A stretch of 64,000 nucleotides of DNA from Gammaproteobacteria bacterium (GTDB taxonomy: Bacteria; Pseudomonadota; Gammaproteobacteria; UBA4575). The translations under genes and the position numbers were made by a program. Within the stretch, counting starts at the first letter, position 1. Every line of letters starts with the position of its first letter. The notes beneath the pieces were generated by a model that was given only the letters and a program-made list of their open reading frames with translations, did not search any database and was not told the DNA's origin. This document shows positions 1 through 64,000 of the stretch, piece by piece. The stretch is from assembly GCA_965247265.1 (NCBI GenBank), contig OZ252002.1, forward strand, positions 483,280-547,279. The letters are read 5' to 3'.

Positions 1-18
1 AAATTTTCTTTTTATTTG

Positions 19-1194
19 TTAAAGTCGAATGCGCATATCACGCAATGTAAATCGATCTGCACCGTAATCTATACCTTTACCTAACACCATGACCTGAAAG
101 CGCTCACTAATGGCAGAGCCTAGTGTAAGCTGTTTAAGTTGGGCAATCTGCGCGATACGTTCCATCTCATCTTGGCCTGATGGCCGCCAGTCAAGTAAGT
201 TATTAGCCAGCATGAAATTACGCTGTGAGCCAAATGACAACACGCCAATTTTAAGCAACGCGGCTGCTTGAGCGACCGCAGTAAAATCCACATCGGTGGT
301 TATATCCTGCAACCCAGGATTGGCAAAAGGATCTTCTGAAAACTGATGTTTAAAATAACATCTTAATGTCCCCATGTTACGTTGTGGGTGGTAATACTCC
401 GTTTGTGGGAACCCATAATCAATCAAAAACATGATGCACTGAGAACAACAGTCAGACCATTTATATAGTGTGTCCTGTATGTTTAGATTTACTTCGCTGC
501 AATAATCATCCTCAAGCGGTTCATTCAGCATAACCGTTAAACAATCAAACGCAGCATCAAGCTTTTCAGTGGGATTACGCAAAGTCCATATTAAGCTTCC
601 TTCATCTTTTAATGTCACACAGCGTTCGTGAACAGATTTATTTTTTACCTGAAAACATTTAACTGGTAGTGCGTCTAAGACTTCATTTGCAATGATAATT
701 GCTGTTTCAATTGTGCATGACAAATCAGGCAACCATTCAATAATAGATAATGAATCAGGAATTTCTTTTTCAAATAGTTTTTTTTGTTTTGCACGCAATG
801 GTGCGCTTGGTTCAAAAATGTAGTAGTGGTTTGGTAACTGATCCCAAGTCTTGAGATAAGAAATAATATTACACGCTAAGATCCCACTACCTGCTCCAAT
901 TTCTAAAATATCTCGTTTTATGTCATCGTGTATTAACATCGCACAGGCATGCGCCAAACAGTACGCAAGGTGTGTTGAAGTTTCTGGCACGGTTGTAAAG
1001 TCGCCCTCACTGCCAAAAATTTCATGCTTGTAACGGTAATACCCTTCTAATGGGTCGTGCAATACAATCTCCATGTACTGATCAAATCCAAGGCTGCCAT
1101 TATGGTTATTTATTTCCTCCCTTACTCGTTTAAAGCAACTATTTGTTAGGGCTTGCCGTGAAGTCGAAAGTGTCATAGATGTAGCATTAGACAT
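19..1194 (-). CDS. Class I SAM-dependent methyltransferase, MidA/NDUFAF7 family
   Basis: Motifs GYY..GDFTT.PE, EIGAGSG, IIANEVLDALP, IDYG, QDITTDVDF. Confidence 0.9.
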   Translation of the reverse strand: MSNATSMTLSTSRQALTNSCFKRVREEINNHNGSLGFDQYMEIVLHDPLEGYYRYKHEIFGSEGDFTTVPETSTHLAYCLAHACAMLIHDDIKRDILEIGAGSGILACNIISYLKTWDQLPNHYYIFEPSAPLRAKQKKLFEKEIPDSLSIIEWLPDLSCTIETAIIIANEVLDALPVKCFQVKNKSVHERCVTLKDEGSLIWTLRNPTEKLDAAFDCLTVMLNEPLEDDYCSEVNLNIQDTLYKWSDCCSQCIMFLIDYGFPQTEYYHPQRNMGTLRCYFKHQFSEDPFANPGLQDITTDVDFTAVAQAAALLKIGVLSFGSQRNFMLANNLLDWRPSGQDEMERIAQIAQLKQLTLGSAISERFQVMVLGKGIDYGADRFTLRDMRIRL

Positions 1195-1254
1195 TCAGTC
1201 AATTTAGAAAAGGTATGTTAGAGTTTAAAACTTAGGAACTAAATAAAAAACGAC

Positions 1255-1992
1255 ATGGGTAATCCGAAAACAGTCATGATAACAGGTGCCGCACGACGTT
1301 TGGGTGCGGAACAGGTAAAGCACTTACATCATTCGGGCATGAACATCATATTACATTATCGTAACTCTGAAAAAGAAGCTGCTTCACTAGCCGACTCACT
1401 TAACACTATCCGCTCAAACTCTGTAAAACTTTTGCAAGGCGATCTTAAGAATTACGCAAGAATTCCAGACTTAATTAAACAGGCAGTTTCTTTATTCAAT
1501 GGTATTGATGTATTAATCAATAACGCATCATCGTTCTATCCTACACATCTCAACGAAATCAATGATGACATATGGGAAGATTTAATTGGCGTTAACCTAA
1601 AAGCACCCATGTTTTTAATTCAAGCGATTGCGCCACATTTAAATTCCACAAAGGGCTGCATAATTAATATCGTTGACATACATGCCGATCGACCTCTTAA
1701 AGACTATCCTGTTTATTGCATAGCAAAAGCGGGCCTTGTAATGCTGACAAAATCGATGGCCAGAGAACTAGCGCCGAATATACGCGTAAACGGCATTTCT
1801 CCAGGTGCCATTATATGGCCAGAAATAGAGCATTATGAAAGTATGCATCAAGAAATTATTTCCCGTACTGCTCTTAAAAGAGAAGGTGAACCAAAAAATA
1901 TTGCCGACACGGCAATATTTTTAATTCAGCACGCCAATTACATTACGGGACAAATTATTGCTGTAGATGGTGGTCGTACACTAAGTAATTAA
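1255..1992 (+). CDS. Pteridine reductase (FolM/PTR1-like SDR)
   Basis: TGAARRLG, NNAS.F, NIVDIH, YCIAK (YxxxK); next to folK/folB. Confidence 0.9.
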   Translation: MGNPKTVMITGAARRLGAEQVKHLHHSGMNIILHYRNSEKEAASLADSLNTIRSNSVKLLQGDLKNYARIPDLIKQAVSLFNGIDVLINNASSFYPTHLNEINDDIWEDLIGVNLKAPMFLIQAIAPHLNSTKGCIINIVDIHADRPLKDYPVYCIAKAGLVMLTKSMARELAPNIRVNGISPGAIIWPEIEHYESMHQEIISRTALKREGEPKNIADTAIFLIQHANYITGQIIAVDGGRTLSN

Positions 1993-2169
1993 TGTACATC
2001 ACGCCTGTTGTTGTCAAGCGCATTATCGATCGCCCACATATATATAGCGGCTGAAAATTCCCATTCATCACTGCTCTCACTGCTATCTGCGCGTGCTGCG
2101 GCAGACCAGCTAAAAAATTAGTATGAATAAAAATAATCCCGTATCCCCCAATCGTATTTTATGAAACAT
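1989..2169 (-). pseudogene. Possible remnant 5' end of a secreted/outer-membrane protein gene
   Basis: Hand translation MFHKIRLGDTGLFLFILIF / frameshift in T6 run at 2112-2117 / SWSAAARADSSESSDEWEFSAAIYMWAID...stop: signal-peptide-like, then a WEF..YMW motif, then truncated. Confidence 0.45.
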
Positions 2170-2199
2170 TATTTCATATCATTAAACATTAACTTAAAA

Positions 2200-2691
2200 T
2201 TATTGGTGAAACGCAAAGTCCACTAACTTCATTTCACCATTCTCTAAACTCGCTTCCCATAATTCATTAATGGTTTGCTGTTCTTCAGGATGCACCACAT
2301 CACCGGCGAGTTCAGATAACGGTTTTAGTACAAAGTTATAACGCAAAATATCGGGATGCGGTACATTGATACCTTCCATTTGCAAAACAAGATCGCCATA
2401 AAGTAATTGATCTAAGTCTAGCGTTCGCGATTCAAACTGCTCTTTACTGCGCGTGCGATCATGCATAGCTTCTATTTCTTTCAGCTTCTGGCTGATCTCT
2501 AGTGGAGATTCGTTGGTATCCAACCCCGCCACCAAATTATGAAAATTATCCCCTTCAAAGCCTACCGCTTTGGTTTCATACACATTAGAAATATCCAATA
2601 GGCCGTAATGTGAGTGTAAAGCCTTTAACGATGATGGAACATTTTTTTCTTTGTCAATATTGCTGCCGATACTAATATAAACACGTGCCAT
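2200..2691 (-). CDS. folK: 2-amino-4-hydroxy-6-hydroxymethyldihydropteridine diphosphokinase
   Basis: YISIGSN, RTLDLD.LLYG, VPHPDI. Confidence 0.95.
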   Translation of the reverse strand: MARVYISIGSNIDKEKNVPSSLKALHSHYGLLDISNVYETKAVGFEGDNFHNLVAGLDTNESPLEISQKLKEIEAMHDRTRSKEQFESRTLDLDQLLYGDLVLQMEGINVPHPDILRYNFVLKPLSELAGDVVHPEEQQTINELWEASLENGEMKLVDFAFHQ

Positions 2692-3050
2692 CAGCTACTC
2701 CTTTCACCGCGTTCAATAGTTATACCAACATCCCGCGAACCACGTATGGCACCTAGCTTGCTGATGGTGACACGCACCCACGGAACATTGAATTCATTAA
2801 GCATAATTTCAGCTACCTTTTCAATTAAGGTCTCAATCAGCTCATAGCGACTTTCTTCTACAAACTGCACAATACGCTTGGAAATTGCCTTGTAATCCAA
2901 GGCATTATCAATTGAATCGCTCGCGGCAGCCTTTGAAATATCAGTGCCCATCTCAAGATTAACACGCACTTTTTGTTTAATACGCTTTTCCCACTCGAAT
3001 ATACCAATGGTGGCATCAATCTCCAGATCACGCAGAAAAATTATGTCCAT
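2691..3050 (-). CDS. folB: Dihydroneopterin aldolase
   Basis: IGIFEWE...Q, LDY, LIETL.E, VGITIER. Confidence 0.96.
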   Translation of the reverse strand: MDIIFLRDLEIDATIGIFEWEKRIKQKVRVNLEMGTDISKAAASDSIDNALDYKAISKRIVQFVEESRYELIETLIEKVAEIMLNEFNVPWVRVTISKLGAIRGSRDVGITIERGERSS

Positions 3051-3113
3051 TTGTTATTTCTTAGCCCTTTTTGAATATAAATGCTATCTTTTAACGTTTC
3101 ACGGAAGCTTTGC

Positions 3114-3142
3114 TTGTACCATAAAAGTGATTCTGATATCTT
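3114..3142 (+). promoter_or_regulatory. Putative sigma70 promoter of rpmB-rpmG
   Basis: TTGTAC-17-TATCTT with TG extension, followed by a GC-rich discriminator (CACGCGCC). Confidence 0.5.
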
Positions 3143-3178
3143 CACGCGCCCAATTCTGATGAATTTTAAGTAAAAATC

Positions 3179-3415
3179 ATGTCACGCGTCTGCCAAGTCA
3201 CCGGGAAAAAACCTGCCTCAGGCAATAACGTATCCCATGCCCATAATAAAACAAGGCGTCGTTTTATGCCTAATCTCAAATCACACCGCTTTTGGGTGGA
3301 AAGTGAAAATAAGTGGGTGAAATTACGGGTATCTACTAAAGGCATGCGTATTATTGATAAAAAAGGGATTGATGAAGTGCTGGTCGACTTACGTAAGCGT
3401 GGTATCAAAGTATAG
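3179..3415 (+). CDS. rpmB: 50S ribosomal protein L28
   Basis: [28 protein letters not shown]. Confidence 0.99.
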
Positions 3416-3446
3416 TATTTAATTTTTTTCTCAAGAATATTTCATC

Positions 3447-3614
3447 ATGGCAAAATCAGTACGCGAAAAAATCAAACTAGTCTCTAGTGCAGGTACAGGG
3501 CATTACTACACCACCAGCAAAAACAAACGCACTATGCCTGACAAAATTGAAATTAAAAAATATGACCCCGTCGTGCGCAAGCATGTCGTCTATAAAGAAG
3601 CGAAAATAAAGTAA
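3447..3614 (+). CDS. rpmG: 50S ribosomal protein L33 (zinc-free type; absent from ORF track)
   Basis: Hand translation [55 protein letters not shown], directly after rpmB. Confidence 0.98.
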
Positions 3615-3618
3615 AACG

Positions 3619-4797
3619 TTATAATGCTGGTTGTAAAGCGTAGCAGCGCAAACTCTGTGCATATTCTTGTAGAACTTTAATCCCTGTCGCTTCAGCTTCT
3701 TTACACCATTTAATAATTGCCTGTATTAAACGCTCATGGTTTGCATAGGATTCATTCCAAAGTTCTTGTAGCCGAGTACGAAATTCATAGACAATTTTCA
3801 GCGTTTCACTATTTTGCAACAGCTCTTGCAAATATTTTCTATGCAACGGCTTCAAGCGGCTGTCGTCACGCACTAATGCAGTACGCATTTGTCGCACAAG
3901 CTTTTGATAACGTGCATCAAAATCTGGAAGCTCGGTTTTAAATGTTGGCAATGTCACCCGTTGTGCGTAATCTGCCATAATATGCAATTTGGTTGAAATA
4001 ATTGCCTTAGCCGTTTCAATATCTACACAGTCTTTGTTTATTAATCTTGTAGGATTTGGCGCACATCTGCGCACTTTAGCTAATCGCAGAAAACTTAAAA
4101 TCTGAATATAGAACCATCCTAAATCAACCTCCCACCATTTGCTGGAAAACTTTGCGGAACTAGGATAGGCATGATGATTATTATGCAATTCTTCACCGCC
4201 AATAATAAAACCAAGGTTTACAATATTGGTAGAACCATCTTTTGTTTCAAAATTACGATACCCCCAATAATGCCCAATGCCATTTATAATTCCCGCCGCA
4301 GTAAGTGGAATCCAAATCATTTGCACAACCCAAATTGCAATCCCGATAAAGCCAAATAAAATAAAATTTAAAATAAAAAGCATTACAAGACCGTAATAGC
4401 TAAACCGCTTGTAAACATTTCTTTCAATCCAATCATCGGGTGTCCCATGCCCATAATTTTCAAGTGTTTTAGGAATATTTGCTTCGTCTTTATATAAAAG
4501 CGCGCCTTTCCAAAATACTGTGCTAATTCCTTTTGTATGTGGGCTATGTGGATCTTCTTGTGTTTCAGTTTTTGCATGATGCTTCCGATGCACAGCCACC
4601 CATTCTTTTGTCACCATTCCTGTTGTGGCCCATAACCAAAGTCGAAAAAAATGAGAAACTAATGGATGCAAGTCCAATGCACAATGCGCTTGGCAGCGGT
4701 GCAGGTATAAAGTGACAGATGCAATAGTGATATGGGTCAGTATGAACGTGAGAACGATGTATCCCCACCATGGTAGTGCTATCAATCCATCTAACAT
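3619..4797 (-). CDS. Membrane fatty-acid (delta-9-type) desaturase, DesA family
   Basis: His boxes HRCQAH, HRKHH, ELHNNHH; TM helices; helical C-terminal extension. Confidence 0.92.
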   Translation of the reverse strand: MLDGLIALPWWGYIVLTFILTHITIASVTLYLHRCQAHCALDLHPLVSHFFRLWLWATTGMVTKEWVAVHRKHHAKTETQEDPHSPHTKGISTVFWKGALLYKDEANIPKTLENYGHGTPDDWIERNVYKRFSYYGLVMLFILNFILFGFIGIAIWVVQMIWIPLTAAGIINGIGHYWGYRNFETKDGSTNIVNLGFIIGGEELHNNHHAYPSSAKFSSKWWEVDLGWFYIQILSFLRLAKVRRCAPNPTRLINKDCVDIETAKAIISTKLHIMADYAQRVTLPTFKTELPDFDARYQKLVRQMRTALVRDDSRLKPLHRKYLQELLQNSETLKIVYEFRTRLQELWNESYANHERLIQAIIKWCKEAEATGIKVLQEYAQSLRCYALQPAL

Positions 4798-4934
4798 GTA
4801 ATCGATCCTAGTTTGCGGAAGAATTTAAATTTAAACGCGCATGGAAGCCTATTGTTACTATGCAAATCATACTTGCTGGCAATGGATAGGGGCAAGTGCA
4901 ATAAGATAATCGGCATTCTGAATTTGACACCTGA

Positions 4935-6896
4935 TTAAATTTTATCCATTTGCTCTAGTAAAATGCCTCCTGGCCCTTGCAATGATGCGCGCCAGTATGG
5001 CGCTATATATAGGGTTGCCTCTTTTTCGACAATGATGGCGGGTCCTATAAGTTCTTGTTTTTCACGCATTTCTATTCGTTTATACACTGGAACTTGTCGG
5101 TTAAGTTCATATACAGTTACATTTTCTACTGCCGATCCTGATTTGTCTCGATATGCTGGGGAAGGCGGTATCACGGCTGATTGACCACTTGCGGTAAGTC
5201 GAACATTAACCAGTTCAACAGGCATATTTAAGACATATCCATAACGACGTTGATGTTGCTGGTGAAATTCATCAATACATGTTTTGATATCGAGCCACGA
5301 AAGTTTTAAGGCAGAAGACTGCCCGTGATAGCGCAACTCTATTTCTCGTTTAAATTTTAATGCTGTTGTTTCCTCATTTTTTAAATCACTGCAAATTTTT
5401 TCCTTGAGTTGCGAAAAAATATTTTCAATTTCAGTATTTTCACAATCATCCAGTAACATGAGATGTGTTTGCGAAATTTCTTTCCCTGGTGGTGCAATCA
5501 GTAACCCAAGCGCAGATAGAACGCCTGCATGTTCCGGAACCAACGCATAGCGCATATTAAGCGCAGTTGCCAAATCACACACGTGCAACCCACCCGCTCC
5601 TCCAAAACTTACCAGTGTAAAATTTTTTGGATCATGCCCGCGGTGTACAGACATCACACGCAACGCTTGTACCATTTGCTCACTAGCAATGCGCACAATA
5701 CCTTGTGCACATGCTTTAAGTTCTAATTTTAATTGACTAGCAATATTTTCTACTGCGTTTACAGCAGCTTCGTAGTCGAGCGTTAAACTTCCTGCAAGTT
5801 TACAACGAGTTGGTAAACGTCCTAGCACAACGTGTGCATCTGTAACGGTCGCCAACGCTCCACCTTGACCATAACATGCAGGTCCTGGTTCAGCCCCTGC
5901 TGATTCTGGCCCAACCTGCAGTAAGCCGCCTTCATCTATCCACGCAATAGAACCGCCTCCAGCGCCAATGGTGTGGATGTCCAGCATAGGTACTGCAATA
6001 GGTAAGTCTGCAATTTTTGCACTATTAGTTAATTTAAAGTCTTTGTTAATGATGGATACATCCGTTGATGTCCCTCCCATATCAAACGTAAGTAACTGAG
6101 TATGCCCAATATTTTTACCGGCATGCATGCTCCCCCACAAGCCGCCCGCTGGCCCTGATAACAATAACCGTACTGCATTATTTTGCGCGGCTCTTGCGCT
6201 AATAGTTAGGCCATGACTTTGCATTACTGATATTTGAGCTGCAGGTAATTGCTTACGCAAGTTTGACAAGTAGCCGTGTATAACAGGCCCTAAGTAACTA
6301 TTAAGCCAGGTAGCGAGTCCACGTTCATATTCTTTATATTCTGCTAAAACCTCGGATGATATTGATACAAAAAATTGATTATTGAACCGATCACGAATCT
6401 CTCGCTCATAACGATCTTCTACAAATGAAAACAACAAACATATTGCAATTGCCTCAACATCAAGTTGCTTAATCTTTGCGGTGAGATCGTCAAGTTCATC
6501 GACTAATAACGGTTGTAATGTTTGGCCTTGAGCATTAATTCTTCCACCCACCTCAAAACATAACGTTGAATCAATAATTGATCGCCCTTTTTTAGGTGTA
6601 AGATTGTATAATTCACGGCGCGTTTGACGACCAATTAACAAAAGATCTTTAAAACCATGATTGGTAATAAAAACAGTGCGGGCGCCTTTGCCTTCTAAAA
6701 GTGCATTAGTTGCCACCGTTGTTCCATGTACAATATGCAAATCATTACTATCTATCCTCAATGCAGTGATACCATTAAGTATGGCGCGCTCAGGTGCGCT
6801 AGGGGTTGATAATTCCTTATGTACGCGCAAATAATGCCCATCATAATAAACAAAATCTGTAAATGTCCCGCCGGTGTCTATTCCAAGAATTTGCAT
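4935..6896 (-). CDS. Hydantoinase/oxoprolinase family protein (A/ATP-binding subunit)
   Basis: GIDTGGTFTD, HGTTVATNALLE, SGPAGG, DMGGTSTD, IGAGGGS, GPESAGA.PGPACYG. Confidence 0.93.
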   Translation of the reverse strand: MQILGIDTGGTFTDFVYYDGHYLRVHKELSTPSAPERAILNGITALRIDSNDLHIVHGTTVATNALLEGKGARTVFITNHGFKDLLLIGRQTRRELYNLTPKKGRSIIDSTLCFEVGGRINAQGQTLQPLLVDELDDLTAKIKQLDVEAIAICLLFSFVEDRYEREIRDRFNNQFFVSISSEVLAEYKEYERGLATWLNSYLGPVIHGYLSNLRKQLPAAQISVMQSHGLTISARAAQNNAVRLLLSGPAGGLWGSMHAGKNIGHTQLLTFDMGGTSTDVSIINKDFKLTNSAKIADLPIAVPMLDIHTIGAGGGSIAWIDEGGLLQVGPESAGAEPGPACYGQGGALATVTDAHVVLGRLPTRCKLAGSLTLDYEAAVNAVENIASQLKLELKACAQGIVRIASEQMVQALRVMSVHRGHDPKNFTLVSFGGAGGLHVCDLATALNMRYALVPEHAGVLSALGLLIAPPGKEISQTHLMLLDDCENTEIENIFSQLKEKICSDLKNEETTALKFKREIELRYHGQSSALKLSWLDIKTCIDEFHQQHQRRYGYVLNMPVELVNVRLTASGQSAVIPPSPAYRDKSGSAVENVTVYELNRQVPVYKRIEMREKQELIGPAIIVEKEATLYIAPYWRASLQGPGGILLEQMDKI

Positions 6897-6925
6897 TGTA
6901 ATATTGTAGTGAAAAGACTTATCTA

Positions 6926-7870
6926 ATGACGCAAGAAATTTTATTATCCGTAGAAAATCTTTCGCGTAGCTTCGATAATCATACGGTTATTCATAATCTA
7001 AGTTTTAAAATTCATCGAGGTGAGGTGGTCGCTTTGCTCGGCACCAATGGTGCCGGTAAGTCTACAGCCTTAAATGTAATTACAGGTAACTTAAATCCTG
7101 ATGCCGGTAATGTGCAAATCTGTAATATTGATATTTTCACAAAACCAAAGCAGGCAAAAAATAATTTAGGTTATTTGCCAGATACCCCTCCCCTGTATAG
7201 AGAATTAAATGTACATGAGTTCTTGGAATTTGCTGCGCGCTTACATGGTATAGAACGAAAATTAGTTAAACAAAGTATAGAAGAGGTCGTTGATACATGC
7301 GGATTACAATCTGTACAACATAAGCTTATTTCTAATTTATCTAAAGGGTATCAACAACGTGTAGGCATTGCGCAAGCCGTAATCCATCATCCTGCACTGG
7401 TGATATTAGACGAACCTACAATTGGTTTAGATCCGGTACAAATGCAAGATATTCGAACCTTATTACATAAGCTTTCCGGTGATCACAGTGTGTTGCTTTC
7501 TACGCATATGCTGTCTGAAGCAGAGTCAACTTGTGATCGCGTGTTAATCATAAACAAAGGTGAGCTTTTACTTGATCAAGCTTTACAAGATTTAAATAAA
7601 AATCCTAGGAAACGTGTGAAACTGCGCTTTCGCAACAATCCAACCGTTGAAGACCTCAATTCAATCGCAGGTTGTGAATCTGTAAGTTGTTCTCAATATG
7701 GAAATTTCGTATGTCGTTATAACAATACCAATTTTATACAACACGTTCAAACCATGGCTTTACGAAGCAATTGGCAGTTAGATGAAATTGTGCCGGTTGC
7801 CAGCACTTTAGAACAAGTATTTTTAGATCTTGTTGTACGCGATTCAACCACAGAAAATACATCTTTATAA
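6926..7870 (+). CDS. ABC transporter ATP-binding subunit (GldA-like)
   Basis: Walker A GTNGAGKS, signature LSKGYQQR, Walker B ILDEP. Confidence 0.92.
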   Translation: MTQEILLSVENLSRSFDNHTVIHNLSFKIHRGEVVALLGTNGAGKSTALNVITGNLNPDAGNVQICNIDIFTKPKQAKNNLGYLPDTPPLYRELNVHEFLEFAARLHGIERKLVKQSIEEVVDTCGLQSVQHKLISNLSKGYQQRVGIAQAVIHHPALVILDEPTIGLDPVQMQDIRTLLHKLSGDHSVLLSTHMLSEAESTCDRVLIINKGELLLDQALQDLNKNPRKRVKLRFRNNPTVEDLNSIAGCESVSCSQYGNFVCRYNNTNFIQHVQTMALRSNWQLDEIVPVASTLEQVFLDLVVRDSTTENTSL

Positions 7871-7871
7871 A

Positions 7872-8624
7872 ATGATCTGTCTCATCACTCGTAATGAATT
7901 TAAACGCGTATGGTATTCGCCTATAGCATGGATACTATTTGCCGTTGCGCTGTTTGTGCTTGGCTTGCTGCTACTTATTTTACTCAGTAATTTTTATAGT
8001 GAAATTCAAGCTAAACTTGTGCATTTGGAACGCGCACCTGGATTAACAGATCTTGTTATTGCCCCCTATTTATTTTGGGTGGGTATTATTGGTGCATTAA
8101 TTGTCCCATTGTTTGCAGTACGCAGCTGCACCGAAGAACGCTATCGCGGTGCCAATTTATTGTTAAGCAGCGCCCCCATCAGTACATTACAAATAGTTTT
8201 GGGCATATACTCTTCGCTTGTACTATTAACCTTAATTTATACATTTATATGCAGTTTATTTGCACTTGTGCTTGGTTACTTCACATCCATTGATTATGGG
8301 AAAATTGCAGCTGCCTGTTTAGGGGTATTCTTATTCATTGGTTCCTTCAATGCAGCTGCATTGTATTTAGCGAGCCTTACACGAACACCCATTGTTGCAA
8401 CAGCAGCAATACTAGGACTACTACTCGTCTTTGTGATGTTGTACATGTCAGGATCAGCAACCGCGAGTAGCAGTAAATTATTCTTATACTTATCAAATAT
8501 CCCGCACTTTGCTGGATTAATTTCTGGATCTGTAGATACGACTGATATCACTTATTTTATTTTATTCGTGGTTTTATTTCTCAGTTTAAGTGTTCGAAAA
8601 CTTTACCAAAAAAACTCGTTGTAA
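7872..8624 (+). CDS. ABC-2 permease (GldF-like)
   Basis: Six hydrophobic segments, SPIAW, EERY..LL; ATG at 7872 just after upstream stop. Confidence 0.85.
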   Translation: MICLITRNEFKRVWYSPIAWILFAVALFVLGLLLLILLSNFYSEIQAKLVHLERAPGLTDLVIAPYLFWVGIIGALIVPLFAVRSCTEERYRGANLLLSSAPISTLQIVLGIYSSLVLLTLIYTFICSLFALVLGYFTSIDYGKIAAACLGVFLFIGSFNAAALYLASLTRTPIVATAAILGLLLVFVMLYMSGSATASSSKLFLYLSNIPHFAGLISGSVDTTDITYFILFVVLFLSLSVRKLYQKNSL

Positions 8625-8638
8625 TTACCCATTAAACT

Positions 8639-9982
8639 GTGAAATTAAAATCAAAAATTTTAAGCTGGATAAGCATCTTGCTTTTGTTGCTTGGTATAGG
8701 AGCATGCGCCTGGTTAACACAACAATATCATTGGGTATTTGATTGGACGCGTGATAATCGCAATACGCTTACGGAAACGAGTCGTTCAGTCCTAGAGCAT
8801 GTTGATCAGACTTTGCATTTGACAATACTTGCACGTAACTCAGCAACGGAACGACAACAATTTCAACGCTTAATAGATAAATATAAAAAGTTTAAAACAG
8901 GAATTGAATTAAAATTTTTAGATTCCGACACAGAACTTGACCAAGCAAATAAATTACATCTTTATAATGCTGGCCAACTGCGTATTGATTATAAAACTCA
9001 ATATGAAATTGTAGATCGGATCAGTGAACGTGAAATTTCAAATGCAATACAGCACTTAAGCCGTGACAAAAAATCCTGGGTAGTGTTTTTATCTGGGCAT
9101 GGTGAGCGCGACCCTTTTAATGAGGATAATCAAGGTTACAGTACATTAAAAGAAACACTTGAATCAGGCGGGGTTGAAGTTCAAAACATTAATTTATTAG
9201 AAACTACCACAATCCCAGATAATATTTCGGTGTTGGTCTTGGCGGCTCCACAAGCTGAATTACTCGAAGGTGAAGAGAAATTAATCATCAATTTTATTGA
9301 TCGCGGCGGAAACTTATTATGGATGCATGAACCAGGTCGTAATAAACAACTTACATTGCTTGCACAAAAGTTCGGGTTATCCTGGATTGATGGCACCATT
9401 ATCGATGCAAATAAGCGACTGCGATCTATTTTAGGAATACAGCACCCTGCTGTTGTACCGGTAATCGAATATCAAGATCATGTCATTACAAAAAATTTAA
9501 ATAGCCAAACCTTGTATCCGTTTGCAGTAGGGCTCGAAGTGGATCCAGAACCGGATTGGGTATTACAGCCACTATTTTACTCATTACCACGTGCGTGGTC
9601 CGAAACGAATCTTCTGTCAGGGGAAAATGTTGTATTCAACAGCGATGAAGGTGACACAGCCGGCCCATTATTGATGGCCACCGCTTTGGTGCGTATCAAT
9701 AAAGATAAAGCTATACAACGCATTATAATTATTGGTGATAGTGATTTTATGGCGAATAGCTATATTGGTCATGGCGAAAATCTCTCATTAAGTGTAAGTG
9801 TATTACACTGGCTCGCCAATGAAGATGAGCGTATTTCATTAATGCCCTATCAGCCCCCTGATATTGCCATTGAATTTAGCAATGCTGCAATTGCTAGTCT
9901 GGCAAGTGGCTATTTGTTAGTGGTGCCTCTTGGTGTAATGTTGATTGGCGTGTTTATTGGAATGCGCAGACGTAAAGCATAA
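8639..9982 (+). CDS. GldG-family ABC auxiliary component
   Basis: DWTRD.RNTL, FLSGHGE, IIGDSDF..N, N- and C-terminal TM anchors. Confidence 0.88.
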   Translation: MKLKSKILSWISILLLLLGIGACAWLTQQYHWVFDWTRDNRNTLTETSRSVLEHVDQTLHLTILARNSATERQQFQRLIDKYKKFKTGIELKFLDSDTELDQANKLHLYNAGQLRIDYKTQYEIVDRISEREISNAIQHLSRDKKSWVVFLSGHGERDPFNEDNQGYSTLKETLESGGVEVQNINLLETTTIPDNISVLVLAAPQAELLEGEEKLIINFIDRGGNLLWMHEPGRNKQLTLLAQKFGLSWIDGTIIDANKRLRSILGIQHPAVVPVIEYQDHVITKNLNSQTLYPFAVGLEVDPEPDWVLQPLFYSLPRAWSETNLLSGENVVFNSDEGDTAGPLLMATALVRINKDKAIQRIIIIGDSDFMANSYIGHGENLSLSVSVLHWLANEDERISLMPYQPPDIAIEFSNAAIASLASGYLLVVPLGVMLIGVFIGMRRRKA

Positions 9983-10038
9983 TTATAAAATTAATAACTT
10001 AGCTGGCGAGAACTGGAAAGGAACGTTACAGTTACATT

Positions 10039-11058
10039 ATGACTGCATCCACCTTAAAAAATGAAACGCAGATTGTTACACCCACACTGAACATCGTCAT
10101 CAATGAGGAAATTACGCCTTTACTATTGAGCCAACCATTATTGGCTTGCTTGTACTTTGGTGAAACTTTTGAAAAAGATTTAGATTGTTTAGCTGTACAA
10201 ACAAATCTTGAAACATTGAGTTCAGCTAACTTCTCACAATATTGGCTTACGGAACATGAAGTTACGCAAGGGACATTTAAGAATGTGCACTATGCACAAA
10301 GCAAACATATGCTTTTTGGTCATGTACAATTCCCTTCCATACAAGATAATAATTTTCAAGACGCCTGTGAGCAGTCCTATCAAGAAATATGTGAGTGTTT
10401 ATATAATTCTGGTTGTAGCCATTTGTTGCGTACCTGGAATTTTTTCCCCGATATAACAAAAGGCAGTACAGAAATTGCGACCGCAAATCGCTATGATTTA
10501 TTTTGTCAATGTCGTTTGCATGCTATACAGATTAGTGAGATTGATCATAACATTTACCCCGCTGCAACAGTTATCGGGAATCATAACGGTAGTTTACAAA
10601 TCTATTTTTTAGCTAGCGACACTTCAGGAATTGCGGTAGAAAATCCACGTCAAACTAGCGCTTATCATTACCCTGCGAGCGTCGCACATTCACAACCACT
10701 ATTTTCACGCGGGCTTTTAAAATTGTGGGGCAACAGAACTCATTTTTATGTGTCTGGCACCGCAAGCATTGTGGGCTTCAAAACCCTTCATGTTAATGAT
10801 GTGGTCGCGCAATTAAACGAGGCAATTAATAATGTCGAAACCTTGGTTGCACATGCAAATGATCAGCACAACACCAAACTAAATTCTCAAGACGATCTGC
10901 TTTACATGAAAATATATATTCGGCGCAGGGAAGATGTTGCACAAATTAATCAGGTTTTAGCCGCTAGACTTTCAAGCCATACACCTCGCATTTTATTGCT
11001 GGGTGACATGTGTAGGAATGATTTGTTGGTTGAAATCGAGGCTTTTTATCAAGCCTAA
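10039..11058 (+). CDS. FkbO/Hyg5/XanB2-family chorismatase-like protein
   Basis: LLRTWNF, YPAAT.IG, ENPRQ.SAY.YP, FSR, SGTASIVG, CR.DLLVEIE. Confidence 0.82.
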   Translation: MTASTLKNETQIVTPTLNIVINEEITPLLLSQPLLACLYFGETFEKDLDCLAVQTNLETLSSANFSQYWLTEHEVTQGTFKNVHYAQSKHMLFGHVQFPSIQDNNFQDACEQSYQEICECLYNSGCSHLLRTWNFFPDITKGSTEIATANRYDLFCQCRLHAIQISEIDHNIYPAATVIGNHNGSLQIYFLASDTSGIAVENPRQTSAYHYPASVAHSQPLFSRGLLKLWGNRTHFYVSGTASIVGFKTLHVNDVVAQLNEAINNVETLVAHANDQHNTKLNSQDDLLYMKIYIRRREDVAQINQVLAARLSSHTPRILLLGDMCRNDLLVEIEAFYQA

Positions 11059-11072
11059 TTGCAACGCATGGC

Positions 11073-11885
11073 ATGCCTGAACTTCCCGAAGTAGAAACTA
11101 CACTACGTGGCATAACACCACATATTAAAAATAAGAAAATTACAAACGTTGTTGTGCGTCAACGAAATTTGCGTTGGCCAATTCCTGCTAATTTAAACAA
11201 AACGTTAATAAACCAAAAAATTAAAAACATTAAACGACGTGCAAAATATCTATTATTCAAAACTGATGCTGGCTATATAATTTTACACTTGGGTATGTCT
11301 GGTAGCCTACGCATTGTGCCAAGTGGCATTAACCACAATAAACACGATCATGTTGATATTATTTTTAACAAATATATTTTGAGATTCCATGATCCGCGAC
11401 GTTTTGGTGCGCTGCTGTGGACACGTAGAGATCCGTTAGAGCATAAACTTTTGAAGAACCTTGGAATTGAACCACTAGACAATCAATTCAATGGGAAGTA
11501 TTTACACAAGCATGCTGTATCGAGAAAAGTTAATGTTAAAACTTTCATTATGAATAACCATATTGTAGTGGGCGTTGGCAACATATATGCTAGTGAAGCC
11601 CTATTCCTAAGTGGCATACATCCTCAACGTTCTGCAGGCCGAATTTCATTAGCGCGTTATGAGGTGCTTGCTGATAATATAAAGATTGTGCTTACCAAAG
11701 CAATTAAACTCGGCGGCACCTCACTGAAAGATTTTGTGCGCGAAGACGGCAAGCCTGGCTATTTTGCTAATAAATTGAACGTCTATAATAAGAAAGGTGA
11801 CCCCTGTCCAATTTGCAATTCCCCCATCAAATCTTGTGTGCTCGGTCAACGCAGTAGTTTCTATTGCACCCAGTGTCAGCACTAA
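11073..11885 (+). CDS. mutM: Formamidopyrimidine-DNA glycosylase
   Basis: MPELPEVET, HLGMSG, GVGNIYASE, C-terminal zinc finger. Confidence 0.98.
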   Translation: MPELPEVETTLRGITPHIKNKKITNVVVRQRNLRWPIPANLNKTLINQKIKNIKRRAKYLLFKTDAGYIILHLGMSGSLRIVPSGINHNKHDHVDIIFNKYILRFHDPRRFGALLWTRRDPLEHKLLKNLGIEPLDNQFNGKYLHKHAVSRKVNVKTFIMNNHIVVGVGNIYASEALFLSGIHPQRSAGRISLARYEVLADNIKIVLTKAIKLGGTSLKDFVREDGKPGYFANKLNVYNKKGDPCPICNSPIKSCVLGQRSSFYCTQCQH

Positions 11886-12040
11886 ACATTTAGATTTATG
11901 ACAATTTCATATAGAACACAATATTCAAATCGTAAGTCTGTAGCTTAGCCTCTTAACCCTAGAATCGAGCCGACCATCTAGGCTGTAAGACGTTCATTGT
12001 GTGTTTTCATCCATGCGTCAAAAATAAGGTGTTTTGAAAT

Positions 12041-12056
12041 TGTGATACGCGTCAAG
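12041..12056 (+). promoter_or_regulatory. Possible CRP/FNR-family binding site
   Basis: TGTGA-TACGCG-TCAAG resembles both TGTGA-N6-TCACA and TTGAT-N4-ATCAA; upstream of small ORF at 12099. Confidence 0.3.
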
Positions 12057-12098
12057 ATATATAACTAGAGTACACTAGCAAGGAAACATTATAGGATT

Positions 12099-12260
12099 AT
12101 GGGGATTTCGGATTTAGAGCGCTATTCGATCAGTAAAATTGGCGAAAATACGTTCACACTAACTGATACTGATACGCTGCAAACTTGGCAAATTGAAATA
12201 CTAAGAAATTCAAGCCAAGAAGGTGATGATGAACAACTGAAACCCGATTGTATATCTTGA
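12099..12260 (+). CDS. Hypothetical 53-aa acidic protein
   Basis: Hand translation MGISDLERYSISKIGENTFTLTDTDTLQTWQIEILRNSSQEGDDEQLKPDCIS*; AGGA motifs upstream; occupies part of a 410-bp gap. Confidence 0.5.
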   Translation: MGISDLERYSISKIGENTFTLTDTDTLQTWQIEILRNSSQEGDDEQLKPDCIS

Positions 12261-12295
12261 CAGGGTTGTAATTTTAAGCCTCCCACTGCTCGTTT

Positions 12296-12913
12296 CTAAT
12301 CACTTCTCAACCAATAATTTATTTTAATTTCTAAATCTTCATAGAGTGTGTGCCCGTTAGATAGCATAGAAATTTTTCCGCTTTTTATCCCTAACAATGT
12401 CGGATATCCGTTAACTCCTAGATTGTGACAATATTCAAAATCTTGTTGTAATGATGCACGAGTTTGTGAAGAATCTACATCTTCAATAAATAATTCAATA
12501 TTAACAGCGTAGTGTTTAGCTAACTCAATTAAATTGTTTTTATTTGTGACATCTACATTGTTTACATAGAAGCCCTCCTGAATTGTATTAAAATAATCCA
12601 ATTCGTTTAATGCCTGTTGCCGTGAAAATGCCTTAATAGCGAGACAAGCTAAAGTAGTATTATAAACAAAGTTATTTTGCATGTTAAATTCAAACTCAAA
12701 AGGCCGTGAGGTAACAGCGTGTACTTTGTGCCACTGCCCTAAGACATAATTACGCAGCTTTTCATCCATAGGTTCTGTCGTATCAATTCGAAATGGCGCA
12801 AGCGCTAATCGAATTTCGATTTCGTTTGCAAATTTCTTTTTAATCTTTTGAATTACAGGCGCAATCCCCCAACACCATGAGCACATTGGGCTTGCAAAAT
12901 AGACTACCTGCAT
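12296..12913 (-). CDS. DsbA-family thioredoxin-fold protein
   Basis: SPMCSWCWG (CxxC) and GVNGYPTL cis-Pro motif. Confidence 0.88.
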   Translation of the reverse strand: MQVVYFASPMCSWCWGIAPVIQKIKKKFANEIEIRLALAPFRIDTTEPMDEKLRNYVLGQWHKVHAVTSRPFEFEFNMQNNFVYNTTLACLAIKAFSRQQALNELDYFNTIQEGFYVNNVDVTNKNNLIELAKHYAVNIELFIEDVDSSQTRASLQQDFEYCHNLGVNGYPTLLGIKSGKISMLSNGHTLYEDLEIKINYWLRSD

Positions 12914-12939
12914 AAATATATTGCAAGCTTAAATTTTAG

Positions 12940-14625
12940 TTACTCGCCAACTTGTGCATGGCCAGTCCCACGTGGGTCACTTGCGGCAGTTACATGATTA
13001 TTCTTTTGATTCCAAATGATTGCATGCATATTGCCATAATGACGGTTGAGCTCTTTTAGTTTATGACCCATTTTGTTAAGTGATGCCTGAATTGATTCAT
13101 CCATGCCATCTAACTCGAATTGAATCTCATCGGGTACAAGCTGATGGTGAAAACGAGAAAGACTAACCATGCTATCAACATCTGCGCCGTCAATAAATGC
13201 TAAAGACGATAAAAGCACCATAGAAATGATGCGGCTGCCTCCCGGTGTACCCAAAATTGCGATTCGATCTCCATCATTCAAAAATGTAGGTGTCATGCTG
13301 GACAGCATACGTTTTCCGGGTTGGATAGCATTGGAATCGCCTCCTATTAATCTCCATAAATTTAGATGCCCCGGCTTAGTAGAGAAGTCATCCATTTCAT
13401 TATTTAGCAAAACACCTGTGCCTTTTGCTACAAACCCAGAGCCGAAGGGATAATTAATTGATAGTGTTGCCGCGACATAGTTTCCAGCTTGATCGATGAC
13501 TGAAAAATGTGTTGTGTTTCTGCCCTTTTGCAGCGGTGATGGGTTATTTAAATACTCTTGGCTTGAAGTTGCATGTTGTAAACTAAAATTTGCAATCAAC
13601 TCCTCTGCATAGCGCATCGATAACAACTTTTCCACAGGGACATTGACATAGTCTGCATCGCCAAGAAATTGTGCGCGCTCAAAATATGCACGGCGCATTA
13701 CTTCTACAATTAAATGTGTGCGCTCAACTTCATTTAAGTGACTTGAGTCAAACATCGATAACATATTCAGCATTTGCATAAGCACAACCCCGCCAGAGGA
13801 TGGCAGCGCTGCGCTAATAATATTTACATTTTTATATTTACCGGTAATTGGTAACCGCTCTTTAACCTCATATTGGTGCAAATCTCGTAACTGCCAATTG
13901 CCACCAGCTTCTTGCACACCTTTAACTAATAGCTCTGCAACGTTGCCACGATAAAACCCGTCCTTTCCTTGATCTCGAATATGGCTCAAAACATCTGCAA
14001 TATCTGGTTGCTTTAGAATAAAACCAGAATTAGGTACGTTGTCATTTTCTAAAAAAATTTCAGAGGCGTGTGATGAAGCTTGCAGCCTCTCAAGCACTGT
14101 TGTCGCATGTTTTTGATAGCGCTTTGTAATAGAAAATCCATTTCGTGCAATGTGAATAGCTGGACCAAGTGTTGTGCTTAATGGCAACTGACCAAAGTTT
14201 TCTGATAAATGCGCAATTGCGGCGGGCACGCCAGGTATGCCCGCAGCCAAAGGGCCTGTAACGGAACGATCGGTTGGATTTCCGTCTGAATCTAAATACA
14301 TGTCTCGTGTGGCTGCAAGTGGGGCAGTCTCTCTTGCATCCAACATTATATCGGCATTATTTTCAGCAACGTGCAGCAACAAAAATCCACCACCACCTAA
14401 TCCTGATGCATAGGGTTCGACCACTGCTAACATTGATGTTACAGCGATGGCGGCATCAAAGGCATTACCACCTTGGGAAAGAATATCTATACCTGCTTGT
14501 GTAGCAAGTGGATGGGCACTGGCTACTGCATAATTGGGTGCTTGTTGCTCTGTTACAGAATCTTTAATATCCGCATCGCAAGCCACAAATAGCAATATGG
14601 CAGAAATAATCAACAAGCAACGCAT
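12940..14625 (-). CDS. ggt: Gamma-glutamyltransferase (probable lipoprotein)
   Basis: GGNAFDAA, TTHFSVID cleavage site, NNEMDDF, PGKRMLSSMTP; lipobox-like FVAC. Confidence 0.96.
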   Translation of the reverse strand: MRCLLIISAILLFVACDADIKDSVTEQQAPNYAVASAHPLATQAGIDILSQGGNAFDAAIAVTSMLAVVEPYASGLGGGGFLLLHVAENNADIMLDARETAPLAATRDMYLDSDGNPTDRSVTGPLAAGIPGVPAAIAHLSENFGQLPLSTTLGPAIHIARNGFSITKRYQKHATTVLERLQASSHASEIFLENDNVPNSGFILKQPDIADVLSHIRDQGKDGFYRGNVAELLVKGVQEAGGNWQLRDLHQYEVKERLPITGKYKNVNIISAALPSSGGVVLMQMLNMLSMFDSSHLNEVERTHLIVEVMRRAYFERAQFLGDADYVNVPVEKLLSMRYAEELIANFSLQHATSSQEYLNNPSPLQKGRNTTHFSVIDQAGNYVAATLSINYPFGSGFVAKGTGVLLNNEMDDFSTKPGHLNLWRLIGGDSNAIQPGKRMLSSMTPTFLNDGDRIAILGTPGGSRIISMVLLSSLAFIDGADVDSMVSLSRFHHQLVPDEIQFELDGMDESIQASLNKMGHKLKELNRHYGNMHAIIWNQKNNHVTAASDPRGTGHAQVGE

Positions 14626-14639
14626 GCTATGAAAATAAT

Positions 14640-15131
<492 letters not shown>

Positions 15132-15181
15132 TTAAGTTTAATATGAAGCGCATGCTAAAAGGTGATTTTATTTGAAATTTC

Positions 15182-15745
15182 TTAATTCAGTGCTTCAAAT
15201 AATGCGTAACGCACCTGCCCAGCAGATTTTTCCCTAATGCACGTAAAAGCGTTTAAACACTGTGGTTGTTCAAAATGAATTGAGGATTCAACATAAATTA
15301 AACCAGATGCTTCTAAAAGCTCTCTTGAATTTAATGTGGTCACAGCATGCTGGAGTAATTCGCTATTAAAAGGCGGATCTAAAAAGACGATATCGAATTT
15401 TTTATTTGCGTGCTGTAAATAGGCCAAAGCATCTTGATGCACAACGTCAACCTGCTGTGCAGCAAATGATTCTTTTTGCTCAGTTAGCATATCTGCAATT
15501 ATGGTGTCAGCGTCAACCATTGTTACATGCTTTGCACCTCGCGACGCAGCTTCAAAACCTAACGCACCACTTCCTGCAAACAGATCAAGACACTCTGCTT
15601 GCGCTACTTTATTTGATAACCAGTTAAATAATGTTTCGCGTATACGGTCTGGTGTAGGTCGAATGATGGCATTGTTCGCAAAATTAATTTTACGACTACG
15701 CCAATCTCCGCCAATAATACGCAAGCTACTCTTATTCTTGGCCAC
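15182..15745 (-). CDS. rsmD: 16S rRNA m2G966 methyltransferase
   Basis: RIIGG.WR.RK, RPTPDR.RETLFNWL, DLFAGSGALG, DPPF. Confidence 0.97.
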   Translation of the reverse strand: MAKNKSSLRIIGGDWRSRKINFANNAIIRPTPDRIRETLFNWLSNKVAQAECLDLFAGSGALGFEAASRGAKHVTMVDADTIIADMLTEQKESFAAQQVDVVHQDALAYLQHANKKFDIVFLDPPFNSELLQHAVTTLNSRELLEASGLIYVESSIHFEQPQCLNAFTCIREKSAGQVRYALFEALN

Positions 15746-17033
15746 CTACAATAATCTTTGTCATGTTGTTTAAATTCAAATGTCGCTTAAATGCATCTTG
15801 AATATCCTGTTTCGTAACCGCTGAGATTTTATCTGTAAAACTGTCCAGATAATCTAATGGCATATTGTAATAACCAATCATCGATAGATAGCCCAAGATA
15901 TCTCGATTGTTATCTATTCGTAATGGAAATCCACCAATAATATTATTCTTAGCCAACGTGAGCTCTTCATCCGTTGGCCCTTCTGCAATAAACTGTTCTA
16001 TTGTTTTGAGTGATACATCGGAAGCTTCTTTTGCCTGTTCCACCTTTGTTTGCAATCCTAATAAAAAGGGACCCGGCAGCTGCATCGGAAGAAAATAACT
16101 ATACACACTATAAGATAAGCCACGTTCAACACGAACTTCTTTAACTAAACGCGATGTAAATCCTCCGCCACCAAGTACATGATTTCCTGCATATAAAATA
16201 AAATAATCGGGTTCGCCACGGCGAATGCCTAGCTGCCCAATATGCACATGTGCTTGTTGAGATGGATAGGGTACATAAATATCTTCAGCTGGTAAATTTG
16301 GATTAGGTTTAGGTATAGGTTCTGGTTTTTTGCCATTTCTAAGTTTTGCAGAAATTTTATTTGCTATTCTCTTTGCCAGCTTTTTATCAATGCCTCCAAC
16401 AATAGCGATTAACGCATTGTCTGTGACTAGATAGCGTTGCTGAAATTTTTTAACATCTTCAATACTAATTTTATTGATACTATCTCGATTGCCTAATGTT
16501 GTTTGCGCATAAGGATGATCACCATAGATAGCTTTATTGAACGCTTTGCTGGCAATATTGCCAGGTCTTTGTTCTTCATCCTTTATTGCAATAAGTGCTT
16601 GGTTTTTTAATCTTATGAAATCTTTTTCAGGAAAACTTGGTTGCGTGAGAACAGTTATAAATGTTGATAATGCTTGATTGAATAACTGCTCATCAGAAAG
16701 GCTACGTAAACTAACACTGGATCGATCAACATTAATACTTACACCAAATTGCGCACCTACATCTTCAAATTTTTCAGCGATTGCATCTGCATCTAATTCA
16801 CCGGAACCAGCATTTAATAAGCTATGTGTGAGCTGAGATAAGCCTGAAAGTTCTCTATCTCTCGCACTGCCTGCATCAAACGTTAACTCTATATCGATAA
16901 TTGGTAATTCTGGTGCTGCAACAAACAAGGTCCTCACACCATTTTTAGTTTGCCACTGTTCGATTTTTGGTGATGCAGAAACTGTGTTTACCAAAATGCA
17001 GAAAATACCTATAACATATAATATACGTTTCAT
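15732..17033 (-). CDS. M16 family peptidase, non-catalytic subunit
   Basis: FDAGSARD, SRL..EVR..RGLSY; no HxxEH; paired with catalytic subunit. Confidence 0.9.
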   Translation of the reverse strand: MKRILYVIGIFCILVNTVSASPKIEQWQTKNGVRTLFVAAPELPIIDIELTFDAGSARDRELSGLSQLTHSLLNAGSGELDADAIAEKFEDVGAQFGVSINVDRSSVSLRSLSDEQLFNQALSTFITVLTQPSFPEKDFIRLKNQALIAIKDEEQRPGNIASKAFNKAIYGDHPYAQTTLGNRDSINKISIEDVKKFQQRYLVTDNALIAIVGGIDKKLAKRIANKISAKLRNGKKPEPIPKPNPNLPAEDIYVPYPSQQAHVHIGQLGIRRGEPDYFILYAGNHVLGGGGFTSRLVKEVRVERGLSYSVYSYFLPMQLPGPFLLGLQTKVEQAKEASDVSLKTIEQFIAEGPTDEELTLAKNNIIGGFPLRIDNNRDILGYLSMIGYYNMPLDYLDSFTDKISAVTKQDIQDAFKRHLNLNNMTKIIVGGQE

Positions 17034-17059
17034 ATTTTTATCTTAGATATTATTAGTGT

Positions 17060-18421
17060 TTAATTTTGTATAGTTGGTTTTGATGATTTGGAATCATTTT
17101 CTAATGGTTCAAGTACGGCAACAGATAGCCCTTCTTCTACTAAATATTTTTTTGCAACCTGTTTAACCTGTTGTGCTGTAACCTCATTAATGCGTGCACT
17201 ATATTCATCCATCATTTGCCAGCCCAATCCTACAGTTTCCAAACTACCGATAACGGTGGCTTGTCTTTGGATTGAGTCTTGCTGATAAACCTCACCAGCA
17301 ATAACTTGTGCTTTGACACGTGCTAGCTCTTTTTCTTCAACCAAATTGTCTTGCAAATCTTTTATCTCTTCGTATAACGCTTGCTCTGCTTCTTCAGTAG
17401 TGTGCTTAGCCGCTGGTGTGGCATCAAATAAGAATAAGGTGGGATATCGAGTATATATGTTGTACCCAGAACCCGCACTTGCGACCAATTCTTTTTCGCG
17501 CACTAAACGTTTACTCAGTCTGGCACTTCGCCCACCATCAAGAACACCGGCTAATACGGACAAGGCGTAGGGTTCCCAATCATGCTCCGCGGTGGCTAGC
17601 GAAGGGGTTTTGTAGCCCAGCATGATGTATGGAAGTTTTGCTACTGCTTTTACTGTAACGCGTCGTACGCCAGTTTGTGGATGTTCAATTCTTGGTTTGC
17701 TTTTAATAACTGGATGATCTTCAATATTTGCAAAATACCCTTCAGCTAACGCAAATACTTCTTTAGGCTCGACATCACCAACTATTACTACAGTCGCATT
17801 ATTAGGTGTATACCATCGCTCATACCATTGTTGCAAATCAGCAATTTGGAGATTATCCAAATCATTCATCCATCCAATTATTGGATGATGATAAGCGCTG
17901 TTTAGAAAAGCTGTTGCATACAATTGCTCATAAACTAGCGCATTTGGGTTGTCATCTGTCCTTAAACGCCTCTCTTCTTTAACGACCTCAAGCTCACTTG
18001 TAAAATCTTCAGGAGATAAAATTAAATTAACCATCCGATCAGATTCAAGCTCAAAGCTTACATCTAATTTACTTTCCCTCATCAATTGATAATAAGCGGT
18101 GTAATCACGACCTGTGAATGCATTATCTCGTGCGCCTATATCTGCTACAGTAGATGAAAATGTTCCAGATGGATATTTTTCAGTCCCTTTAAACATCATA
18201 TGTTCCAGCACATGAGATACACCGGTAATACCACTATGTTCTTGTGCTGAACCAACGCGATACCAAACTTGTGAAATCACGACAGGTGCTCGATGATCTT
18301 CTTTAACGATGACTTTTAAACCATTATTAAAAACTTTTTCGTGTGTTTTTGTCGCATTACCATATGAAGATGAAAAGAACACCGTGCATAGCAATACCAA
18401 AATAACTTTTATTACTTTCAT
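17060..18421 (-). CDS. M16 family zinc peptidase, catalytic subunit
   Basis: HVLEH (HxxEH), NAFT, signal peptide. Confidence 0.93.
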   Translation of the reverse strand: MKVIKVILVLLCTVFFSSSYGNATKTHEKVFNNGLKVIVKEDHRAPVVISQVWYRVGSAQEHSGITGVSHVLEHMMFKGTEKYPSGTFSSTVADIGARDNAFTGRDYTAYYQLMRESKLDVSFELESDRMVNLILSPEDFTSELEVVKEERRLRTDDNPNALVYEQLYATAFLNSAYHHPIIGWMNDLDNLQIADLQQWYERWYTPNNATVVIVGDVEPKEVFALAEGYFANIEDHPVIKSKPRIEHPQTGVRRVTVKAVAKLPYIMLGYKTPSLATAEHDWEPYALSVLAGVLDGGRSARLSKRLVREKELVASAGSGYNIYTRYPTLFLFDATPAAKHTTEEAEQALYEEIKDLQDNLVEEKELARVKAQVIAGEVYQQDSIQRQATVIGSLETVGLGWQMMDEYSARINEVTAQQVKQVAKKYLVEEGLSVAVLEPLENDSKSSKPTIQN

Positions 18422-18517
18422 TTATACCTGTGGTTACACTTAATGTTAGGATTAGCGCCGTTTTGAAATACAGCTTTCAATTCGTTAGACCATACTATAT
18501 CTATTTGTTCAAAATCT

Positions 18518-19465
18518 ATGGCTAAATTTGGAGTTTTATCTCGTTTACGACAAGGATTGTCGAAAACAAGCGACTCGCTCACAGAAGGGCTAGCGACGGC
18601 CGTGCTTGGCAAAAAAGAACTTGACATGGATCTTGTGGCTGAACTGGAGGATCGCTTGCTCCTCGCAGATGTGGGAATTGAAACAACAGATAAAATAATG
18701 GATGGCTTGTCTGTGCGAATTCGGCGTAAAGAGTTATCCAATGTAGAGGTGCTTTATGATGCACTTGAAGAAAGTATTGCAGAGATTCTTGCCCCTTGTA
18801 ACAAACCATTACTTACGAAAAGCGTTCGTCCCTATACAATTTTAGTTGTAGGTGTAAATGGTGCCGGAAAAACGACAACCATTGGTAAAATTTCTCAACG
18901 TTTCATTGATAACAATCAATCAGTAATGCTTGCTGCTGGTGATACATTTCGCGCAGCAGCTGTAGAGCAGTTACAAGAATGGGGCTCAAGAACAAATGTA
19001 CCCGTTATGGCACAAAAAAATGGTGCAGACAGTGCTGCTGTAATTTTTGATGCGTACCAATCTGCTGTAGCCAGAAATATCGATATTTTAATTGCAGATA
19101 CAGCAGGACGACTCCATACCCAACTAAACTTAATGGATGAATTAAAAAAGATTAAGCGTGCAATGCAAAAAATTGAACCTCAAGCACCACACGAAGTGCT
19201 TCTTGTGTTGGAAGCTGGCACAGGTCAAAACGCACTAAAACAAGCCACTGAATTTCATCAAGCATTAAACGTAACAGGCTTGTGCATTACGAAATTAGAT
19301 GGTACTGCAAAAGGCGGTATCGTATTAGCCATTGCGGATAAACTTAAGCTGCCAATACGTTTTATAGGTGTGGGTGAAGCTATCGAAGATTTGCGTGTGT
19401 TTGATGCGTACCAATATGCAAGCGCACTCTTGGGGCGAGATAAACTTGCTTCTAAAAAGCACTAG
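18518..19465 (+). CDS. ftsY: SRP receptor (NG domains, no acidic A domain)
   Basis: GVNGAGKTTT, DTFRAAA, DTAGR, TKLDGTAKGG. Confidence 0.97.
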   Translation: MAKFGVLSRLRQGLSKTSDSLTEGLATAVLGKKELDMDLVAELEDRLLLADVGIETTDKIMDGLSVRIRRKELSNVEVLYDALEESIAEILAPCNKPLLTKSVRPYTILVVGVNGAGKTTTIGKISQRFIDNNQSVMLAAGDTFRAAAVEQLQEWGSRTNVPVMAQKNGADSAAVIFDAYQSAVARNIDILIADTAGRLHTQLNLMDELKKIKRAMQKIEPQAPHEVLLVLEAGTGQNALKQATEFHQALNVTGLCITKLDGTAKGGIVLAIADKLKLPIRFIGVGEAIEDLRVFDAYQYASALLGRDKLASKKH

Positions 19466-19480
19466 CTGCGAATAAAAGTA

Positions 19481-20176
19481 ATGATCGGGCTTCAAAATAT
19501 CACTAAACGCTACCCCGGGAATCGAGAAGCGCTCACACACTTAAATCTAACCTTAGAACAAGGTGAAATGGCTTTTCTTACAGGTGAATCAGGCGCAGGT
19601 AAAAGCACGCTGCTAAAACTAATTGCTGCAATAGAAAGGCCTACCCGAGGTCAAATTTTTATTAATAAAATAAATATAGCAAAAATTCCTAAACGAAAAA
19701 TACCAAGCTTGCGAAGGCATATGGGTGTTGTTTTTCAGGCCCATCACTTGCTATACGATCGCAATGTTTTTGACAATGTTTCTTTACCACTACAAATAGC
19801 GGGTTACGCCCAGGCTGATATTAATCGGCGTGTACGTGCTGCATTAGACAAGGTTGCGCTATTGGATAAAGAACAAGTAATGCCAATAACATTATCAGGT
19901 GGCGAACAACAACGTGTAGGTATTGCACGTGCGGTAGTAAACAAACCTGCAATATTACTTGCGGATGAGCCCACTGGAAATCTTGATCCTAAATTATCGC
20001 TAGAGATTATGGAGCTCTTTGCTGAATTCAATCAAGTTGGTGTCACAGTACTTATAGCCAGCCATGATCTAGATTTAATTTCGCAAATGCAAAAACGCAT
20101 CATCCAATTACATAACGGTCAATGCAGCGAAGAAGATAGCGACTACAGCCTTTTAGATTACGAAGTAGTTAGATAA
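19481..20176 (+). CDS. ftsE: Cell division ATP-binding protein
   Basis: ABC motifs, DEPTGNLDP, ftsY-ftsE-ftsX order. Confidence 0.96.
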   Translation: MIGLQNITKRYPGNREALTHLNLTLEQGEMAFLTGESGAGKSTLLKLIAAIERPTRGQIFINKINIAKIPKRKIPSLRRHMGVVFQAHHLLYDRNVFDNVSLPLQIAGYAQADINRRVRAALDKVALLDKEQVMPITLSGGEQQRVGIARAVVNKPAILLADEPTGNLDPKLSLEIMELFAEFNQVGVTVLIASHDLDLISQMQKRIIQLHNGQCSEEDSDYSLLDYEVVR

Positions 20177-20191
20177 GAAAGATAGAACCTC

Positions 20192-21160
20192 ATGGCAAAA
20201 GCCAAGCGACCACAGCCACTAGCAAAACCTAATTTCATAACGCGACTGCGTTCTTATGGTCGAGATCACTTGCGTGGCATGGTGTTCAGTTTAGGTAAGC
20301 TTTATAGACAACCCTTCGCAACCACACTTACATTATTAATGATTGCCGTAGCACTAGCTTTACCATCTTGCTTATTTGTTCTTTTAAATAATTTGCAGGC
20401 TATTACCCACCAGTGGGATGATGCAGGTCAAATTACCTTGTTCATGGAAACAGATACAGATGAAAGCACCATTAAACTTTTACGTAATCGCATGCAAGAC
20501 CATCCTGCAATTAAAAGTGTCAAATATGTGTCGCCCAACGAAGCGATAAAAGAATTTCAACAACGTAGTGAATTTGGATATTTGTTAGATGGTTTAGAGA
20601 ATAATCCATTACCGCCAATTTTAATTATCACGCCCGTCACATCTGCAAAACAAACGAAAGACCTAAATGAATTGGTAAGTGAATTTCAGAATCTTTCTAA
20701 CGTGGAGTATGTGCAGTTAGATATTGAATGGTTACAACGTCTACAAACTATCACGCGTATTGTGAGGCGCATCATTGCCTTAATTGGCATGATGATAGCA
20801 ATATCTGTATTCCTTGTTGTGGGTAATAGCATTCGATTAGATATCGAAAACAGGCGTGAAGAAATTGAAGTAACAAAACTGATTGGGGCAACAGACCGCT
20901 TTATTAGACGACCATTTTTATATGGAGGTATGTGGTATGGCTTGTTAGGTGGCTTAATTGCCCTGCTGCTAGTCATTACGGTGCTTGTGATGATCAAGCA
21001 ACCTGCCCAACATTTAATTGGACTGTATGACAGTAGCTTTCAACTCATGTTACCAAGCTTTAAACAATGTTTAGGACTGGTTGCAACAAGTGTTTGCCTG
21101 GGCTTGATTGGATCATGGTTGGCAGTAGGCCGCCATATTTCAAAAATAGAGCCACGTTAA
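20192..21160 (+). CDS. ftsX: Cell division permease
   Basis: ENNPLP, NSIRL.I..RREEI.V.KLIGAT..FIRRPF. Confidence 0.96.
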   Translation: MAKAKRPQPLAKPNFITRLRSYGRDHLRGMVFSLGKLYRQPFATTLTLLMIAVALALPSCLFVLLNNLQAITHQWDDAGQITLFMETDTDESTIKLLRNRMQDHPAIKSVKYVSPNEAIKEFQQRSEFGYLLDGLENNPLPPILIITPVTSAKQTKDLNELVSEFQNLSNVEYVQLDIEWLQRLQTITRIVRRIIALIGMMIAISVFLVVGNSIRLDIENRREEIEVTKLIGATDRFIRRPFLYGGMWYGLLGGLIALLLVITVLVMIKQPAQHLIGLYDSSFQLMLPSFKQCLGLVATSVCLGLIGSWLAVGRHISKIEPR

Positions 21161-21182
21161 CTAAATGCATTTAATATGCCGT

Positions 21183-21371
21183 TTAATCATCTTTTTTAAA
21201 ACTCCCACCCATGCGTGCAAAGGGATATTCTTTTATGAGATTAGAATAGGCCTGTTTAGCCTCTTCTAAATTTGAAAACAACTCACTTATTTTTACCCAT
21301 TGATCATTACGTAAGTTAATAACGTAACAGATCGGAACTTGTGAATTTATTTGAGTAATATCAACACTCAT
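21183..21371 (-). CDS. Hypothetical 62-aa protein
   Basis: Clean ORF in intergenic space, co-oriented with Nu1-like ORF; F..LEEA..A...L...YP.A faintly resembles half a SPOR-like repeat. Confidence 0.5.
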   Translation of the reverse strand: MSVDITQINSQVPICYVINLRNDQWVKISELFSNLEEAKQAYSNLIKEYPFARMGGSFKKDD

Positions 21372-21418
21372 CCTTGATCTATGCTGAATTTATATTGAAA
21401 TAGCTTTATTTTTTAATG

Positions 21419-21631
21419 TCACCAATCAGGTTCTAGATTCGTAATTGATAAACGCCAATTAATCGCATCGGCGGTATCGAAGATAAGCTCTCGTTCTTCT
21501 GGATTTCCCACCAGACCTTTTAATCGCTTACGCAGATACGGTAGGCCACGTCGAATCCAATGATCAATGGTGGGCTGATCGACGCCAAAGGTATGGGCCA
21601 AATCAGATTTACTTACTTGTACGCCAGGCAT
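21419..21631 (-). CDS. Stand-alone winged-HTH protein homologous to the N-terminal DNA-binding domain of phage lambda Nu1
   Basis: By-eye match to Nu1 pattern V.K..LA..FG....TI..W...G.P.LR...KG...E...D.A..I.W; lacks the Nu1 coiled coil and C-terminus. Confidence 0.78.
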   Translation of the reverse strand: MPGVQVSKSDLAHTFGVDQPTIDHWIRRGLPYLRKRLKGLVGNPEERELIFDTADAINWRLSITNLEPDW

Positions 21632-21900
21632 TTATAAGTTTGTGATATTAGTTAAGTTAATAAATTGTATGGGCATGTTTATTAGGCTGTTTATGTATTA
21701 GATAAAGTACAAAATTGGGCCGATGGAAGGCCAAACAAATTTCTGTTGTAGATGCACAATTAGTAAGCTCTCTTTAACGTTCTACACAACGACTGAATAT
21801 GAGCAAAGATACTTTGTGAGAAATTTGAAACAAGCCGGAACTGGGTAAAACGTGCATACAGAGCGACGTAACCACCAAATGAGGAAGAGACTTAATTGAA

Positions 21901-22710
21901 ATGAATCAAGACGCTGTAGTGACAAGCATATTAGTTATTGACGGTTCGAGTGCCAGTCGAAAACTGGTGGCCAATAAACTTAAACACATAAGACCTGAAG
22001 TCGAGATTGATACGCGCGCAACTGTCAGCTCCGCCATGCCAAAACTTAAGGCTAAAACCTACGACCTGGTGGCTGTGGGATACACGCTACCTGACGGTAA
22101 TGGTTTAGATTTAGCCAGTAAAATTCGTAATTTAGAAAACAACGAAAAAACCCCCATTGTTATGATTTCCAGCAATGCAGATGTTGATAATTCACAAATT
22201 CGTAATGCACATGGAATCAATGCCTATTTTGACAAATCCTTAGGCATTGATGCGTTAATTGACTATTTAGAAAGTTTTTTGCCCAAACCTAAAGTACCGC
22301 CACCAAGAGTACTATTCATTGATGACAGTCAAACAGTAAATAAAGTGATTAGTCGCGTTTTCACAGATAATGAAATCCCCTTCACAATGGTTAGTTCAGG
22401 TAGCGATGCCATGGTTATGATCAGCACAATGAAAAATCAGCTTGATTCAGAATTTGACATCATGATTACAGACTTGATATTAGATGGTGATGTCTCTGGA
22501 AAAGATATCGTACGCTACATACGACAAGATCTGCGCATTGATAAGAATGCCTTTCCAATAATCTTAGCAACCGGCAGCGACAAAAATAAATTGGACTATG
22601 CGGAACTGCGAACACTGGGCGTGAATGATTTTATCAGCAAACCAGTGATTCAGGATTTGCTCCTAGCACGAATGGAACCTTGGGTTTTAATTAAAAAGAA
22701 CCTTCATTAG
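21901..22710 (+). CDS. Tandem receiver-domain protein (pseudo-REC + REC), no output domain
   Basis: REC1 ILVIDGS...DLVAVGYTLPDGNG (phospho-Asp position is Gly)...FDKS; REC2 LFIDDS...DIMITD...KP; SD-like GAGGA upstream. Confidence 0.88.
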   Translation: MNQDAVVTSILVIDGSSASRKLVANKLKHIRPEVEIDTRATVSSAMPKLKAKTYDLVAVGYTLPDGNGLDLASKIRNLENNEKTPIVMISSNADVDNSQIRNAHGINAYFDKSLGIDALIDYLESFLPKPKVPPPRVLFIDDSQTVNKVISRVFTDNEIPFTMVSSGSDAMVMISTMKNQLDSEFDIMITDLILDGDVSGKDIVRYIRQDLRIDKNAFPIILATGSDKNKLDYAELRTLGVNDFISKPVIQDLLLARMEPWVLIKKNLH

Positions 22711-22791
22711 TCGCACATTTATCCATAAAAAATATGTGGGTTATAGTTGCAACCCCTATTAAACCTACTCATTTTTGAACTATTTGCACAA

Positions 22792-22818
22792 TTAGCACTC
22801 TCTTATCAAGAGTGCTAA
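22792..22818. promoter_or_regulatory. CIRCE operator (HrcA binding site)
   Basis: Perfect TTAGCACTC-N9-GAGTGCTAA ending 31 bp before the rpoH ATG. Confidence 0.95.
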
Positions 22819-22849
22819 AATTATACTAGTCCAAATTAATGGAGATAAG

Positions 22850-23716
22850 ATGAGCAAATCAATACCGGGAACACCACTACAGACTTCAATTGCCGTTTCG
22901 ACGGGCAATTTGAAAAGCTATATTGCATCTGCCTATCAGGTACCTGTTTTAAATGCTGATGAAGAACATTCTTTGGCACTACGTCTACATGATTTTAATG
23001 ACCTAGATGCTGCAAGAATTTTAATTGTTCATCACCTGAGATTTGTTATTCAAGTAGCGCGTGGCTACACCGGTTACGGCTTGCCCCTTGCCGATCTTGT
23101 GCAAGAGGGAAATATTGGTCTCATGAAAGCTGTCAAACGTTTTGACCCGCATAAAGGCGTGCGCCTGGTTTCATTTGCCGTACATTGGGTACGCGCGGAA
23201 ATTCATGAGTATGTATTGCGCAACTGGCGTATCGTGAAAGTTGCAACAACAAAAGCTCAACGTAAGTTATTTTTTAATTTACGTAGTGCTAAAAAACGTC
23301 TTGCTTGGTTAAACCAAGATGAAATTAAAAACATTGCTGATGAACTTGGAGTTAAACCCTCCGACGTCATTGAAATGGAAAAACGTATCAGCAATAGTGA
23401 TCTTGAATTTGATCTACCTAGTGACGCTGATGAAAGTAAGTCATTTGCACCTGCTGCTTATCTAAGTCACGCATCAAATGATCCTGAAACTGAGATTGAA
23501 GATAATGACTGGCAAGCGCATCAAAACAAGCAATTAGAAAGTGCATTAAAAACACTAGACGAACGCAGTCGCGATATTATTAGCCGGCGATGGCTGGTAG
23601 AAAAGAAAGTTACCCTGCAAGAATTGGCAACAAAATATCAGATCTCTGCTGAACGTGTGCGCCAATTGGAAAATAATGCAATTAAAAAACTTAAAGCGTC
23701 TGTAGCCGATTCGTAA
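22850..23716 (+). CDS. rpoH: RNA polymerase sigma-32
   Basis: RpoH box [32 protein letters not shown]. Confidence 0.98.
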
Positions 23717-23733
23717 TTTAATTGTAATTAAAA

Positions 23734-24753
23734 CTAAAATTTCTCTCTAGTAAAGAAAACCAGTGATATCACACTAAGCAGTAGCAATGCTGCGCCACCG
23801 TTATGCATCACCGCAACGCTAATTGGTAAGTGAAAAATTATATTTGATATACCAAGAAGTAATTGAGCCGACAGAATTAATAGTGTCACAACAGCGATAC
23901 TGCGTAAAACGACTGTGGTTTTATCACGCATAAATATACGTACCAGAACAGCTAACCAGTACACTGCAACCACGATTGCTAATAAGCGGTGACTTAAATG
24001 AATAGCGGTACGAGCAGGGTTCTCTAATACACCAAATTCATAGTTGGTACCGAGACCGCGCCAAAATTTAAAGCCTTCTTTAAAATCTGTCTCAGGCCAC
24101 CATTGCCCGTGGCAGGTAGGAAAATCAGGGCACGCCAGTGCTGCATAATTTGAGCTTGTCCATCCGCCCAAAATAATTTGCGCTATTAACAGTAGCAATC
24201 CAAAGAGTATAAGCGAATGAAAACTGCAATTGATCGATGACATCGAACTTTCGCGTGGTAATCTAGACTTCAAAACCAACCACCACAGTAAAACCAAAAT
24301 TGTGAGGCCACCTAATAAATGTAACATCACTATGACGGGTTTCAATAGCAAGGTCACTGTCCACATACCAAGTAACGCCTGGAATATGACTAATGCAACT
24401 AAAAGGATGGGCAACACTATAGGCTGTTCAGACGCGTTGCGATTTTTTATGGCTAAAATCGCAAGCAACAGAATTAATAACCCCAGTACACCAGCAAAGT
24501 AACGGTGGATAACTTCTTTCCACGCTTTATGTGCCTCAACAGCACGTTGAGGGAAATTCGTATTGGCCTGTTCAATTTCATATGAAGATTCTGGAACACC
24601 AAGCAAAATCCCATAACAACCTGGCCAGTCAGGACAACCTAATCCCGCATCAGAGAGTCTTACATACGCACCAAGAACAACCACAACTAATGCAAGTATG
24701 CAGGCTGACCAAGCAGTAATGTGAAAAATATTATTATGCATATGTTTAGCCAA
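23734..24753 (-). CDS. ctaA: Heme A synthase (COX15/CtaA)
   Basis: AGLGCPDWPGCYG, E..HR, ACPDFPTC, HR, HN. Confidence 0.92.
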   Translation of the reverse strand: MAKHMHNNIFHITAWSACILALVVVVLGAYVRLSDAGLGCPDWPGCYGILLGVPESSYEIEQANTNFPQRAVEAHKAWKEVIHRYFAGVLGLLILLLAILAIKNRNASEQPIVLPILLVALVIFQALLGMWTVTLLLKPVIVMLHLLGGLTILVLLWWLVLKSRLPRESSMSSINCSFHSLILFGLLLLIAQIILGGWTSSNYAALACPDFPTCHGQWWPETDFKEGFKFWRGLGTNYEFGVLENPARTAIHLSHRLLAIVVAVYWLAVLVRIFMRDKTTVVLRSIAVVTLLILSAQLLLGISNIIFHLPISVAVMHNGGAALLLLSVISLVFFTREKF

Positions 24754-25339
24754 TTTTAGAAACCTTTAGCAACCGTTTTAAATCTTTTTTCATTCCTATA
24801 GCAGTTGCATCTTTTGGGTAAGCCATCATTAAATTCCCTAAAGGATCAATCAAATAAATTGTATTCTCGCTTAAATTTTTGAATTGAGGTAATTGAGAAT
24901 AAAATTGAGTTCGGCTAATGATATAAAAATGCGTTTCTGTGTATTGTTCAATAATTGAGTTTTTAATCTCTAAAGCTACATGGTCACCGATAAATAAAAG
25001 TTTTGGCCGTACTCGCTGACTATCATGCCCTAGTGATAATCTAACTTGACGAATCTTAAATAAACTGGCTTCACAATACAGATCACATGCCTTGTTACCA
25101 AGATATAAAAATGTCCATTTACCTTCAAGTAAATAGTGCGCCAATACTTCACCATTATTATCTGTTAAGGAAAATTTTCCTAAAGGTCGTGGCGGCTGAA
25201 CTAACTCGCCGTGATTTTGCGTTTGAATGACTAAAGAACTATTAGAACTATAATATAACCACATCGCAAAAAATAATGGTGCAAAAAACACTACAAATAG
25301 TGCGAGTAAATAGGCACGGCTCTTTGTTTGTTTTTTCAC
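24746..25339 (-). CDS. SCO-like membrane-anchored oxidase assembly protein
   Basis: N-terminal TM, CDLYC (CxxxC), YLIDPLGNLMM.Y, KDLKRLLK.S. Confidence 0.8.
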   Translation of the reverse strand: MKKQTKSRAYLLALFVVFFAPLFFAMWLYYSSNSSLVIQTQNHGELVQPPRPLGKFSLTDNNGEVLAHYLLEGKWTFLYLGNKACDLYCEASLFKIRQVRLSLGHDSQRVRPKLLFIGDHVALEIKNSIIEQYTETHFYIISRTQFYSQLPQFKNLSENTIYLIDPLGNLMMAYPKDATAIGMKKDLKRLLKVSKIG

Positions 25340-26073
25340 TAAGAAGTTTTCTGTTTATAAATTTTGATATGAAAATAAAGAAAAAAGCTAAGCACGGTTA
25401 GCGTAAATGCAAACCACTGCACTGCATAACCAAAATGTCTATTTGGGGTAAATGCAAATAAGGGCCATTCAGTAACATACCCGTCGGATTGATTTGGCTC
25501 CATACGCACAGTTACATGCAGGAGCTGCAATTCAAGACGTTTCTCCATCTCGACAAAGTCTAGGAATTGTATCAATCTAGGCCATGAACTTTCACCAGAA
25601 TCAATATCGCCTAATCGAAATGGTTCACTAAATGGGACATACACTGTTCCTATAATTGAGCGTGAATTTTTGTCAATTGTAATGGTCGGAAGTTCATCGC
25701 GGGTAGAGCCCATAGGCACCCATCCGCGATCGATCAATACAACAGTATCGCTGCCTTTTAATGCAAAAGGAGTAAAAACATTATAGCCAACACGATGTTG
25801 ATGCATCTTATTATCTAATACGAATTGTTTTTCAGAGATGAATTGGCCTTGTAATCGCACACGCTGGAAACGTAATGCATCTGGATCTTCAATTGGTAAT
25901 TTTAGATTAATTGGCGCACTGTTCTTTCGTCTTTCGTTTTCAAGTAGTATTTGTTTTTTGAATTCTTCACGCTGCAACTGCCATGCGCCTAAATATGAAA
26001 AAACTAATACCCCCGTTATGGTTGCTCCTAGAATAATCCATGCTGGTTTAATCCAAGTTATTTTTATAGCCAC
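25339..26073 (-). CDS. SURF1/Shy1 family protein
   Basis: LG.WQL.R, DRGWVP, H.GYAVQWF. Confidence 0.93.
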   Translation of the reverse strand: MAIKITWIKPAWIILGATITGVLVFSYLGAWQLQREEFKKQILLENERRKNSAPINLKLPIEDPDALRFQRVRLQGQFISEKQFVLDNKMHQHRVGYNVFTPFALKGSDTVVLIDRGWVPMGSTRDELPTITIDKNSRSIIGTVYVPFSEPFRLGDIDSGESSWPRLIQFLDFVEMEKRLELQLLHVTVRMEPNQSDGYVTEWPLFAFTPNRHFGYAVQWFAFTLTVLSFFLYFHIKIYKQKTS

Positions 26074-26094
26074 AATAATAAAAACTTTAAATTT

Positions 26095-26304
26095 ATGTTA
26101 ATAAAAATAATTGTAGTGTTTTTATTTTTATGTATTTTAACGAGCATGGGCTCCGCATTGATTTATCTAGTTAAAGACAAAGGAAATTCAAAACGCACTG
26201 CAAATGCGCTCACCTGGAGAATTGCGATCTCAATTATTGCATTTTTAGTGCTTATTATTGGGTTCATGATTGGTTTAATTCAGCCGCATGGAATTTCTGG
26301 TTAA
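26095..26304 (+). CDS. Twin-TM small protein (DUF2909-like)
   Basis: S.GSAL.YL.KDKG.S.RT..ALT.RI..S, G.I.PH; usual position between coxC and SURF1. Confidence 0.85.
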   Translation: MLIKIIVVFLFLCILTSMGSALIYLVKDKGNSKRTANALTWRIAISIIAFLVLIIGFMIGLIQPHGISG

Positions 26305-26318
26305 CAGCTTGCTCAAAT

Positions 26319-26340
26319 AAAAAACGCCGCTAATGCGGCG
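26319..26340 (-). terminator. Intrinsic terminator after coxC
   Basis: On minus strand CGCCGC-ATTA-GCGGCG followed by T6. Confidence 0.7.
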
Positions 26341-26369
26341 CAGTGTATATACGTTTCCTTCAAACCCAC

Positions 26370-27242
26370 TTATAGCCAGTAAACAAAGATAAACAAACCT
26401 AACCACACCACATCGACGAAATGCCAATACCAAGCCGCAGCTTCAAAACCGAAATGTTGTTCAGCAGTGAAATGACCCAATATGCAACGCACTAAAATTA
26501 CAGCCAATATGATCGCACCTAACGTTACATGAAATCCATGAAACCCTGTAAGCAAAAAGAATGTTGACCCATAAATTCCTGAACCTAATGTTAAGCCAAG
26601 ATGATGATACGCTTCATAGTATTCTATTACTTGACACACCATAAAAATTGCACCCAATGCAACAGTTAAAAATAAACCGGCAATTAACTGGCCACGATGA
26701 TTTGCCTTTAAGGCATGATGTGCCCAAGTAATGGTAATGCCACTTGTTAATAGTATTGCAGTATTAATTGCTGGCAACCCCCATGCGCCCATGGCTTGGA
26801 ATTCCCCACCTATTTTGCCTGGTCCATTTCCTGTCTGCGGCCAAATTGATTCAAAACCTGGCCATAAGTAATTATTAGTCATAGCACCTGTACCTTCACC
26901 ACCCAACCAAGGGAGCGAATAAACACGTATGTAAAACAATGCCCCAAAAAATGCTGCAAAAAACATAACTTCTGAAAAAATAAACCAAAACATGCCCCAA
27001 CGAAATGACATGTCGACCTGTTCGTTATATGTGCCCGATTCACTTTCTCGAATAACTGCGCCAAACCAACCAAACAGCATTATTAGAAGTATTATTAATC
27101 CCGCTACGATTAACCACTTCCCCCATACCGCGCCATTTAGAAAATTGGACATACCAACCATAAAGCTACAAATTGCAATTGAACCTACAATGGGCCAATA
27201 GCTCCCATGCGGGATGTAATAACTATTGTCTGCGTGTTCCAT
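26370..27242 (-). CDS. coxC: Cytochrome c oxidase subunit III
   Basis: WFIFSEVMFF, TGFHGFHV, AAWYWHFVDVVW. Confidence 0.97.
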   Translation of the reverse strand: MEHADNSYYIPHGSYWPIVGSIAICSFMVGMSNFLNGAVWGKWLIVAGLIILLIMLFGWFGAVIRESESGTYNEQVDMSFRWGMFWFIFSEVMFFAAFFGALFYIRVYSLPWLGGEGTGAMTNNYLWPGFESIWPQTGNGPGKIGGEFQAMGAWGLPAINTAILLTSGITITWAHHALKANHRGQLIAGLFLTVALGAIFMVCQVIEYYEAYHHLGLTLGSGIYGSTFFLLTGFHGFHVTLGAIILAVILVRCILGHFTAEQHFGFEAAAWYWHFVDVVWLGLFIFVYWL

Positions 27243-27254
27243 GATTATCTCTGA

Positions 27255-27839
27255 TTAAATATTTTGTGAAGATTTTTTTAATGCTTCTTGCTCATTGCTA
27301 TTATCTGCTGTATTGCTTATATCGAAAAATGTATAAGACAACGTTATAGTTGTTATTTGACTCGGTAATTCGGGATTAATGACAAACACAACGGGCATCT
27401 CAAGTGACTGACTCGCAGCTAAGGTCTGATTTGTAAAGCAAAAGCATTCTGTTTTGATAAAGTGCTTGGCTGCAGAATTTGGAGCAACACTTGGTATGGC
27501 TTGACCAATCATTGTATTTGCCGATTTATTACTTACAAAAAATTGTGCTTGATAAGATTTGCCAGGTCGGACTTCCATTTTTGTAACAGTTGGCTTGAAC
27601 TCCCATAACATGCCTTGATTTAAGTTTGTAAGAAATTCAACAGTTACTGTACGCGTTTCATCAATTTCAAAATCAGCAACTTGCTGCTCAAAGACAGTCG
27701 CTGACTTTCCATTCAACCCAGTAATATCACAAAGCACATCGTATAAAGGCACAAGCGCATAACCAAACCCAAACATTGCAATAGCAATGAAAAATAATTT
27801 CACTGCAACTTTGCTTGGTGTTGATGTTTTAGCGCTCAT
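27255..27839 (-). CDS. ctaG: Cytochrome c oxidase assembly protein CtaG/Cox11
   Basis: VPLYD.LC..TG.NG, KTECFCF, TLSYTFF. Confidence 0.95.
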   Translation of the reverse strand: MSAKTSTPSKVAVKLFFIAIAMFGFGYALVPLYDVLCDITGLNGKSATVFEQQVADFEIDETRTVTVEFLTNLNQGMLWEFKPTVTKMEVRPGKSYQAQFFVSNKSANTMIGQAIPSVAPNSAAKHFIKTECFCFTNQTLAASQSLEMPVVFVINPELPSQITTITLSYTFFDISNTADNSNEQEALKKSSQNI

Positions 27840-27857
27840 TTACAATTTTATATATAT

Positions 27858-27968
27858 TTATTTACTTGCCATTAAAAAATAAAAGCCAATGTATATAGCA
27901 AATGCAATACATCCAAAAACAAACGCTGTGCGTTTAGCTCCTCGTTTTTGTTGTTTCAATATGCTCAT
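27858..27968 (-). CDS. 36-aa single-TM protein between coxA and ctaG
   Basis: Hand translation [36 protein letters not shown]: basic N-terminus plus one TM helix. Confidence 0.6.
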
Positions 27969-29560
27969 GCGTAAACCAATTCCATTCACCTTCAACATTT
28001 GGAGGCGTAGTAAAACTGTGGTATGGCGGAGGTGAGGATAATGTCCACTCTAAACCTTCAGCACCTTCCCACACGCGATCAGTTGCTTTTGCCCCACTAC
28101 GAATAGTTTGAAGCACCAACCATAAGAATATGAGTTGCGAAAAGCCAAATCCAAATGCACCGATTGTTGCCATTTGATTAAAATCAGTGAATTGCAATGC
28201 ATAGTCCGGTATGCGACGCGGCATCCCAGCTAAACCGACAAAATGCATTGGGAAAAAAGTTAAGTTTACAAATATCGCAGATAACCAAAAATGAGTTTTC
28301 CCGAGTGCTTCGTTATACATGTGCCCCGTCCATTTAGGTAGCCAGTAATAGACCGCTGCAAAAATGGCAAATATTGAACCAGGCACAAGTACATAGTGGA
28401 AGTGAGCAACAACAAAATAACTATCATGATATTGGAAATCAGCAGGCGTAATTGCAAGCATTAATCCGGAAAACCCACCAATTGTGAATAGCATTATGAA
28501 GGCAATTGAAAAAAGCATGGGTGTTTCAAATGTCATTGCTCCTTTCCACATTGTGGAAACCCAGTTGAAAATTTTCACGCCTGTTGGCACTGCTATTAAC
28601 ATGGTTGAAAACATGAAAAATAATTCGCCTGCTAAAGGCATGCCTACAGTAAACATGTGATGCGCCCACACTATGAATGATAAGAACGCAATTGAAGCCG
28701 TTGCATATACCATAGACGAATAGCCAAATAATGGTTTACGGGCAAATGTTGGAATGATGCTGGATATCACACCAAAGGATGGCAATATTAAAATATAAAC
28801 TTCGGGGTGCCCAAAAAACCAAAATATGTGTTGAAACAACACAGGATCGCCGCCACCGGCTGCATTAAAAAATGCTTGTTCCAAAAAATTTATCTGTCAA
28901 CAGCATAGTTACACCGCCTGCTAAAACAGGCATCACCGCTATTAGTAAATAGGCAGTGATTAACCACGTCCAAACAAACAATGGCATTTTCATTAACGTC
29001 ATCCCTGGGGCACGCATGTTTAAAATTGTCGCGATGACATTAATGGCGCCCATGATGGATGACATACCCATAAAATGAATTGAGAAAATCACAAATGGCA
29101 GTGCATTACCTGTTTGCAGCATTAATGGCGGATAAAGCGTCAACCCTCCTGCGGGTCCGCCACCTTCCATAAATAAAGTAGATAACATCATGGTGAATGC
29201 GAATGGCAGTATCCAAAAGCTCCAGTTATTCATGCGCGGCAATACCATATCCGTGCCGCCTATCATCATGGGAATCAACCAGTTGGCAAGGCCCGTAAAA
29301 GCAGGCATCACCACGCCAAAAATCATTACGATTGCGTGCATGGTAGTCATTGAATTGAAGAATTGTGGATCTACAAATTGCAAACCTGGCTCAAATAATT
29401 CACTTCTAATTATGAGTGCCATGAAGCCACCAATGAAAAACATGATTAGAGAAAACCAAAGATACAATGTACCAATATCTTTATGATTGGTGGTGGTTAC
29501 CCAACGCATAATTCCGGATGAATGTTCATCATGATGTTCCATTGTTACGTCCGTAGACAT
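27934..29560 (-). pseudogene. coxA: Cytochrome c oxidase subunit I (aa3, type A1), frameshifted
   Basis: Two ORFs (NHKDIG..., then [28 protein letters not shown]) split by one extra base near 28873; also GWT->GLT. Confidence 0.88.
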
Positions 29561-29595
29561 GTTTTTCTCCAAAATACTTCTAGTGTTTTATTTAA

Positions 29596-30398
29596 CTAGT
29601 TTGCCACGGCAGGTTTTTCATTTTCACTTGATGCAAATTTGTTAATTGCATTTTGATCAATTAACCATTGTTCAAATTCTTCAGGTTCAACGGCACGAAC
29701 CACAACTGGCATAAAACCACGATCACGCCCACAAAGTTCAGCACATTGCCCACGATAAACTCCGGGCTTATCGATTCTGGTCCACATTTGATTGATGTAA
29801 CCCGGAATAGCATCTTTTTTAACTGCCAAGTCCGGCACCCACCAAGCATGTAGGACATCATTAGATGTTAATAGAATCCGCACCTTGCGATTTATTGGTA
29901 GAACTAACTCGTTATCTACTTCAAGCAAGTAATTTGAATTTTTTTCTGTTCGATTATAAATTTCTTCACGTGGTGTTTTAAGTGCGCTATAAAAATCCAA
30001 ATTATGATCGATATACTCATAGCGCCACATCCATTGATAGCCAGTAACTTTTACTGTTATGTCGGCTTTGAAGGTATTGCAATTGCGATTAAAATTACAA
30101 ACGGCACAACAGTCCATAAAAATTCTAATAAAACGCTTTCATGAAATTGTGCGGGCTTATGGCCTTTAGATTTCCTATGGTAAATAATGGCGTAAAGCAT
30201 TACTGCAAATACAACTACACCAATCGCACAACAAATATAAAATATAAGCATGTGCAAATTAAATACGCTATTACTAATACCCGTAACACCTTTAGGCATA
30301 TTGTATGGCTGAAGTGCCCATACGGAATTAGAGAAAAGTAGCGCTAAAACGATTACTAAAAACTGATTAACAGCATGTAATTGTTTATTTTGTATCAT
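29596..30398 (-). pseudogene. coxB: Cytochrome c oxidase subunit II, deletion plus frameshift
   Basis: LEFLWTVVPF.IL..IAIPS joins out of frame to ADITVKVTGYQW near 30066; CuA motif reads CAELCGRDRGFM (His->Arg). Confidence 0.88.
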
Positions 30399-30441
30399 TA
30401 ACTTGTCCTTAAACTAAGTGCGCTTAAATTTTTTAAAATGT

Positions 30442-30909
30442 TTATTCTAAAACTGCAACAATTGTATTTGCCAAACTTTCGCGCTCTTTATTAGTTAGGC
30501 ATTTACCAACTTCTATTGTTTCCCCTTTTGAAGTAAACAGTAATCGGCTAGGATAACCATGTATTGCAGATTTTTTTAGCTCTACATTTAACCATGCGCG
30601 ATCAAATTTCCATCTTACTTTTGGTTTACTTCTGCCAGACTCAATAAGCACCTTCACTCTATCAATTGTAATTACTTCTCTCTCGCGACAATGTAATTTA
30701 CATAAGTACAATCCAGTTGCTAGCGCTAATATTTCAAACCCAGCAAATGGTAATATTAACCACATACCCTGCATCGCAAAGATAACTGCAATACCTAGTG
30801 TGAGCACTGCTGTCACAAGGATAAATTGCTTATTCCCACCCCATGAAAGTGATTGATTACGCTCTACAATAAATTGTGTGGGTAAAGGAATTTCATTGGA
30901 AATAGCCAA
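30442..30909 (-). CDS. DUF2244-family membrane protein
   Basis: NQSL, G.WLILPFAG.E, EVG..L...ER..LA; typical neighbour of coxB. Confidence 0.8.
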   Translation of the reverse strand: MAISNEIPLPTQFIVERNQSLSWGGNKQFILVTAVLTLGIAVIFAMQGMWLILPFAGFEILALATGLYLCKLHCREREVITIDRVKVLIESGRSKPKVRWKFDRAWLNVELKKSAIHGYPSRLLFTSKGETIEVGKCLTNKERESLANTIVAVLE

Positions 30910-31065
30910 TACTAGGTCCTTACATTAACCGCCCGACATTAAGCAATAAATAAAGGTCAAATTATATCTCTCAATATGTAAAATTTCACACACCCTCAGT
31001 CAGCCAATAGGGATACATGTGTAATACCAATCAATTTCATTTTATATTTATATTAGCAGTAATTA

Positions 31066-31950
31066 TTATCCCCTCTGTTTAATTATATTCGCGACGGGAA
31101 CCCTCACTTCATGGGAATCCACATTTTCTCTACTTTCGCCAGAATTTCGTGCATAGCCATAAATTACTTCATAACTAGCAGGGAGCATCCCGCCATCCGA
31201 GCGTAATTTTTCATAGGTTTTAAATAGTTGTTTAAATTTTTCCTTTCCCATTAATCCATAAGATGTATTAGAAAATTGTGCATCAAATTTACTTCTACTC
31301 CCTGTATCTTTAAGGTCTTGCAACAACTGACGCAAATCTTGGTACTCGATTGTAATAACCTCCATATCGACAACAGGATCTTTAAACTTATTAGCTAGTA
31401 GCATGTCGCCAATATGATGCATATCCAAAAACTCATGCACATGCTCAAAATCATCAATTTGTGCCCAGCAATTACGCAATTCAATCAACGTGTCTGGTCC
31501 AAATGATGAAAAAATAATTATGCCATCTGTACAAAGTACTCTATTGCATTCAGATAAAACCTGATTTAAGTCAGCACACCATTGAAACGTTGATGTTGAG
31601 AATATTAAGTCGATAGAACTATCTGCAAAAGGCAGTCGTTGCGCATCACCACAAACGAATTTGCACTTTTGATTTATTGAAAAATTTTTAACACACATAT
31701 TTAACATGGGTAAAGCGAGATCATTGGCAACAATTACACTATTTGGAAATCTAGATTGCAGGCCGATAACGCTTCTTCCTGTGCCTGTACCAATATCCAA
31801 TATTGAATTAGGATGAATGTTTAACATATCAGCGCGTTCGAGGGTTCGATCACAGATTGTATGCTGGACTGCTGCTGCTGCATCATAGCTGTTCGCAGCA
31901 TGAGAAAAGTCTGCGCGCAATCGTTGCATATTAATTTTCGAGTTATCCAT
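31066..31950 (-). CDS. bioC: Malonyl-ACP O-methyltransferase
   Basis: FS.AA.SYD.AA.VQ, LDIGTGTG, FGPDTL.ELR..W, F.DMH.IGD, YEVIYG. Confidence 0.93.
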   Translation of the reverse strand: MDNSKINMQRLRADFSHAANSYDAAAAVQHTICDRTLERADMLNIHPNSILDIGTGTGRSVIGLQSRFPNSVIVANDLALPMLNMCVKNFSINQKCKFVCGDAQRLPFADSSIDLIFSTSTFQWCADLNQVLSECNRVLCTDGIIIFSSFGPDTLIELRNCWAQIDDFEHVHEFLDMHHIGDMLLANKFKDPVVDMEVITIEYQDLRQLLQDLKDTGSRSKFDAQFSNTSYGLMGKEKFKQLFKTYEKLRSDGGMLPASYEVIYGYARNSGESRENVDSHEVRVPVANIIKQRG

Positions 31951-32718
31951 TCAAAACGAAGCTCTCTCAACAATATGTTTTAAAAATTTCTTCGGATGCG
32001 AAATAAATGGGACATGCCCTGCATCCGTAAATTTTTCCAAATGTGCTTGTTTCCATATTTTTGTAGTTTGCTCAGCTGCACGAATGGATAGGACTTGGTC
32101 ATTTTCACCGTGCAGCAGATCAATAAATACTTCTTGAAGGGTTTTTTCTTCACGCATATCAACATCATGCAACCACTGCAGCCCCCATTTGATACTATTT
32201 ATATATTGATCTTGATCGGACATGGATTCAGTTAACAAAGATAGCGCTTCCCTAGAGTTTTCTGAATTGAGAATTTGGAGAGTGCTAAATATTTTTAACG
32301 TCTGAACGGGAGCTCGTTCAAATTGATTGTAAAAATTTAAAAAAGTACTTTCATTCATTCCGTGTGGCCATTGTTCGCTAATTGTAAATCTAGGCACACT
32401 AGCAATTAACATTAACTTTTTTACACGTTGAGGGTAGCTTGCTGTATAGAGTTGCGCCGCTAAGCCACCCAATGACCAACCAATTATTGAACATGTGCTT
32501 GGTAAGGATTGAGCGAGTAACTCCACGCCTTGCTCTATACTCCCATCCCATTTTATGGTGTGGCTATCTCCGTGCCCAGGCAGATCAACACACCAAAGTC
32601 GAAAATTTTGGCTCAATTCATGAATGCAGTTTTGCCAAATTTTCGAACTGGAGCCCCATCCATGCAACAATGCCAGTTCAGGACCTTTCCCAAATTTTAT
32701 GATATTTAATTTTTGCAC
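31951..32718 (-). CDS. bioH: Pimeloyl-ACP methyl ester carboxylesterase
   Basis: LLHGWG, VDLPGHG, GWSLGG, GHVPFISHP; directly upstream of bioC; GTG start. Confidence 0.88.
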   Translation of the reverse strand: MQKLNIIKFGKGPELALLHGWGSSSKIWQNCIHELSQNFRLWCVDLPGHGDSHTIKWDGSIEQGVELLAQSLPSTCSIIGWSLGGLAAQLYTASYPQRVKKLMLIASVPRFTISEQWPHGMNESTFLNFYNQFERAPVQTLKIFSTLQILNSENSREALSLLTESMSDQDQYINSIKWGLQWLHDVDMREEKTLQEVFIDLLHGENDQVLSIRAAEQTTKIWKQAHLEKFTDAGHVPFISHPKKFLKHIVERASF

Positions 32719-32725
32719 CTAGCGT

Positions 32726-33325
32726 ATGAATTTTATTGTAATTCAAATATTTCTTGTCGTTATCGCCTATTTACTTGGTTCCATTAATAGCGCAATTATT
32801 GTTAGTTATGCAATGAACTTACCAGACCCTCGTACGTCAGGTTCCGGTAATCCAGGCGCTACAAATGTGTTACGCACAGGAAATAAAATTGCTGCAGCAA
32901 TAACACTATTAGGCGACTTATTAAAGGGCCTCATCCCTGTGTTTGCCACAAACTACTTGATCGGTAACGAACCTATTATTGCAATGGTAGGCCTGGCCGC
33001 GCTATTGGGCCACATGTTTCCTATTTATTATAGATTTCAGGGTGGTAAAGGTGTTGCAACAACATTGGGTGTGCTGATGGCGTTAGACTGGGTGCTAGGT
33101 CTAATTTGGGTCGCTTTTTGGTTAAGTACGTCTTTATTGTTTAGATATTCTTCGCTTGCAGCGTTAGTTGCGACGACGTTTATTCTCATACTCTCGTGGT
33201 ATTGGTCTTTCAGTTTTTGGATTGTGGGCATGCTTGCAATTATCACTGCATTAATTTTTTGGAGACATAGCTGTAATATTAAAAATTTAATTATTGGAAA
33301 TGAAGGAAAATTAGGTAAAAAGTAA
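32726..33325 (+). CDS. plsY: Glycerol-3-phosphate acyltransferase
   Basis: GSGNPGATNVLR, GH.FP....F.GGKGVAT. Confidence 0.97.
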   Translation: MNFIVIQIFLVVIAYLLGSINSAIIVSYAMNLPDPRTSGSGNPGATNVLRTGNKIAAAITLLGDLLKGLIPVFATNYLIGNEPIIAMVGLAALLGHMFPIYYRFQGGKGVATTLGVLMALDWVLGLIWVAFWLSTSLLFRYSSLAALVATTFILILSWYWSFSFWIVGMLAIITALIFWRHSCNIKNLIIGNEGKLGKK

Positions 33326-33329
33326 AACT

Positions 33330-34340
33330 CTATATTTTTTCTAAAGACCAGCGTGGCTGCACACGGATCTGTGTTGATTCAGTATATCCATTTTTAAATC
33401 GCAACATTCCTAGTTGCGCTACCATTGCAGCATTGTCAGTGCATAATTCTGGTTTTGGATAAATAACATCTACATTTATCGTTTCAAGTTTTTGTTTTAA
33501 CTGTGTGCGTAATTTTTGATTTGCGCCAACTCCGCCGGCAACAATTAATGACTTTGCGCTAGTGGCTTTTATGGCTCTAATTGATTTAATTATGAGTGTA
33601 TCAACAGCTGCATCTTCAAAAGCTAAAGCTATATCTGCACGGACTTGATCATCAATATGATCTAAACTTTTAAGCGTATTTAAAACATGGGTTTTTAAAC
33701 CGCTAAAACTAAAATCTAGCTCTGGTCGATTTATCATGGGACGAGGAAAATTAAATCGTTCCGAATTTCCACGCCGTGCCCATTTTGCAATTTGCGGGCC
33801 GCCTGGATATGGGAGTCCTAACATTTGAGCAATTTTATCAAAGGCTTCGCCTACCGCATCATCGATGCTCTCACCAAGAATTTTGTATCGTCCTATGCCG
33901 CTGACATTAACTAATAAGGTATGGCCACCCGACACAAGTAATGCAATATAGGGATAACCAGGCGTAACGTCTTCAAGTAAAGGTGCTAATAAATGCGCCT
34001 CCATATGATGAACAGCAATCGCGGGCTTCTTCAACGCCCAGCCCATACTTCTTGCCACACTCGCCCCAACCAATAGTGCACCCATTAAGCCGGGGCCGGC
34101 AGTATATGCAAGTGCATCAATATCTTGTTTTAGGGATAAATTTGCAGTTGCTATCGACGACAGAATGAGAGGCCCTAATTTACGTATATGATCTCTGGAT
34201 GCCAACTCAGGGACGACACCTCCATATTCATTATGCAGCTCAGTTTGTGAATATATATGGTTTGCGAGCAACCCTTCATTTTCACAAATTATGGCTACAG
34301 CAGTTTCATCACAAGACGTCTCAATACCTAATACTCGCAT
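33330..34340 (-). CDS. tsaD: tRNA t6A synthase
   Basis: [40 protein letters not shown]. Confidence 0.98.
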
Positions 34341-34435
34341 TTACACATTATCTCGTTAATTTTGAGTGTTAGAAGCATAAGTATTTGCCTATTTTCAAGA
34401 TTTTGCCCTTTTCTACGAATATTTTGACTAAATAT

Positions 34436-34463
34436 TTGAATTATGATGGCCGGTCGGTATAAT
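34436..34463 (+). promoter_or_regulatory. sigma70 promoter of rpsU
   Basis: TTGAAT-16-TATAAT followed by GC-rich discriminator CGCGGC. Confidence 0.65.
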
Positions 34464-34513
34464 CGCGGCTCTTTTTTGTTTGATAACTATACTTAAGTAA
34501 CTGATTAAAACTT

Positions 34514-34729
34514 ATGCCCGGTGTACGTGTAAAAGAAAATGAGCCCTTTGATTTCGCTTTGAGACGATTTCGTCGCTCTTGCGAAAAAGCAGGCACAATT
34601 ACAGAAGTACGTCGCCGTGAGTTTTATGAAAAACCTACCGAAGTTCGCAAGCGTAAGGCAGCTGCCGCTATAAAACGTAATCTAAAACGTGTCTCACGTA
34701 CCAGTTTGCGCCGCCGTCGCTTGTACTAA
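34514..34729 (+). CDS. rpsU: 30S ribosomal protein S21
   Basis: ENEPFD.ALRRF.RSCEKAG...[10 protein letters not shown]. Confidence 0.99.
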
Positions 34730-34752
34730 ATTACTACTTTTTGCACCTTCTG

Positions 34753-35202
34753 GTGTCTGACCTCAAATCAAAACTGACCGAAGACATGAAGTCAACAATG
34801 CGCAGTGGTGAAAAATCACGCCTGCAAACTATTAGATTAATACTCGCTGCAATTAAGCAACAAGAAGTTGATACACGTAAAGAGCTTACAGATCAGGATG
34901 TAATCACTGTGTTAACTAAAATGCAAAAGCAGCGTCGCGAATCTATTTCTCAATTTGAAAAAGCAAACCGAAAAGATTTGGTTGATAAAGAAACCTCAGA
35001 GCTTAAATTAATAAAGGAATATTTGCCTGAAGTAATGAGTGAAAAGGAAATAGATAAAATAATATTGCAGGCTCTATCTGAATCTGGAGCGACAAGCATA
35101 AAAGATATGGGTAAAGTGATGGGAATATTAAAACCTAAACTTTCTGGGCGTGCAGACATGGGTGAAGTAAGCACAAAAATAAAGGCTACGCTAAATTCTT
35201 AG
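34753..35202 (+). CDS. GatB/YqeY domain protein
   Basis: KQRRESI.QF..A.R.DL, YLP, KDMGKVMG; GTG start at 34753 inferred. Confidence 0.92.
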   Translation: MSDLKSKLTEDMKSTMRSGEKSRLQTIRLILAAIKQQEVDTRKELTDQDVITVLTKMQKQRRESISQFEKANRKDLVDKETSELKLIKEYLPEVMSEKEIDKIILQALSESGATSIKDMGKVMGILKPKLSGRADMGEVSTKIKATLNS

Positions 35203-35243
35203 TGCAGTAAATCACTCCGGATAATCTAATACAGCTGATTATT

Positions 35244-36305
35244 ATGCAGGACTTAAAAAACGACCTATTTTTACGCGCGCTTTTAAGACAGCCTGTTGAT
35301 CGCACGCCACTGTGGATAATGCGCCAAGCAGGCCGTTACTTACCTGAGTATCGAGCGACTAGAAAGCGTGCTGGTAACTTTTTAAATCTTTGCAAGTCTC
35401 CTGAACTGGCTTGTGAAGTTACATTGCAACCCATTGATCGCTATGAACTCGATGCAGCAATTTTATTTTCGGACATTTTAACCATTCCGGATGCGCTAGG
35501 TTTAGGGTTGCAGTTTAGTGAGGGCGAGGGGCCGAGCTTTACAAATCCCATCTCTAATATGGCCGATGTAAACCGCATTGCAAAATTAGATCCCATTAGC
35601 GACCTTGGATATGTATTCGATGCAGTCAAGCTAATAAAAAGCGAATTAAATGGACGCGTCCCATTAATTGGATTTTCTGGTAGCCCATGGACACTTGCTA
35701 CTTATATGATTGAAGGCAAAACAAGTCGTGAGTTTAGAAAAATTAAAACCTTGTTATACAAAGAGCCTGAAACGCTATTACGTCTACTTGAGGTGCTAAG
35801 TGATTCTGTCTCGACATATCTATCGGCACAAATTTCAGCCGGCGCACAAGCAGTAATGATATTTGATACATGGGGAGGCGTTTTATCGCGCGAGGCTTAT
35901 ACAAAATTCTCTTTGTCGCCCATGAAAGCTATTGTAGAAAAACTGCTGCAGAGTATCTCGGACAGTCAAGTACCCATTATTTTATTTACAAAAGGCGGTG
36001 GTAATTGGTTACCTGAAATAGCTGCAACAGGATGTCACGCAGTAGGTTTAGATTGGACTTCTGATATTGATCAAGCGCGGTCTTTAGTAGGTGGGAAGGT
36101 TGCACTACAAGGTAATCTTGATCCGATAATTCTGTATGCATCCGATGATGTTATATATAACGAAGTAAAGAAAGTGTTAGACAAATATGGAAAAGGCAGT
36201 GGACATATCTTTAATTTAGGGCATGGTATTCAACAATTTGTTGACCCAGGAAAAGTCTCTGTATTAGTAAATGCAGTCAGAGAACTGAGCCCAGCTTACC
36301 ATTAG
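35244..36305 (+). CDS. hemE: Uroporphyrinogen decarboxylase
   Basis: [33 protein letters not shown]. Confidence 0.98.
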
Positions 36306-36897
36306 ATTGATTGATAGACCTTTTCAAGGATTTATAACTTATTTTTCGCATACTTTTATTTCTACTTCTGCTTTTTGGATTTTGAAATTGTTGACGTAAA
36401 TTAAAAACAATTACTTCAATTTCACATGCTTCAAAATTAAATTTCAGTGTCGGTATATAAGCTGTTTCACCATTAATAATAAGCCTACATTCATCCATTG
36501 CTGGATTAAATTCTTGCTGCTGTAAAACGTCTATGATTGACTCTAGCATGTCGCTGGAGATGTGAATTGTAATGGGTGAAGTTTGATTTGCTGTCCCTTC
36601 TAACACAGGTCCAACTAAATATGGCGAATACTGTTCAAGCCATTGCATTACTATAAGCGCAACACTACGCAATTCTGTTAATAACAAATCATGATTTAAT
36701 GTATAGGTATTGTGGTAGGAAAAAATTGCGCGCTCTATTTCTATATTGCTCGGTAATGAACCATAATAAGAATTTCCTAAACGCTCCGAAGCTTTTCGCT
36801 TAGCAGTTTTATAGTCTCTTACGCCTTCAGTAGCTATGATCTTGGCAGCCTCTAGTGCCAATCTGTCACGAAGCCGATCATGTATTTGTAGAACCAT
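36277..36897 (-). CDS. Conserved hypothetical protein, nucleotidyltransferase-like fold
   Basis: EAA.II..EG..DY..AKRKA..RLG, LPSN.EIE, LVGPVL.GTA. Confidence 0.7.
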
Positions 36898-36900
36898 AAT

Positions 36901-39360
36901 TTAAAAGAGCTGTTCTGGTACTTCGATCTCGTTACTGCCTTCGACATCATACGGCGAAATCGGTTGCGTTTTAATTTCAGCGCTTTGTTGGGGTATATAT
37001 TCTTCTCTAAAGGTTTCCTCAATACCGTAATTGCTATCTTGATCTACTAGTAACCCTGAATCTGGGTCAATACGCAACGTCACAATTCCCTCGGGTTGGT
37101 CCAGTGTATGATTTGGCTTACCCTTAAGCGCATGCCTCATAAAATCTATCCATATAGGTAGCGCTGCAACACCTCCCACCTCCCTGCGACCTAGAGGCTT
37201 GTGCTGATCAAACCCAACCCAAGCTGTTGCGACAATATCGCTGTTGAAACCACTAAACCATGCGTCGTGTTGGTCATTGGTCGTGCCGGTCTTGCCTGCT
37301 AAATCGTTGCGGCCTAGTTCACGTGCCTTTCTACCTGTACCTCTTTGAATTACATCTTTCATCATACTTGTCATTTGGTATGCATTTTCTTTTGAAATTA
37401 TTTGTTTTGCGATGTAGATATCAGGCCTGAGTGCTTCATCTTCATTCATTACCTCAAGACTATCTATTTGCATTTGCTTTTGTAGAGCTTGGCAATCTTG
37501 CTCACATACCATGTCTGGGTTGGAGTTATATATAGCCTCGCCATGAGCATTTTCAATTCTCTCTATCAAGAATGGATTAATACTAAATCCACCGTTTGCA
37601 AAAATTGCATAGCCACGTACTAACTCTAAAGGTGTAACCACACCTGATCCCAGTGCCAAGGTTAAGTCGTAAGGTAGTTTTTCTTTATCAAACCCAAATT
37701 TCTTGATGTGTTCTAAGGCATGTCTTCGTCCAATATCTTTTAACAATCTAATTGAAACCATATTACGTGATTTAAATAGTGCTACACGTAATCGAATTGG
37801 ACCTGAAAATTTACCACCATAGTTTTTTGGGCGCCACGTATCTTCTAATGAAGCATCTTCAAACACTACTGGTGCATCATTTACAATACTTGCAGGCGTA
37901 TATCCAATATCCAACGCAGCAGAATAAATGAAAGGTTTGAAACTTGAACCAGGTTGACGTTTGGCTTGGATTACACGGTTGAATTTACTATAGTTATAAT
38001 TAAAGCCGCCTTGCAAAGCCAAAATACTACCGTTATTAGGATCAATCGCTATAAATGCACCAGAAACTTTTGGTATTTGACTTAAAGACCAGGTTTCAGA
38101 TTCAGTTTCTATAACACGAACAACATCACCAAACGTAAATAGTTTAGTAAAGTCTTTAGGCACATCACCAATAACATTTTCATTCACGTAGGGTCTCGCC
38201 CATTTAATATGGTCAATTGCTAAACTCGTGCTTTGTTGCACTCCCATATAAATTTCAAGTTTATCTTGCTCTACTCCCGTAACAATTGCAGGCCTTAATC
38301 CACTTGTTTCACGAATTCCGCTTAACACTTTATCTAAATATTCATAATCAATTTCACCTAACTCTGTTAGCGCAACGTCGATACGAGATTCCGGGCCTCG
38401 ATAGCCATGTCTTTTGTCATATGCAAGCAGGCCTTTTGCTACTGCTTGTTTTGCGTGCAATTGTAAATTTGAATCAATTGTTGTAAATACTCGATAGCCT
38501 CTGTTATAGGCCTCGGTACCATAGGTATCAATCATATAGGCTCTTGCCATTTCGCCTATATACGGTGCATCCACTTCTACTCGAGGGTAATGACGCGAGG
38601 CTGTTACCGGCTCATCAATAAAAAGTTGGTAAGTTTCTTCATCTATAAATCGTAACTCGTGCATTCGGCTTAAAACGTAATCACGGCGTAAAAGTGCGCG
38701 CTCAGGATTTGCGACAGGATTGTATGCAGAAGGTGCCTTAGGTAATCCTGCTATCATGGCAATTTGTGCTAGGTTTAATTCCGAGACATTAAGTCCGTAA
38801 TACACGTCTGCTGCGGCGCCAATTCCGTAAGCACGATTTCCTAAATAAATTTTATTTAAGTAAAGTTCAAGAATTTCATTTTTACTAAAAATATGTTCAA
38901 TTCTTAATGCTAAAAATATTTCTCTGAGCTTGCGTACATAGGTGCGTTCATTTCCTAAAAAGAAATTTCTTGCGAGCTGCATAGTAATGGTGCTACCGCC
39001 TTGGCGTTTTTCGCCTGTAGCAAGTAATTCGATGGCGGCTCGAATTAGACCTTGATAATCAACACCAGGATGCTTAAAAAATCGGTCGTCCTCAGCCGAA
39101 AGGAAAGCTTGTATAAAGGGCTCAGGGACATTATCAATGCTAAGTGGTTGGCGGCGTTTTTCCCCATACACAGAGATAAGCTTACTGTTACGACTATACA
39201 CCTTGAGAGGTACCTGTAATTCAACATCTTTTAAGGTGTCGACGTTGGGCAAACCAAGGGCAAAATAGAGGTAAGTCCCCAGTGCAATGATTCCTACAAC
39301 GACAGACATCCCGAAAAATCCGATGAAGGCTAGGCGAATTAGCTTTAAAAACAAGGGCAT
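36901..39360 (-). CDS. mrcA: Penicillin-binding protein 1A
   Basis: AEDDRF, GGSTITMQLARN, SSFK, KTGT; divergent from pilM. Confidence 0.97.
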   Translation of the reverse strand: MPLFLKLIRLAFIGFFGMSVVVGIIALGTYLYFALGLPNVDTLKDVELQVPLKVYSRNSKLISVYGEKRRQPLSIDNVPEPFIQAFLSAEDDRFFKHPGVDYQGLIRAAIELLATGEKRQGGSTITMQLARNFFLGNERTYVRKLREIFLALRIEHIFSKNEILELYLNKIYLGNRAYGIGAAADVYYGLNVSELNLAQIAMIAGLPKAPSAYNPVANPERALLRRDYVLSRMHELRFIDEETYQLFIDEPVTASRHYPRVEVDAPYIGEMARAYMIDTYGTEAYNRGYRVFTTIDSNLQLHAKQAVAKGLLAYDKRHGYRGPESRIDVALTELGEIDYEYLDKVLSGIRETSGLRPAIVTGVEQDKLEIYMGVQQSTSLAIDHIKWARPYVNENVIGDVPKDFTKLFTFGDVVRVIETESETWSLSQIPKVSGAFIAIDPNNGSILALQGGFNYNYSKFNRVIQAKRQPGSSFKPFIYSAALDIGYTPASIVNDAPVVFEDASLEDTWRPKNYGGKFSGPIRLRVALFKSRNMVSIRLLKDIGRRHALEHIKKFGFDKEKLPYDLTLALGSGVVTPLELVRGYAIFANGGFSINPFLIERIENAHGEAIYNSNPDMVCEQDCQALQKQMQIDSLEVMNEDEALRPDIYIAKQIISKENAYQMTSMMKDVIQRGTGRKARELGRNDLAGKTGTTNDQHDAWFSGFNSDIVATAWVGFDQHKPLGRREVGGVAALPIWIDFMRHALKGKPNHTLDQPEGIVTLRIDPDSGLLVDQDSNYGIEETFREEYIPQQSAEIKTQPISPYDVEGSNEIEVPEQLF

Positions 39361-39543
39361 AAGCTTACAATTAACGTTGCTGTAGTAAGTTACCAGAAGG
39401 ACCTGATATCAAAACCTAATTTAGATGGCACAGCAAGTATTTTGCTTAACCTTCCAATTGATATAGAGTTACTAACGCTTCTTAACATATATATATAATA
39501 TCTATCTATAACTAACGCAAATTCAGTATATTAACCGCTACAA

Positions 39544-40605
39544 ATGTTGCTATTTAATAAAAATAAAGGCCCTGTTATTGGGTTAGATATTAGCTCATCC
39601 TCTGTTAAAGCTATGGAGTTTTCGCAGACAGGAAATGGTTATCGAGTCGATCATTATGGTGTTGAGCCCCTTCCACCCAATGCAGTTACTGAAAAAGTCA
39701 TATCGGATGTTGATGCTGTGGGTGAAAGCATTAGACAAGTGATTAAGAAATCAGGTTCCAAAGCAAAAAATTGTTGCATGGCCGTTGCCGGTTCAGCTGT
39801 AATTACAAAAGTAATTAACATGCCTGCAAATCTAAGTGAAGAAGATTTAGAAGGCCAGATACAGCTGGAAGCTGATCAGTACATTCCCTATGCATTAGAA
39901 GAAGTTAATCTAGATTTTGATGTGCTTGGTCCGACACAGGACAACCCTGATACGTTAGATGTATTACTAGCTGCGTCACGAAGTGAAAATGTCGATATGC
40001 GGGGCGCAGCAGCTGATGCAGCGGGTTTAGTGCCCATAGTTATCGATGTGGAAGCTTATGCTATAGAAAATGTTTTCCCGTTAATTATTGATACCGTAAC
40101 CGAGCAAGGTCATGGTAAAACCGTTGCAGTACTTGATATTGGGGCTACGATGACAAGTCTTAACGTAATTCAAGATCACAAAATGGTGTATACACGTGAG
40201 CAACCATTCGGTGGTAAGCAGCTTACTGAAGAAATCATGCATCAATATGGGCTTACCTTTGAAGAAGCAGGGCTCGCCAAAAAAGAAGGTGGACTCCCTG
40301 AGAATTATGTTTCAGATTTATTAGAACCATTTAAAAATACAGCGGCTCAACAGGCCAATCGATTTTTACAATTTTATTACTCGGCAAGCCAACATGCTTC
40401 TGTAGATCATTTATTATTGGCAGGCGGATGTGCCGCAATTCCAGGTTTAGATGAAAAGATTGCAAAGGAAATAGGAATTACCACAACCATCGCAAACCCG
40501 TTTAATCAACTCACTATTGGTTCAAAAATAAACCCGCAAGCACTTGGCAATGATGCGCCATCCATGTTAATTGCCTGCGGTATTGCACTAAGGGCATTCG
40601 ATTAA
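39544..40605 (+). CDS. pilM: Type IV pilus assembly protein
   Basis: GLDISSSSVK, QYIPY.LEEV.LDF, FGG.QLT, ACG.ALR.F. Confidence 0.96.
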   Translation: MLLFNKNKGPVIGLDISSSSVKAMEFSQTGNGYRVDHYGVEPLPPNAVTEKVISDVDAVGESIRQVIKKSGSKAKNCCMAVAGSAVITKVINMPANLSEEDLEGQIQLEADQYIPYALEEVNLDFDVLGPTQDNPDTLDVLLAASRSENVDMRGAAADAAGLVPIVIDVEAYAIENVFPLIIDTVTEQGHGKTVAVLDIGATMTSLNVIQDHKMVYTREQPFGGKQLTEEIMHQYGLTFEEAGLAKKEGGLPENYVSDLLEPFKNTAAQQANRFLQFYYSASQHASVDHLLLAGGCAAIPGLDEKIAKEIGITTTIANPFNQLTIGSKINPQALGNDAPSMLIACGIALRAFD

Positions 40606-40606
40606 G

Positions 40607-41176
40607 ATGGCGAGAATTAATTTATTACCTTGGCGAGAAACGCGGCGCCGCGAACAGCAAAAAGAATTTTTCACGTTGTTAGGCTTAGCTGCGGCATTAT
40701 GTGCTGCAGTTGTGTTACTCACCCACTTTGAAATTAATGGTCGAATAGGTCATCAAGAACGTCGCAATATGTATCTTACAAATGAAATTAAAATTCTTGA
40801 CGACAAGATTAAAGAAATTAAAAAATTAGACTCAACAAGACAAGCCCTTATTGAGCGCATGGAGATCATTCAGAATTTACAGGCAACACGCCCTGGAGTT
40901 GTGCATTTGTTTGATGAACTTGTAAACACGTTGCCTGAAGGTGTGCACCTAACTAATCTCAAACAAACAGGAAACAAATTGCAGATTGCAGGCAAGGCTG
41001 AGTCAAACGCGCGCGTCTCTTCTTATATGCGCAATATTGAAGAATCGGAATGGCTGGTCTCCCCAAGTCTTGGTGTCATCGAGACCAAAGACACCGAACT
41101 TGCACGCATTAGTGATTTCAGTTTGCAAGCCACACAAACAAATCCAGAAATAGTAATTAGCACTGAAGGCGAGTAA
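40607..41176 (+). CDS. pilN: Type IV pilus assembly protein
   Basis: INLLPWRE, SNARVS.YMRN. Confidence 0.96.
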   Translation: MARINLLPWRETRRREQQKEFFTLLGLAAALCAAVVLLTHFEINGRIGHQERRNMYLTNEIKILDDKIKEIKKLDSTRQALIERMEIIQNLQATRPGVVHLFDELVNTLPEGVHLTNLKQTGNKLQIAGKAESNARVSSYMRNIEESEWLVSPSLGVIETKDTELARISDFSLQATQTNPEIVISTEGE

Positions 41177-41180
41177 TCGA

Positions 41181-41762
41181 ATGAATCTTTCTGAAATAAG
41201 AGATATTAACCTAACTAATATTGGCACATCGCCTCTATGGGTAAAGGTTATTATGATAGGGATAGTTTGTATTGCGATACTATTTGCAGGATATTATTTA
41301 CACCATAAAAAACAGCTTGAAGGCTTAAAACGTGTGCAATCTAAAGAGATGGAACTTAGAAAAACTTTTGAAGTTAAAGCAAATAAAGCGGCTAACCTAA
41401 AGTTATACAAAGTTCAACTAGAAGAAATGCGTCGCATATTTGGCATATTATTACGCCAACTTCCTAGTAAAACCGAAATACCAGCACTTATTGTCGACAT
41501 TTCTCAAACAGGTTTGGCAAGTGGTTTAGAAATTGAATTATTTAAACCTCAGGCAGAAGTCGTGCAAGAATTTTATGCGGAAAAACCCATAGATTTGCGT
41601 GTTAAAGGTGATTATCACGAGTTTGGTGCCTTCGCAAGCGAGATCGCTGCGCTACCTCGTATTGTTACATTACATGACATAACTTTAGCGCCTAGCAATG
41701 ATGAAATGGTTATGACAGCAAAAGTAAAAACATATCGTTATTTAGATGAGGATGAAGAATGA
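41181..41762 (+). CDS. pilO: Type IV pilus assembly protein
   Basis: QLPSKTE.P.L..DIS..G, FYAE.PI, LPRIVTLHD, KTYRY. Confidence 0.96.
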   Translation: MNLSEIRDINLTNIGTSPLWVKVIMIGIVCIAILFAGYYLHHKKQLEGLKRVQSKEMELRKTFEVKANKAANLKLYKVQLEEMRRIFGILLRQLPSKTEIPALIVDISQTGLASGLEIELFKPQAEVVQEFYAEKPIDLRVKGDYHEFGAFASEIAALPRIVTLHDITLAPSNDEMVMTAKVKTYRYLDEDEE

Positions 41763-42310
41763 TGATCAGAGATGATTTCAAACTTAATCCGATCAGAATT
41801 ATTTTGACAGCAATGGCCATTACGATGTTGCTATCGGGTTGTAGTCGAGAAATGCGTGACCTTGAGGATTATGCAGAAGAAGTAAAATCACGTGAGCCTC
41901 CTGGCATTGAACCCATTCCAGAGGTCAGACCCTATCAAAGTTATAAATATCAAGCAGACAGTGAACGCAATCCATTTGATGCATCGATATTTCAAGCAAA
42001 GATTGTTGAAAAAATTAAAAGACCTAACACAAGTATTTCCCCTGACCCAAACCGTACTCCAGAGTTTTTAGAGAATTTTCCATTGGATACATTACGCATG
42101 GTAGGCACGATGGAACAAAGAGAAACGTTGTGGGCTTTAATTCAAACCCCTGAAAGGACAATTCAACGTATTGCTCAGGGAAATTATTTAGGGCAAAACA
42201 ATGGGAAAGTACTAGAAGTAAGTGATGCAAAGATAAGGATAGAAGAAATTGTTCCTGACGGATATGGCGGTTGGCGCAAACGAGACGGTTCGATTGCGTT
42301 AAGTGAATAA
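41759..42310 (+). CDS. pilP: Type IV pilus lipoprotein
   Basis: Lipobox LSGC, RNPF, LE.FPLD.L.MVGT, GNYLGQN.G. Confidence 0.95.
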   Translation: MMIRDDFKLNPIRIILTAMAITMLLSGCSREMRDLEDYAEEVKSREPPGIEPIPEVRPYQSYKYQADSERNPFDASIFQAKIVEKIKRPNTSISPDPNRTPEFLENFPLDTLRMVGTMEQRETLWALIQTPERTIQRIAQGNYLGQNNGKVLEVSDAKIRIEEIVPDGYGGWRKRDGSIALSE

Positions 42311-42388
42311 TTTGCTTGATTAATAGGAACATTAATAGATTTGAAAATCGGTTTATAGGGAAAGTTTAAAACTAAGGGGCATTTTGCC

Positions 42389-44566
42389 ATTAATGAAACA
42401 ATACAAAATTTAGTAATAAAACAATCATTATTTTCGAATGGTTGTAAGACGCACACAAAGCGGTGGGCGTTTAGGTCTTCATTAATTATTTTATTATTTT
42501 TATTTACTACGATTGCTCATTCGCAAAATACACTCCAAGACATTAAGTTTGCAAGCCTTCCTAACGACCAAGTACAGCTATCTTTCCAATTTTCAAGTAC
42601 ACCAACAGAACCACTCGCCTTTACCATTGATAATCCAGCGCGAATTGCGCTCGATTTTTTAGGGACCAATACTGAACTTGAAAATCGTTTTCAAGAGATT
42701 GGTGTCGGCGTTGCTCAAAGCGTCAATGCAGCCGAGGCAAAAGGACGAACACGTGTAGTAATTAATTTATCTCGTATGGAAGACTACAGTACGAGTATTT
42801 CTGGAAACAATTTAATATTAACGATTGGATCTGAAATTGATGGCGCAGCCCCGCAAATCGCAAGCAATGCATCTAGCACAAGCACATCATCATCGTCTTC
42901 AGCTACATCCTTTAACATAAATAATGTTGAATTTCGCCGTGGCGAAGAGGGTGTTGCACGAATTATAATTGGGCTGTCTAATCCTAACATCCCTATTAAT
43001 TTAAAAGAGCAAGGTGGACAAATCCTTGTAGATTTTTCTAATACATCGCTGCCTAGCAATTTTAGCAAACGCTGGGATGTCGTGGATTTCTCAACACCCG
43101 TTAAATTTTTTGAAACATTTTCATTTGGCCATACTAGTAGATTAATCATTTCTCCCGATACAAATTTAGAATATGAACATCTGGCGTATCAATCAGATAA
43201 TCAATATGTCATAGAAGTCAGAGAGATACCTGAAGAGTTAATTGAACAGCGCAAGAAAGACGTGTTCGAAGGTGAACGTCTATCTCTCAACTTCCAAGAT
43301 ATCGAGGTGCGATCTGTGCTGCAACTAATTGCAGATTTTACTGGGCTAAACATGGTTGTAAGCGATGCGGTCTCTGGTAATTTAACTTTGCGTTTAAAAA
43401 ATGTGCCATGGGATCAAGCGTTAGATATAATTCTTAAAACCAAAGGCCTTGGTAAACGTGAAAATGGTAATGTAATTTATGTGGCACCAAGTGAAGAAAT
43501 TGCCGCGCGTGAAAAGTTGGAACTCGAATCACAGCAACAGGTACAAGAACTAGCGCCACTGCGATCCGAGTTTATACAAGTTAACTACGCAAGAGCAGGC
43601 GATATTGCTAATATGTTAAAGTCTTCCGATAATTCATTATTATCAGATCGTGGAAACGTTACGGTTGATGATCGAACAAATAATTTGCTAGTACAGGATA
43701 CTGTCTTAAAGTTGAACGAAATAAGGCGACTAGTAGAGAGGCTAGATATCCCTGTCAAACAAGTCTTGATTGAATCACGGATTGTAATTGCCAATGATGA
43801 CTTTAGTAAATCGCTAGGTGTTCGTTTTGGTATATCAAATAAAGATGCTAATACGCTCATTAATGACCCAACGAGTAGCGACAGAGATTTTGATGCCATC
43901 GCTGGTAATCTAGAAGGTACAGATCAAGCGTTACAAGGTGCTGATATTTCCTTGAATAATCGACTAAATGTAAATTTACCAGCCGTTAACTCAACGGGCA
44001 GCATTGGTTTAGCGCTAGCTAAACTTCCATTAGGACTTCTGTTAGATTTAGAGCTTTCTGCTGCGCAAGCTGAGAGCCGAGCTGAAGTGGTTTCTACGCC
44101 AAGGGTGATTGCATCGAATCAAACAACAGCACGCATCGAACAAGGTACAGAAATTCCATTCCAATCCGCTACATCAAGTGGTGCGACAGACGTTGAATTT
44201 AAGAAAGCGGTATTATCCTTAGAAGTTACCCCACAGATTACACCTGATAATCGGGTATCAATGAAACTAAAAGTAACAAATGATAGCGTAGGCGAAGAAG
44301 TCCCTTCAGGATTTGGCGGCTTTATTCCTTCGATTGATACAAATGAAGTAGAAACAGATGTGCTCGTCGACAACGGTCAAACGATTGTACTTGGCGGAAT
44401 CTATCAGCAAGATAAAGCAGACTCAATTAGTAGAGTCCCGTTTTTCTCAGATTTACCTTTAGTAGGATTCTTGTTCAGGAGCACTTCCATCAGGGATGAC
44501 AAGTCTGAGTTACTGGTATTTATCACACCTAAAATCATTAGCGAGGACTTAACCTTAGTTCGCTAA
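42389..44566 (+). CDS. pilQ: Type IV pilus secretin; start codon uncertain (ATT proposed)
   Basis: LSLNFQDI, VPWDQALD, secretin C-terminus; frame open upstream of track start 42776 to 42359, encoding signal peptide and AMIN domain (FTIDNPARIALDF). Confidence 0.9.
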   Translation: MNETIQNLVIKQSLFSNGCKTHTKRWAFRSSLIILLFLFTTIAHSQNTLQDIKFASLPNDQVQLSFQFSSTPTEPLAFTIDNPARIALDFLGTNTELENRFQEIGVGVAQSVNAAEAKGRTRVVINLSRMEDYSTSISGNNLILTIGSEIDGAAPQIASNASSTSTSSSSSATSFNINNVEFRRGEEGVARIIIGLSNPNIPINLKEQGGQILVDFSNTSLPSNFSKRWDVVDFSTPVKFFETFSFGHTSRLIISPDTNLEYEHLAYQSDNQYVIEVREIPEELIEQRKKDVFEGERLSLNFQDIEVRSVLQLIADFTGLNMVVSDAVSGNLTLRLKNVPWDQALDIILKTKGLGKRENGNVIYVAPSEEIAAREKLELESQQQVQELAPLRSEFIQVNYARAGDIANMLKSSDNSLLSDRGNVTVDDRTNNLLVQDTVLKLNEIRRLVERLDIPVKQVLIESRIVIANDDFSKSLGVRFGISNKDANTLINDPTSSDRDFDAIAGNLEGTDQALQGADISLNNRLNVNLPAVNSTGSIGLALAKLPLGLLLDLELSAAQAESRAEVVSTPRVIASNQTTARIEQGTEIPFQSATSSGATDVEFKKAVLSLEVTPQITPDNRVSMKLKVTNDSVGEEVPSGFGGFIPSIDTNEVETDVLVDNGQTIVLGGIYQQDKADSISRVPFFSDLPLVGFLFRSTSIRDDKSELLVFITPKIISEDLTLVR

Positions 44567-44587
44567 ATTTCTTTACCTAAATTAATT

Positions 44588-44622
44588 AAAGCCCTCTCAA
44601 ATTGAGAGGGCTTTTTTGTTTT
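44588..44622 (+). terminator. Intrinsic terminator after pilQ
   Basis: AAAGCCCTCTCAA-A-TTGAGAGGGCTTT then TTTGTTTT. Confidence 0.9.
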
Positions 44623-44686
44623 AGTCTATACTCTATGATTGTAGTTAATATTTATAAGAGTGCATTGGCACATCGTTCCTTTATAG

Positions 44687-45202
44687 ATGAATACAAAAAA
44701 TATTATCCTTATCGGATCCATGGGAGCCGGAAAATCTACTGTTGGACGAAAGCTGGCAATAAAACTTGGATGTGAGTTTTTCGATAGCGACAAAATTATT
44801 GAGAGAAAAACTGGAGTAGATATCCCTACAGTATTTGAATATGAAGGTGAAAGTGGATTTCGAAAAAGAGAAGAAAATGTTTTGAAAGAGGTATGCCAAC
44901 TAAATAATTTTATACTTGCAACGGGCGGTGGCACTATTCTCTCAAGCGAAAACAGGAAGGTGCTATCAACTAATGGGGCTGTATTTTATTTAAAAGCCTC
45001 AGCTGATACGCTATTTAGCCGAACCAAAAGTGATTCAAATCGACCGCTACTTAAATCAAATAATAAAATGAAAATAATACTTGAGTTACTTAAACATAGA
45101 GAACCTTTGTACGAAGAAATAGCGGATCATATAATTGAGACAGATCGGCATACAACAAATTGGACTGTGAATCAGATTTTAAAACGATTCAAGAATGATT
45201 AA
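44687..45202 (+). CDS. aroK: Shikimate kinase
   Basis: GSMGAGKST, EGE.GFR, ATGGG, RPLL, R.PLY. Confidence 0.96.
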   Translation: MNTKNIILIGSMGAGKSTVGRKLAIKLGCEFFDSDKIIERKTGVDIPTVFEYEGESGFRKREENVLKEVCQLNNFILATGGGTILSSENRKVLSTNGAVFYLKASADTLFSRTKSDSNRPLLKSNNKMKIILELLKHREPLYEEIADHIIETDRHTTNWTVNQILKRFKND

Positions 45203-45247
45203 TTCAGATATTTATATGCAATTGCATTAGAAAAAATATATATATTA

Positions 45248-46333
45248 ATGAACACATTTGAGGTACAGCTAGGTAGACGAAGCTATCCTATTTATATTGG
45301 TGAAAATATACTTAGTGATTCTCAATTTATAAAAAAACATATTCTAGGCGACACAGTATTAATCATCAGCAATGAAACAGTAGCGCCACTGTATTTAGAA
45401 GCTGTTCTCAATAGTTGCAATTCTTATAAATGTAATCACCTGATTCTTCCAGATGGTGAAAAATTTAAATCATTGGACACAATGGATATTATCTATAATG
45501 CATTACTAGAAAATAAGTGCGATAGAAATACAACGCTGATAGCTTTGGGCGGAGGCGTGATAGGCGATATAACAGGATTTGCAGCAGCGACATATCAGCG
45601 AGGTGTAAATTTCATTCAAATACCAACTACTTTGCTTGCACAGGTAGATTCCTCAGTGGGTGGTAAAACAGGCGTAAATCATAAGCTTGGTAAAAACATG
45701 ATTGGGGCCTTCTATCAACCCCAGTGTGTTATCACTGACTTGAGTACACTTAACTCGTTAGATGAACGAGAAATTAGCGCGGGCATAGCGGAAGTAATCA
45801 AATATGGGCTCATAGCTGATGCTGATTTTTTTAACTGGCTAGAAAAAAATATCGCTGGGCTTATAGAACAAAATCCAAATACACTTTCCTATGCTGTGCA
45901 TCAATCATGTAAGAATAAGGCGAATATTGTTGCAGAAGATGAATTGGAAGTTACTGGAAAACGGGCATTATTAAACTATGGCCATACGTTTGGGCATGCA
46001 ATCGAAACAGGCGCAGGCTATGGTAACTGGCTACATGGAGAAGCTGTTGCTTGTGGCATGGTAATAGCTGCCAAACTCTCAAAAGAACTCGGATGGTTAC
46101 CAAATAAAGATTTCACACGTATTAAAAATATAGTAAATGATGCGAGACTGCCATTAAAACCACCTGAAAATATTACAGTAGATGATTTTATAAATATTAT
46201 GAGTGTTGATAAAAAATCACGAGCCGGGAAATTGCACCTTGTACTACTTAACAAGATTGGAGAAGCTATGTTAACTTCTGATTTCCCCGAAGCTCGTTTA
46301 GTAGATGTACTAAATAATTTTTGTGAAATATAA
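45248..46333 (+). CDS. aroB: 3-dehydroquinate synthase
   Basis: LGGGVIGD, PTTLLAQVDSSVGGKT, LN.GHTFGHA, HGEAV. Confidence 0.98.
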   Translation: MNTFEVQLGRRSYPIYIGENILSDSQFIKKHILGDTVLIISNETVAPLYLEAVLNSCNSYKCNHLILPDGEKFKSLDTMDIIYNALLENKCDRNTTLIALGGGVIGDITGFAAATYQRGVNFIQIPTTLLAQVDSSVGGKTGVNHKLGKNMIGAFYQPQCVITDLSTLNSLDEREISAGIAEVIKYGLIADADFFNWLEKNIAGLIEQNPNTLSYAVHQSCKNKANIVAEDELEVTGKRALLNYGHTFGHAIETGAGYGNWLHGEAVACGMVIAAKLSKELGWLPNKDFTRIKNIVNDARLPLKPPENITVDDFINIMSVDKKSRAGKLHLVLLNKIGEAMLTSDFPEARLVDVLNNFCEI

Positions 46334-46337
46334 TTAA

Positions 46338-47528
46338 ATGAACTCGCTACCATTTTCAAATATTAATCACGATACACCTCGATTAATGTTAGCTCCCTTT
46401 GCAGCGCATGATGAATTTTCAAAAGGCCGCCAATATCCCGAGGATTCAGTATCGAATCGTGGAGAATTTCAGCGAGATCGTGAACGAATAATACATTGCG
46501 CTGCATTTCGCAGACTAGAGTATAAAACACAAGTTTTTGTCAATCATGAAGGTGATTTATTTCGTACTCGGCTCACTCACTCCATCGAAGTCGCACAGAT
46601 TGCACGTGCAATCGCGCGCGAACTGGATCTTAATGAGGATCTTTGTGAATCAATAGCACTTGCACATGACCTCGGCCATACACCGTTTGGTCATGCTGGA
46701 CAAGACGCTTTAAATGAATGTATGCGTGATAACGGCAGCTTTGAGCACAATTTTCAATCATTGCGAATTGTAGATAAACTTGAACTCAAGTATGCCTCAT
46801 TCTCTGGTCTTAATTTAACCTATGAAACTCGTGAAGGGATCCTCAAACACTGTTCGCGTAAAAATGCTGAAAGACTAGGTTTATTAGGCGAACGCTTTTT
46901 ACTACGAACACAACCAGGACTGGAGGCACAACTTACAAATATCGCTGATGAAATTGCATATAATAATCACGATGTGGATGATGGATTACGTGCAGGATTA
47001 ATAAATGTAGAACAATTATGTGAATTAGAGTTATTCAATGTTCATTTTACAGCCTCAAATAATAAGTATCCAAAAACAACTGAGCGTAGAAAAATTTATG
47101 AAACCATACGTAGTATAATAAATGGTTTAATTACTGATTTAATAAATACAAGTAAAAATAATTTTATAGAAAATCGGCCTGCAACTATTGATGATATACG
47201 TGCATTAAATAAACCGTTGATAACTTTTAGTGAGGAAATGAATTTAAACAATCAAAAATTAAAATCGTTTTTGCATAAAAATTTGTATCGGCATTACCGC
47301 GTGCATAGAATGAGTCAAAAGGCTAGAAAAATTATTTTTGATTTGTATAATGCATTTTACAGTGATATTCAACTTATGCCTGATGAATATCGTGAATCTG
47401 CAAATAATTCAAAAATGCAAAAAGGTAAGAGCGGACATGCGCGTGTAGTTTCAGATTATATAGCAGGCATGACAGATCGATATGCTATTGCGGAACATGA
47501 GCGAATTTTCAATGCAAGAATCATCTAA
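46338..47528 (+). CDS. dgt: dGTP triphosphohydrolase (HD domain)
   Basis: FRRL..KTQVF, RTRLTHS, AHDLGHTPFGH.G, DYIAGMTD. Confidence 0.93.
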   Translation: MNSLPFSNINHDTPRLMLAPFAAHDEFSKGRQYPEDSVSNRGEFQRDRERIIHCAAFRRLEYKTQVFVNHEGDLFRTRLTHSIEVAQIARAIARELDLNEDLCESIALAHDLGHTPFGHAGQDALNECMRDNGSFEHNFQSLRIVDKLELKYASFSGLNLTYETREGILKHCSRKNAERLGLLGERFLLRTQPGLEAQLTNIADEIAYNNHDVDDGLRAGLINVEQLCELELFNVHFTASNNKYPKTTERRKIYETIRSIINGLITDLINTSKNNFIENRPATIDDIRALNKPLITFSEEMNLNNQKLKSFLHKNLYRHYRVHRMSQKARKIIFDLYNAFYSDIQLMPDEYRESANNSKMQKGKSGHARVVSDYIAGMTDRYAIAEHERIFNARII

Positions 47529-49041
47529 AGAAAGTTACAACCCGGATGTAATTCGAAACCTAGACACTGATTTCATTTCAGTTGAATGCTTAGAAAAGCT
47601 GGGGCTAAATGAAAATCCATTTATTGATCATGCAAAAGAACCCTTTCTTTTTATAGATCAACAAATAGAAATGTCAATAAATGTGCTTGTTGACTACTTG
47701 CAAAACCAAAAGTCTACTTTAGTTTTACTTGGAGAGATTGGCGTTGGTAAAACTACTTATTTACGTATACTTCTCAGGAAAGGTTTTCAGCATTTTAACT
47801 TTTGCACTTTACGCGCAAAGGCTGGTATCTCTTTCGATGAAATAGAAAATAAAATTAAAGAGCGATGGCAAATACCTAAACATGACTCTAATGAAGAACT
47901 TAATATTGAAGAGTATATTAAAGAGTACATTGAATCTGGCAAAAATCCTGTGCTTGTTATAGATGATGCACATCGATTGGAAAACCATGTGCTCGATGAC
48001 TTATTACAACTTAAGCACCGTGTTGGTTTGCAGTCTTCTCAAGCTCTAGGGCTAGTTCTTGCATCTGAACCAAAAATTCGACCTCAGCTTACAGAACTTG
48101 AACAAACCAATCCCGCTGCCACACAAATTTATCAATCTAACGTACGCATTTATGATGCGGACCAATGCAAAAGATATATAAATTTTCGTTTACAAAAAGC
48201 TGGGGTAAGTAATCTAGATTTATTTGATTTAGAGCAAATTGATGAGATTCTTGCAAAATCGAGTGGCCTACCTAGAAAGATAAATAAGCTTGCTCGTGAA
48301 GCGCTTACAAAGCAATGTCAAAACTTATCAAGGCTCTCAAGTCCTAAATATTCTGCTAATTCATCATCGGATTTGCGATTAGGAATTATTTTAGCAGGAT
48401 TAGTTGTCGCTGCAGTTGTAATCATCGCTTTCTTAAACAAACCAGATGAGACCATTGAAATTAATTTAGACACCCCAACTCTAGAAAAAGATATTATTGA
48501 AAAAGATGCAACTATGGATCAATTTGAAAATTCTGAGGTGATTATCGAAACACCTGTTACTAATGAAAAACCAGAAAACGAGATTCAAAACCCATACGTA
48601 GCTCCACTAGTGCTTGGCCCACTACAACTTGAAGACGAAAGCAAAACCAATGAAGAACAAACAGTGCAACCAACTGGCAAAGCACAAGAAAAGCCTGCTG
48701 ACGAAGTTCAAGTAACTCCTGCAAATGAAAATATAATTGAGAGCAAAACTCCTTTAGATTCAAAGCGGCTACTTCAACAAAGCCCAGATGCCTTCACAAT
48801 TCAAGTGGTTGCATCTGCCAACAAAGAAAATTTATTTGCCTTTGCAGATAAAAATCTGGCTAATAAACAAACAGCCTTCTATGAAAAATCAGTAAACGAT
48901 AAAATATGGTATGCCTTAGTGTATGGAGTATTTTCTACACGCGAAAATGCCTTAGCAGAAATTAAGACATTGCCCTCAAATGTTCAGAAAAATCAGCCCT
49001 ATCCATTGCAAATTAGAAGTATCCAACAAGTACTTCGCTAA
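47497..49041 (+). CDS. ExeA-type AAA ATPase with TM and C-terminal SPOR domain (DamX-like)
   Basis: Walker A GEIGVGKT, VIDDAH, TM, SPOR-like WYALVYG.F..R..A......LP; start uncertain (47482/47497/47512). Confidence 0.8.
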   Translation: MSEFSMQESSKESYNPDVIRNLDTDFISVECLEKLGLNENPFIDHAKEPFLFIDQQIEMSINVLVDYLQNQKSTLVLLGEIGVGKTTYLRILLRKGFQHFNFCTLRAKAGISFDEIENKIKERWQIPKHDSNEELNIEEYIKEYIESGKNPVLVIDDAHRLENHVLDDLLQLKHRVGLQSSQALGLVLASEPKIRPQLTELEQTNPAATQIYQSNVRIYDADQCKRYINFRLQKAGVSNLDLFDLEQIDEILAKSSGLPRKINKLAREALTKQCQNLSRLSSPKYSANSSSDLRLGIILAGLVVAAVVIIAFLNKPDETIEINLDTPTLEKDIIEKDATMDQFENSEVIIETPVTNEKPENEIQNPYVAPLVLGPLQLEDESKTNEEQTVQPTGKAQEKPADEVQVTPANENIIESKTPLDSKRLLQQSPDAFTIQVVASANKENLFAFADKNLANKQTAFYEKSVNDKIWYALVYGVFSTRENALAEIKTLPSNVQKNQPYPLQIRSIQQVLR

Positions 49042-49188
49042 TAAACGTCAGTTAATTTCTTAGCTGACCACACCACCTATTCCCTATCAATATTGAATGC
49101 ATGAATATCGAGCTCTATACTGGTTTTTAGTGCTGGGTTAATAAACCTCATAATTCATGTTTTTTTAATTGATAATATTTAAATCAAG

Positions 49189-50898
49189 TTGGCTGGTCGC
49201 ATTCCACAATCATTCATAGATGAAATTATAACTCGGGCAGATATTGTCGAGATAATTGATGGCTTTGTTTCTCTTAAAAAAAAGGGTAAAGAGTATATGG
49301 CTTGTTGCCCATTTCACGATGAAAAAACAGCATCATTTACAGTAAGCCCTGAAAAACAGTTTTATCATTGTTTTGGTTGTGGAGCGCATGGCACAGCACT
49401 TGGATTCTTAATGGAATATGAACATTTGGATTTTGTTGAGGCAGTTGAAGCATTAGCGCAACAACTAGGTCTTGACGTCCCGCGTGACCAATCTTCTGGC
49501 ATCAAAGATAACGTTCAAGATCTATATGATCTTCTTGATAAAGCAAGTGCGTATTACAAAAGCATGTTACGTGAAAATCAAAACGCAATTGACTATTTAA
49601 AATCTCGTGATGTGAGCGGTGAAATTGCTGCACAATTTGATCTTGGATACGCGCCAGATGGTTTTAATAATCTGCAAAATCAATTCAAATATGATGCCAC
49701 TGAAGATGAGCTAATAAAAATTGGACTGATGAAACAAAATGAAAATGGGAAAAAATATGATCGATTCAGGAATAGAATTACATTTCCTATCAAAGATCGA
49801 CGTGGGCGCATAATTGGATTTGGCGGAAGAGTGCTCGGTGATGACCTGCCAAAATATTTGAATACGCCTGAAACACCCGTTTTTCATAAAAGTGAAACGC
49901 TTTATGGTTTATATGAAGCACGAAAGACTAAAGAGGCTGCGCAATCAATAATAGTTGTGGAAGGTTATATGGATGTTGTGGCACTTGCTCAGCATCAAAT
50001 TTATAACGTAGCTGCAACACTAGGAACCGCAACAACAACTCAGCACATACAACAATTATTTCGTTATACACAAGAGGTAATATTTTGCTTTGATGGAGAT
50101 CGCGCTGGCCGTGATGCGGCCTGGCGAGCCGCTCAACAAACCATCCCTCTATTTAAAGATGGTTTAGAAGCTAAATTCCTTTTTCTACCCCAAGGCGAAG
50201 ATCCCGATAGTTTGATACGGCAGCGAGGTAAAATAATATTTCAACAATACATCGAAGATAGCCAATCTTTATCAACATTTATCTTTGAAAAACTGGGTGA
50301 AAATATTGATATCAGAACACCTGCTGGCAAAGCAAAACTCGCCCAACAAGCTAAACAATTACTCGAAAAATTTCCTAGTGGTGTCTATAAAAAACTGATG
50401 TTTGACGAATTAGCAAAAATTGTTGGGACACCCATTTATTATAATGTTGCAAACACAAAAAATAGCAAACCTAAAACAAACAAACCCTTAACTAATAAAG
50501 CTACGCCCGTACGATTAGCAATTGCAGCCCTACTTCACAACCCAGCTCTAGCAATAAATATTAACTCTGTTGAAGATTTAAAACATTGTGAAATGCCTGG
50601 CATAAACCTGCTAACAGAAATCATCACTATCTGGAAAAATGAGCCAGGTCTTAGCCTTGCAGCCTTAACCGAGCGTTTTCGAGGAGAGCCTGAAGAATTA
50701 CAGATTAATAAGTTGCTGACCTGGAATACGCCCGAACTAGATAACTCAAATCAAGCGTTTGAGGACGCCATGAGCTGGATAAATCGCAAGGCCAATTCTG
50801 CTCGGATTCAAGAACTTATTGATAAAGAGAACACAAGCGGGCTAAGCAAAGATGAAAAGCAAGAATTTAGGAACTTATTGCAACAGAAAGCATCCTAA
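49189..50898 (+). CDS. dnaG: DNA primase
   Basis: CPFH...HCFGC zinc domain, EGYMDV, FDGDRAG, DPD; TTG start. Confidence 0.98.
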   Translation: MAGRIPQSFIDEIITRADIVEIIDGFVSLKKKGKEYMACCPFHDEKTASFTVSPEKQFYHCFGCGAHGTALGFLMEYEHLDFVEAVEALAQQLGLDVPRDQSSGIKDNVQDLYDLLDKASAYYKSMLRENQNAIDYLKSRDVSGEIAAQFDLGYAPDGFNNLQNQFKYDATEDELIKIGLMKQNENGKKYDRFRNRITFPIKDRRGRIIGFGGRVLGDDLPKYLNTPETPVFHKSETLYGLYEARKTKEAAQSIIVVEGYMDVVALAQHQIYNVAATLGTATTTQHIQQLFRYTQEVIFCFDGDRAGRDAAWRAAQQTIPLFKDGLEAKFLFLPQGEDPDSLIRQRGKIIFQQYIEDSQSLSTFIFEKLGENIDIRTPAGKAKLAQQAKQLLEKFPSGVYKKLMFDELAKIVGTPIYYNVANTKNSKPKTNKPLTNKATPVRLAIAALLHNPALAININSVEDLKHCEMPGINLLTEIITIWKNEPGLSLAALTERFRGEPEELQINKLLTWNTPELDNSNQAFEDAMSWINRKANSARIQELIDKENTSGLSKDEKQEFRNLLQQKAS

Positions 50899-50922
50899 AT
50901 CGCTATCTCCATCAGTATTTTC

Positions 50923-50931
50923 TGATATACT
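50923..50931 (+). promoter_or_regulatory. Extended -10 promoter upstream of rpoD
   Basis: TGaTATACT followed by CGCGCG. Confidence 0.5.
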
Positions 50932-50976
50932 CGCGCGTTTTCGCAAAACATCCCCCAGCACTCGAGGTTGGTATTA

Positions 50977-52824
50977 ATGGACGAAAATCAACAATCCAGC
51001 ATTAAACAACTTATCGCCAAAGGTAAGGAACAAGGGTTTCTTACGTATGCAGAGGTAAATGACCATTTACCAAGCGGTATTGTCGACCCCGAACAAATTG
51101 AAGACATTGTCAGCATGATAAATGACATGGGGATTAAAGTTCATGAACAGGCGCCAGATGCCGATAGTTTAATACTTGCCGATAATACTGCAACTGATGA
51201 CGATGCAGCTGAAGAAGCTGCCGCTGCACTGGCAACAGTGGATAGTGAGTTTGGACGCACTACAGATCCGGTTCGCATGTATATGCGTGAGATGGGAATT
51301 GTTAACTTATTAACACGTGAAGGCGAAATTAAAATTGCCAAGCGTATTGAAGACGGTTTACGTCAAGTTTTATTCGCTATTGGACACTACCCCGCAACGA
51401 TTGAAAAATTATTGTTCTTCTACTCAAAGGTTGAGTTAGAAGAATTGCGTTTAACAGATTTAATTTCAGGATTCGTGGATCCGAATGAAGATATGGATTC
51501 AATTCCTCCTCCAGCTACTCAAATAAATCAAGAAAGTAAGAATGAAAATGATACTGACTTGAAAAACTTAGAAAATTCGGATACTGATGATGAAGATGAA
51601 GAAGAAATTGATACAGGTCCAGATCCAGAAGAAGCACGAGCATATTTTAAAGGTTTAGAAAAGTTTTTTAAAAAGCTTTCCAGTACAACAGTAAGTAGCA
51701 ATGAAAAGAAACTAATCAAAGCACGCGAGGATGTGGCTGAAGAATTCACCATGATCAAACTTATGCCTAAAGTCACAGATACATTAACGGCTGATGTTCA
51801 CGTGATGATGAATCGAATTCGCACTCACGAACGACATATCATGCAAATCAGTGTCCATGATGCCAAAATGCCTCGTGCAAAATTTATTGAATCCTTTACA
51901 GGAAGCGAAACGGATATTGATTGGTCTTCTTCACATGCAAAATCTCGAGCTAAATATTCAAAGGCAGTATCAGATTTAAGTGAAAAGATCATAAAGGAAC
52001 AAGATAAGCTTGCATTAATTGAAAAAGAAACAGACCTTACAATTGCTGAGATTAAAGATATCAATCGCCGTATGTCTATTGGTGAAGCAAAAGCTCGGCG
52101 CGCAAAGAAGGAAATGGTCGAAGCAAATCTACGCCTGGTAATTTCTATTGCAAAAAAATACACCAATCGAGGGCTGCAATTTTTAGACCTTATTCAGGAA
52201 GGCAATATTGGATTAATGAAAGCGGTAGACAAGTTTGAATATCGCCGTGGTTATAAATTCTCTACCTACGCGACATGGTGGATTCGACAAGCCATTACAC
52301 GATCTATTGCGGATCAGGCACGCACAATCCGTATTCCGGTACATATGATTGAAACGATTAATAAACTTAATCGGATTTCTAGACAAATGTTACAGGAAAT
52401 GGGACGTGAACCCACCCCAGAAGAATTATCAGAGCGTATGGAAATGCCTGAAGACAAAGTACGAAAAGTACTTAAAATTGCTAAAGAACCCATCTCGATG
52501 GAAACGCCAATTGGTGATGATGAAGACACTCACCTCGGTGATTTTATTGAAGACGTGATTATTGAATCGCCGGATGATTCTGCAGCATTTGAAGGTTTAG
52601 GAGAAGCAACACGCGAGATTCTGGCCTCATTAACACCTCGTGAAGCCAAGGTATTACGTATGCGCTTTGGCATTGATATGAATACTGACCATACTTTAGA
52701 AGAGGTTGGTAAGCAATTTGATGTAACGCGTGAGCGTATTCGACAAATAGAAGCCAAGGCATTACGAAAACTTCGTCACCCGAGCCGCTCGGAACAACTA
52801 CGCAGTTTCCTTGAAATAGAATAA
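50977..52824 (+). CDS. rpoD: Primary sigma factor sigma-70
   Basis: [45 protein letters not shown]; GAGG before ATG 50977. Confidence 0.99.
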
Positions 52825-52854
52825 AATTTTTGTTTTCCTACTGCATATCTATTA

Positions 52855-52931
52855 GGGCCTGTAGCTCAGTTGGTTAGAGCAGAGGACTCATAATCCTTTG
52901 GTCGCAGGTTCGAGTCCTGCCGGGCCCACCA
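52855..52931 (+). tRNA. tRNA-Ile2 (anticodon CAT, lysidine-modified type)
   Basis: 77-nt cloverleaf GGGCCTG...CT-CAT-AA...TTCGAGT...CGGGCCCACCA; position after rpoD typical for ileX. Confidence 0.9.
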
Positions 52932-52935
52932 TTTA

Positions 52936-52948
52936 AATCAAGCATTTA
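52936..52948 (+). promoter_or_regulatory. IHF-consensus site directly 3' of tRNA
   Basis: AATCAA-GCAT-TTA matches WATCAANNNNTTR. Confidence 0.45.
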
Positions 52949-52951
52949 GCT

Positions 52952-53743
52952 GGTATTGACAAGTTAACTTTTTACACATCTACGAATTCTAGAAAAAACG
53001 TATTCTATAACGCCGTTGCACATCTCCAAGACGCAAAGGCGTTCTCCCTAAGTTGATGAAAATGCTTAGCTGATACTAAATGACGACCAAGATTGAAAAG
53101 ATTATATACCGCTGCATGTGCACTTAAAAAACGTTGCGCTTGCTGCATCGATTTAAATCGGCGCATTCCTCGCTCTCGAACTCGCGTCGGTTGATGCGAA
53201 AGCTCGGCTCGGTTATTAGCGTATTGAGAAGTATCGTGAATAGATTCTGGGATGAGTTCTCGATGTGCAACGCCATAGCTTCTTAACTTATCCGTGGCTA
53301 TTTTTCTGGGTTCACTCCCATGGTTTCTTATCAGGCGCTTAAAAAAACGCTTGGCTGCAGCGCCATCTCTGCGTGATTGCAGAAACACATCAACTACTTC
53401 GCCATCCTGATTCACCGCGCGCCATAAATAATGTTGCTTACCATGAACTTTGACGAATACTTCATCTATGTAAAATGTATCACCGTAGCCCTGGTGCTTT
53501 CGCTTCAATCGCCTGGCGTATTGAGGACCAAACTTATTACACCACATACGAATGGACTCATAACTGACTTCAATCCCGCGTTCAGCTAATAGATCTTCGA
53601 TGTCCCGATGACTGACGTTGAAGCGATAGTAGAGCCAGACGGCATATTGAATAATTTCAGATGGAAATCGGTGACGTTTATACAAGCTTTTTGATTTATT
53701 CATCCAGTAATTGTCGCCCAGATGCGTTTAACTTGTCAGTACC
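52952..53743 (-). mobile_element. IS6-family insertion sequence (792 bp)
   Basis: Terminal IRs GGTATTGACAAGTTAA / rc GGTACTGACAAGTTAA (15 of 16 match); single transposase; flanks ATTTAGCT vs GACCTGTT give no target duplication. Confidence 0.92.
53005..53703 (-). CDS. IS6-family DDE transposase
   Basis: HRFP..II.YAVWLYYRF.S.RD.E.LLAERG, IDE, YLWRAV, TDK, NNRAE.SH. Confidence 0.96.
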   Translation of the reverse strand: MNKSKSLYKRHRFPSEIIQYAVWLYYRFNVSHRDIEDLLAERGIEVSYESIRMWCNKFGPQYARRLKRKHQGYGDTFYIDEVFVKVHGKQHYLWRAVNQDGEVVDVFLQSRRDGAAAKRFFKRLIRNHGSEPRKIATDKLRSYGVAHRELIPESIHDTSQYANNRAELSHQPTRVRERGMRRFKSMQQAQRFLSAHAAVYNLFNLGRHLVSAKHFHQLRENAFASWRCATAL

Positions 53744-54071
53744 GACCTGTTGACTCAATCAAAACGTCAATTTTTTCTGATTCACAAATTGCATCTGAAT
53801 TTTGTGTATATGCATATAGTCCTTTTGAAATTGCATCATCTAATTCTATAGCGCTGTCAATTTCAATTGCGTCAGAAATCCCTGCTAATTTGTAAACATT
53901 TAATGCATTGGAAGGAGTTCTATTAGCGATTGCTGAAACTTTCAAGCCTGGCACATAGTTCACGATCTGATTAACAATGCCTTTTGCCATGAAACCTGCA
54001 CCAATCAAGCCTACACGAATTGGATTATTTTCCAGCTCTCGTTTATTAAGTGCATTATCAATGATAATCAC
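53744..54071 (-). pseudogene. Truncated NAD(P)-dependent oxidoreductase (homoserine-dehydrogenase-like/SAF-domain family), cut by IS6
   Basis: IIIDNAL..R....PIRVGLIGAGFM.KG Rossmann start; frame runs into the IS end after IESTG; GTG at 54071 with GGGAG upstream. Confidence 0.8.
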
Positions 54072-54278
54072 TATATGTTCTCCCAACTTATATAGTTCAT
54101 TCTAATTCTGTGGATTTATGGTGTGGATTTCACGTCAGTCATTATACCTTAACCAGTTGGTGGTTTCTCAGTTTTGGATCACAAAATGGATTTATACTAC
54201 GAATTTTAGAAATTTATTTATGCACTATAGTACTAATTAAATCCAGCATATTTAATATTGGTATTTGAGAGTTTTAAT

Positions 54279-54316
54279 ACATTGTTTAAGATAAAAAGGT
54301 TTATCTTAAACAATGT
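54279..54316. repeat. Perfect 17-bp inverted repeat downstream of mgtE
   Basis: ACATTGTTTAAGATAAA-AAGG-TTTATCTTAAACAATGT. Confidence 0.85.
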
Positions 54317-54340
54317 CGAATACGGATACTAAACGATCGG

Positions 54341-55696
54341 CTAAAGAAGTAGCCAAGTAGCCAAACCAAGAAAAGCAAAAATCCCAATGATATCTGTGAC
54401 GGTAGTTAGTATTACACCTCCGGCTATAGCTGGGTCAATTTTAAGTTTGCGCAGAATAATAGGTATTGTTACCCCTGCAAGGGCTGCGCAAATTAAATTA
54501 GCCATCATTGCTGCTGCAATGATTCCTCCCATTTTAACGTCTTTGAACCACGCTATGACGACCAGCGCAACAATAAGTGCCCATGCCATTCCATTTAAGA
54601 AACCAACAGCAAGTTCTTTTGTTAGTAGTAATTTAGAATTGCTACGCCCAACTTGTCCTAAAGCTAGCCCGCGAATTACCAGTGTTAATGTTTGGCTTCC
54701 GGCAATGCCACCCATGCTTGCTACTACTGGAATAAGTATTGCAAGTACAATGATATGTTCAAGTGTAGTTTGAAATAAACTAATTACCCACGCTGCAAGA
54801 AAAGCCGTAGCAAGGTTTACACCTAACCAAATTGCCCGACGGCGTGTTGATGCCACAACTGGTCCAAATAAATCTTCTTCTTCTGATAAACCTGCCATGC
54901 TAAATACGGAATGTTCGGCTTCATCACGAATGACATCTACCACATCGTCAATTGTAATTCTTCCAAGTAATTTATTGTTCTCATCAACTACTGCGGCGGA
55001 TACTAAATCAAGGTCTTCAAATAATCGTGCAATTACTGAATCTTCCGTGTTGGCTTCAAATGCTTCAGAATTGTCTTCCAAAACATTTCGCACTAACTCA
55101 GTTGATTTATTTGTTAATACTCTAGATAGTGGAAGTATGCCAATGTAATGATCGTATCGATCCACAACAATAAGTGAGTCCGTTGCGGATGGGAGTTCTC
55201 CTCGCACACGTAAGTAACGCAACACAACATCGAGTGTTACGTCTTGTCGTACAGTAACGGTATCGGTATTCATTAATCCGCCCGCTGTATTCTTATCATA
55301 AGAGAGCACTGCTTCAATGCGCTGCCGATCTTGATGGTTCATTGCATCAAGTGCTTTTTGTGTAACCGTATCGGGCAAGTCAGCTAACAAGTCAGCCAGG
55401 TCGTCAACCTCAAGACCTTCTGTGGCAGAAACTAGCGCAGCGCTATCCAAATGTTTGATTAAGCCTTTACGTACCTCATCGCCTACATATAATAGAATTT
55501 CACCATCATCATCATGATCCAACATATTCCAAACAATGCCACGTTGAGAATGCGGAAGCGCTTCTAATAAATTGGCAATTTCAGCAGGGTGTAGCGCACC
55601 TAGAATGCGACGAGCGCGCTGCATTGTGCCTGTTTGTAAAGCCTCTGTGATGATCTTTATTGTCTGAACTTGAGATTGTGCAGTTGTGTCAGACAT
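54341..55696 (-). CDS. mgtE: Magnesium transporter
   Basis: HPAEIA, TAGGLM, CBS pair, GRITIDD, MGGIAGSQ, IDPA. Confidence 0.96.
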   Translation of the reverse strand: MSDTTAQSQVQTIKIITEALQTGTMQRARRILGALHPAEIANLLEALPHSQRGIVWNMLDHDDDGEILLYVGDEVRKGLIKHLDSAALVSATEGLEVDDLADLLADLPDTVTQKALDAMNHQDRQRIEAVLSYDKNTAGGLMNTDTVTVRQDVTLDVVLRYLRVRGELPSATDSLIVVDRYDHYIGILPLSRVLTNKSTELVRNVLEDNSEAFEANTEDSVIARLFEDLDLVSAAVVDENNKLLGRITIDDVVDVIRDEAEHSVFSMAGLSEEEDLFGPVVASTRRRAIWLGVNLATAFLAAWVISLFQTTLEHIIVLAILIPVVASMGGIAGSQTLTLVIRGLALGQVGRSNSKLLLTKELAVGFLNGMAWALIVALVVIAWFKDVKMGGIIAAAMMANLICAALAGVTIPIILRKLKIDPAIAGGVILTTVTDIIGIFAFLGLATWLLL

Positions 55697-55800
55697 ATAA
55701 TTTATTTATATATTAAATTTTGTACGCTAATGCGCCGCAAGTGTAACTGCTTGAGAGCTACTTGCCAAAGAATGTGCTTAAAAAGATTTGTAACGCAGAA

Positions 55801-57537
55801 TTATTCGTTTAGTGCGTCGACCATTAGGGCAATTTTATCGGGGACTGTTGTGCTTAGTATTTTTTTAGTGGGTTTCTCAAGGTCAGAGATTTTGCTGTGA
55901 TTAATAATTTGTTTAATTTCTAACAAGTTTGAAGGGTGTGCGCTGAATTCTTGTAGCCCCATACCTAGTAAAAGACGTGTGTAACGTGCGTCACCGGCCA
56001 TTTCGCCACACATTGCTACAGGTATATTGGCACGGCGACCAGCTTGCAGGGTTAGATTTATTAGCTTGAGCACAGAGGGATGTAAAGGATCATATAAGTA
56101 GTTCACTTGGTCATCAATGCGGTCAATTGCCAAGGTATATTGAATGAGATCATTTGTTCCAATAGATAAGAAATCAAGTTGCTTAGAAAAAATATTTGCA
56201 GATAATGCGGCAGCGGGAACTTCAATCATGGCGCCAACAGGAATGTTGGGATCAAAATCGAGTTTTTCATTTTTAAGTTCACGCTTTGCTTGATCCAAAA
56301 TAGAAAAAGATTGCACGAGTTCGATATGACTTGTAATCATGGGCAATAATATTCTGACGGGTCCGCTTGCAGAGGCTCGTAAAATTGCACGTAATTGCTG
56401 CTTAAATAAATCTGTATCTTTTAAAGATCTGCGAATTGCTCGTAAACCCAACGCGGGATTCTGTGTCATCGGGCCTTGGAAATCAGGATCAAATTCTTTT
56501 TCAGCACCTAGGTCTAGAGTTCTAATTGTAAGAGGCCTGCTTTTTAATACACGAATAACTTTGCGGTATGCATTCAACTGCTCTAATTCATCGGCCGGAA
56601 CATTGCGATCAATATATAGAAATTCCGTTCGATACAAGCCAACTCCGTCAGCTCCTGATTGTTTTAACGCACTTACGTCTTCGGCTAATTCTATATTTGC
56701 TTGCAGGCTTATGCGTTGACCGTCACGTGATTTTGCAGAAACATTTCGTAAAGAATCTAATTTTCGTCGAGCTTCTTTTTGTTCACGTTGCTTTTGTCGA
56801 TATTCTTTTATGGTATTTTCGTCTACACCGGCTAAAACCATGCCGCTGCCACCATCAATTATCACTTTCTCTTCTTGCTGAAGTAATATTTTCACGTTTT
56901 GTATACCTACTACAGCCGGAATGCCGAGACTTCTTGCTAAAATTGCTGTATGTGATAGCGGCCCACCCAACTCAGTTATAAAACCTGCAATATTTTGATT
57001 TTGCATGACTACTGTGTCTGCCGGAGTAAGATCGTCTGCAACGATGATACTGCCTTTTAGAGGTCTCAGTCTCAGTTTCATTTGCACGGTATATTGCTGA
57101 TCTTTGAGGATTTGTTGGATAAGGTTAATAACATGCTCTACATCATTAATTCGTGTTCGTAGATAGTCATCTTCCATCTGCTCAAATACAGACACTAATT
57201 TGTCTCGTTGCTGCTTGAGTGCCCACTCTGCATTACAGTGTTGTTCTTGAATAATTTCGACCGGAACTTTGCGCAACATGGAGTCCTTAACCATAAGAAT
57301 GTGAGAATCGATAAATGTTGCGACATCTTTTGGAGCGTCTTCTGGAATTGTGTTTCTAATGCTGCGAAGTTGTGCTGACGCCTCATCTACAGCTGATTGA
57401 AATCGAATAACCTCAGAATCAATTTCGTGCTCTTCTAATTTTCGCTCAAATACTTCAGGTTCACCACGATTTAGCAAATGCATATTGCCGATAGCAATAC
57501 CTCTTGATACCCCAATCCCTGAAATAATTAGTGCCAT
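55801..57537 (-). CDS. ptsI: PEP-protein phosphotransferase (Enzyme I, no GAF domain)
   Basis: SHTAILAR, GVGLYRTEF, RTLDLG, SIGTNDLIQY, MCGEMAG. Confidence 0.95.
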   Translation of the reverse strand: MALIISGIGVSRGIAIGNMHLLNRGEPEVFERKLEEHEIDSEVIRFQSAVDEASAQLRSIRNTIPEDAPKDVATFIDSHILMVKDSMLRKVPVEIIQEQHCNAEWALKQQRDKLVSVFEQMEDDYLRTRINDVEHVINLIQQILKDQQYTVQMKLRLRPLKGSIIVADDLTPADTVVMQNQNIAGFITELGGPLSHTAILARSLGIPAVVGIQNVKILLQQEEKVIIDGGSGMVLAGVDENTIKEYRQKQREQKEARRKLDSLRNVSAKSRDGQRISLQANIELAEDVSALKQSGADGVGLYRTEFLYIDRNVPADELEQLNAYRKVIRVLKSRPLTIRTLDLGAEKEFDPDFQGPMTQNPALGLRAIRRSLKDTDLFKQQLRAILRASASGPVRILLPMITSHIELVQSFSILDQAKRELKNEKLDFDPNIPVGAMIEVPAAALSANIFSKQLDFLSIGTNDLIQYTLAIDRIDDQVNYLYDPLHPSVLKLINLTLQAGRRANIPVAMCGEMAGDARYTRLLLGMGLQEFSAHPSNLLEIKQIINHSKISDLEKPTKKILSTTVPDKIALMVDALNE

Positions 57538-57573
57538 GTTTTAAAAATGTATATAACCCTCTAATTTCACAAT

Positions 57574-57843
57574 CTACTCATCTTCATCGAAATAGTTGTT
57601 AAATAGATATACAATGCTATTCATCGCATCATCTTCATCTTCGCCACTAATGGTAATTGTAATTATAGAGTTTTGATTTGCAGCAAGCATCATTACACCC
57701 ATAATACTTTTCCCATTTATTTTTTTCCCTTCTTTCTCAATCTCGATTTCACTTTGGTAATTTGAGGCTAATGCAACTAATTTTGCAGCAGCTCTCGCGT
57801 GTAAACCAAGCTTATTTATTATGGTTATATCTTTGCTAATCAA
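57574..57843 (-). CDS. ptsH: HPr/NPr phosphocarrier
   Basis: GLHARAA, KSIMGVMML. Confidence 0.93.
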   Translation of the reverse strand: MISKDITIINKLGLHARAAAKLVALASNYQSEIEIEKEGKKINGKSIMGVMMLAANQNSIITITISGEDEDDAMNSIVYLFNNYFDEDE

Positions 57844-57845
57844 TT

Positions 57846-58241
57846 CTACGCCTTTGATTCACAATCAACTATGCCATCATGTGCACCACTTAGTGCTTTA
57901 TTGACGAGGTCTTTCAAACATAGTTCTGGATAGTTCATAACACGGATCAGCATTGGAAGGTTAATACCAGTAATTACATGTGTATTTATATTGCATTTAA
58001 GTTTATTGCATATATTGCTTGGTGTAGAGCCAAATATGTCTGTTAAAATCAATATTCCATCGCCTTCATCGAGTGTTGAACAAAGCTGCATAGCTTTATT
58101 TAGTACATTTTCGGGTTTGCATTTGTCTGAAACAGATATAGATCTAAAATTTAACGGCAATTCTCGAAGCATCGATTTTGCTGTAAGAAGAAGCTCATAC
58201 CCTATATTTCCATGGGTGATAGTAAGTATCGATACAGACAT
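57846..58241 (-). CDS. PTS EIIA component, mannose/fructose type
   Basis: ITHG, LTDIFGSTPSN, G.NLPML. Confidence 0.92.
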   Translation of the reverse strand: MSVSILTITHGNIGYELLLTAKSMLRELPLNFRSISVSDKCKPENVLNKAMQLCSTLDEGDGILILTDIFGSTPSNICNKLKCNINTHVITGINLPMLIRVMNYPELCLKDLVNKALSGAHDGIVDCESKA

Positions 58242-58243
58242 TT

Positions 58244-59107
58244 TTATAATTCCAAATTGCGGTGTCGTACGGAAACACTATTCGTTTCAAATTTTTGAAA
58301 AAGATCAGCTAAGACTTCTGCAATATGAACTGATCGGTGTTGTCCACCTGTGCATCCGATAGAAATACTCAGATAGCTACGGTTTTCTTTTTCAAAATGA
58401 GGTAGCCATTGTTCCACGAAATTACGAATTGAATTAATCATCTGCTTAACTTCTTCATGTGATTGTAAGTAATCAATCACATTCTGATCGTGCCCTGTTA
58501 GTTTTCGCAGTTTTTGTTCCCAATAAGGGTTTGGAAGGCAGCGAACATCAAATACATAATCTGAGTCAGTTGGAACACCATATTTATATCCGAATGATTG
58601 CAATAGAATTGTTAGGTTACTTGTATTTTCTGTATTAACGTGTTCAGAAATTAGGGAGCGCAATTGGCGTACATTTGTAGAAGTTGTATCAATTCTAAGG
58701 GCAGCAAGCAATATTACTTCTTCAAGAATTTGTTTCTCTCTTTTAATAGCATCAATTAATGGCAAACCATCTTTAGTTAATGGATGTTTTCGTCTCGTTT
58801 CGCTATAACGTTGGATTAAAGTTTCCTCATTTGCTTCTAAGTAGATTAATTCAATATTTATACCCTGTCTTTTTAGTTGTTCTAAAATTTTCGAAATCGA
58901 ACTAATGTCCTGACTTACATTACGTGCATCAACGCCAATTGCGACTTTTTCATGCAGACTAGGGGATGTGGAAGTAAGATGTTCAACACAAATAGGCAAC
59001 ATGCTTAATGGCATATTATCAATACAGTAATAATCATCATCTTCTAATGTATTAATGGCAACTGATTTGCCTGAACCGGATAAGCCGCTAATTATTATTA
59101 ACCGCAT
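58244..59107 (-). CDS. rapZ: RNase adapter / P-loop ATPase
   Basis: SGLSGSGKS, SETRR.HPL, SFG.K.G, DVR.LPNP, GCTGG.HRSV. Confidence 0.95.
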   Translation of the reverse strand: MRLIIISGLSGSGKSVAINTLEDDDYYCIDNMPLSMLPICVEHLTSTSPSLHEKVAIGVDARNVSQDISSISKILEQLKRQGINIELIYLEANEETLIQRYSETRRKHPLTKDGLPLIDAIKREKQILEEVILLAALRIDTTSTNVRQLRSLISEHVNTENTSNLTILLQSFGYKYGVPTDSDYVFDVRCLPNPYWEQKLRKLTGHDQNVIDYLQSHEEVKQMINSIRNFVEQWLPHFEKENRSYLSISIGCTGGQHRSVHIAEVLADLFQKFETNSVSVRHRNLEL

Positions 59108-59108
59108 T

Positions 59109-60071
59109 TTATTTGTTTATTGCGTTTTGTTGACGTGTGATAAAATCTTCACTAGCACTATACCCATTCTTGACAAGTAAGTGATCGCGTACGGCGGCTT
59201 CAACTAACACGGCTAAATTTCTACCTGGTGCAACAGGCAAGGAGATAGTAGGAATATTTATACCAAGAATATTCGTTATTCTTTCTGACAAACGTATTCG
59301 GTCTTCACTTTTTGGAACATGCATTTTAGGCGGTATCAATTCTATTATCAGTTTTAAATATTTATTAGATTTAATCGCACTGTCACCGTACATCTGACGA
59401 ATGTTCAAAACACCCAATCCTCTAACTTCAAGAAAGTTTTGTAACAGCTCTGGGCACGTTCCGTTTATGGTATCAGGCGCTATTCGCGCAAATTCCGGCG
59501 CGTCATCTGCAATAATTCTATGACCGCGGCATACAAGGTCTAATGCTAGTTCACTTTTACCCAGTCCACTTTGGCCCGTTATTAAGACACCTACACTAAT
59601 TACTTCCATGAATACGCCGTGATGTATTTCTTTTTCTGCTAACGATTGTGTTAAGTAATGGCGTAGCTGGTCCATGAGCTCATTACTAGATAATGAAGAA
59701 CAGATAATAGGTAAATTATACTTGGTGGAAAGATCCTTAAAGTTTTCAGGTGGAGTCAGATCATCGCTAATAAAAATTGCTGTTGATTTTCTTTGAAATA
59801 ATTGAATCAATGCGTTATTTAATACTGCGTTATCAGCGTTATTAAAAAAATTTAATTCATTTTTTCCAATTATTTGTGCTTGATTTGCATGGATCAAATT
59901 AAAATAGCCTACAAGCCCTAATTCAGATGACGTGAACGATATTTGGGTAAATGCTTTATCGCTATTTTTTTCGCCTGACCACCACTTTAATTTTAAATTG
60001 CCTTGTGTTTGAAAAAACAACTCTGTAGTGGTAAGAGCTGTAGCGTATTGGTTTGATTTGGCTGTATTCAT
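59109..60071 (-). CDS. hprK: HPr(Ser) kinase/phosphorylase
   Basis: HGVF...GVLITG.SG.GKSE.AL, ADD, LEVRGLG, PGRNLA. Confidence 0.95.
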   Translation of the reverse strand: MNTAKSNQYATALTTTELFFQTQGNLKLKWWSGEKNSDKAFTQISFTSSELGLVGYFNLIHANQAQIIGKNELNFFNNADNAVLNNALIQLFQRKSTAIFISDDLTPPENFKDLSTKYNLPIICSSLSSNELMDQLRHYLTQSLAEKEIHHGVFMEVISVGVLITGQSGLGKSELALDLVCRGHRIIADDAPEFARIAPDTINGTCPELLQNFLEVRGLGVLNIRQMYGDSAIKSNKYLKLIIELIPPKMHVPKSEDRIRLSERITNILGINIPTISLPVAPGRNLAVLVEAAVRDHLLVKNGYSASEDFITRQQNAINK

Positions 60072-60150
60072 TAATAGCTCTTACTGTTGTCAAGAGCGCT
60101 AATTATAAACTTTAAGACTAAATTTGGTTCAAGTATAAAATTAGACAGGA

Positions 60151-60618
60151 CTAGGCAGCTAGATAATTAGGATTTTGGCAAAGTATTTGATAAATACATT
60201 TTGCATCATTACAACGCGCAATGGATTGTCGAACATGTTTATTGTTTAAAAGCTCAGCTAGACTTGCAACAAACTGTAGATGATTATTATCAGTATTATC
60301 CGGCACAATCATGCAAAAAAGAAACGTAACTGGTATATCGTCTGATGATTCAAACTCTATACCTTCGTCAAGTTTTAGCATTGCTACATGGATGTTACTA
60401 AGCTCTTCTAATCTACAATGCGGAATGGCAATCCCTTTTCCTAGTCCAGTGCTTCCTAGCTTCTCGCGCGCAAGCAATGCGTCAAGAATTTTCATTTTAT
60501 TTAAGCCTGCATCTTGGTCAGTTATTGTCTCGCTTAGAATCTCAAGTGCTCTTTTTTTACTACTAACCGTGGGAGTGAATACAATCCCTTCCTCAGAGAT
60601 AAAGTCTTTTAGCTGCAT
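60151..60618 (-). CDS. ptsN: PTS IIA-Ntr
   Basis: SKKRALE, REKLGSTG.G.GIAIPH. Confidence 0.92.
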   Translation of the reverse strand: MQLKDFISEEGIVFTPTVSSKKRALEILSETITDQDAGLNKMKILDALLAREKLGSTGLGKGIAIPHCRLEELSNIHVAMLKLDEGIEFESSDDIPVTFLFCMIVPDNTDNNHLQFVASLAELLNNKHVRQSIARCNDAKCIYQILCQNPNYLAA

Positions 60619-60635
60619 GATATAGAGATTGAATG

Positions 60636-60956
60636 CTAGTTGATAGCGTGGTGTTCTACTTCACTTTGATGATGGTCTTTAAGCTTTTCTTTGTGTTTTA
60701 CTATTTGTCTATCTAGCTTATCTACTAGCGCATCCACTGCTGCATACATTCCTTCATTACTAGCATCTGCAAATATTTTATTTCCACTTACTTGCAAAGA
60801 GGCTTCTGCTTTATGGATTAATTTTTCAACTGTTAAAATTACATGTATGTTAATTACATGGTCAAAGTGTCTGGGTAATCGTTCAAATTTTTTTTCTACA
60901 TAATTTCTTAGTGCGGTTGTCACTTTTAGATGATGGCCAGTGATATTTATTTGCAT
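60636..60956 (-). CDS. hpf: Ribosome hibernation promoting factor
   Basis: MQINITGHH, MYAA.D.L.DKL.RQ..K.K.K; follows rpoN. Confidence 0.94.
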   Translation of the reverse strand: MQINITGHHLKVTTALRNYVEKKFERLPRHFDHVINIHVILTVEKLIHKAEASLQVSGNKIFADASNEGMYAAVDALVDKLDRQIVKHKEKLKDHHQSEVEHHAIN

Positions 60957-61016
60957 AATTATTCCCTCATGGCGCAGGGTTATAGTAAATCACAGAAACA
61001 AGAAAATATAAACTAT

Positions 61017-62468
61017 TTAAGCATACTGTCTTCGCTCATTGGATGGCGGAATATCCATGGATTCTCTATATTTGGCAATGGTGCGACGAGCAATGCTGAT
61101 GCCTTTTTGTTCAAGTATATTTGCAATTTTATTATCGCTGAGTGGTTTAGTGTGGTTTTCTTCTTTTATTAACTTTTTGATCATTGCTCTTATTGCAGTA
61201 GCTGAGCAAATACCCCCATCATTTGTGTTGACATGACTGGAAAAAAAGTACTTGAATTCTAAAATGCCTCGCGGACTTTCAAAGTATTTGTTTGTTGTAA
61301 CGCGCGATATTGTTGATTCATGCATACCGAGTTCCTCAGCAATATCTCTTAGTACCAAGGGCCGCATAGCTTCTTCACCGTATTCAAAAAAACTACGCTG
61401 ATGTTTTACAATTGATGTTGCTACACGCATTAAAGTCTCATTACGGCTCTGTAAGCTTTTTATGAACCACCGCGCTTCTTGTAATTGATTGCGTAAATAA
61501 TCAGTTTCACTATTGTTATTTGAAGTTTTAATTATACCTGTGGAAACATCACTAATACGTAATTTTGGTGCGCTATCGGAATTTAATTTAACCCTCCAGG
61601 CACCGTTATGTTTGTCTACATATACATCAGGAACTATATATTCTGATTTTTGATTACTGAATAAATCCCCTGGCCTAGGATGCAAAGTCTGAATTAACAA
61701 AATTGCTGCATCAATTTGATCGGATGAAAATTTGCTGAGTTTCGCTAACTGCTTAAAGTCTTTGGATGCTACCAATTCGAGGTGCATACGCACAATTGTG
61801 CGCGCTTCTTCTAAATAAGGTGTGTTATCAGCTAATTGCTGAAGTTGAATATTCAGACATTCTTTAAGTGATTGTGCAGCAGAGCCAATCGGATCTAACT
61901 GTTGCACATATTTCAGTACTGCGGCTACTTCATCTAATTCAATTTCGAACTCTTTAATTAAATTTGCATGAATACTTTCCAGAGATTCGTTTAAGTATCC
62001 AGAGTCATCCAGCGCATCAATTAAAGTGCTAGCAATTATTCGATCCTGAACGGTTAATGAGCTAAGCTCTACTTGCCATTCTAAATGCTGCTGAAGAGAG
62101 TTAGATTCTTCGCTAGTTTGATTAAGTAAATAGTCTGAAAAATCCTCGTTTTGGCTACTGTGCGAAACAACGTCGGGCTCATAAATATCATCCCATTGGC
62201 TATCTACAGGTAGCTCATCAGGAAGCGTATCAATTTCGCCGACTTCTTGAGCGGCGCTGTTGATGGCATTGAGTTCCACGCTATCGACATTGGATGAGTC
62301 TTCTTCATGCTCTTCATCAGTTTCAAGCATAGGGTTGGACTCAAATGCGTTTTGTATTTCTACTTTTAGTTCCAGAGACGATAGCTGCAATAAGCGAATG
62401 GCCTGTTGCAATTGTGGGGTCATGGTCAATTGTTGACCGATGCGTAACTGTAAAGAAGGTTTGAGCAT
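61017..62468 (-). CDS. rpoN: RNA polymerase sigma-54
   Basis: MTPQLQQAIRLLQL, HESTISR, RpoN box ARRTIAKYR; ATG 62468 preferred. Confidence 0.98.
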   Translation of the reverse strand: MLKPSLQLRIGQQLTMTPQLQQAIRLLQLSSLELKVEIQNAFESNPMLETDEEHEEDSSNVDSVELNAINSAAQEVGEIDTLPDELPVDSQWDDIYEPDVVSHSSQNEDFSDYLLNQTSEESNSLQQHLEWQVELSSLTVQDRIIASTLIDALDDSGYLNESLESIHANLIKEFEIELDEVAAVLKYVQQLDPIGSAAQSLKECLNIQLQQLADNTPYLEEARTIVRMHLELVASKDFKQLAKLSKFSSDQIDAAILLIQTLHPRPGDLFSNQKSEYIVPDVYVDKHNGAWRVKLNSDSAPKLRISDVSTGIIKTSNNNSETDYLRNQLQEARWFIKSLQSRNETLMRVATSIVKHQRSFFEYGEEAMRPLVLRDIAEELGMHESTISRVTTNKYFESPRGILEFKYFFSSHVNTNDGGICSATAIRAMIKKLIKEENHTKPLSDNKIANILEQKGISIARRTIAKYRESMDIPPSNERRQYA

Positions 62469-62478
62469 AATAGGATTA

Positions 62479-62494
62479 TGGCATGATACTTGCT
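62479..62494 (+). promoter_or_regulatory. sigma54 -24/-12 element, opposite orientation to rpoN
   Basis: TGGCAT-GATAC-TTGCT (GG-N10-GC), 10 bp upstream of the rpoN start. Confidence 0.75.
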
Positions 62495-62606
62495 TACTAT
62501 GCACTCTAATACTTAACACCTCATCGTCAATATTTGACGCGTGGTGTAGTGAGTCAGATGTTTCATCAGAAAATTGACTAGTGAGATTTTATCGGGAGAG
62601 ACGGGT

Positions 62607-63335
62607 TTAGTTTATAGAAAAATTACTTCCTAAATAGACGTCGCGAACGCGTTGATCATTTAAAATACTCGATGGTGTTCCATCTGCCAACATTTGGCCT
62701 TCATTTAGAATATATGCTCGATGACATATCCCTAATGTTTCACGAACATTGTGATCAGTTATAAGTAGTCCTATGCCTTTATCACAAAGGTGACTCAATA
62801 TTGTTTGTATATCTTTAACGGAAATCGGATCAACGCCAGCGAAAGGTTCGTCAAGCAGCATAAATTTGGGGCGCATTGCTAGCGCTCTTGCAATTTCTGT
62901 GCGGCGTCTTTCACCACCAGATAAACTTACACCTTTGTTATCACGCAAATGCTCAATCTGCAAATCATCTAGTAAAGTGTCGCATTCTTTTTTTCGTTGA
63001 TTCTTATTTAAATCACCATGTGTTTCTAAGCTTACCAATACATTTTGCTCAACAGTAAGGCCTCTGAAAATTGAAGCCTCTTGTGGCAGGTAGCCAATCC
63101 CATGTTTCGCACGCATATGCATTGGCATTTCGGTAATATTTATATCGTCTAGGGAAATGTTTCCAGCATTGCACCGAACAAGGCCTACGATCATGTAGAA
63201 ACATGTCGTTTTGCCCGCTCCATTTGGTCCTAATAATCCAACAATTTCGCCTGAATTTATGTTTAGGTTAATATTATCAACGACAATTCGGTCCTTGTAT
63301 TTTTTGCTCAAATTACGTGTACTTAAACTGTTCAT
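62607..63335 (-). CDS. lptB: LPS export ABC ATPase
   Basis: [42 protein letters not shown]. Confidence 0.97.
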
Positions 63336-63383
63336 GCAATTAACTTGTGTTAAGCACAAAAAATGTGCTCTATACCTGTCTAA

Positions 63384-63902
63384 TTAATTATTATCTTCTT
63401 CAGTTTTAACGGTTTCTGGGAAGACCGTTATATTAACTCGGTCATTTCCAGAAGAGCTTCCTGCGCTGACAATTTCCTTGTCGATATATATTACAATACG
63501 GTCACTTGCAAATGAATTTCCAGATTCTGTTAGTTTGGCTTTTTTTGTTAGAATAATTTTATTTTCTCGGATGTTGTATACAAGAGTTTTTGCTTCAGCG
63601 TTAACAAGCTTACCTTCATCTGTTGTCTGTTTAAATGTTGCAAGATCCCCGTCAGATATAATTTTTTGAACTTTTTTATTTGCAACTTCAAGTGTAACTT
63701 TGTCACCTGTTAGCATCATGCTGCCTTGTGTAATAACCACGTTACCAATATAAATACTGATGCCTGTTGAATCATTTATTTCGGCTGAGTCTGATTTAAT
63801 GTTAATAGGTTGGGCAGAATCGTCCGAAAGTGCAGCAACCCATGCTCCATAAGTGATAGCTATAAAAAATGTACAAAATAAGCAAATATTTTTATGGAGC
63901 AT
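63384..63902 (-). CDS. lptA: LPS transport periplasmic protein
   Basis: Signal peptide, D..QPI.I.SD, GNV..TQG, RV...I.P; upstream of lptB. Confidence 0.92.
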   Translation of the reverse strand: MLHKNICLFCTFFIAITYGAWVAALSDDSAQPINIKSDSAEINDSTGISIYIGNVVITQGSMMLTGDKVTLEVANKKVQKIISDGDLATFKQTTDEGKLVNAEAKTLVYNIRENKIILTKKAKLTESGNSFASDRIVIYIDKEIVSAGSSSGNDRVNITVFPETVKTEEDNN

Positions 63903-64000
63903 AGTGACCTTCTACATTGTTATGCAGGTAAAGAGTTTGTTCTTTATAATCCAGTGTCATCCCGATTGCAGTGACCATCTCAGATCCTCTAATTGCAGTA
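63892..64000 (-). CDS. lptC: LPS export protein LptC, 3' end only (partial at window edge)
   Basis: Hand translation ...TAIRGSEMVTAIGMTLDYKEQTLYLHNNVEGHYAP*; position upstream of lptA. Confidence 0.75.
   Translation of the reverse strand, partial: TAIRGSEMVTAIGMTLDYKEQTLYLHNNVEGHYAP

Follow-up and report, generated by a model that had tools for sequence, protein, structure and literature searches.

DNA-binding domains of phage small terminase subunits are known from packaging machines and from satellites that hijack these machines. The type is represented by the N-terminal domains of lambda gpNu1 and phage 21 gp1 (1J9I, 7LW0, 7LWR, 7LXS), and a Nu1-like helix-turn-helix (HTH) also forms the N-terminus of RppC (6HLK, 6HN7), a 153-aa PICI protein whose further domain binds the phage small terminase and whose gene lies in a mobile island. 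BldC of Streptomyces (6AMA, 6AMK) is a MerR-like winged helix alone, ~50-70 aa long and encoded by a stand-alone chromosomal gene, and binds direct repeats head-to-tail. The N-terminal domain of RacA (5I44) is a MerR-like winged helix as well, in a protein with a long coiled-coil C-terminal part, and the excisionase/RDF proteins (Xis, RdfS 8DGL, HTH_17) are small stand-alone winged helices of the same superfamily. To our knowledge, a conserved stand-alone small-terminase domain that is kept by the cell in two fixed paralogues has not been described, and among the full-text passages retrieved from the literature there was no report of a cellular solo Nu1-type protein.

The window analysed here is a stretch of 64,000 nt from an uncultured gammaproteobacterium (contig OZ252002.1, positions 483,280 to 547,279). 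It encodes a protein of this type, named mini-Nu1, and next to it a second small gene:

21419..21631 (stop codon included), minus strand: mini-Nu1 gene, encoding a 70-aa stand-alone Nu1-type winged-helix protein, with an ATG start

21183..21371, minus strand: orf62, a facultative small gene 47 nt past the mini-Nu1 stop, on the same strand

Mini-Nu1 has the sequence MPGVQVSKSDLAHTFGVDQPTIDHWIRRGLPYLRKRLKGLVGNPEERELIFDTADAINWRLSITNLEPDW (70 aa). In hmmscan it matches the Pfam family Phage_Nu1 (PF07471) with E 4.2e-6 and 26.9 bits, residues 5-60 aligning with positions 2-50 of the 164-position profile. This is under the curated gathering cut-off of 30 bits (the six-frame genome search gives 23.1), which a few of its relatives pass (for example P0054, with 30.1 bits). 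PHROG 57, 'terminase small subunit', matches with E 1.7e-5. The phmmer matches in the PDB are isolated small-terminase DNA-binding domains (7lwr_A, E 9e-6; 7lxs_A, 6.5e-5; 7lw0_A, 3e-4; 6hn7_B, 6e-4; lambda 1j9i_A, 5e-4), and the N-terminus of RppC (6hlk) gives a weak, HTH-only match over mini-Nu1 residues 6-41 (E 9.8e-4). The best phage match is phage 21 gp1, with 43% identity over residues 4-59 (tblastn). Among 50,697 phage records, 46 match at E <=0.01, each with <60% identity, and each of the 15 of these that were listed falls on a small terminase gene or, in lambda-like genomes, at the cos end. At the level of sequence the likeness to Nu1 is far beyond chance, and beyond its own family the protein is clearly related only to the N-terminal, DNA-binding winged helices of lambda-type small terminases. 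The N-terminal part of PF07471 was found in the whole genome, searched in six frames, only at the mini-Nu1 locus and at one paralogue.

Other families of small winged helices match less well. MerR_1 (PF13411) and MerR (PF00376) cover residues 9-30 only, with 15.4 bits (cut-off 21.6) and 12.9 bits (cut-off 28.2), and the C-terminal coiled-coil dimerisation/effector region of the MerR family is absent. HTH_17 has no match in Pfam at E up to 1, NCBIfam gives only sub-threshold HTH rows, and in the ESM Atlas one HTH_17 cluster matches, the rest being small viral or bacterial clusters without a name. Of the three profile matches that the preliminary description had put forward for checking, Phage_Nu1 is thus recovered, though below its cut-off, the MerR-like one stays below threshold, and HTH_17 is not borne out. 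A role as excisionase was rejected because the window lacks an integrase; HTH_17 is unmatched, the synteny is fixed, and a mobile-element partner of the kind that excisionases have is absent from the window as well.

The best AlphaFold2 model, built with 25 family sequences, has a mean pLDDT of 78.7 (the other four models, ~50) and the topology b-H-H-b-b-H, which is the winged-helix order. The top five Foldseek matches in the PDB are terminase small-subunit DNA-binding domains, with TM-scores on the query of 0.61-0.66 and 32-41% identity. They are followed by RppC (TM-score on query 0.60), RacA (0.59, 18-19% identity), BldC (0.56-0.57, 17% identity, E 0.037-0.072, with no match at the sequence level) and the excisionase RdfS (0.52), and MerR- and MarR-type regulators are also listed. 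The winged-helix fold that the preliminary description expected is therefore predicted, and its nearest structures are those of terminases. With the gpNu1 and phage 21 gp1 domains (32-43% identity) mini-Nu1 has in common the fold, the hydrophobic core and the motifs G-[LM]-P and F/Y-D-[TS]. It differs from them in a wing of 19 residues instead of ~12, in ending after the domain, and in being chromosomal and syntenic across genera with a second fixed paralogue.

Several features that had been read from the letters alone hold up when measured. The match to the Nu1 N-terminal domain at about 20 positions corresponds to ~19 identities with lambda 1j9i in the Foldseek alignment (32% over 59 columns), and the one short insertion in the wing is a single run of 7 residues relative to the PDB terminase domains in the phmmer alignments. 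The GC content, estimated at about 46% and above the AT-rich flanks, is 0.460 against 0.302 and 0.349. With a GC3 of 0.366 the ORF resembles the genes for FtsX, RpoH and the response regulator (0.30-0.37), so that the GC excess is driven by amino-acid content and gives no sign of foreign DNA. As had been noted, no Shine-Dalgarno sequence is visible before the gene (upstream sequence ...CACAAACTTATAA|ATG). The net charge of the protein is slightly acidic by a hand count from the sequence.

Mini-Nu1 is not a working terminase subunit. The reading frame stops right after the domain, as first described: it ends at residue 70, and the self-assembly and large-subunit-binding region of small terminases (profile positions ~55-164, in proteins of ~160-210 aa), which includes the gpA-binding part of gpNu1, is absent. 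No C-terminal terminase remnant lies downstream, since a six-frame PF07471 match with stops read through also ends at position 50. Terminase, portal, capsid and integrase families have no match among the 62 window ORFs of >=110 aa, in agreement with the preliminary description, and unlike gpNu1, mini-Nu1 adjoins no large terminase gene. The mobile-element matches of the window are two transposase matches only. The genome does have three lambda-type large-terminase genes, at ~1.836, 2.210 and 2.478 Mb, far from mini-Nu1 and each preceded by a small-terminase gene of ~175 aa. The N-termini of these resident small terminases are without similarity to mini-Nu1 (BLASTP E 6.8), and a recent origin from the resident prophage terminases was rejected on that value. 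A GpA-type large terminase (GpA_ATPase) is present in only one of 12 genomes that carry mini-Nu1, namely the window's own, and absent from the other 11, so that mini-Nu1 does not depend on a resident terminase. The protein lacks the C-terminal region, a partner gene and a curated score, and should not be annotated as a small terminase. Where family members have been named, the names are 'hypothetical protein' or 'terminase small subunit'; the latter, an automatic annotation in some MAGs, is misleading and can yield false prophage calls.

Mini-Nu1 has a fixed place in the chromosome. A word-indexed search of 5.8 billion proteins found 51 homologues at 60-96% identity, nearly all of exactly 70 aa; near-length homologues are 43-77 aa long in 51 of 51 cases, and none of 21 candidates was a longer homologue, which is weak evidence. 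A whole-genome search found the gene in 12 of 41 related genomes, all of the window's own family (11 of 24 same-family relatives, 0 of 16 genomes of other families). It was not found in 13 of the 24, mostly smaller genomes, and is therefore dispensable, a point that counts against the regulatory reading preferred below. All 11 carrier relatives have it between ftsX and rpoH, antisense to both neighbours. When one genome per species was scanned, 48 loci came up, 33 of them of the orthologue type, and 29 of these 33 have the order ctaA-rpoH(<-) mini-Nu1(->) ftsX-ftsE-ftsY(<-) followed by an M16 peptidase gene, with the locus identical across six genera. The sources of the orthologues are only MAGs of uncultured Gammaproteobacteria, Thiotrichales or Pseudomonadota. 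The loci fall into a nearer clade (clade 1, 16 loci and the window), with mini-Nu1 71-83% identical to the window copy, and a farther one (clade 2), in which mini-Nu1 is 64-66%, FtsX 31-38% and RpoH 63-66% identical.

The gene is also under selection. The median dN/dS is 0.048 and the maximum 0.30 (Nei-Gojobori, 85 of 300 pairs with dS 0.05-2); the set was the 25 genes that have 70 codons, without the four that have 77. Without wing codons 36-47 the median falls to 0.034, and those twelve codons alone give 0.51. By these values purifying selection is strong on the helices and relaxed on the wing tip, whose length varies, with 7 extra residues in four loci. Judged from sequence comparison, mini-Nu1 is a genuine gene of the chromosome, passed on vertically within a gammaproteobacterial family that is uncultured and of marine type. 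The preliminary description had named a solo Nu1-type winged helix in a core chromosomal locus, had suggested looking for equal-length homologues between ftsX and rpoH, and had proposed dN/dS as a check; the synteny in 29 of 33 loci and a dN/dS of ~0.05 support it on each point.

The ORF might instead be spurious or prophage debris, the decaying 5' stub of a small terminase gene, as the 'terminase small subunit' label on some family members and an in-frame TAA at codon 38 in one relative's locus could suggest. The length is conserved, the selection is strong, the locus is the same in six genera, and both a downstream terminase remnant and phage genes in the window are absent. What was found is a Nu1 match, solo homologues, a dN/dS far from neutral and no decayed TerS sequence, and the debris reading, to which we give next to no credence, is already refuted by the conservation data.

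The conserved residues of mini-Nu1 lie in the N-terminus, the HTH (DLAHIFGVDQPTID.W), the wing base (GLP..RKR) and helix 3 (FDTADAINW), all of which are invariant. A prediction of two copies as a complex scored 0.49, against 0.00 for the best control; this mark was reached by 20 of 30 one-chain pairs and 1 of 23 single-chain proteins, counts that are only rough because a custom alignment was used. The runs share >=96% of contacts, with a partner pLDDT of >=71, and mini-Nu1 is accordingly predicted by the model to be a symmetric homodimer, with an interface of residues 1-4, 13-18 and 53-64. The most conserved surface of the protein coincides with this predicted interface. Dimers of the lambda domain are known from solved structures, so the result for mini-Nu1 may reflect its likeness to that domain. 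The predicted symmetry distinguishes mini-Nu1 from BldC with its head-to-tail binding, and BldC belongs to a different lineage.

Mini-Nu1 ends in a short, conserved acidic tail with a terminal Trp (E-x-[DE]-W-COOH). W70 is invariant in 19 of 19 orthologue rows of alignment A1, and the tail has low confidence in the AlphaFold2 model. It would be typical of a docking peptide, and with a protein that is not basic overall it raises the idea of an adaptor, in which the winged helix is no more than a scaffold for a tail that docks on a partner in the cell. This seems very unlikely to us: the tail is missing from the paralogue and from several distant solo homologues, conservation is highest in the HTH and the basic wing base, and the closest Foldseek relatives (terminase domains, RacA, BldC, RdfS and the MerR- and MarR-type regulators) bind DNA.

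The paralogue in the window's genome (G000:C1:2466525-2466725) is 66 aa long, 41% identical to mini-Nu1, and starts with GTG after a GGAG Shine-Dalgarno sequence. Its neighbours are unchanged in 15 of 15 loci: clpP, tig, CAAX-like and CHAP-like genes on one side and tRNA-His/tRNA-Arg on the other, with tig-clpP-clpX-lon two genes away. Terminator-like hairpins stand at the paralogue in several loci, as read by eye only. Only loci of the nearer clade show the paralogue. Solo homologues that are more distant, four in number and 50-58% identical, have other chromosomal contexts; three, from high-GC MAGs, have acyl-CoA ligase (FadD) and FimV-like genes upstream and a gene for a large unknown protein downstream, and the fourth has MMPL and HDOD-GGDEF neighbours. 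Their neighbours are unrelated, so that a specific link to rpoH is not general.

The mini-Nu1 family is small, and uncultured gammaproteobacteria are the only organisms in which it was seen. Among 1.84 billion representatives, searched exhaustively with a profile, 277 proteins match at E <=1e-3 and 13 at <=1e-10; the best matches are short solos of 66-80 aa, and proteins of 160-210 aa rank after them. Phage_Nu1 was found at E <=1e-3 in 20 of the 26 profile matches scanned, and the full-length terminase-like relatives are 140-235 aa long. The wing, taken as the span that the invariant Pro and Phe enclose, has 19 residues in 8 of 23 short representatives but in none of the 66 full-length ones (median 12, maximum 16), so that the long wing and the solo architecture go together. 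A profile of long-wing solos matched 85 protein clusters (90% identity, 5.8 billion proteins), all from metagenomes or MAGs. A FastTree phylogeny of 50 core sites of 96 domains did not recover a clade of long-wing solos (their most recent common ancestor is that of the whole tree); it placed orthologue and paralogue representatives in a 7-tip clade (support 0.78) alongside four longer proteins. This tree supported neither direction of transfer, from phage to cell, as in the domestication proposed in the preliminary description, or from cell to phage.

Mini-Nu1 is accompanied by ~250-450 nt of conserved non-coding DNA, and in the nearer clade the features lie within 270 nt upstream of the gene. 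Four were delimited in the window with a 16-sequence alignment (A2) or a consensus scan:

21664..21693, minus strand: proximal sigma-70-like promoter candidate TAAACA-18-TACAAT, from the consensus scan, of putative function

21695..21730, minus strand: candidate operator, conserved non-coding element CCTTCCATCGGCCCAATTTTGTACTTTATCTAATAC, invariant columns 171-206 of A2

21806..21833, minus strand: distal sigma-70-like promoter candidate TTGTTT-N16-TATCTT directed towards mini-Nu1, from A2, of putative function

21843..21873, minus strand: candidate regulator-binding site, invariant-rich 31-nt element GGTTACGTCGCTCTGTATGCACGTTTTACCC, invariant columns 26-58 of A2

The proximal -10, CATACAAT at 21669-21664, lies ~32 nt before the mini-Nu1 ATG and is conserved in A2. 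In relatives the element at 21695-21730 reads TTTATCGGTCTAAATTTrGACTTTrTCTA, with GTCTA/TAGAC half-sites, and the window's own copy is degenerate. The distal site is kept as TTGTnn-N16-TATnnT in 16 of 16 A2 sequences, its invariant columns being T68, T69, G70 and T71 and G89, T90, A91, T92 and T95, and the element at 21843-21873 stands 10-40 nt upstream of the distal -35. The ACGTCGCT core and the TTATCGRYC motif were not found in five same-family loci that lack mini-Nu1. In four of these five, ftsX is followed directly by CIRCE and rpoH; the fifth has no ftsX upstream of rpoH. Comparison of loci with and without the gene shows that mini-Nu1 is co-inherited with a conserved non-coding module.

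The farther clade's region is a different one, likewise conserved and 336-499 nt long (145 nt in one locus), which does not align with the upstream module of the nearer clade. It contains a TTTATCGACC element with an inverted copy ~135 nt away and a palindrome of 34-36 nt. The k-mers common to the intergenic regions of both clades are only CIRCE words, TTTATC/GATAAA and A/T-rich 6-mers such as AAAATT, and a repeat search found clade-specific palindromes but none common to both. The lack of a common operator despite an invariant recognition helix speaks against a simple, conserved auto-operator. In RNAalifold no convincing conserved structure emerged for the upstream block (both strands), the putative leader or the clade-2 intergenic region (both strands), with <=5 pairs showing a double change and energies of -1.4 to -10.6 kcal/mol, and Rfam gave only chance-level snoRNA, miRNA and lncRNA rows at E up to 10. 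With neither an RNA structure nor an Rfam match, the elements of the module are read as putative DNA-level sites. A reading of the module as an sRNA or leader was dropped on the RNAalifold result.

Mini-Nu1 might be a local heat-shock regulator that binds the enlarged ftsX-rpoH region and gives rpoH a second input on top of HrcA/CIRCE. Of 29 syntenic loci, 25 have it divergent from rpoH. The DNA between it and the divergent gene is partly conserved and, with the exception of one locus (145 nt), 336-594 nt long. The clade-2 TTTATCGACC element stands ~35-45 nt upstream of the rpoH -35, and the paralogue is two genes away from tig-clpP-clpX-lon. The core rpoH promoter (TTGAAC...CIRCE...TAAAAT) is, however, complete and conserved in all five loci without mini-Nu1, which makes an effect of the protein on rpoH possible but not indicated. 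In the other four syntenic loci mini-Nu1 is divergent from an inserted REC-REC gene. This response-regulator gene lies, in the window and in three relatives, between the module and the rpoH promoter, and the conserved block remained on the mini-Nu1 side and not on the rpoH side. The distal promoter-like site also faces mini-Nu1, and the distant homologues do not adjoin rpoH. On balance we consider a dedicated regulator of rpoH rather unlikely.

Orf62 is a facultative neighbour of mini-Nu1. In tblastn it is matched with 47-62% identity at 10 of the 33 related loci, and its pattern YYVMNM..W.KIS...L.EA..Y..L...PFARLGG is found in 9 of 16 clade-1 loci, with some of the ORFs shortened. Such ORFs are absent where the gap between mini-Nu1 and ftsX is only 59-168 nt. 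Orf62 has no Pfam, PHROG, NCBIfam or PADLOC family. A toxin-antitoxin pair of mini-Nu1 and orf62 was rejected because orf62 is absent from 7 of 16 clade-1 loci and from all of clade 2, and because no toxin family was matched.

Mini-Nu1 could also act as an anti-phage decoy, if the solo domain formed heterodimers with the small terminase of lambda-type phages or competed for cos DNA, so that packaging would be blocked or redirected in the manner of the PICI Rpp proteins. Its specific likeness to terminases, with 43% identity to phage 21 gp1 and terminase domains as best structural matches, the weak match to the RppC N-terminus (6hlk, E 9.8e-4) and a most conserved surface that is the predicted dimer interface would all suit this role, and the three lambda-type terminase loci imply that such phages infect the lineage. 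RppC itself has a further domain and island genes, which mini-Nu1 lacks. The position has been fixed for long enough for dS to be saturated and FtsX to diverge to 31% identity, the recognition helix is invariant at a dN/dS of ~0.05, and each of the two paralogues has its own conserved locus. The neighbourhood has no defence or mobile genes, and for both paralogues PADLOC-DB 2.0 gives only mad1 (E 0.005, 15 bits), a generic HTH match. The N-termini of the resident small terminases are unrelated in sequence, and 11 of 12 carrier genomes have no GpA-type terminase. The decoy is disfavoured against the regulator, and we regard it as distinctly improbable.

Mini-Nu1 is probably a small dimeric DNA-binding regulator or architectural factor with a BldC-like logic and a terminase-like ancestry. 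A role as regulator or nucleoid factor fits the fixed synteny, the dN/dS of ~0.05 and the conserved upstream DNA. The decoy, the other role offered by the preliminary description, met with no positive support and no defence-island context. In the mechanism that we propose, mini-Nu1 would homodimerise symmetrically through its N-terminus, the HTH turn (F15-G16-V17) and helix 3. The dimer would bind DNA with the recognition helix (helix 2; QPTID.W) and the basic wing base (LPY.RKR), and once bound it may work as a small transcription or architectural factor. Its likeliest first target would be its own upstream region, with the two promoter-like sites and the two invariant-rich elements, which lies between mini-Nu1 and the CIRCE-controlled rpoH promoter. 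Through this module it may influence the divergent side as well, that is rpoH or the response regulator.

A more far-reaching version is that the cell took over a terminase DNA-recognition module together with a cluster of cos-like binding sites; dimers would bind several conserved elements in the 250-450 nt of additional DNA at the locus, bend or bridge it and so set the output of the divergent promoters. We think this unlikely; if true, sigma-32 expression would have an input of phage origin besides HrcA/CIRCE, and the paralogue would act likewise at a second locus near tig-clpPX-lon.

The locus had been called the best candidate in the window for an undescribed system, which overstates what is present: a single-protein family, the facultative orf62 and a conserved non-coding module. 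If the favoured reading as a regulator is correct, mini-Nu1 would join the short list of winged-helix factors such as BldC that consist of a DNA-binding domain only, and it would be a clear case of a terminase-type recognition domain working outside packaging.

The 66-aa paralogue of mini-Nu1 is conserved and lies outside the window, in the same genome:

G000:C1:2466525-2466725 (equal to L017:1498-1698), + strand, mini-Nu1 paralogue.

It has a GTG start, a GGAG Shine-Dalgarno sequence and a promoter-like site of its own, and in several relatives terminator-like hairpins were seen by eye. Its synteny is fixed in all 15 loci, adjoining tRNA-His/tRNA-Arg, two genes from tig-clpP-clpX-lon. One of these loci comes from a record titled "uncultured Mycobacterium sp.", which is probably a mis-binned contig.

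The window's genome also encodes three lambda-type terminase gene pairs, alike and all outside the window:

G000:C1 about 1835879-1837256, terminase gene pair.
G000:C1 about 2209914-2211228, terminase gene pair.
G000:C1 about 2478338-2479709, terminase gene pair.

In each, the gene for a GpA-type large subunit comes after that for a small subunit of about 175 aa, and the pairs probably belong to related prophages or remnants. Because the GpA matches lie in open frames of 334, 619 and 408 aa, at least two of the three large-subunit genes may be truncated.

The mini-Nu1 profile also scores long proteins with 4-10 tandem repeats, such as P0055 (516 aa) from the search of 1.84 billion representatives. 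The repeats of P0055-type proteins hold an HTH-motif look-alike (..DLKAAFG....A..HW..QGLP.EGRR), and there is one LRR_TTSS match among these multi-stretch proteins, which probably constitute an unrelated repeat family.

At locus L049 (the same as L012, in the relative's genome G023), codon 38 of mini-Nu1 is an in-frame TAA, and the tblastn matches in ftsE and ftsX are split. The cause may be sequencing errors or genuine decay, the genome being of 2.2 Mb. Split or probably disrupted genes and transposase matches are found in the window itself:

27937-29572 and 29599-30398, - strand, cytochrome oxidase subunits I and II, each split into two ORFs (overlapping for subunit I).
3622-4797, - strand, ORF with a fatty-acid desaturase match and an ISL3 transposase fragment.
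53008-53703, - strand, separate IS240/IS6-type transposase.

The subunit I ORFs cover positions 192-435 and 1-194 of the COX1 profile, and subunit II is likewise in two ORFs, one with the periplasmic domain and one with the TM domain. The splits reflect frameshifts, which are either genuine or introduced in assembly. Since the desaturase match and the ISL3 fragment share one ORF, an IS probably disrupted or fused a gene there.

Near mini-Nu1, between ftsX and rpoH, lie three further features:

21183-21371, - strand, orf62, a small conserved protein directly downstream of mini-Nu1.
21901-22710, + strand, orphan response regulator, two receiver-domain matches, no output domain.
22792-22818, + strand, perfect CIRCE operator (TTAGCACTC-N9-GAGTGCTAA) upstream of rpoH (22850-23716).

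orf62 has no assignment among known families. ORFs with its motif (YYVMNM..W.KIS...L.EA..Y..L...PFARLGG) occur in 9 of the 16 nearer-clade loci, some cut short, and loci with a short spacer to ftsX lack orf62. Judged by eye, the motif is reminiscent of half a SPOR-like beta-alpha-beta unit.

Besides the window, only three relatives (L021-L023) have the response regulator, which is inserted between the CIRCE-rpoH promoter and the conserved non-coding module upstream of mini-Nu1. In the farther clade, where mini-Nu1 is 64-66% identical to that of the window, the intergenic region carries a conserved 34-36-nt palindrome, TATACTGC....GTCA|TGA....GCAGTATA (L038:3832-3867 and the corresponding positions of L037-L049). 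It also carries TTTATCGACC ... GGTCGAC, a long-range inverted pair whose members are separated by about 135 nt. These may be either protein sites or RNA stems.

CIRCE overlaps the rpoH promoter (TTGAAC ... TAAAAT) and is kept in all related loci aligned as well as in five loci of genomes without mini-Nu1. It is the sole zero-mismatch copy in the 2.76-Mb genome, which also encodes HrcA. A precedent for CIRCE upstream of rpoH is given for Geobacter sulfurreducens in PMC545781. The conserved, perfect operator on the rpoH promoter, together with HrcA in the genome, suggests that sigma-32 is under HrcA control in the lineage of the window.
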